A stretch of 11,607 nucleotides of DNA. Origin: Oligoflexales bacterium (GTDB lineage: Bacteria; Bdellovibrionota_B; Oligoflexia; Oligoflexales; Bog-1112). How positions within the stretch are numbered: position 1 is the first letter of the stretch; every line of letters begins with the position of its first letter. The stretch spans positions 1-11,607 of the forward strand of contig JBGCDR010000115.1 of assembly GCA_045105515.1 (NCBI GenBank), in the 5' to 3' direction. Positions 1-11,607 of the stretch are shown here, piece after piece. The translations under genes and the position numbers were made by a program. The notes under the pieces were generated by a model. That model saw only the letters and a program-made list of their open reading frames with translations, was not told where the DNA came from and made no database searches.

Positions 1-34
1 TCACTTGTCTTTCCGGTAACATGAAAATAAACAT
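1..34 (-). CDS. Possible 5' start of a gene running off the left edge (MFIFMLPERQV...)
   Basis: ATG at 34-32 on the minus strand, with a strong SD (GGGAGGG, complement of 41-47) 6 nt upstream. The frame is open to position 1. Only 11 codons are visible. Confidence 0.35.
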   Translation of the reverse strand, partial: MFIFMLPERQV

Positions 35-163
35 ATCAAGCCCTCCCAGAATTACGTTTGGGATCAGCTTATCAATATTTACATAATAATCATATAAAAT
101 AATAATATTAGCTGGTTAAAAAATTAGACAACTCTAATATATTCAGTGAGTCTTAGAGAGTCA

Positions 164-751
164 TTATAATGCGATTATTTGAGATTCAGATTCTTTAATA
201 AAACACTCGTTGTGTTCCGAAAAGATCACAACACCCTTATTTTTTACGTGTTGCTTGATTCGGAAAGCTAAAAACTTCACTGCCTTTTGATCGAGACCAT
301 TTGTTGGCTCATCTAGAATCCACAAGGGGCACTCATCGATAAGAGTTGCTACTAAAAAAAGTTTCTTTATCTGCCCAAGAGACATCGCACGACATTTAAG
401 ATCCAAAATCTTATTAAGCTCTAATTCTTCGTTTGCTGCTTCCGAATACTTTAACAGATCGTTTTTCCGTATGCTTGCAATGTATTCCAAAAAAGTTCTG
501 CCACGAATGAATGGGTATGTTGTTGGTTTGTCTGGCAAAAAACTACGGTTCTTATTTAAATCATCAAATGAATAGGTGACCGTTCCTTCGAATTTTTGAT
601 CTAGACCACTTAAAATTTTTAGAAGAGTACTTTTACCTGCCCCATTTTTTCCATTCAATGCATAGGAACCAGACTCAAACGCATGGTTAAAGTTGTGGAT
701 AATCCTTTTGGATCCAAATGATTTACTGATACCTTGTGCTGAAACAATCAA
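164..751 (-). CDS. ABC transporter ATP-binding subunit (exporter type, ~195 aa)
   Basis: Walker A GKNGAGKST, signature variant MSLGQ, Walker B WILDEP, H-loop SEH. The TTG at 751 (LIVSAQGISKSFG) lies just after the permease stop at 756 and behind GGGGAC, so it is preferred over the ORF-track start at 814. Confidence 0.93.
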   Translation of the reverse strand: MIVSAQGISKSFGSKRIIHNFNHAFESGSYALNGKNGAGKSTLLKILSGLDQKFEGTVTYSFDDLNKNRSFLPDKPTTYPFIRGRTFLEYIASIRKNDLLKYSEAANEELELNKILDLKCRAMSLGQIKKLFLVATLIDECPLWILDEPTNGLDQKAVKFLAFRIKQHVKNKGVVIFSEHNECFIKESESQIIAL

Positions 752-755
752 TTTA

Positions 756-1754
756 TTATCGTCCCCATAAAAATAGTAGCAAGGCTGGCAATAATGCTCC
801 CAATAACCAAGCATGCGTAAATTTTAATATTCTAAGTGATAGACAAAGCATAAATACGATAAGAGCCACCAGCACAGCATAAATGTCCATCGCGACCATA
901 AAGTATCCAAGCATAAAGACTGGAATAGCTAGAATCATAAATGCGACTAAATCACTGTAAAAAACCTGGAAACGGGATGTAGGTAACATAGAAAAATAGT
1001 GCTTATATTGGTCATCTATATCGTGCATCCTCGTAACTAGCCGCGAAAAGTATGCCAACCCCCAGTACATCCCCACCGCATGGATCGAACCGAGTGAACT
1101 CTTGGTATATGGACTATTATAAAATATCAGATACCCAAGTGTCGCTAATAAGATATAATCCAAGCATATTTTGCCTTTTAATACAGCCAAAACTATCTGT
1201 AATCGCAAGATTATTGATGAGCTTGGGGTCGGTAAAAATTGAAATGACAACCCCCTACTCGCCTCCAATACCGGCAAGCAATGCTTATTTCCTAAATATA
1301 GGATGAGGATGGCTGTCAACGAAGCTGCAAAATCAATCAAGGTATACATGCAAAAGGCTGATAGGCTCTTAAGGAGTGGTGCTTTAGAACAAGATATAAA
1401 AAAACCTATCCAAGCAATCATGGGAATACTAACGGTAAAAAAGATCAGGCAGCGCAAGAGCGGGGCATAGAACCTGGGCAAAGGCAGAGTGTTAAGGAAC
1501 CCAATGATATTTTGATTTTTCGTAAAAATATCCGAGTGCAAAAGAGCAAATAATAAAAACACTAAATATACCTTAAACGATATATTTAAACTGCCTTCAG
1601 CGAGACAATTGCCTATATAACCAATATCTTGATTGGATAAAGTCGTGAGGATAAAAAGGCAAAACAAGTAGAAGATATTTCTTACTCTACTTGAAACTGC
1701 CTGATTTAATACAAGTAATTGTGTCCAAGACAAACTTCTTAAGAAGATTTTCAT
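756..1754 (-). CDS. Polytopic membrane protein, probable ABC exporter permease
   Basis: 332 aa with many hydrophobic segments. It sits directly upstream of the ATPase. Two 'LP..R' motifs (FLNTLPLPRF; YFSMLPTSRF) resemble those of ABC-2-like permease halves. Confidence 0.75.
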   Translation of the reverse strand: MKIFLRSLSWTQLLVLNQAVSSRVRNIFYLFCLFILTTLSNQDIGYIGNCLAEGSLNISFKVYLVFLLFALLHSDIFTKNQNIIGFLNTLPLPRFYAPLLRCLIFFTVSIPMIAWIGFFISCSKAPLLKSLSAFCMYTLIDFAASLTAILILYLGNKHCLPVLEASRGLSFQFLPTPSSSIILRLQIVLAVLKGKICLDYILLATLGYLIFYNSPYTKSSLGSIHAVGMYWGLAYFSRLVTRMHDIDDQYKHYFSMLPTSRFQVFYSDLVAFMILAIPVFMLGYFMVAMDIYAVLVALIVFMLCLSLRILKFTHAWLLGALLPALLLFLWGR

Positions 1755-1934
1755 CCAAACGGTGTCCCTTTTTCACTTTTTCCCTAGTAAGAATTATCCC
1801 TTGAATCCTTAAGAGGGTCGTTAGAAATCGCTTAGCGTGTGTATATTCTTTGCTAAGTGAAATGTAAACATGAAAGTACCCTCATTATTAGAGTTTGATG
1901 AGATTTATATTTTTTATTATTTTTTTAATATTGA

Positions 1935-1964
1935 TTGAATTTTTTTTTACACATTTTGTATCTT
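1935..1964 (+). promoter_or_regulatory. Candidate sigma70-type promoter for the precursor/operon
   Basis: TTGAAT (1935-1940), 18 nt spacer, TATCTT (1959-1964), in an AT-rich divergent intergenic region. Such matches arise easily in AT-rich DNA. Confidence 0.25.
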
Positions 1965-2035
1965 CCGCCCATCGTAAACAGATCATCGAATGTTGGACCA
2001 CATTGATGACAAACAACAGTATAAATGGAGTAAGT

Positions 2036-2113
2036 ATGTCTTTTGAAATCAACGTAATTGAGACAAGCGGACAAAATGCACAAACTGGATGTAACAGTTG
2101 TGGATGCCCCTAG
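2036..2113 (+). CDS. Putative RiPP precursor peptide, 25 aa, MSFEINVIETSGQNAQTGCNSCGCP
   Basis: ATG at 2036 with GGAG SD at 2027-2030. The C-terminal core is C-x-x-C-x-C-P. A hairpin terminator follows immediately, then the DUF692 operon. It is the 3' part of the ORF-track 1895..2113 call. Confidence 0.85.
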   Translation: MSFEINVIETSGQNAQTGCNSCGCP

Positions 2114-2115
2114 TT

Positions 2116-2146
2116 AAAATTAGCGGGGTGTCCCGCTAATTTTTCT
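2116..2146 (+). terminator. Intrinsic terminator/stabilising hairpin after the precursor
   Basis: Perfect 12-bp stem AAAATTAGCGGG (2116-2127), loop GTGT, CCCGCTAATTTT (2132-2143), with a short T tract. It starts 3 nt after the precursor stop. Confidence 0.85.
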
Positions 2147-2187
2147 CTAGATAACTTATTTCAACCTTAATACTGAGAATTGATCCA

Positions 2188-2724
2188 GTGATTATTGAGC
2201 AACTAAAGCAACAAAACCTTCATGAATACTGTGAGCTACAGCTGGCTATAGACTCAACAAGCTCGTTTATGGATTATGATGCAGATGAACGCATAGATAC
2301 ACTTCAGGACTTACTTAACTCGCGATTTAAAAATGGCAATTCGATCTTTCTGGTAGCGAAACAATCCAATCGCTTGGTGGGTTACGGTGAGATTCACGGC
2401 ATGAAAACAAAGAAGAAGAAACATGTTTGCTGGGCACTGGGTGGGTTCATCCCTTGCTTTCAAAGCCAAGGATTTGGTTCGAAAATGCTTTCAAGTATTT
2501 TAGATCATGCTGCAAAAAAATGGAGACGGCTTGATGTGACTGTGATGGATGGGAACATCAAATCGGTTAAGTTACTTAAGTCTTTCGGATTCCAAGAAGA
2601 AGGTAAAAGACATAAAGCCATCCATCATGATGGCAAGTACTACGATGAGATATACCTAGGGATAGATCTAAAAAAATGGAGACAAGGGCGTGTCAGCAAA
2701 AGCACGACAAAATCTATACGCTAA
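2188..2724 (+). CDS. GNAT family N-acetyltransferase
   Basis: Acetyl-CoA motif A QSQGFGSKML and the C-terminal motif N..SVKLLKSFGFQEEG...DGKYYDE. GTG start. Confidence 0.9.
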   Translation: MIIEQLKQQNLHEYCELQLAIDSTSSFMDYDADERIDTLQDLLNSRFKNGNSIFLVAKQSNRLVGYGEIHGMKTKKKKHVCWALGGFIPCFQSQGFGSKMLSSILDHAAKKWRRLDVTVMDGNIKSVKLLKSFGFQEEGKRHKAIHHDGKYYDEIYLGIDLKKWRQGRVSKSTTKSIR

Positions 2725-3502
2725 GCTTATCAATAGCAAAGAAGTTCGGATTCTATATAAAAATAGCTCACCTGAAGCCATCATGGCACAATTTGGGATT
2801 GGCCACACAGACTATGAGGCTATTTTTAGCTTTTTAAATCAAAAACAGCGAAGGTTTGATCGATCTGCACAACTAAACCTACGCAACAGGTGGTTTGGGG
2901 TTTTAGAGTGCCTTAGTAGCCTTGAAAAGTTCATGACTAAGCAAGAAATCGCATTAAATTGGCGAAAATTCATCAGAAATCTACCACTTGGGATCCCAAA
3001 AAACCCACACGCTGAGGCATTGGCTTTTATCGATTTTATGTTGCAAAATCATTCACCTGGCATACTCGCAAACGTCTTAAGGTATGAGAAAAATAAAAAT
3101 CAGGTTCTATTCTCTTTTTTAAATTCTGATTTTAAAAAAGCACAGTCATCATCTTATGAGCAATATGAGGACCTTAGCTACCCCTTCGTATTCCAAGGCT
3201 ACCTAATGCAAGATTTCAAATATGATTTCAGCAGCATTAACGATGGAAAGCTTGAAAGAAAAAATTCAACCGTTCTATTTGCCAAGAACCTTTCAGGTCC
3301 AGGGATCATCACTTTGAATGTAAATCGTGACTTGCAAGGACTTCTAATCAAACTAAATGGATTAAATAGCGTAGAAAAACTACTGCCTCTATACCCTGAG
3401 GTTGCTGCACATCAATTGGTTGGTACCTTGGAGACATTGAGTAAAATTGGAATACTAACCTTCCTAAAAGGGGGCAAAGATGAATGCAAGAAAAATTTCT
3501 AA
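2690..3502 (+). CDS. Probable MNIO partner protein with C-terminal RRE/winged-helix (DUF2063/MbnC/TglI-like role)
   Basis: Overlaps the DUF692 gene. It has a helical N-terminus, an 'EALAFIDF...LRYE' segment like DUF2063-type partners, and a C-terminal beta-strand + helix pattern (LLIKLNGLNSVEKL...LETLSKIGIL) typical of PqqD/RRE folds. The call rests on context plus pattern. Confidence 0.7.
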   Translation: MSAKARQNLYAKLINSKEVRILYKNSSPEAIMAQFGIGHTDYEAIFSFLNQKQRRFDRSAQLNLRNRWFGVLECLSSLEKFMTKQEIALNWRKFIRNLPLGIPKNPHAEALAFIDFMLQNHSPGILANVLRYEKNKNQVLFSFLNSDFKKAQSSSYEQYEDLSYPFVFQGYLMQDFKYDFSSINDGKLERKNSTVLFAKNLSGPGIITLNVNRDLQGLLIKLNGLNSVEKLLPLYPEVAAHQLVGTLETLSKIGILTFLKGGKDECKKNF

Positions 3503-4301
3503 GTTGGGGATAGGGCTTAGTTATATCCCTGATTTGCGAGCTGAGCTTTTGGCTCACCTCGACGAGATCGACTTTTTTGAGTTTTATTCCGAAAGCTTTT
3601 TCTATCCGAATTTTGATCCAATTCAAAAAAAGATAATTGCAGAAAAACCAATGGTTATGCATGGCTTAGATATGTCGCTTGGGGAGATTGTACCTGCAAA
3701 TCAGAAACATCAGAGCCAACTAGCCAAAGCTGTTAAGAATTATCAACCCAAATGGTTCAGTGATCATCTATGCATGACCAAATCTTCTGGAGAAGAAGTT
3801 GGGCATCTGATGCCCATTGAGTTCAATGACGAGGTTTTAGAAAACATTTGCAAAAAGATTACTGAAGTTTCAGAACTTTGTGATCTCCCTTTTCTCATCG
3901 AAAACATCACATATTATTACCAACTCCCTTTCGCTACCTATGGTGAATGCGAGTTTATAAGCAAGGTTGTTGAAAACTCTGATTGCGGAATCCTCTTGGA
4001 TGTCAATAATTTATACATCAATTCTGTAAATCATAGATACGACCCCTATAGCTTTATCGATCACTTACCCCATGAGCGGATAATTGAGGTTCACATAGCG
4101 GGTGGATCAAGAAAATTGGGCATGATGGTTGACACGCATGCAAACAAGATTCAAGCGGAAGTTTGGGCTTTACTAGAGTATGTTATGCGCCGCACTTCTG
4201 TAAAAGGGGTTGTTTTAGAACGAGATGCTAATATTCCTCCAATCAAGGATATCTTAGCTGAGCTTGCATACGCACGAGAGATTGCCAAGAGAACTTGTTA
4301 G
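3480..4301 (+). CDS. DUF692 family multinuclear non-heme iron-dependent oxidative enzyme (MNIO)
   Basis: Characteristic motifs: GIGL, HGLDMSLG, WFSDHLC, HLMP, FLIENI, LLDVNNLYINSVNH, EVHIAG, VDTH, VVLERD. 273 aa. SD GGGGG upstream. Confidence 0.95.
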   Translation: MNARKISKLGIGLSYIPDLRAELLAHLDEIDFFEFYSESFFYPNFDPIQKKIIAEKPMVMHGLDMSLGEIVPANQKHQSQLAKAVKNYQPKWFSDHLCMTKSSGEEVGHLMPIEFNDEVLENICKKITEVSELCDLPFLIENITYYYQLPFATYGECEFISKVVENSDCGILLDVNNLYINSVNHRYDPYSFIDHLPHERIIEVHIAGGSRKLGMMVDTHANKIQAEVWALLEYVMRRTSVKGVVLERDANIPPIKDILAELAYAREIAKRTC

Positions 4302-4309
4302 GAAAAAAG

Positions 4310-4876
4310 ATGGATCACACGTTAAAAGTTTCGCGATGCCTCGTCGTCGCTCATCCTGATGATGAAGTTATCTGGTTTGCTCCAGAATATTTTAACCTAA
4401 TTGTCATTGTATTTTTAGGGAGGGAAGACAAGCCTTGGATGGATCCTTGCCGGAAAAAGAGTCTGTTTGAGCATGACCTAGGCGATAAGATCCTCTGTTT
4501 GAATCTTATTGAATCTGGATTTTGGAAGGACGCCTCGAGAAGTAAAGAACATAGGTCAGCTTATGCCAAGACTCAAAGAGAACTAAAAGCAATTTTTAAT
4601 CGCTCCAGCTTTAACGAAATTTACACCCATGGCCCTGAAGGGGAATATGGGCATAGTGATCATACACTTGTCCATCAGGTTGTCAAAAAAGTGCTAAGAC
4701 CAGATCAAATGATGTATTACCCTGTGTCTCACACATCCAGATTATTTGACCTAGTACATAAAAGTGACACGGTACTGCGAAAAAGAATCATGCAAGTATA
4801 TAAGATGAATAAATGTTGGACTTGGAACGAAGATCATATTTTTAATGAAGAGATAAAGTATCGTGCAATTAAATAG
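4310..4876 (+). CDS. PIG-L/LmbE family metal-dependent de-N-acetylase
   Basis: AHPDDE motif and THGPEGEYGHSDH motif. ATG at 4310 behind AGGA is preferred to TTG 4295. Confidence 0.9.
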   Translation: MDHTLKVSRCLVVAHPDDEVIWFAPEYFNLIVIVFLGREDKPWMDPCRKKSLFEHDLGDKILCLNLIESGFWKDASRSKEHRSAYAKTQRELKAIFNRSSFNEIYTHGPEGEYGHSDHTLVHQVVKKVLRPDQMMYYPVSHTSRLFDLVHKSDTVLRKRIMQVYKMNKCWTWNEDHIFNEEIKYRAIK

Positions 4877-5579
4877 GCATAATAAAAAAATCAGGACCCT
4901 ACTAGGACTTGCCTCTATTCCATCTAGAAAGGAGATGATGCGGCAAACCTTGAAATCCATATCATCTCAAGTCGACCACATCGTGGTTTACCTCAACAGA
5001 TATGATCATGTTCCCGATTTTTTACGCTCTGATAAGATAAGTATCTTTGGCATTGATGGACCCGATTTGGGTGATGTAGGTAAGTTTTATGCCATTGAGC
5101 ACTGTAATGCTGAATTTTTTCTGACGATTGATGATGATATCATCTACCCACACAACTACGTTGCTGCTTTAATCGAAAGTTATCAAAATTGGGATGCAGA
5201 CACTATTATTTGTGTCCATGGAAATAAGATCCCCAAAAAAATAACTGCTTCCTATTATCAGGAGAAAGTAGGGCTGCACTTTTCATCCATTCTTGACAAG
5301 GACACCCTAGTAGATGTGCCAGGTACGGGGACTATGATCATCCAACCTAAGATGCATAGAATCTCGTTAGATTTATTTTCAAGACCAAATATGTCGGATA
5401 TCTGGTTGTACAAATACGCTCGTCTGAACAAGAAGCGAGTTGTGGCTATTAAACGGCAAAGTTTATGGCTAAAAGAGCAAGAGCATCAAGTGTGGAGTGA
5501 TTCGATCTATTCACAGCATAAATCTAATGATGGGTTTCAAATCAACATCATTAACAGATACCTAGATTACCTTGGATGA
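4863..5579 (+). CDS. GT-A fold (GT2-like) glycosyltransferase
   Basis: N-terminal LASIPSR...TLKSISSQVD, GDVGKF, the DxD motif in TIDDDIIYP, GTGT, and MSDIW. Confidence 0.85.
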   Translation: MQLNRHNKKIRTLLGLASIPSRKEMMRQTLKSISSQVDHIVVYLNRYDHVPDFLRSDKISIFGIDGPDLGDVGKFYAIEHCNAEFFLTIDDDIIYPHNYVAALIESYQNWDADTIICVHGNKIPKKITASYYQEKVGLHFSSILDKDTLVDVPGTGTMIIQPKMHRISLDLFSRPNMSDIWLYKYARLNKKRVVAIKRQSLWLKEQEHQVWSDSIYSQHKSNDGFQINIINRYLDYLG

Positions 5580-5583
5580 CAAT

Positions 5584-6345
5584 ATGGATCAAATAACGAA
5601 TAATTTTTCTGAAACTGGATACCTTATACTAAAGAATTTCCTCTCTGAAGGTGAATTTACTTCACTTAAACGAGAGGTAGAAAATTATGAGGCTAAGGCA
5701 CAAGAAAAGAATATGTGGATGAACTATTATGAAGCAGTGGAAGGTAGTAAACTACTAAACCGGATAGAAAACCTATCACCCTACAGTCGAGTTATTCATA
5801 ATTTAACGAGGGATAAAAGACTTCACGCTTTGATGACAAGCCTGACAGGCTCCCATTATTCCCTTCTTAAGGATAAAATAAACTTTAAAAGACCTGGGGG
5901 GAGAGGTTTTAAGCCTCATCAAGATGGTGCGGCCTTCTCTAAATTCACTCGCAAAGAAATCTTAACGGTTCTTATTCCGATTGATCATTTCACGAATAGT
6001 AATGGGTGTTTTGAGATCTATAATAGTAATAGGATTCCGAGGTTAATGGAACATCAAAATGGATCCTTAGAGTTTATGAAACTAGAGGAAAATAGGTGGG
6101 ATAAGGTGTTTCTAAAGCAAAGAGACATTATGATTTTTAGCGGTCGCTTAATACACTGTTCCAAGAATAATTGTGATTCAATGCCTCGCAGGGTCTGCTT
6201 CTTCACATACAATGATCTAAAAGATGGCAATCTCTTCGATGAATACCTGAACTATAAGCGCACTCATTTTCCACCTGAGCTAGAACGACAAGGTCAATCA
6301 AACCTCAATCACTGGACCTCCCATTTATCTTGCAAGATCCTTTAG
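5584..6345 (+). CDS. PhyH-family Fe(II)/2-oxoglutarate dioxygenase (PhnY-like sequence signature)
   Basis: GYLILKNFLS, KDKINFKRPGGRGFKPHQD (HxD), a distal His in LIHCS, and the 2OG-binding Arg in PRR. The start could be TTG 5572 or ATG 5584. Confidence 0.9.
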   Translation: MDQITNNFSETGYLILKNFLSEGEFTSLKREVENYEAKAQEKNMWMNYYEAVEGSKLLNRIENLSPYSRVIHNLTRDKRLHALMTSLTGSHYSLLKDKINFKRPGGRGFKPHQDGAAFSKFTRKEILTVLIPIDHFTNSNGCFEIYNSNRIPRLMEHQNGSLEFMKLEENRWDKVFLKQRDIMIFSGRLIHCSKNNCDSMPRRVCFFTYNDLKDGNLFDEYLNYKRTHFPPELERQGQSNLNHWTSHLSCKIL

Positions 6346-6355
6346 GAGAAAAGCT

Positions 6356-7174
6356 ATGTATCTATTACTTGGTCATAAAAGCGTAGACTGCATTCTTTCA
6401 AAAGTATTGCAAAGGTTTAAAGGGGTAAATCGATGGGAAAGGTACCTTCATCTACTAGCAACTCATTCTTATTTACAAAATCTAGAAGGTACCATTTCTA
6501 AAAAACCAGTTTTTTCAGACATCAAGGGTCTAAAAACTGTCGCCCCGAAGTATTATGACACAGTATACAAGGATTTTTCTAAAAATAGCAAGGTGAACAC
6601 CGAGCGACTTTGCAATGGGTTTTTCGACGATGTGATTTTGGAGCTATCAAAACGAAGTGTCGATATTCATCAAACATTTAGCTTTCTTGTTCGTTATATC
6701 ATCATCCACTCCATGCAGCAGTACACCAAGGGAACTACTGAAGATTCACTGGGTTTAGTGATAATAAATGGTCAGGATCATCTTGAGAAAGAGGATTACA
6801 TAGAATTGATGGTGCATCAAATGAATCATATGATCATGTTTTTAGATGATAAGCTCAACCCCCAAGTTTCTAATGAAAACAAATGTCTCCCTATAACCTT
6901 GCCGATCAATACAGCAGCAGGCACAAGAAGCATGTCATTTTATGTCCTCCTTCACAGTTTTATGGTAGGTGTCGAGGTTTTGCTGTTTAGAAAAAAATTT
7001 GCCACAGAATCTTTCCACGGGGCTTTTCATGGGTCAACCTCTCAACTTACCTCAAGATGCATGCATGCCTTTCACCTTCTTGCTGATAAACGGGATTATT
7101 TACTACCAAGAGGTGTATGGATTTTAGAAGCATATAGAGAACAGTTAAGCTATTTTCAGGAGCACTTTTTGTGA
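6356..7174 (+). CDS. aKG-HExxH-like protein (putative peptide beta-hydroxylase), HQxxH variant
   Basis: Pattern GTT...LGLVIIN...DYIELMVHQMNHMIMF...LLHS matches the RiPP-associated HExxH domain layout (ExxxHExxH plus a distal His). SD AGGAG at 6344-6348. Confidence 0.65.
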   Translation: MYLLLGHKSVDCILSKVLQRFKGVNRWERYLHLLATHSYLQNLEGTISKKPVFSDIKGLKTVAPKYYDTVYKDFSKNSKVNTERLCNGFFDDVILELSKRSVDIHQTFSFLVRYIIIHSMQQYTKGTTEDSLGLVIINGQDHLEKEDYIELMVHQMNHMIMFLDDKLNPQVSNENKCLPITLPINTAAGTRSMSFYVLLHSFMVGVEVLLFRKKFATESFHGAFHGSTSQLTSRCMHAFHLLADKRDYLLPRGVWILEAYREQLSYFQEHFL

Positions 7175-7971
7175 TAGATAGAAATTTTTTTATGACAATC
7201 TACCGACAGATAAACCAACATAGTTATGAAGCCTTACTTGAAAACAGGCTAAGTGAGTTAGCGGTCTTTCAAGCTGATGCCAAGGATGAGGAGCTTCATC
7301 AAGTTTTAAAGTATCATGGCTTTTTACTCTTGAAGTTTTCTGTAAAAGTATCCTTAGATACAGTGCGAGCTAGGCTTACAAACTTATTAGGTGAGCCGGT
7401 TAGGGATAGTGGCGTAGAGGATTCCCTTCACACTACCATAGCTTCAGTCAATCAAGGACGGTATTTTTCCAATTCCTGTTACACTCAGCCTTTGCATATG
7501 GATGACGCCCATTGTCATCAGATACCAAGGCTGATTACCCTGCATTGTGTAAGGCCTGCTAATAAGGGGGGGGTGTCAACCTTATTAAAATTTGCAGACA
7601 TCGAAGAGCAAATTTTACCATCTTATGCTGATGTTTTCGAAAAGCTTTTTGACAAAAACTGCCTGAGAATAAGAGGGATGAAAGGTGAGCTAAACCGACC
7701 ACTTCTGGAACACCTCGAAGAGGATTACTTAGGAATGGCTTTTCCGGCAATTCTCGAAGGTCTTAGTGCGGATGCCAGAATTGAGCAACTATATCGTGAG
7801 GTTTACAGCTACATCCATAATCCAAAAAATCAGATTAGATTTTCAATGAAGCCAAATGAGGTCCTTATTATAGATAACTTTCGTACCTTTCATGGCCGGA
7901 CAAGTTTTCCAGCAAGCTCTTCTCGCTTGCTCTATCGAACTTGTTTCCCTGCCAACACCTTCCGGAAATAG
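7171..7971 (+). CDS. TauD/TfdA (clavaminate synthase-like) Fe(II)/2OG dioxygenase
   Basis: PLHMDD (HxD), LHCVRPANKGGVSTL, IIDNFRTFHGRTSF and RLLYR. GTGA start/stop overlap with the upstream gene. Confidence 0.92.
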   Translation: MIDRNFFMTIYRQINQHSYEALLENRLSELAVFQADAKDEELHQVLKYHGFLLLKFSVKVSLDTVRARLTNLLGEPVRDSGVEDSLHTTIASVNQGRYFSNSCYTQPLHMDDAHCHQIPRLITLHCVRPANKGGVSTLLKFADIEEQILPSYADVFEKLFDKNCLRIRGMKGELNRPLLEHLEEDYLGMAFPAILEGLSADARIEQLYREVYSYIHNPKNQIRFSMKPNEVLIIDNFRTFHGRTSFPASSSRLLYRTCFPANTFRK

Positions 7972-7985
7972 GATAAATAAACGGT

Positions 7986-9148
7986 ATGGTGGGTTTATTG
8001 ATTTCATCTTTTTGTCTAGCCTGTGCAGATTTTGCGATTAATTTTTTTCTACAGTTATGGATCAATGATTTCTTTGGCAACCCTGGCTTGGTTTCCTTAT
8101 TTTTTTCAGGATCCTTGCTTGTAAGGATCATACTCATCCAATTTTATCCGATGATTTTAAGGTCCGTCTCAGTCAGACAATCCTTATTGCTTGTTCCGTG
8201 CATTCATATAATGCTCATGGCATTATCATATTTTTTTAGGTTAATGCCGTATAAGACCACTTTTTTTGCGTTGTTCTTAGTTGCAAATACTTGCTTTCAA
8301 TCTGCGAGTAGGGTGACGTTGCAAGCAGCAGTTGACAAGATCATACCTTCAAGCAAAATTGGTCAATTTTTCAAGAGATATCAACTTGCATCTTCTTTAG
8401 CAGCATTTACCGGACCACTTTTTCTTTTGACCTTTGATGTGAAAGTCGATAATTATTATAATTTTGTGGCATGTATGATTTTTTTATACGGAATCGCTTT
8501 TTTGCTTTTGAAGGGTATCAAGATTTCCCCAAAAACTGATTATAAGGCTCCTAAAAACAAACCTACCACAAGCACTCCCAGGTTCTCCTCAGTGTTGCTG
8601 CGCAAAAAATATTTTATGCAATCATTTTGCTTAATATAGCACTTATCCCGATCCATTTGTTTATTCCTATATGTAGGTACCACAACCCAAATATGGGTGC
8701 TAACTACCTTGTCTTTTTACAAGTGACCTTTGCTTTTGGTGGTATAATTCCTGGGCTTTATATGAAAACATTAGCTGAAAGGCGTAGATCTTTTAGCACA
8801 CAAGTTGGTTCTCGATATTTGTGTTTAGCTTTCTTCTCTTTACTACTTACTGACCTTGGTCTATCGCCACTCAGCTACTTAAGTTTGCTCGGTATAGGCG
8901 TCTGCATAGGTTTTATTAATGTACTTCTACAGACATACTTAGTGGAGATCCTTCCTTCTCATATTCAGCATCAGGTGTTTTGTAACATTGAAAACGTTAT
9001 ACTTATCACACGGATGATTTCATTTTTGATTGTAGGCTTTTTCTTAACATCGCTAGCACCAGCCTTGCATTACAGCCTAAGTGCGGCACTCTTGATTTCT
9101 ACAGCCGCATGGTTGTTTTATTATAGGAGAACCTTAGATTATGTATGA
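7986..9148 (+). pseudogene. MFS transporter split by a single-base frameshift (or a sequencing error)
   Basis: ORFs 7986..8639 and 8627..9148 look like the N- and C-halves of a 12-TM MFS exporter. Adding one A to the A6 run at 8604-8609 gives LLRKKIFYAIILLNIALIP and a 387-aa continuous ORF. Confidence 0.75.
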
Positions 9149-9680
9149 CATTCCAGATTTCAAGGTCCCCAATGAGTCCATGAGAGGGACTGCTCGAGTT
9201 CGCTCCTCTCCAACCAATTTAGCTACGTGGGTAACAGATAACCTGAAAAGCGATTCAAAATCCTTTAGTGTCCTAGATTTTGGGGCCGGACACGGTTTCG
9301 ATGCAGCGTATTTAAATAGTAAAGGGTTTCATTGCGAGGGATGGGACCCCGTATTTTCAAGTACTCTAGCCCCAAGGAAAGAGCATTATGATTTAGTGTT
9401 ACTAGCTTATGTTTTAAATGTGATACCTTCTCTTAACTTACGCAAAAAAGTTTTACTTCAGGCATGGCATTACAGTCTTACCCACCTTCTGATTGCGGTC
9501 AGGATGAATACCGTCATGAGACCGACCCAAAAATACCAAGATGGAGTCATCACCTCGATTGGGGCTTTTCAAAAAGTTTACACCCCTATAGAAATCAAGG
9601 AATGGTGTGATCAAATCCTTGATAGTAAAGGGACTTTTGTGGGTAAGAATACTTTAATATATAGAAAAAACAGCTGTTAA
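9141..9680 (+). CDS. Class I SAM-dependent methyltransferase
   Basis: VLDFGAGHG motif I, GWDP, YDLVLLAYVLNVI, and DGVITSIGAFQKVY. It resembles one domain of the 'DNA phosphorothioation-associated putative methyltransferase' family. Confidence 0.85.
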   Translation: MYDIPDFKVPNESMRGTARVRSSPTNLATWVTDNLKSDSKSFSVLDFGAGHGFDAAYLNSKGFHCEGWDPVFSSTLAPRKEHYDLVLLAYVLNVIPSLNLRKKVLLQAWHYSLTHLLIAVRMNTVMRPTQKYQDGVITSIGAFQKVYTPIEIKEWCDQILDSKGTFVGKNTLIYRKNSC

Positions 9681-9945
9681 AGAGCACTTTGATTCATTGG
9701 CACAAGCACCAAATACAAAGTCCAAACTTGCGCTGACCCAAATAAAATAAAAAATATTCTTATTGGAAGATGATGACAGAAGCTTGCAGAAGTTGCTCGA
9801 ACGTAATGCCCTTTTTCCGCAAGATCTCATTGCATCCAAAAATATCCTGTCCTCTGACAAAAATCTATCGGCATCGAAAAACTAAGCTGCCCATTTGTAG
9901 CAGTGATGTAAGCCGTTACAAAATTCATCTGAAACAATCGCCGAT

Positions 9946-10119
9946 CTACATCATTCCACCCATGCCACCTTATTATGGAGCACTAAGTCACCTTTGGTAT
10001 TGCTTAGTATCAGTTTGTATTTACTGGTACTTTTTACTTGAAACATACTCATCGATTTCCGCTTTATTGGTACCTTTTGGTACTCTTGGGTACAAAAATC
10101 GTGTCGTTTTCGTGTCGGT
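9946..10119. repeat. Direct repeat copy 1; att-like site containing the groEL 3' tip
   Basis: About 87% identical (hand alignment, ~23 differences) to 10557-10731. Positions 9969-9946 on the minus strand read GGT GGC ATG GGT GGA ATG ATG TAG (GGMGGMM*). Confidence 0.9.
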
Positions 10120-10212
10120 ATTTACCATGGCATGCATCACTGAGATAATGACACCTTTTTTCCTATCCAAAAAACTTTTCTTAAGAAATTAAAATCAGAC
10201 CAAGGAAAATTC

Positions 10213-10542
10213 ATGAAACTTATCATTTCAATTTTGTGCTTATCACTAATTGCATGCGGTTCACCAAGCACCGAAACAACTGATAAAACCTCTAATCAAA
10301 ACCAAGTCACACCGAAAACTCAAACAGAAGATGAAAAATCGAAACCCAACTCTTCATCAATTTCCATAGATCATGATGGCTTTTATATACATAAGGAGCA
10401 CAAACTAGCCAGCCCAATCTATGAATTTTTTGATGGTGATTATAGATCAATAGAAATTGTTGGCTCAAATCAAGATTGCATATTAGCTGAAACAATCGAG
10501 GGAGAGTTTCACTTACTAAACTCTTCGACTGTAATCCTATGA
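10213..10542 (+). CDS. Small lipoprotein of unknown function (possibly C-terminally truncated)
   Basis: Signal peptide MKLIISILCLSLIA-C with a lipobox, followed by a low-complexity S/T/Q/K tether. SD AAGGA upstream. The stop is 15 nt from repeat copy 2. Confidence 0.75.
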   Translation: MKLIISILCLSLIACGSPSTETTDKTSNQNQVTPKTQTEDEKSKPNSSSISIDHDGFYIHKEHKLASPIYEFFDGDYRSIEIVGSNQDCILAETIEGEFHLLNSSTVIL

Positions 10543-10556
10543 CCATCAAGATCTAA

Positions 10557-10731
10557 TTACATCATACCACCCATGCCGCCCTTATTTGTGGTCACTAAAC
10601 CACCATTGGTATTGCTTGGTATCAGCTTGTATTTACTGGTACTTTTCACTTTAATCACACTCATCAATTTCCGCTTTATTGGTATCTTTAGGTACTCCTG
10701 GGTACAGAAATCGTGTCGTTTTCGTGTCGGT
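10557..10731. repeat. Direct repeat copy 2; att-like site containing the groEL 3' tip
   Basis: Positions 10580-10557 on the minus strand read GGC GGC ATG GGT GGT ATG ATG TAA (GGMGGMM*). It has internal GGTA(C/T) repeats and a tandem CGTGTCG-TTTT-CGTGTCG. Confidence 0.9.
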
Positions 10732-10946
10732 TTATTGGTTCCAAAGAGAGCTTTCAATCCTAAGAATACTTCATTTCGGGATGCATGGGCAGATGTAGCA
10801 AAGTCATCAGAGGTTCCCCGTTTAACTCGGGGTAAACTCTGTCGAAAGATCTCACATTTTTTCCTGTCACCACCACGCCGCCAGGCGGTAAAGTGGTCCC
10901 CTTCAAGTCCCTCTTTATCACCTCGACTGTAGTGGAGAGGTCTCCT

Positions 10947-11480
10947 TCAAATACGCTTAGCCATCTTCTCAAAAAACTCAATCAACCTCTTAGCCCTCTC
11001 ACTATTACTAGGCCCTGGCTCCAAATGAGCACTGATGCTCTCCAGAAAAGTATCTTCATCAAGAAACTCTACTAACTTTTTACTCAGATAATCAGCTACA
11101 CTTGCTGGAGCATTTTGTATCGATTCAAAGGATAGCATTCCATCAAGCAAAGTCACAACATCTTCAATATCATGACTGAGCCTAAAATCACCTGTTCCTC
11201 TACCTAAGTAGGCTTCAAACTTAGAAGCAACAAAATACGGTGGACTAAAGATCTTAATAACAGTCCCTGAAGGCAACTTCACATCCATCGCCTCCCTAAT
11301 CCCCTCTTTGTACCACTTGTTAGAAAAACCAATGATATTCTCATCAGTAGGCATTACATCAACGGTGACTCCGTTTATTGTCCACCTGCAAATTGGATCT
11401 CCAGCTTCTTGGGAGTTAACGAAGCCTTTTTCTCTTAATTTTGCTTCTAACTTTCCATATTCTGAATAATTACTGGCAAG
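10947..11480 (-). pseudogene. 5'-truncated nucleotidyltransferase-fold protein (AbiEii/type IV TA toxin-like)
   Basis: The frame extends upstream of ATG 11354 as SEYGKLEAKLREKGF..GDPICRWTINGVTVDVMPTDENIIGFSNKWY...KFEAYLGRG..D...SHDIED. It hits an in-frame stop at 11499-11501 with no start codon. The expected N-terminal GG and T-x-D-x-D catalytic motifs are absent. Confidence 0.65.
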
Positions 11481-11607
11481 ACGAAGATTAAGCTCCCATT
11501 AACACCTACTTTCCATGTATAATCACTGAAACCGCAAAAGATATGATGTAAAAACAGAAAAAACCGCCATATAATATATATGTAATATCAACATGCTATG
11601 ATTAAAC

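Follow-up and report, generated by a model that had tools for sequence, protein, structure and literature searches.

What does the MNIO (DUF692) gene cluster in this DNA produce, and is the cluster peculiar to one genome? We analyzed the whole stretch of 11,607 nt (the window). The cluster is not confined to this genome. Our preferred reading, which we consider fairly probable, is that the window holds a member of a conserved, rare family of MNIO-dependent RiPP clusters, whose product would be a small, exported peptide, either a metal binder like methanobactin or an antibiotic. The products are best read from the sequences as small peptides that would be made by the MNIO, hydroxylated, decorated with glucosamine and exported; we infer this chemistry. 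The initial annotation did not recognize the architecture, and no such cluster was found in the literature either (supplementary data sets and MIBiG were outside the scope). The family appears new as a family, although the logic of MNIO RiPPs is already known.

Profile searches assigned families to the ORFs (Table 1). All genes named in the initial annotation are in place, but the MFS gene consists of two ORFs. On the + strand, the precursor gene is followed by 11 co-directional ORFs. The gaps between genes measure -35 to +14 nt, in agreement with the overlaps or gaps of up to 15 nt described before. The divergent ABC genes encode an ATPase and a membrane protein. The ATPase is 32-39% identical to the ABC ATPase within the Legionellaceae clusters described below, and its closest NCBIfam models describe ATPases of exporters or of 'protection' type, each match falling under the cut-off. 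No Pfam family was found for the membrane protein. Its comparison with DUF6136-like membrane proteins of 413-419 aa, encoded at the same position in the other clusters, did not reveal homology (hhalign probability 0.3). Promoter-like matches in the window are not in excess (36, shuffle mean 35.5), and therefore no promoter was assigned in the divergent intergenic region.

Table 1. Features of the cluster, in window coordinates.
Feature	Position	Strand	Length	Basis
ABC transporter ATP-binding protein	164..814	-	216 aa	PF00005 2.1e-18
Polytopic membrane protein, presumed permease partner of the ATPase	756..1754	-	332 aa	59-nt overlap with ATPase gene
Region between the divergent units, presumed to contain both promoters	1755..2035	.		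between divergent start codons
Precursor peptide gene, C-terminus CNSCGCP	2036..2113	+	25 aa	MSFEINVIETSGQNAQTGCNSCGCP; motif kept in other loci
Stem-loop, then T-run, right behind precursor stop	2116..2143 (inner stem)	+		folding against shuffles
GNAT acetyltransferase	2188..2724	+	178 aa	PF13420 5.2e-14
MNIO partner protein	2690..3502	+	270 aa	DUF2063/TglI-like fold plus C-terminal beta-sheet/helix domain
MNIO (DUF692)	3480..4301	+	273 aa	PF05114 9e-80, 268 bits (cut-off 25)
PIG-L/LmbE-type zinc deacetylase	4295..4876	+	193 aa	PF02585 34.2 bits (cut-off 28.2)
KfiA/heparosan-synthase-like GT-A glycosyltransferase	4863..5579	+	238 aa	family profile
PhyH-family Fe(II)/2-oxoglutarate oxygenase	5572..6345	+	257 aa	PF05721 9.5e-18
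HQxxH protein, putative distant relative of alpha-KG-HExxH peptide hydroxylases	6356..7174	+	272 aa	weak TIGR04267
TauD/TfdA-family Fe(II)/2-oxoglutarate oxygenase	7171..7971	+	266 aa	PF02668 3.5e-25
MFS transporter, N-terminal half	7986..8639	+	217 aa	PF07690 positions 1-209, 2.9e-7, below cut-off
MFS transporter, C-terminal half, another frame	8627..9148	+	173 aa	TIGR00900 226-363 6.3e-8; PF07690 233-331
SAM-dependent methyltransferase, last operon gene	9141..9680	+	179 aa	PF13489 1.9e-7

The operon begins with the short Cys-rich ORF and hairpin noted initially. The ORF has GGAG 8 nt upstream of its start and is the only one of its type in the 6.29-Mb genome. In 12 other loci, a small ORF with the C-terminus CNS[VCFT][GAT]CP adjoins genes for homologous enzymes. 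This recurrence, together with the codon differences in the core, indicates more than chance. The family precursors are 25-41 residues long, with an acidic/hydrophobic, IEIIEE-like leader and a C-terminal core of Cys-Asn-Ser-x-x-Cys-Pro. CNSxxCP is the precursor end in 13 of the 14 loci with upstream DNA covered. The fourteenth, L047, ends in LCNTAY, which reduces the constant part to the first Cys, the Asn and a residue with a hydroxyl group. Among the Cys residues, only this first one persists in all variants, and the Asn is equally invariant (14/14 precursors). A core of about 7-10 residues had been proposed; the conserved core has 7, framed by invariant residues. Comparison of its codons among 10 loci (45 pairs, which are not independent of one another) gives 125 synonymous and 38 non-synonymous differences, indicating that the core is under purifying selection.

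The 74 nt behind the precursor contain the hairpin, which has a folding energy of -20.7 kcal/mol (z -5.9; none of 200 shuffles equally stable). A hairpin of different sequence is found at the same site in the three other loci folded (z -2.7 to -5.5), making four of four with the window. A consensus terminator scan of the window did not list it. It is a candidate attenuator or partial terminator.

The same gene set with a CNSxxCP precursor is found in 8 of 203 scored Legionellaceae species, in one relative from the window's own family (G010), in 2 further genomes among 400 sampled Gammaproteobacteria and in 5 metagenome contigs. Synteny at 22-47% protein identity extends over these members, the Legionellaceae being two records and six further genomes. 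Whether the tailoring genes co-occur with this MNIO clade had been set as a test of the initial annotation. The GNAT, partner, PhyH, TauD, PIG-L, glycosyltransferase (GT) and ABC ATPase genes do recur, in two gene orders, which supports that annotation. The Legionellaceae copies adjoin integrases, relaxases or transposases. The partner and MNIO families are also paired in Photorhabdus. The comparisons indicate that the cluster family is common to some Legionella relatives and probably to Photorhabdus. It is a good target for genome mining.

The MNIO misses the cut-off of each of the five named subfamily models. BufB (225.6 bits, cut-off 310) and HvfB (208.5, 360) are highest, followed by ApyH (127.1, 400), ChrH (59.8, 600) and MbnB (47.2, 325). 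It forms a clade of its own (SH-aLRT 96). Its closest solved structure is 3bww (4.3e-44), and residues H61, H96, E141, D174, N177, H205, D218, H220 and E247 are invariant in the clade and common to 3bww. PMC13097082 places this structure in the BufB/HvfB-type group with DUF2063 (PME-type 1) partners.

The two top models belong to the MNIOs of bufferins, oxazolin and fontiphorin ('captophorins'). The window cluster resembles these systems in its Cys-containing substrate and in the DUF2063-like fold of the partner. It differs from them in its MNIO, which misses both curated cut-offs, and in its partner, which precedes the MNIO and has no DUF2063 signature (nor any Pfam family) in 8/8 homologues. 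The short precursor has no signal peptide, DUF2282 or EGKCG repeats, and no DoxX is found in the window. The large tailoring set is also distinct, since the available portions of PMC12452194 and PMC13097082 mention none for those clusters.

The failure at every subfamily cut-off and the existence of MNIOs with chemistry outside Cys, described in PMC12636437, PMC13060819 and PMC11002830, count against the preferred reading in that they allow other reaction types. The enzyme could act on the invariant Cys-Asn-Ser stretch without making a Cys heterocycle, for instance by beta-hydroxylation, by N-C(alpha) cleavage at Asn to give a C-terminal amide, or by a ChrH-like cross-link or backbone rearrangement. 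Its separate clade, the invariance of the Asn and the hydroxylation of Asp or cleavage at Asn reported for other MNIOs (PMC13060819, PMC11002830) are consistent with such chemistry. However, both top models describe Cys-modifying enzymes, the closest structure is HvfB-like, and no Cys other than the first is universally retained. We regard this alternative as somewhat unlikely.

The AF2 model of the partner (pLDDT 78) matches TglHI best (8hi7_A, 7.2e-6), followed by NGO1945 (3dee, 1.4e-4). MbnC is a weak match at rank 17 (E 0.45). TglI is described as a PME-type 2-like partner without a Pfam signature (PMC12452194), and the window partner is similarly PME-type 2-like and without signature. Modeling of the partner-MNIO complex gave an ipSAE of 0.86 (best control 0.00), passing a mark that 116 of 157 solved complexes and 2 of 215 mismatched pairs reach. 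At least 84% of contacts recur between the runs, and the partner pLDDT is at least 80. The model supports binding of the partner to the MNIO. The TglHI and MbnBC complexes have already been solved, so that this result may reflect likeness to them.

The initial annotation counted four non-heme iron enzymes. Three are retained: the MNIO, the PhyH protein, with HQD and a later His, and the TauD protein, with HMD and a later His. Homologues of the latter two are found in 12 (32-39% identity) and 11 other loci, respectively. The fourth, described as HExxH-like, does contain an invariant motif, but it is HQxxH in 8/8 homologues, with H154, Q155, H158, D165, H200 and H225 invariant. TIGR04267 matches it at 1.2e-3 (18.9 bits, cut-off 40) and matches 6 of 8 homologues weakly. 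Foldseek places its AF2 model (pLDDT 75) closest to the HExxH oxygenase ChlB (8s5f, E 8.5e-3, TM 0.36). These weak sequence and fold matches hint that it may be a fourth non-heme iron enzyme. An MNIO and an HExxH-family protein also share a cluster in bpm (biphenomycin-like), pfl/pos and pes (nitrilobacillin), in which the HExxH enzymes hydroxylate Gln, Asp, His or Pro (PMC12636437, PMC13060819). There the motif differs and the precursors are unrelated. The MNIOs in those clusters act on Tyr, Phe or Asp rather than on Cys-rich cores, and the available text mentions no GlcNAc-transferase/deacetylase pair.

The last two operon functions are not conserved members of the family. Other exporters (MatE in L034) and non-homologous methyltransferases, which adjoin the cluster in L016 and L034, substitute for them. 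The window methyltransferase gene overlaps the MFS end by 8 nt, and its product matches the N-terminal part of TIGR04096 (7.6e-30, under cut-off). At the end of the MFS N-terminal half, the frame changes next to an A6 run, and the two overlapping ORFs span 7986-9148. Three runs of one study, possibly the origin of this DNA, each contain a 10,372-nt contig, and none of these shows an indel relative to the window at the split. The split and the high-copy repeats bounding the contig suggest that this copy may be impaired. It could even have lost its function and be decaying, as a remnant in a genome rich in IS elements. The recurrence of the frame change in the contigs of three runs, the contig ends, which are both copies of repeats that recur at 66 and 30 contig termini in the assembly, and the sporadic distribution in the phylum, where the partner profile matches 3 of 131 genomes, one weakly, are compatible with decay. 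But the other ten genes are all uninterrupted and of full length, their catalytic motifs are intact, the second transporter, the ABC pair, is intact, and composition equals that of the genome (GC 38.2% and 38.3%; tetranucleotide rank 34 of 96). We consider a remnant unlikely.

The GT-A glycosyltransferase proposed initially can be narrowed to a KfiA/heparosan-synthase-like protein. Its family profile aligns with residues 302-527 of heparosan synthase B (2.5e-46) and with KfiA (1.2e-25), and a generic GT2 label was rejected. It contains an invariant DDD motif and is a probable GlcNAc transferase by these matches. AHPDDE and HxDH are invariant in PIG-L (9/9 homologues). Of the 12 loci that cover enough DNA, 9 carry the PIG-L and GT genes, which adjoin each other in every case. 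The two genes were not found in L047 or in the covered parts of L035 and L036.

Both KfiA and heparosan synthase act in polysaccharide synthesis. This raises the idea that PIG-L, the GT and perhaps the GNAT and methyltransferase serve an envelope glycan, with the RiPP pathway comprising the precursor, partner, MNIO and oxygenases. L047, with precursor, partner, MNIO, HQxxH, TauD, ABC and GNAT but no PIG-L, GT or PhyH in 14 kb, fits this division, as do methyltransferases that are not orthologous between clusters. The constancy of the pair argues against it. The pair also lies within the operon at two different positions: in the window, L034 and L046 it immediately follows the MNIO, and in Legionellaceae it is found behind the ABC genes. 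In the window, it overlaps the MNIO gene at its start and the PhyH gene at its end, and no other polysaccharide genes are nearby. We consider a separate glycan function quite improbable.

GlcNAc transfer, PIG-L deacetylation and GNAT acetylation are the logic of mycothiol synthesis. That the peptide is a mere scaffold as in 3-thiaglutamate/pearlin synthesis, from which a modified residue bearing the amino sugar would be released as a small molecule such as an acetyl-Cys-glucosamine-type thiol, is very improbable: a GlcNAc-transferase-like GT, PIG-L and GNAT do accompany an invariant Cys, the top fold match of the partner is TglI of a scaffold pathway, and MshB provides the only, weak PDB matches of the PIG-L profile (0.03), but neither the window nor the annotated loci showed a PEARL-type ligase, a Cys ligase or a releasing protease, the GT is unlike the MshA/BshA family, and all five fixed core positions are conserved rather than a single residue. 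TglH is also distant from the window MNIO (9.1e-20), and the Cys lies inside the peptide instead of being added to its C-terminus.

In the preferred reading, a modified and exported peptide, the partner would bind the leader and present the core to the MNIO. The MNIO would oxidize the first of the two invariant Cys residues and probably the other. A sulfur-nitrogen heterocycle of thiooxazole type (or oxazolone/thioamide type) is the most likely product, since the MNIO scores nearest BufB/HvfB. The two or three Fe(II)/2-oxoglutarate-type oxygenases (PhyH, TauD and perhaps HQxxH) may hydroxylate core side chains, with Asn, Pro and Val as candidates. The GT would attach GlcNAc either at the invariant Ser or at a newly formed hydroxyl, and the sugar would be trimmed to glucosamine by PIG-L. 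The GNAT could cap a free amine, at the new N-terminus or on the sugar. The methyltransferase would add a methyl group in this copy, and the MFS or ABC proteins may export the product or protect the producer. No leader-removing protease was found in the window with Pfam and NCBIfam profiles, which counts against this reading.

Methanobactin clusters encode MbnA, MbnB and MbnC, the MATE exporter MbnM and the aminotransferase MbnN, which caps the N-terminal amine. The window family resembles them in its very short leader-dependent precursor, the spaced Cys in a small core, the MNIO with partner and the dedicated exporters. It differs in the low MbnB score and weak MbnC match, and we know of no hydroxylases, glycosyltransferase, deacetylase or GNAT in methanobactin clusters. 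No TonB receptor or MbnPH-like genes were seen in the window and the other loci examined. None of the copies examined is flanked by a gene for a metal-uptake receptor or for metal homeostasis, which also speaks against the preferred reading. The separate ABC ATPase and membrane protein pair and the carriage on mobile elements would be explained no worse by an antibiotic with self-protection than by a metallophore. The GNAT gene is the first behind the precursor in nine other loci (L014, L015, L016, L027, L029, L030, L032, L036 and L037) and lies elsewhere in L034, L035 and L047. In L046, no GNAT was found and a PLP aminotransferase is present, which fits MbnN-like capping of the N-terminal amine.

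The cluster lies on a complete contig (C115) of a 6.29-Mb genome in 461 contigs. Its forward strand encodes a precursor, a hairpin and then 11 ORFs spaced -35 to +14 nt. The gene set described in the initial annotation is present, and we count that observation as confirmed because of the Pfam and NCBIfam assignments of the ORFs. Some details differ. The transporter described as a single MFS gene is made up of two ORFs in two frames, and the motif described as HExxH is HQxxH, also in 8/8 homologues. The GT-A glycosyltransferase stands as described, with the correction that its family profile places it in the KfiA/heparosan-synthase kind. The locus encodes a precursor with a leader and a conserved core beside modifying enzymes and a protein of known partner fold, and the earlier interpretation as a RiPP cluster is supported at the genomic level. 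A promoter scan of the window gave matches no commoner than in shuffles.

Features of the window and of related or neighboring loci, with family assignments from Pfam/NCBIfam where available
Location	Feature	Position	Strand	Assignment or remark
Window	Left end repeat	1-140		
Window	Precursor ORF	2036-2113	+	25 codons, MSFEINVIETSGQNAQTGCNSCGCP; GGAG 8 nt upstream
Window	GNAT		+	5.2e-14
Window	Partner, 270 aa	2690-3502	+	No family
Window	MNIO	3480-4301	+	PF05114, 9e-80
Window	PIG-L deacetylase		+	34.2 bits; cut-off 28.2
Window	GT-A glycosyltransferase (GT)	4863-5579	+	Weak match
Window	PhyH		+	9.5e-18
Window	HQxxH protein, 272 aa	6356-7174	+	Faint alpha-KG-HExxH hydroxylase match, 1.2e-3
Window	TauD		+	3.5e-25
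Window	MFS		+	Two halves, separate ORFs
Window	MFS frame change	8590-8640		Beside A6 run
Window	SAM methyltransferase		+	PF13489, 1.9e-7
Window	ABC ATPase and polytopic membrane protein			Divergent transcription
Window	Four ORFs	9770-11354		No family match
Window	ORF	10213-10542		Lipoprotein-like N-terminus (…LSLIACGS)
Window	Doubled read depth	10450-10836		
Window	Contig breaks	10682-10713		
Window	135-aa ORF	10947-11354	-	
Window	Right end repeat	11465-11607		
Window's genome, C449	Further MNIO gene	11611-12390		
Window's genome, C357	Further MNIO gene	1424-2200		
L016 (G010)	U-box-domain protein	5165-5938		4e-9; eukaryote-like E3-ligase fold; ~1 kb upstream of cluster
L034	Additional tailoring and transport genes	16266-20542		Two Cupin_8/JmjC oxygenases, second TauD, MatE exporter, methyltransferase, LuxR regulator
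L035 (60.6%-GC metagenome contig)	LanM-like DUF4135 protein, 973 aa	6000-8921		7.3e-73; directly before precursor
L039 (Bacillus albus plasmid NZ_CP040345.1)	Different MNIO cluster	2180-9085		ABC transporter, carrier protein, two 44-aa ORFs, S8 peptidase, DUF692 protein, two hypotheticals
L046 (G450)	Class I/II PLP aminotransferase	3013-4110		2.6e-45; inside cluster

The precursor is small and has no Pfam or NCBIfam match. It starts with MSFEINVIETS and contains neither a hydrophobic signal sequence nor any Lys. A hairpin with a 12-bp stem and a T-run is located 3' of it (-20.7 kcal/mol, z -5.9). In 13 of the 14 loci with upstream DNA, the small ORF ends in CNS[V/C/F/T][G/A/T]CP right at the stop. 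The leader is rich in alternating Ile/Val and Glu, as in MDLNIEIIEESVSSVEVL-CNSVGCP. The fourteenth locus, L047, encodes a variant ending in ...DDEVIEEMLCNTAY. Since this ending departs from CNSxxCP, the constant part is Leu/x-Cys-Asn-Ser/Thr. The seven core codons contain 125 synonymous and 38 non-synonymous differences among 45 non-independent pairs from 10 loci, compared to 211 and 221 in the 18 leader-side codons of the same non-independent pairs. The synonymous excess in the core codons, and not in the leader, indicates that the core is protein-coding and constrained. The window's genome contains one such ORF only.

An MNIO scan of species-representative genomes identified two relatives, in Legionella drozanskii and Fluoribacter gormanii (45-47% identity). 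A third is found in G010, a genome of the window's family. All three contain a small ORF and a hairpin, then a GNAT, a partner homologue of 274-280 residues (21-23% identity) and the MNIO. The two Legionellaceae records continue with PhyH, (HQxxH), TauD, a 568-570-aa ABC exporter, a 416-417-aa membrane protein, an ABC ATPase, PIG-L and GT. The membrane protein has a faint DUF6136 match, in the related locus L014 only; we claim no homology between these DUF6136-like proteins and the membrane protein in the window (hhalign probability 0.3). PIG-L and GT directly follow the MNIO in the window, L034 and L046, and are located at the operon end in Legionellaceae. Protein identities between clusters are low, 22-47%. 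Together, the differences in gene order and the low identities indicate that these genes have stayed associated while diverging and being rearranged over a long time.

The cluster is patchily distributed. The GT marker was found in 8 of 203 scored Legionellaceae species (3 were not scored), in 1/16 genomes of the window's family and in 2/95 of its order, one of these two being an unrelated GT2 fusion. The partner profile matched 3/131 genomes in the window's phylum, namely the window's genome, G010 and one weak match, and 3/400 genomes sampled evenly across the L. drozanskii class, L. drozanskii itself included. Two genomes in the class sample, G450 and G489, both contain the cluster, and a metagenome scan added five contigs with it, one at 60.6% GC. 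The GT match in G022 (34% identity), an ordinary GT2 fusion of 651 aa from a short contig, was rejected as a cluster member. The partner-profile match in G017 (1.8e-9) lies beside a 31%-identical MNIO and was taken to belong to another cluster type.

Searching 1.84 billion representative proteins with the partner profile produced 119 matches at E up to 1e-3, 75 at 1e-10 and 17 at 1e-30. Judged by this profile, the partner family is small. Thirty partner representatives were looked up. One represents 13 clustered sequences, of which 11 are named, that come from at least eight Photorhabdus species; another represents a cluster with a member from an uncultured bacterium. The Photorhabdus partner members are on contigs of 191,946 and 196,390 bases, and two Photorhabdus MNIO proteins in the same clade as ours, P0021 and P0029, are on equally long contigs. 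Because the contigs match in size, the partner-MNIO pair exists in Photorhabdus, this evidence covering the partner and MNIO.

The MNIO matches PF05114 over positions 2-262 of 263 with 268.1 bits (cut-off 25). Residues H61, H96, E141, D174, N177, H205, D218, H220 and E247 are invariant in 7/7 clade members. They are located in motifs shared with 3bww (HGL, SDH, EN.xYY, LDxNN, HIAG, VDTH and LERD), and are presumed to be the iron ligands, as in the MbnB and TglH structures. Among the subfamily models, the two highest scores are to BufB (NF050167; 225.6/310 bits) and HvfB (NF003818; 208.5/360 bits), both NCBIfam equivalogs for 5-thiooxazole-forming MNIOs. ApyH (127.1/400), ChrH (59.8/600) and MbnB (TIGR04159; 47.2/325) follow, and every score is under its cut-off. 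A quick maximum-likelihood tree (IQ-TREE) of 131 MNIOs places all 13 with verified cluster context in a single 63-row clade (SH-aLRT 96), which also includes proteins from Photorhabdus, Xenorhabdus, Luteibacter and Xanthomonas oryzae. The MNIOs on ~500-kb Bacillus megaplasmids (42.7% identity) were rejected as family members; they belong to a different cluster, represented by L039, and the tree places them outside the clade. The window's genome contains two more MNIO genes, 28-29% identical and with higher PF05114 scores, which are probably ordinary bufferin-type loci.

The partner has little recognizable sequence similarity to other proteins. None of eight homologues has a Pfam family, and 0/8 match DUF2063 with E values up to 1 allowed. 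A word-based search recovered no homologue besides the partner itself, a search with the alignment only four proteins, and the sequence profile matched nothing relevant in the PDB. A fold search was needed because these sequence searches failed. With the AlphaFold model (pLDDT 78), Foldseek matched the TglHI entries 8hi7_A (7.2e-6) and 8hci_A (1.2e-5) and the DUF2063 protein NGO1945 (3dee; 1.4e-4, TM 0.73 on target), with no convincing match beyond these. The partner gene precedes the MNIO gene and overlaps it by 23 nt. A model of the MNIO-partner complex scored 0.86 compared to 0.00 for the best control, a mark attained by 116/157 solved complexes and 2/215 mismatched pairs. At least 84% of contacts recur between runs, and the partner pLDDT is at least 80. 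The score of the predicted complex may reflect its likeness to the solved TglHI and MbnBC complexes. PMC12452194 defines a PME-type 2 partner as lacking the DUF2063 signature, having a fold related to NGO1945 (3dee)/TglI and being encoded beside the MNIO. Our partner agrees with that definition, as given there, in fold, neighboring gene and absence of DUF2063. With the partner before the MNIO, the window has the opposite of the order that this paper describes as most common.

The window system resembles other MNIO-partner RiPP pathways in its working, and we compared it to the characterized ones. The bufferins and captophorins are not matched, with the MNIO under both the BufB and HvfB cut-offs and the DUF2063 signature missing from the partner and its homologues. 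Their precursors have a Sec signal and DUF2282, Cys-Lys or EGKCG-type repeats, whereas the window precursor has none of these. Their partners are PME-type 1 with DUF2063, and the window partner shares only the 3dee-like fold. Methanobactin does not fit, given the low MbnB score and a fold match to the MbnC chain 7fc0_C only at rank 17 (E 0.45). In the TglHI/pearlin pathway, a PEARL (an aminoacyl-tRNA-dependent ligase) adds a C-terminal Cys and a protease acts with it; neither a PEARL ligase nor a releasing protease is found among the 16 window proteins or in the annotated loci. Membership in the HExxH clusters was not supported either.

The initial annotation had not recognized this gene combination from any characterized cluster, and our full-text literature search agrees. 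It found no paper with the precursor motif, the gene combination or such a Legionellaceae or Photorhabdus MNIO cluster, although figures and supplementary data might list the clade as an SSN cluster without a name. The accessible part of PMC12452194 does not mention GNAT, glycosyl or PhyH. The system is apparently an undescribed MNIO family, well defined and compact, inside the known MNIO-partner RiPP pathways.

The catalytic motifs of the tailoring enzymes are intact. The GT profile aligns to residues 302-527 of heparosan synthase B (2.5e-46) and to KfiA (1.2e-25), and D90-D91-D92 (DxD motif) is invariant in 9/9 homologues. By sequence, it fits the KfiA/heparosan-synthase GlcNAc-transferase family, presumably CAZy GT45, with donor and acceptor only predicted. 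In PIG-L, which belongs to the LmbE/PIG-L deacetylases (PF02585), A19-H20-P21-D22-D23-E24 and H120-x-D122-H123 are invariant in 9/9 homologues; we take AHPDDE and HxDH to be its zinc and catalytic motifs. The HQxxH protein keeps H154, Q155, H158, D165, H200 and H225 in 8/8 homologues. It scores 18.9 bits to TIGR04267, under the cut-off of 40, and 6/8 homologues match weakly. Its model (pLDDT 75, two regions below 50) has as its top four Foldseek matches chains of 8s5f, the ChlB alpha-KG-HExxH oxygenase with its zincin-like fold (E 8.5e-3 to 1.3e-2). These are weak (TM 0.34-0.36 over 135-145 columns), and SjiH is also among the best, weak, fold matches. The HQxxH sequence profile matched nothing in the PDB, and PhyH, TauD and GNAT gave only distant, uninformative matches to PDB sequences. 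The MFS split is unchanged in three 10,372-nt contigs, one per run, from a single study that may have supplied this DNA. The frame change may be genuine, leaving a pseudogene or split transporter, and not an assembly slip.

What is directly supported is that the genes occur together and are conserved, that the core is constrained, that the partner has the fold described and that the catalytic motifs are intact. The pathway proposed from these findings is as follows. The partner would bind the leader and dock on the MNIO, as the modeled complex suggests. The MNIO would oxidize the first and probably also the second invariant Cys, with a thiooxazole- or oxazolone/thioamide-type unit as the most likely result; we propose Cys oxidation because the nearest MNIO models are the Cys-modifying BufB and HvfB. 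PhyH, TauD and the HQxxH protein may hydroxylate core residues. The KfiA-like enzyme is expected to place GlcNAc on the invariant Ser or a new hydroxyl, PIG-L to strip its acetyl group to leave glucosamine, and GNAT to cap an amine. The exporters would carry the product out.

Two Cys-derived S,N units four residues apart would presumably resemble the metal site of methanobactin. No uptake receptor or metal gene is found beside any cluster copy examined. The separate ABC ATPase/membrane pair and carriage on mobile elements fit a self-protected antibiotic equally well as a metal binder. The Legionellaceae mobile elements and the presence in Photorhabdus suggest a host-associated or competitive ecological role. 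A broader reading, which we consider unlikely, is that the product represents a new ribosomal natural-product class: a 7-residue core (Cys-Asn-Ser-x-x-Cys-Pro) with MNIO-made S heterocycles, several hydroxyls and a free-amine glucosamine, used as a metal-scavenging or antimicrobial weapon inside hosts or prey. In this reading, integrative or conjugative elements would carry the cluster among host-associated bacteria, namely Legionellaceae, the window's Bdellovibrionota lineage and Photorhabdus/Xenorhabdus. In a bolder form, the pathway would make a mycothiol-like amino-sugar thiol by a ribosomal route. We found no report of S heterocycles, hydroxyls and free-amine glucosamine together for any RiPP.

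To our knowledge, MNIOs are a highly active frontier of RiPP enzymology, and the subfamilies opened up so far have each given new chemistry. The apparent family is testable, with a fixed 7-residue core, a signature-less partner and an MNIO clade outside the named subfamilies. Its predicted tailoring set is unusual, combining three 2-oxoglutarate-type oxygenases with a GlcNAc-transferase/deacetylase pair that would leave a free amino sugar on a peptide. The system is small, so heterologous reconstitution should be straightforward, and the family is worth reconstituting.

The Legionellaceae clusters adjoin mobile-element genes. Integrases are found in L014 and L030, a relaxase, TraM, a ParA-like ATPase and transposase genes (rve integrase core, HTH_Tnp_1) in L015, ArdA, SSB and an ISL3 transposase in L032, and a DUF927 protein in L029. 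The 60.6%-GC contig contains an IS481 transposase. These neighbors fit the patchy distribution and transfer across phyla. The composition of the window is that of its host genome (GC 38.2% vs 38.3%; tetranucleotide distance rank 34 among 96 contigs of similar size). Both window ends are high-copy repeats: 136-143 nt of the left one occur at 66 contig ends, and the right one at 30. Read depth is ~660-10,000 in the repeats compared to 11-39 in the cluster (~60-260x). The repeats are probably copies of an expanded IS or MITE, which flanks the cluster and breaks up the assembly.

Several relatives contain additional genes. L046 has an aminotransferase in the cluster, where GNAT was not found; by analogy, it recalls the N-terminal transaminase of methanobactin. 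The LanM-like gene in L035, where the precursor ends in CLCNSVTCP, is a hint of a variant in which this core would form lanthionine. In L034, ~10 kb separate the precursor from the MNIO, and the two are on opposite strands. The aminotransferase, LanM-like and Cupin_8/TauD/MatE genes fit work on the N-terminus and side chains after leader removal. The U-box protein in G010 suggests a host-associated life.

Follow-up and report, generated by a model that had tools for sequence, protein, structure and literature searches.

The window analysed here, a stretch of 11,607 nucleotides from an uncultured bacterium of the Oligoflexales, carries a gene cluster around a multi-iron oxidase (MNIO) that is previously undescribed in the literature we found. 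Unusual peptide chemistry is being traced to MNIO enzymes at a growing pace, the difficulty lying in the identification of their unannotated substrates. The features of the cluster are listed below, with the evidence for each in brackets.

164..1754, minus strand: divergent ABC ATPase (164-814; PF00005, 2.1e-18) and membrane protein (756-1754)
2027..2030, plus strand: Shine-Dalgarno-like GGAG (5 nt ahead of the ATG)
2036..2113, plus strand: candidate precursor peptide gene, 25 codons and TAG (alignments, codon-position conservation, genome motif count)
2036-2089, plus strand: putative leader, residues 1-18 (part of that gene)
2090-2110, plus strand: putative core CNSCGCP, residues 19-25 (part of that gene)
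2116..2143, plus strand: GC-rich hairpin with a 12-bp stem and a 4-nt loop, running into a T-run (folding)
2188..2724, plus strand: GNAT acetyltransferase (PF13420, 5.2e-14)
2690..3502, plus strand: partner protein with an N-terminal helical domain and a C-terminal RRE-type domain (predicted fold)
3480..4301, plus strand: MNIO (DUF692) oxidase (PF05114, 9e-80, positions 2-262 of 263)
4295..4876, plus strand: PIG-L-type de-N-acetylase (PF02585, 4e-8)
4863..5579, plus strand: KfiA-like (GlcNAc-transferase-type) glycosyltransferase (PDB sequence search)
5572..6345, plus strand: PhyH-type Fe/2-oxoglutarate dioxygenase (PF05721, 9.5e-18)
6356..7174, plus strand: HQxxH relative of aKG-HExxH peptide beta-hydroxylases (TIGR04267, E 1.2e-3)
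7171..7971, plus strand: TauD/TfdA-type Fe/2-oxoglutarate dioxygenase (PF02668, 3.5e-25)
7986..9148, plus strand: MFS-type transporter in two overlapping ORFs, 7986-8639 and 8627-9148 (PF07690, both matches below the cut-off)

Related loci were retrieved with the partner protein alone, the peptide not being used, which gave 13 loci: the window, 10 other genomes and two metagenome contigs. The only genes constant across them are the candidate precursor, the partner, the MNIO and a transporter, while for each of the GNAT, TauD, HQxxH, PIG-L and glycosyltransferase genes there is at least one locus without it. GNAT homologs stand at the equivalent position in all seven loci compared; the gene is absent from the G360 locus and lies on the opposite strand in G399. 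In the G201 and G209 clusters the PIG-L homologs are 38-42% identical and those of the glycosyltransferase 41-43%, and a PIG-L homolog is present in G360 too. The glycosyltransferase matched heparosan synthase B residues 295-526 (1.3e-29) and KfiA (1.2e-14) in the PDB. PhyH homologs were found in six loci (33-36% identity) as well as in G360, and TauD homologs in six loci plus G399. The HQxxH protein scored 18.9 bits against TIGR04267, whose cut-off is 40. Its motif reads HQMNH in the window and HQITH in F. gormanii, the two proteins being 31% identical; homologs occur in three loci, and L. drozanskii, G201 and G360 do not have the gene.

As for transport, the MFS-type protein is a possible exporter, in whose place the Legionellaceae clusters have a fused ABC exporter. 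The divergent ABC ATPase is 33-38% identical to an ATPase within the G201, G209 and G079 clusters and, together with the adjoining membrane protein, probably serves export or immunity; between that membrane protein and the DUF6136-like protein found in Legionellaceae clusters we detected no similarity. A methyltransferase at 9141-9680 was considered as a cluster member and rejected, because its likeness to the methyltransferase that lies upstream of the peptide in G010 is limited to the SAM motif.

The cluster is common to the uncultured source bacterium and several Legionella relatives: in another phylum, the peptide is surrounded by orthologs of the GNAT, PhyH, TauD, HQxxH, PIG-L, glycosyltransferase and ABC ATPase genes. 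Its flanks hold integrase, mobilisation and transposase genes, so that it has the appearance of a mobile accessory trait. The precursor family is rare: 7 of 203 scored Legionellaceae genomes have it, as do 2 of the 131 from the window's phylum. An exhaustive search with the partner alignment gave 113 representatives; a word-indexed search with the partner alignment gave only four clusters, missed known Legionella members and is therefore no gauge of rarity.

A conserved 25-codon reading frame

Direct reading of the window gives an ORF that runs from the ATG at 2036 to the TAG at 2111-2113 and encodes MSFEINVIETSGQNAQTGCNSCGCP. The mechanical ORF list shows only a 72-residue frame from TTG 1895, which contains it. 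An earlier note, made from the sequence alone, had proposed just this: a hidden 25-residue ORF behind a GGAG, within a misleading longer call, and both the sequence and the list agree. A gene of 25 residues is of a size that gene callers would miss. On the other hand, 3 kb of the list hold 43 ORFs of at least 20 residues, so ORF size by itself is no evidence.

The evidence comes from the related loci. A search for similar small ORFs near homologous genes had been set beforehand as a test, and it found a homologous small ORF, upstream and on the same strand, in 13 of the 13 partner-defined loci; the peptide is thus, as had been supposed, a real, unannotated, precursor-type peptide of an MNIO cluster. 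A Shine-Dalgarno sequence precedes the ORF in 9/9 loci, with purine-rich GGAG, AGGA or AAGGA at the equivalent place. In-frame stops lie 0-9 codons ahead of the aligned ATG in 8 of the 12 loci, which fixes the short start rather than the 72-residue frame.

Among nine Legionellaceae-type loci, pairwise identity at the three codon positions of the peptide ORF is 0.86/0.94/0.65, and falls to 0.31 in the upstream and 0.39 in the downstream flank. In seven such loci the peptide has a pN of 0.00-0.13 vs a pS of 0.31-0.89. The invariant residues are encoded by synonymous codons: TGT or TGC for Cys, AAC or AAT for Asn, AGT, TCT or TCA for Ser, and all four codons for Pro. This codon-position conservation indicates that selection acts on the amino-acid sequence of the peptide. 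In addition, a single CN[ST]..CP-stop is present in the entire 6.29-Mb genome (12,571,044 codons over six frames), and it is the one in this ORF. The codon-position pattern and the genome-wide uniqueness together exclude a chance ORF. We regard the ORF, its frame, its conservation and its synteny as established.

An alignment of nine sequences (A5) has M1, I5, I8, E9, C19, N20, S21, C24 and P25 invariant. Further relatives were sought in databases with an alignment headed by a natural 41-residue relative. C19 and N20 are kept in 18/18 distinct peptide sequences, and in 17 of the 18 the C-N-S/T core is followed by x-[GAST]-C-P-stop; the core of one relative is CNTAY, with a single Cys, and its locus has no PhyH, glycosyltransferase or PIG-L gene. 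The core had initially been described as CxxCxCP, which has to be corrected: the conserved form is C-N-S/T...C-P, and the middle Cys (core position 4) is replaced by Thr in G360 and by Val in the sequences of Legionellaceae type and from databases. Nearly all relatives have an S-V-E-V-L stretch ahead of the Cys; the window peptide does not, and may therefore be a divergent or weakened copy.

The leader is acidic; Lys, Arg and a hydrophobic signal segment are all lacking from the peptide, just as the earlier note had read it. Pfam and NCBIfam models, precursor models included, gave no match to the peptide, and a literature search found no paper describing it. The suggestion that it fits none of the precursor types listed in that note and may represent a new family is consistent with this, although supplements to MNIO landscape surveys may list the family as an unnamed small cluster.

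Directly behind the stop codon lies the hairpin at 2116..2143 (-20.7 kcal/mol, z -5.32, matched by 0/200 shuffles). A hairpin follows the peptide stop in 9/9 loci folded, with z from -3.0 to -4.7. A simple terminator scan returned nothing at 2116..2143, and in the folding the stem takes up part of the T-run. This hairpin likely acts as a partial terminator that separates the precursor gene from those of the enzymes.

The partner protein and the oxidase

The partner, a protein of 270 residues, had no match in Pfam (E <= 0.01) or NCBIfam; the DUF2063 Pfam signature was not found, and its sequence profile found no solved relative. Relatives were found by the fold search alone. With the predicted structure (pLDDT 77.4, pTM 0.72) as query, Foldseek detected TglI (8hi7_A, E 2.3e-6, TM 0.56) and NGO1945 (3dee, E 1.9e-4), which assigns the partner to the TglI/NGO1945 fold, 'PME-type 2'. 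TglI and NGO1945 are known partners of MNIO enzymes, and, according to PMC10880893, the TglA leader adds a strand to its partner.

A similar arrangement is predicted here. The earlier note had supposed that the alternating-hydrophobic FEINVIE segment near the N-terminus forms a strand that docks on the RRE of the 2690-3502 protein, and a model of the peptide-partner complex, although outside its calibration (a 25-residue chain, custom-made alignments), favours this idea with a score of 0.78, the best of three controls reaching 0.11. Of 157 solved complexes, 116 reach the mark for this score, compared with 2 of 215 mismatched pairs. At least 49% of the contacts are common to the runs, and the peptide pLDDT is at least 57. 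In the model, peptide residues 1-12 contact partner residues 203-212, 214-218 and 242-253, all in the C-terminal domain. Leader-partner complexes of a similar kind are already solved, so that the model's passing the mark may reflect likeness to them.

The MNIO gene overlaps the partner gene by 23 nt. Its product retains 8 of the 9 iron ligands of TglH (as listed in the consulted part of PMC10880893), the ninth lying outside the aligned stretch. By hand-counted positions, H96, E141, D174 and N177 align with TglH H107, E151, D184 and N187, and H205, D218, H220 and E247 with H216, D229, H231 and E258. The enzyme falls under the cut-off of every named NCBIfam equivalog subfamily. The best scores are those for BufB (225.6 bits, cut-off 310) and HvfB (208.5 bits, cut-off 360), both thiooxazole-forming types according to PMC13097082; the score is 127.1 bits for ApyH (aminopyruvatide; cut-off 400), 59.8 for ChrH (chryseobasin; cut-off 600) and 47.2 for MbnB (TIGR04159; cut-off 325). 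A sequence search of the PDB matched 3bww at 4.3e-44 and TglH at 74 bits. The reaction chemistry is not readable from homology.

In a small MNIO tree, the placement of the window MNIO relative to the MNIO of a different, WRNC-repeat system is unsettled because of long branches, and no donor or direction of gene transfer is proposed on its basis. Two further loci in the genome look bufferin-type, with a signal-peptide Cys-rich ORF, an MNIO and a next gene; their MNIOs split from that of the window (93/97).

Proposed pathway and alternatives

Taken together, these data make it probable, in our judgement, that the 25-codon ORF encodes the precursor, leader and core, of a ribosomally made and enzymatically modified peptide, along the following lines. 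The acidic leader, residues ~1-12 with F-E-I-N-V-I-E, would join the partner's RRE-type C-terminal domain as an extra beta-strand, and the docked leader would present the core to the partner-bound oxidase. We infer which residue is modified, by what chemistry and in what order of steps, and what the product is and does. The oxidase would most likely oxidise the invariant Cys19 of (L)-C-N-S/T and possibly Cys24; a first guess for the heterocycle formed on the oxidised Cys would be of the thiooxazole or oxazolone/thioamide type. In tailoring, the PhyH, TauD and HQxxH enzymes may hydroxylate, the KfiA-like transferase may add GlcNAc, the PIG-L protein may de-N-acetylate and the GNAT may acetylate, after which the ABC or MFS transporters would export the product. 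The hairpin would let the precursor transcript exceed that of the enzymes.

A different role for the peptide, as a carrier, is known from the pearlin/3-thiaglutamate pathway: a small molecule would be built on the C-terminal residues and then released, perhaps oxidatively by the HQxxH enzyme, leaving a modified amino acid or a di- to tripeptide instead of a seven-residue peptide. The partner has the TglI fold, no leader-removing protease was found among the proteins of the window or of related loci, the core is very short and its invariant part can shrink to C-N-T-A-Y, and the part of PMC12636437 consulted indicates that oxidative backbone cleavage by aKG-HExxH enzymes is possible. We nevertheless consider such a carrier unlikely: a PEARL/LanB-type, amino-acid-adding enzyme is absent from the 15 window proteins scanned and from related loci, the HQxxH gene is missing from three of the loci, as noted above, and retention of the C-terminal C-P in 17/18 sequences suggests that the core matters in its entirety. 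The small ORF and the hairpin might also be read as a translation-coupled attenuator of the operon, the peptide having no role of its own, given a short ORF in the operon's 5' region and a stable hairpin with a T-run behind the stop in 9/9 loci. Attenuator peptides, however, require particular codons only. Here selection acts on the amino-acid sequence, C-N-S...C-P being kept despite synonymous change; moreover, the hairpin lies behind the stop codon with no overlap of the ORF, the modelled leader-partner complex scores far above its controls, and Rfam has no family in 1650-2300. An attenuator is thus very improbable. Least probable of all is that the peptide merely binds metal, unmodified, through the three Cys of CNSCGCP, or is a meaningless chance ORF. 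The window core does have three Cys in six residues, and small ORFs are common by chance, but one of these Cys is not conserved, the ORF is tied to an MNIO and a partner in 13/13 loci, and the codon-position pattern and genome uniqueness exclude chance.

Returning to the modified peptide, a more far-reaching reading, which we hold only tentatively and think rather doubtful as a whole, is a new class of MNIO product, in which an undescribed reaction on the invariant Cys-Asn-Ser/Thr of a seven-residue core would lead to a hydroxylated, glucosamine-bearing product. The glucosamine would arise through the GlcNAc transferase and then the de-N-acetylase, and to our knowledge the product would be the first glycosylated MNIO peptide. 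Carried by mobile elements, the cluster would pass between members of the Legionella family and a bacterium of a different phylum associated with hosts or prey, which would hint at a role inside or against eukaryotic or bacterial hosts, for example in metal capture or antagonism. Irrespective of this, the analysis yields a recognition partner, a minimal gene set and a precursor family of 18 sequences, in which C-N-S/T is invariant and the end is C-P. Natural variation in the core (Cys, Val or Thr in position 4; CNTAY) already suggests which enzyme acts where.

Comparison with known systems

The window has the general marks of an MNIO RiPP: an MNIO with its ligands, an adjoining partner fold and a small co-conserved precursor gene. 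It resembles the TglA/TglH-TglI system of Pseudomonas syringae (3-thiaglutamate/pearlin) in the two-domain partner fold, with a helical N-domain and an RRE-type C-domain, in the iron ligands kept from TglH, in a precursor that has no signal peptide and bears Cys at its C-terminal end, and in a leader that, on the model's prediction, extends the partner by a strand, as TglA does according to PMC10880893. Unlike the pearlin system, it has no PEARL/LanB enzyme and its Cys residues are gene-encoded; the match to TglH is only 74 bits, and the gene order is partner, then enzyme. The GNAT, the three dioxygenase-type enzymes, the glycosyltransferase and the PIG-L protein have no counterpart in the Tgl pathway.

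The bufferins and captophorins (BufA-BufBC, HvfA-HvfBC, FonA-FonBC) have the nearest MNIO by profile score, and Cys residues are the likely targets in both cases. However, the window MNIO is below their cut-offs, its precursor shows neither a Sec signal nor DUF2282, EGKCG or Cys-Lys repeats, its partner does not have the DUF2063 Pfam signature of PME-type 1 partners, and there is no DoxX.

The likeness to methanobactin (MbnA/MbnB-MbnC) proposed in the earlier note is weak. What stands is a very short precursor whose short core has two spaced Cys and, by analogy, a putative MNIO that depends on a leader and works with a partner, as well as an exporter of its own. Against this, the MNIO reaches only 47.2 of the 325 bits set for MbnB, the partner is TglI/NGO1945-like rather than MbnC-like (in the fold search, MbnC, 7fc0_C, comes only 21st, at E 0.85), an acidic leader stands in place of a basic one, no NCBIfam precursor model matched, and no other methanobactin-operon genes are in the window. 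From aminopyruvatide (ApyA/ApyHI) the precursor differs by ending in Cys-Pro, with no C-terminal Asp.

Finally, in the part of PMC12636437 consulted, the pfl/pos clusters of Pseudomonas (PflA-F) have a long precursor with a Gln run, a C-terminal ARMD and a core that contains no Cys, an MNIO fused to a nitroreductase, and a true HExxH enzyme where the window has HQxxH. Yet, as far as that part goes, these clusters resemble the window in their enzyme classes: both combine an MNIO and a GNAT with an aKG-HExxH-type enzyme and transporters, and neither has a protease.

A small ORF conserved upstream of a partner gene

The 25-codon ORF lies on a contig (C115) that the window covers entirely, in a genome of 6.29 Mb and 461 contigs. 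Taken alone it is not above chance and proves nothing, because the mechanical ORF list holds, within 3 kb, 43 ORFs that are 20 aa or longer; it is the comparative evidence that decides. In that list the peptide is visible only inside a 72-aa frame starting at TTG 1895, the misleading call under which, according to the earlier note, it was hidden. Genes downstream of the peptide are on the same strand, with ends that mostly overlap.

Features of the window, with homologues found by BLASTP of window ORFs against seven related loci
2027-2030, +, SD-like GGAG
2036-2113, +, peptide ORF of 25 codons, MSFEINVIETSGQNAQTGCNSCGCP (ATG 2036, TAG 2111-2113)
2116-2143, +, 12-bp GC-rich hairpin running into a T-run, directly 3' of the stop codon
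2188-2724, +, GNAT; 7/7 loci
2690-3502, +, partner, 270 aa, no Pfam family; 7/7 loci
3480-4301, +, MNIO/DUF692 (PF05114, 9e-80); 7/7 loci, 43-47% identity
4295-4876, +, PIG-L de-N-acetylase; 2 loci, 38-42% identity
4863-5579, +, glycosyltransferase; 2 loci, 41-43% identity
5572-6345, +, PhyH dioxygenase; 6 loci, 33-36% identity
6356-7174, +, 272-aa protein with HQMNH motif (HQxxH protein); 3 loci, 31-36% identity
7171-7971, +, TauD dioxygenase; 6 loci
7986-8639 and 8627-9148, +, MFS-like transporter, two overlapping ORFs in different frames
upstream of the peptide, opposite strand, ABC ATPase (3 loci, 33-38% identity) and membrane protein

The hairpin folds at -20.7 kcal/mol (z -5.32), which none of 200 shuffles equalled; a simple terminator scan did not report it. 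The pattern CN[ST]..CP-stop occurs once in the 12,571,044 six-frame codons of the window genome, at the peptide site.

Relatives were gathered through the neighbouring proteins, MNIO and partner, and the peptide was not used as a query. Scanning a genome collection for the MNIO gave 60 pattern matches and two confirmed loci (Legionella drozanskii and Fluoribacter gormanii); a metagenome scan gave 429 and two, respectively. A whole-genome search with the partner alignment was positive for 2 of 61 relatives of the window genome, 3 of 95 genomes of its order, 3 of 131 of its phylum, 7 of the 203 scored genomes in the L. drozanskii family (three more, of 206 in total, were unscored) and 3 of 400 genomes sampled from the class of that family. 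Thirteen loci had a partner homologue at E 7.7e-20 or better, and all 13 have, upstream of it and on the same strand, a small ORF belonging to this peptide family, which bears out the conservation near MNIO homologues that the earlier note had proposed to look for.

Representative peptides
L. drozanskii: MDLTIEIIEESTTSVEVLCNSVACP
F. gormanii: MDLDIEIIEESTDSVEVLCNSVGCP
G010, a genome in the window genome's family: MENMVEVIEVIEVIEEATDSVEVLCNSCGCP
G360: MQFEMIVVEETSASVEVLCNSTGCP
G399, variant: C-terminal end ...IMIVETINDDEVIEEMLCNTAY

When an alignment with the 41-aa G399 peptide as its first sequence was used to search a protein collection, it returned 37 candidates, among them seven family proteins, six of which were new members. 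These six are unnamed or 'hypothetical protein', and owe their gene call solely to an in-frame start further upstream, which makes them longer.

Coding signature, conserved residues and distribution

At codon positions 1, 2 and 3, peptide ORFs from nine Legionellaceae-type loci share a mean pairwise identity of 0.86, 0.94 and 0.65. The flanks, compared in ungapped register, reach 0.31 (from 75 to 16 nt upstream) and 0.39 (the first 60 nt past the stop). Invariant residues are encoded by synonymous codons (Cys by TGT/TGC, Asn by AAC/AAT, Ser by AGT/TCT/TCA, Pro by all four), and the stop is TAG or TAA. At seven Legionellaceae-type loci pN was 0.00-0.13 versus pS of 0.31-0.89; comparisons of the window with other loci gave 0.44-0.50 and 0.59-0.92, the higher pN being due to the diverged leader. 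In-frame stops 0-9 codons ahead of the aligned ATG at 8 of 12 loci indicate that the short start is the real one; judged by the sequences, the 72-aa frame of the window is open only by a chance lack of stops. The GGAG named in the earlier note also has counterparts, as a purine-rich SD precedes each ATG in the homologous loci. A hairpin follows the stop at all nine folded loci (z -3.0 to -4.7), and its sequence differs between loci; L030, L031, L024 and L025 (the G399 locus) are outside this set, and downstream of the peptide stop L030 and L031 have similar-looking sequences. We consider it very likely that the small ORF is a real precursor of the MNIO cluster.

Cys19 and Asn20 (window numbering) are invariant in 18 of 18 distinct sequences, position 21 is Ser (Thr in one), and 17 of the 18 end in x-[G/A/S/T]-C-P. 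On this alignment, C-N-S/T together with a C-terminal C-P makes up the family signature. The 'CxxCxCP' core of the earlier note over-reads the window copy, because position 22 varies: Cys stands there solely in the window and G010, while G360 has Thr and the Legionellaceae-type and database sequences have Val. The description of the leader as acidic and lacking basic residues fared better. Its alternating hydrophobic/acidic pattern is kept, basic residues are almost absent, and I5, I8 and E9 are invariant in nine sequences. Just before the core the window copy is an outlier, with QNAQTG versus S-V/I-E-V-L in nearly all others.

The window's group and the L. drozanskii family, which tree labels assign to Legionellaceae, Pseudomonadota, belong to different phyla, since the window's phylum comprises 131 genomes and that family alone 206. 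In G001, a 94% complete genome of the same genus, a partner homologue was not found. Legionellaceae flanks contain a phage-type integrase (L006, 911-2191), a NikA-like mobilisation protein and a ParA-like ATPase (L007, 2-337 and 1072-1797), and ArdA, SSB and ISL3 transposases (L014, 1214-2281 and 11865-12859). Patchy, cross-phylum and linked to mobile elements, the distribution fits horizontal spread of the cluster, with no direction implied. An exhaustive partner profile search of 1.84 billion proteins yielded 113 representatives at E <= 1e-3, 76 at <= 1e-10 and 17 at <= 1e-30. The G010 locus (L013, G010:C317) also encodes, about 1 kb upstream of the precursor gene, a 257-aa U-box protein (5165-5938, minus strand; PF04564, 4e-9); the U-box is a eukaryote-type ubiquitin-ligase domain.

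Putative tailoring enzymes

The glycosyltransferase has matches in two GlcNAc-transferring enzymes, KfiA (1.2e-14) and heparosan synthase B, in the latter to the C-terminal half (1.3e-29). Its pairing with PIG-L (4295-5579) is kept in G201, G209 and G360. Since a KfiA-like transferase adjoins a de-N-acetylase, the pair suggests that the peptide is decorated with GlcNAc, which is then deacetylated to glucosamine. The HQxxH protein matched the aKG-HExxH peptide beta-hydroxylase model weakly (E 1.2e-3, below cut-off); a hydrolytic role seems unlikely and an oxygenase role possible. Enzymes of the aKG-HExxH type hydroxylate and can cleave peptide backbones, according to the part of PMC12636437 consulted. 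In this conserved relative of theirs the Glu of the motif is replaced by Gln, both in HQMNH of the window (6356-7174) and in HQITH of L007 (5591-6424).

In the G360 cluster PIG-L, the glycosyltransferase and PhyH are present, and GNAT, TauD and the HQxxH protein were not found nearby. The G399 precursor (L025, G399:C24, 696-821) has CNTAY as its C-terminus and only one core Cys; the cluster around it contains TauD, GNAT, an ABC ATPase and an unknown protein of 278 aa, while PhyH, the glycosyltransferase and PIG-L were not found within 8 kb. PhyH is present in all eight C-P loci with enough flank and missing from the sole locus without C-P. This co-occurrence is a hint, given by one contrast, that the C-terminal part of the peptide is where PhyH acts. 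G399 and the C-P loci form a natural contrast that could identify the enzyme working on the C-P end. The split MFS-type transporter could reflect either two half-size genes or a frameshift, whether genuine or introduced in assembly. A methyltransferase at 9141-9680 of the window has no counterpart among related clusters and is probably outside the pathway. No leader-removing protease is encoded in the cluster.

Relation to known MNIO systems

The MNIO is identical in the alignment to eight of nine TglH iron ligands (H96, E141, D174, N177, H205, D218, H220, E247), as listed in the part of PMC10880893 consulted; the ninth is outside the aligned stretch. It scored below the cut-off of every named NCBIfam equivalog.

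NCBIfam score and cut-off for the window MNIO
BufB: 225.6, 310
HvfB: 208.5, 360
ApyH: 127.1, 400
ChrH: 59.8, 600
MbnB: 47.2, 325

The window genome has two further MNIO loci, L001 (G000:C449) and L002 (G000:C357), each ordered as a Cys-rich signal-peptide ORF, the MNIO and one more gene; from ORF translations they look bufferin-type. L002 continues with an ORF whose translation is sigma-factor-like. A 13-row MNIO tree, weak because of long branches, splits their enzymes from the group that contains the C-N-S-linked enzymes (support 93/97) and places the window MNIO inside that group, its position there unsettled. A separate MNIO system occurs in a genome of the window's order (L021, G017:C4:11045-14443, minus strand). 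It consists of a 42-aa ORF with an acidic leader and WRNC repeats (2881-3009; MLKEIVLTENESNEEVENRHGRRWRNHWRNCWRNCWRNCTCR), then a 321-aa MNIO (1889-2854), a partner (1129-1899) with a match to the partner profile in its N-domain (E 7.8e-10), and a large Cys-rich ORF, radical-SAM-like by the look of its sequence (1-1107).

In line with the earlier note, which could place the peptide in none of the precursor types that it listed, no NCBIfam model matched it at E <= 1, and in Pfam three of nine members hit one unrelated family at noise level (E 0.015). Literature on MNIO/DUF692, RiPPs and Legionella, subscription-only papers lying outside its coverage, yielded no description of the precursor or cluster, and five peptide strings matched 0 papers. 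The MNIO landscape paper (PMC12452194), in the part consulted, names Legionella only for bufferins and reports many small MNIO clusters without identified precursors.

The partner has no sequence relative in Pfam, NCBIfam or PDB. Its model, from a seven-sequence alignment (pLDDT 77.4, pTM 0.72), has a helical N-domain (residues 3-144) and a C-domain (164-259) of four strands and several helices. Foldseek matched this model to TglI (E 2.3e-6, TM 0.56) and NGO1945 (E 1.9e-4, TM 0.71 by target length), the following match having E 0.03. Complex modelling of peptide and partner, two of the three chains that the earlier note had proposed to model together, supports binding, with a score of 0.78 versus 0.11 for the best of three controls. 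Of 157 solved complexes 116 reached that mark, as did 2 of 215 mismatched pairs, although custom alignments were used here and every chain in the calibration set had 30 residues or more. Contact agreement between runs is 49% or higher, and the peptide pLDDT is at least 57. Confident contacts join peptide residues 1-12 to partner residues 203-212 (strand 206-211), 214-218 and 242-253 (two helices), in a modelled geometry that is canonical leader-on-RRE. Since similar complexes are already solved, the pass may reflect likeness to them. On this model, the strand docking foreseen in the earlier note is likely, with leader residues ~1-12 bound to the partner's RRE-type domain.

The MNIO would then oxidise Cys19, the target towards which we lean because it is the sole Cys present in all 18 sequences. 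By analogy with the nearest MNIO subfamilies, the product might tentatively be a thiooxazole or an oxazolone/thioamide; a reaction type so far undescribed is nearly as probable, both being less likely than not. Hydroxylations, GlcNAc addition and de-N-acetylation, acetylation and finally export may follow, a set to which we give even chances. The predicted docking resembles that of TglI, in which a helical N-domain is joined to an RRE C-domain that binds the substrate via strand pairing (PMC10880893, in part), and the 'PME-type 2' partners, in the section of PMC12452194 consulted, have this fold without the DUF2063 signature and are paired with signal-less precursors.

Follow-up and report, generated by a model that had tools for sequence, protein, structure and literature searches.

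Two overlapping genes in a small gene cluster of an Oligoflexales bacterium, one for a deacetylase of the PIG-L/LmbE family and one for a glycosyltransferase of CAZy family GT45, probably decorate a small cysteine-containing modified peptide with glucosamine. More precisely, and with a probability that we put at roughly 0.55 on the basis of the sequences, N-acetylglucosamine (GlcNAc) would be transferred in alpha linkage to a peptide modified by an MNIO enzyme and would then be N-deacetylated to glucosamine. The reading starts from what is established, namely which families the two enzymes belong to, that their catalytic motifs are intact, that the two genes are adjacent and in some loci fused, and that the pair is linked to the cluster and optional in it.

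The cluster in the window

The window, which is the whole stretch of 11,607 nucleotides that was analysed (contig JBGCDR010000115.1 of assembly GCA_045105515.1), carries a cluster of about 8 kb with the following features.

164–1754, minus strand: divergent ABC ATPase (164–814; PF00005, E = 2e-18) and membrane protein (756–1754)
2037–2113, plus strand: precursor peptide of 25 amino acids, MSFEINVIETSGQNAQTGCNSCGCP (GGAG ribosome-binding site; homologous ORFs in related loci)
2116–2143, plus strand: strong hairpin directly 3' of the precursor stop (from a fold of 2108–2152)
2188–2724, plus strand: GNAT acetyltransferase (PF13420, E = 5e-14)
2690–3502, plus strand: MNIO partner protein with a TglI/DUF2063-like fold (AF2 model, Foldseek)
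3480–4301, plus strand: MNIO (DUF692) enzyme, BufB/HvfB-like (PF05114, E = 9e-80)
4310–4876, plus strand: compact PIG-L/LmbE-family N-acetylglucosaminyl deacetylase, 188 amino acids (Pfam, motifs, AF2 model, Foldseek)
4863–5579, plus strand: stand-alone KfiA/PmHS2-type (CAZy GT45) GT-A glycosyltransferase, predicted to be UDP-GlcNAc-dependent and retaining (PDB and profile matches, conserved residues)
5572–6345, plus strand: PhyH-family Fe/2-oxoglutarate oxygenase (PF05721, E = 9.5e-18; kept in related loci)
6356–7174, plus strand: conserved protein with weak similarity to aKG-HExxH peptide beta-hydroxylases (TIGR04267, E = 1.2e-3, 18.9 bits against a cut-off of 40; no Pfam match; kept in related loci)
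7171–7971, plus strand: TauD-family Fe/2-oxoglutarate oxygenase (PF02668, E = 3.5e-25; kept in related loci)
7986–9148, plus strand: MFS transporter as two overlapping ORFs (7986–8639 and 8627–9148; matches to the N-half and C-half of MFS_1)
9141–9680, plus strand: SAM methyltransferase, overlapping the MFS gene by 8 nt (PF13489, E = 2e-7; TIGR04096, E = 7.6e-30)

Genes for an MNIO enzyme, its partner and a Cys-bearing precursor are found together, which marks the locus as an MNIO-type RiPP cluster, and the genes from the GNAT to the methyltransferase lie close together, with −35 to +14 nt between neighbours. The precursor is the likely substrate of the whole cluster. The hairpin behind it (12-bp inner stem, −20.7 kcal/mol, z = −6.1) was not flagged by a simple terminator scan and is a possible attenuator or mRNA stabiliser. 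The MNIO enzyme scores below the cut-offs of the NCBIfam equivalogs BufB (NF050167; E = 6e-67, 225.6 bits against 310) and HvfB (E = 1e-61, 208.5 bits against 360) and, judged by its sequence, is related to both but belongs to a separate subfamily; in the PDB it matches 3bww (E = 4e-44), TglH (E = 9e-20) and MbnB (E = 3e-18). The partner protein has no Pfam match, and its AF2 model (pLDDT 82.4) retrieves TglHI chain A (8hi7/8hci, E = 6e-6) and NGO1945 (3dee, E = 2e-4) in Foldseek.

The two MFS ORFs overlap by 13 nt in different frames, with an A6 run at 8604; a tblastn search of the window with the MFS protein of a related locus (L008) gave no match, and the split was therefore judged from the ORFs only. 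The methyltransferase is seen in the window's version only, since tblastn found none in the related loci. Homologs of the ABC ATPase adjoin the cluster in related loci, and the ATPase and the membrane protein likely serve export or immunity.

The deacetylase

The deacetylase gene starts with the ATG at 4310, which has an AGGA 7 nt upstream; a TTG at 4295 is an alternative. The match to PF02585 (E = 4e-8, 34.2 bits against a cut-off of 28.2) is restricted to residues 88–133. Despite this weak Pfam score the identity of the enzyme is solid in sequence and model: VAHPDDE and TH..GEYGH.DH are invariant in all 12 aligned deacetylases and align with AHPDDE and GGYGHPDH of MshB, and the AlphaFold (AF2) model (pLDDT 92.3) matches MshB in Foldseek with E = 1e-6 and TMq 0.60–0.67. 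MshB is the best match both by sequence and by fold; diacetylchitobiose deacetylase, Orf2*/Dbv21 of the teicoplanin type and BshB are also among the top matches. The N-terminal AHPDD(E) and the central H-x-D-H we take to be the metal and catalytic motifs, their roles coming from work on MshB, and the activity predicted from sequence and fold is the metal-dependent hydrolysis of the N-acetyl group of a GlcNAc glycoside.

It should be noted that the deacetylase is unusually short (188 amino acids, against 230–300 in most relatives), which counts against our reading because the substrate could differ. A metagenome scan with the deacetylase profile returned, among the matches listed, distant PIG-L proteins only (22–34% identity), and 0 of 80 adjoin a GT45 or MNIO gene; the scan is therefore uninformative on close orthologs.

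The glycosyltransferase

For the transferase we prefer the GTG at 4863 as start. The reason for this is that the shorter version of the gene caller (P0001, 214 amino acids from the ATG at 4935) would lose the conserved first strand 'I.ASLASIPxR'. Residues 6–230 match residues 295–526 of the heparosan synthase PmHS2 (PDB 8vh7, E = 1.3e-29), which form its GlcNAc-transferase domain, and KfiA is matched with E = 1.2e-14 (PDB 5z8b); heparosan synthase and KfiA are the only matches in the PDB searches. The assignment to GT45 was made because the PDB profile search (E = 5.5e-56 / 3.6e-43 for the family profile) settled the family, the names given by Pfam and NCBIfam (GT2, MobA, HpsN) all being sub-threshold. 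PF00535 reaches 19.5 bits against a cut-off of 23.3 and PF12804 is likewise below threshold, which counts against our reading. By its sequence the enzyme is nevertheless solidly of the KfiA/PmHS2 type, and not a SunS-like GT2 enzyme, the comparison offered in the earlier note on this DNA.

In the window's transferase DDD 90–92 (the DXD motif) and D179 are conserved in all 81 aligned domains, and D179, which may correspond to Asp569, aligns with the Asp of 'GMADIY' in PmHS2. Asp569 is the near-universal Asp nucleophile of the GlcNAc-transferase domain of PmHS2, which the accessible part of a 2026 preprint describes as a retaining CAZy GT45 enzyme with a DXD motif. From the family and from the deacetylase partner we infer UDP-GlcNAc as the donor and a retaining alpha transfer. 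No GT2 (GlcA-transferase) domain or gene accompanies the transferase in the window and the related loci, where the heparosan-type arrangement is thus not found; a separate GT2 domain is present in 20 of 30 sampled relatives from outside the cluster.

The transferase and its 15 closest genomic relatives belong to a single clade (SH-aLRT 97). Close to the active-site strands, five positions (C117, N121, K135, G137, P153) are fixed in 16 of 16 clade members and occur in 0–9% of the other 65 relatives, and specificity must therefore have been remodelled somewhere. It could be the donor site: the same two steps might be run with another sugar, a UDP-N-acetylhexosamine such as UDP-GalNAc or an acetamido sugar, from which the deacetylase would free the amine on the peptide. 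This is fairly unlikely, although the five positions speak for it, as does the low identity of the transferase to any relative (only about 30–40%). Transfer of GlcNAc is the only GT45 activity described in the accessible parts of the literature examined, the donor-side motifs are fully conserved, and the remodelled positions may equally reflect a new acceptor.

The pair and its distribution

The deacetylase gene starts 8 nt past the MNIO stop (4301) and overlaps the transferase gene by 14 nt, which confirms the overlap and the place directly after the MNIO gene given in the earlier note, and the transferase stop overlaps the PhyH gene by 8 nt. Fifteen further loci, spread over two phyla, keep the gene pair at 29–43% identity, which is far beyond chance. 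A PIG-L gene lies directly upstream of the transferase gene in 15 of 15 clade loci (14 intact, the fifteenth a fragment at a contig end), and in three Photorhabdus loci and in P0019 both are fused into one ORF of 412 amino acids. In the other 65 of the 80 genome loci of transferase relatives there is neither a PIG-L gene nearby nor an MNIO gene, and these relatives are mostly long multidomain glycan synthases; the sequences suggest that the cluster-linked transferases share one origin within a family otherwise made up of such synthases. A prediction of the complex of deacetylase and transferase scored 0.01, which speaks neither for nor against binding.

An MNIO gene is present in 13 of the 15 clade loci, the contigs of the remaining two being too short, and wherever the contig extends far enough the pair is in the same MNIO cluster. 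Each of the 12 related loci with enough upstream sequence has a precursor ORF there (23–25 amino acids, ending in C-N-S-x-x-C-P), as do two genomes, G062 and G010. The proposal that a GlcNAc-type transferase and a PIG-L enzyme decorate an MNIO RiPP, made from the sequence of the window, is thus supported by a GlcNAc-transferring family, constant adjacency, fusion and cluster linkage. That proposal would have been refuted by a pair that maps mainly to cell-surface polysaccharide loci, which is not what is seen: among the loci examined it occurs only in this MNIO cluster, and the polysaccharide synthases are only distant, unpaired relatives of the transferase.

This does not mean that the acceptor has to be the peptide. 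The pair could make or modify another glucosamine-containing molecule, for instance a glycan of the envelope, a co-substrate of low molecular weight or a mark by which the producer protects itself, and simply travel with the cluster, which we judge about as unlikely as the use of another sugar. The acceptors of the characterised GT45 enzymes are all glycans, none a peptide, in the accessible parts of the literature found, and the transferase has no recognisable leader-binding domain; both findings count against our own reading. In loci of the Legionella type the transporter (ABC) genes come first and the pair follows at the 3' edge, and linkage alone would be a weaker argument there. The Coxiellaceae and Photorhabdus types, however, resemble the window in having the pair between the MNIO and PhyH genes, with stops and starts that overlap, the clade is never found outside this cluster among the 80 genome loci, and no other glycan-synthesis genes were noted among the scanned cluster ORFs.

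The cluster also occurs without the pair, which is a further point for an acceptor other than the peptide. One Legionellaceae genome, G062, carries genes for precursor, GNAT, partner, MNIO, PhyH, HExxH, TauD and ABC proteins, followed by asnS, and with these queries no PIG-L or glycosyltransferase gene was found in the locus or in the rest of the genome as assembled, which may be incomplete. The core product can therefore be made without the pair. Conversely, five loci (L005, L011, L015–17) have the pair, no GNAT detected with the window query, and no room for one between the precursor and partner genes; taken together, the pair is thus an optional tailoring module. GNAT homologs were found in L004, L006, L008, L010 and L012–14, and not in the Photorhabdus, L005 and L011 variants. 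G010, from the same family as the window's organism, was rejected as a second pair-less cluster: its contig covers the precursor, GNAT and partner genes but breaks off within the MNIO gene, and an HExxH gene was not found elsewhere in the assembly.

That one natural cluster manages without the pair would also fit a transient glycosylation, in which the sugar masks the peptide in the producer (as a pro-drug, for self-protection or as an export tag) and comes off once the peptide is outside, leaving a final product without a sugar. Self-protection by glycosylation is known for other antibiotics. We consider this improbable, since no glycosidase is evident in the cluster and a dedicated deacetylase, which in Photorhabdus forms one protein with the transferase, fits a finished amino sugar better than a throw-away tag. 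Least of all does the evidence favour a second idea of the earlier note, that the GNAT of the same operon puts on an acetyl group which the PIG-L enzyme takes off again, in a cycle of protection and deprotection without the transferase: GNAT and PIG-L dissociate both ways (the five loci and G062), and PIG-L is fused to the transferase and not to a GNAT, which makes this very improbable.

Proposed pathway and comparison with known systems

In the pathway that we infer, which extends to the donor sugar, the order of steps, the peptide as acceptor, the atom that takes the sugar and a role of the product in metal binding, a small peptide would be made from the 25-residue precursor with its core ending in C-N-S-x-x-C-P. 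The partner/MNIO pair would oxidise the Cys residues, with 5-thiooxazole or oxazolone-thioamide as the likeliest outcome judged by family, and up to three Fe/2-oxoglutarate-type oxygenases may hydroxylate the peptide. The GT45 enzyme, acting as a retaining transferase on UDP-GlcNAc, would then attach GlcNAc in alpha linkage to a peptide hydroxyl, with the invariant Ser being the simplest acceptor and beta-hydroxy-Asn, hydroxy-Pro or a thiol being alternatives. Finally, the PIG-L enzyme would strip the N-acetyl group, leaving glucosamine with a free amine, and the product would be exported by the ABC and MFS transporters.

With KfiA of Escherichia coli K5 and the C-terminal domain of Pasteurella multocida PmHS2 the transferase shares full-length homology, the DDD and the invariant Asp, and with KfiA also the single-domain size. 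It differs from both in lying outside a capsule locus, in having a PIG-L partner in an MNIO cluster instead of a GlcA-transferase, in the five clade-specific positions and in its presumed acceptor, a peptide and not GlcA.

The two-step logic has precedents. In the teicoplanin and A40926 pathways, where the transferase is of another family and the amine is acylated afterwards, GlcNAc is likewise attached to a natural product of peptide type, and an enzyme of PIG-L fold (Orf2*/Dbv21; PDB 2xad, 3dff, 3dfi) then removes its N-acetyl group; those peptides, however, are non-ribosomal, and the GNAT of the window is not tied to the pair. In mycothiol and bacillithiol synthesis the transferases MshA and BshA, which belong to GT4, are followed by the PIG-L deacetylases MshB and BshB. 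This analogy, drawn in the earlier note, holds for the two steps but not for the transferase family, which is GT45 with a GT-A fold by sequence; moreover, the acceptor is not inositol phosphate or malate, and no Cys ligase is seen in the cluster. SunS and ThuS of the glycocins (GT2) are GT-A enzymes that glycosylate a ribosomal peptide, and we know of no deacetylation step in those systems.

As in the bufferin/oxazolin/fontiphorin (BufB, HvfB) and methanobactin (MbnBC) systems, an MNIO and its partner would act on Cys of a short precursor, BufB and HvfB being the nearest named families to the window's MNIO and TglI/DUF2063 the fold of its partner; an aminotransferase in some cluster variants is presumably reminiscent of MbnN. 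Unlike in those systems, the precursor is very short, lacks a signal peptide and ends in C-N-S-x-x-C-P, and three oxygenases and the sugar pair are added. The accessible parts of the MNIO landscape paper (PMC12452194), of the fontiphorin preprint and of the 2013 methanobactin mining paper mention no such cluster, and the cluster family appears to be undescribed in the searchable literature. The Group V 'methanobactin-like' operon of Photorhabdus luminescens was considered and dropped, since it is described, in the part of the source seen, with a single Cys and a MATE pump (Kenney, 2013).

Meaning for MNIO peptides and for GT45

Within the literature searched, glucosamine decoration is not reported for the MNIO peptide class, and the searches likewise found no glycosylated MNIO product, in keeping with what had been claimed before. 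A broader joint reading, which we hold only tentatively and at somewhat less than even odds, is that the cluster would yield the first MNIO peptide to carry a sugar: a very small molecule derived from Cys (as thiooxazole or oxazolone-thioamide), which would be exported, bind metal and bear alpha-glucosamine. On one occasion a capsule-type GT45, and with it a miniature PIG-L deacetylase, would have been co-opted for a peptide acceptor in place of a glycan. Horizontal transfer of the cluster would afterwards have carried the module between bacteria that are intracellular or predatory and those associated with insects (Legionellales, Photorhabdus/Xenorhabdus, Oligoflexales, Bacteriovoracaceae). 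The sugar's free amine may aid metal binding or uptake and recognition.

The cluster is small and has natural variants in which the pair is separate, fused or missing, and heterologous expression could therefore test directly the prediction of +203 Da followed by +161 Da. Photorhabdus, where natural products have been widely sought, is among the genera with this cluster family. If our reading is true, glycosylation, and specifically a free amino sugar, would be added to the chemistry of MNIO peptides, and GT45, a family known from capsule synthesis, would gain a peptide acceptor.

The Gene Row

The window is one complete 11.6-kb contig of an assembly of 6.3 Mb (91% complete), and its plus strand carries from 2037 to 9680 a single compact gene row with spacings after the precursor of −35 to +14 nt.

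Genes of the row in order (coordinates, strand, description)
2037–2113, plus: precursor, 25 aa, MSFEINVIETSGQNAQTGCNSCGCP, first in the row
after precursor and hairpin, plus: GNAT
2690–3502, plus: MNIO partner, without Pfam match; the predicted model has the TglI/DUF2063 partner fold
3480–4301, plus: MNIO (PF05114, E 9e-80)
4310–4876, plus: PIG-L gene
4863–5579, plus: glycosyltransferase gene
3′ of the glycosyltransferase gene, plus: PhyH, HExxH-like protein and TauD, in this order
7986–8639 and 8627–9148, plus: MFS transporter, split into two ORFs in different frames
9141–9680, plus: methyltransferase (TIGR04096, E 7.6e-30), overlapping the MFS gene end

The coordinates of the PIG-L and glycosyltransferase genes and their 14-nt overlap, as given in the earlier note, are correct. 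The named families closest to the MNIO are BufB and HvfB, each scoring under its cut-off. Directly 3′ of the precursor stop lies a strong hairpin (2116–2143; 12 bp, −20.7 kcal/mol, z −6.1), which may set the ratio of precursor to enzyme transcript; its U-run lies partly within the stem, and a scan for consensus terminators did not flag it. The two MFS ORFs overlap by 13 nt closely 3′ of an A6 run at 8604, and the split may be a frameshift, either genuine or an assembly error. The methyltransferase resembles a dnd-associated putative methyltransferase; a counterpart was found in none of the related loci, and it may provide an additional tailoring step peculiar to the source organism. At 9770–11354, 3′ of the cluster, the ORFs (10213–10542, with a lipoprotein-like start, and 10947–11354, minus strand) are without Pfam or NCBIfam match.

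The Pair in Other Genomes

Of 399 transferase relatives detected in a genome-wide scan, the 80 best loci were compared with all window proteins. The 15 closest (L004–L017 and L028) are from Fluoribacter gormanii, Legionella shakespearei, L. drozanskii, Legionellales and Coxiellaceae MAGs, three Photorhabdus species, and one Bacteriovoracaceae MAG. PIG-L is found directly 5′ of the transferase in all 15 (in L009 as a fragment cut by the contig end), an MNIO gene in 13, the two remaining contigs being too short, and a 23–25-aa ORF with an acidic leader and an invariant C-N-S-x-x-C-P ending in all 12 loci that reach upstream. The other 65 of these 80 loci have neither a PIG-L nor an MNIO gene nearby. 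Homologs of the pair could have belonged mainly to polysaccharide loci, as the earlier note had considered; the pair maps instead to MNIO clusters, and among the best 80 of 399 only distant, unpaired relatives point to polysaccharide synthesis.

Two placements of the pair occur: it is flanked by the MNIO and PhyH genes in the window, in the Coxiellaceae type, and in Photorhabdus, and it lies 3′ of the ABC genes in the Legionella type. Its two genes have thus moved together as one unit. PIG-L and transferase form a single 412-aa ORF in Photorhabdus akhurstii, P. temperata, and P. khanii, and likewise in P. stackebrandtii (P0019). The two Oligoflexales-family precursors, in the window (2037–2113) and in locus L169 (G010:C317, 6969–7055), have a third core Cys (C-N-S-C-G-C-P), at a position that is Val or Thr in Legionella and Photorhabdus.

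In 58 of the 61 other loci with a delimitable ORF the transferase-like domain is within an ORF of at least 347 aa. A GT2 domain, separate as judged by coordinates, was found in 20 of 30 scanned non-cluster proteins, and others have FkbM methyltransferase, GT25, GT47, or TPR domains; by domain content these scanned relatives are PmHS2-like glycan synthases. The homolog in G022, a genome from the same order as the source organism, is also of this type. The minus strand of locus L003 (G022:C203) encodes at 4236–6416 a protein resembling a heparosan synthase, at least 651 aa long, whose N-terminus is coiled-coil-like and which also contains a GT2 region and a KfiA-like domain; its gene adjoins those of an ABC exporter and a further GT2. 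In a maximum-likelihood tree the window domain groups with all cluster-linked domains in a single clade of 16 rows (SH-aLRT 97) that sits within the synthase domains.

The Transferase and the Deacetylase

In family libraries the transferase has only GT2 and MobA matches under threshold. Its residues 6–230 align with the C-terminal domain of heparosan synthase PmHS2 (8vh7, E 1.3e-29) and also with KfiA (5z8b, E 1.2e-14); a profile of 21 homologs gave E 5.5e-56 and 3.6e-43, respectively, and no PDB match beyond these two. By these matches the enzyme is KfiA-like and not SunS-like. The PmHS2 domain is described as a retaining GlcNAc-transferase of CAZy family GT45 with a DXD/Mn site and a family-wide Asp nucleophile (10.64898/2026.10.20.760405). 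DDD 90–92 and D179 are kept in 81 of 81 aligned transferase domains, and D179 is aligned with one Asp of PmHS2, which may be residue 569. The predicted donor is UDP-GlcNAc, because the family predicts it; this matches the need of the PIG-L partner. C117, N121, K135, G137, and P153 are fixed within the cluster-linked clade and rare outside, and may mark a remodelled acceptor site.

The Pfam match of the PIG-L protein is limited to its middle portion. VAHPDDE and TH..GEYGH.DH are invariant across 12 aligned orthologs, and both align with MshB. The AlphaFold model (pLDDT 92.3) matches MshB, diacetylchitobiose deacetylases, BC1534, and BshB, and also the teicoplanin and A40926 pseudoaglycone deacetylases. 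From its motifs, the protein is a compact (~185 aa) family member with the catalytic motifs intact; its closest database relatives are likewise short, and typical members of 230–320 aa score lower.

Independence of Pair and GNAT

Of 101 sampled Legionellaceae genomes, two gave a match to the transferase and two to the MNIO partner, and only one genome gave both. G062, a Legionellaceae genome, has precursor, GNAT, partner, MNIO, PhyH, HExxH, TauD, and three transporter genes, with asnS as the very next gene; its precursor core is identical to that of other Legionella-type loci, and neither transferase nor deacetylase was found with these queries in the locus or the remaining genome, whose completeness is not stated. 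Conversely, L005, L011, and L015–17 carry the pair, and tblastn with the window GNAT gave no match; their partner gene starts within 100 nt of the precursor. By gene content, the pair is an optional part of the cluster and GNAT is independent of it. That PIG-L reverses a GNAT acetylation, the alternative in the earlier note, is a poor fit because GNAT and pair occur separately, the pair without a detected GNAT in five loci and GNAT without the pair in G062.

The same five loci have an ORF of 363–366 aa at the PhyH-HExxH junction, a position without an ORF in the GNAT-bearing loci. In both scanned cases (L005:13243–14340 and L015:11534–12625) it is a class I/II aminotransferase by Pfam; L011, L016, and L017 have an ORF of the same size there. 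By analogy, GNAT and aminotransferase may be alternative caps for the new N-terminus. MbnN in methanobactin is a parallel for N-terminus capping by an aminotransferase.

Predicted Chemistry

All steps in the formation of the cluster product are predicted. Partner and MNIO would alter Cys residues of the precursor, the product being by family a 5-thiooxazole or, under an earlier assignment (PMC12668002), an oxazolone-thioamide. The oxygenases would perhaps hydroxylate the peptide. GT45 would then transfer α-GlcNAc from UDP-GlcNAc, PIG-L would deacetylate it to GlcN, and ABC and MFS transporters would export the product. Transfer is placed before deacetylation because PIG-L enzymes act in this order in the mycothiol, bacillithiol, GPI, and teicoplanin pathways. 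The simplest acceptor candidate is the invariant Ser of the core; alternatives are the hydroxylated invariant Asn or Pro, or a sulfur. Locus L008 has beside its MFS gene an extra Asp/Asn β-hydroxylase (14428–15177; PF05118, E 2.6e-49), which hints that the invariant Asn is perhaps hydroxylated.

In literature on MNIO and glycosylation outside subscription-only papers, no glycosylated MNIO product is evident in the titles and abstract openings of the matches listed, which is consistent with the earlier statement that none is known. In MNIO papers mentioning glycosyl terms the passages checked are incidental mentions, and the MNIO landscape paper (PMC12452194) makes no mention in its main text of glycosyl, PIG-L, deacetylase, TauD, or Photorhabdus. 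The predicted glycosylated MNIO peptide would constitute no new category; it would combine known themes, namely RiPP glycosylation and the installation of an amino sugar by a transferase together with PIG-L.
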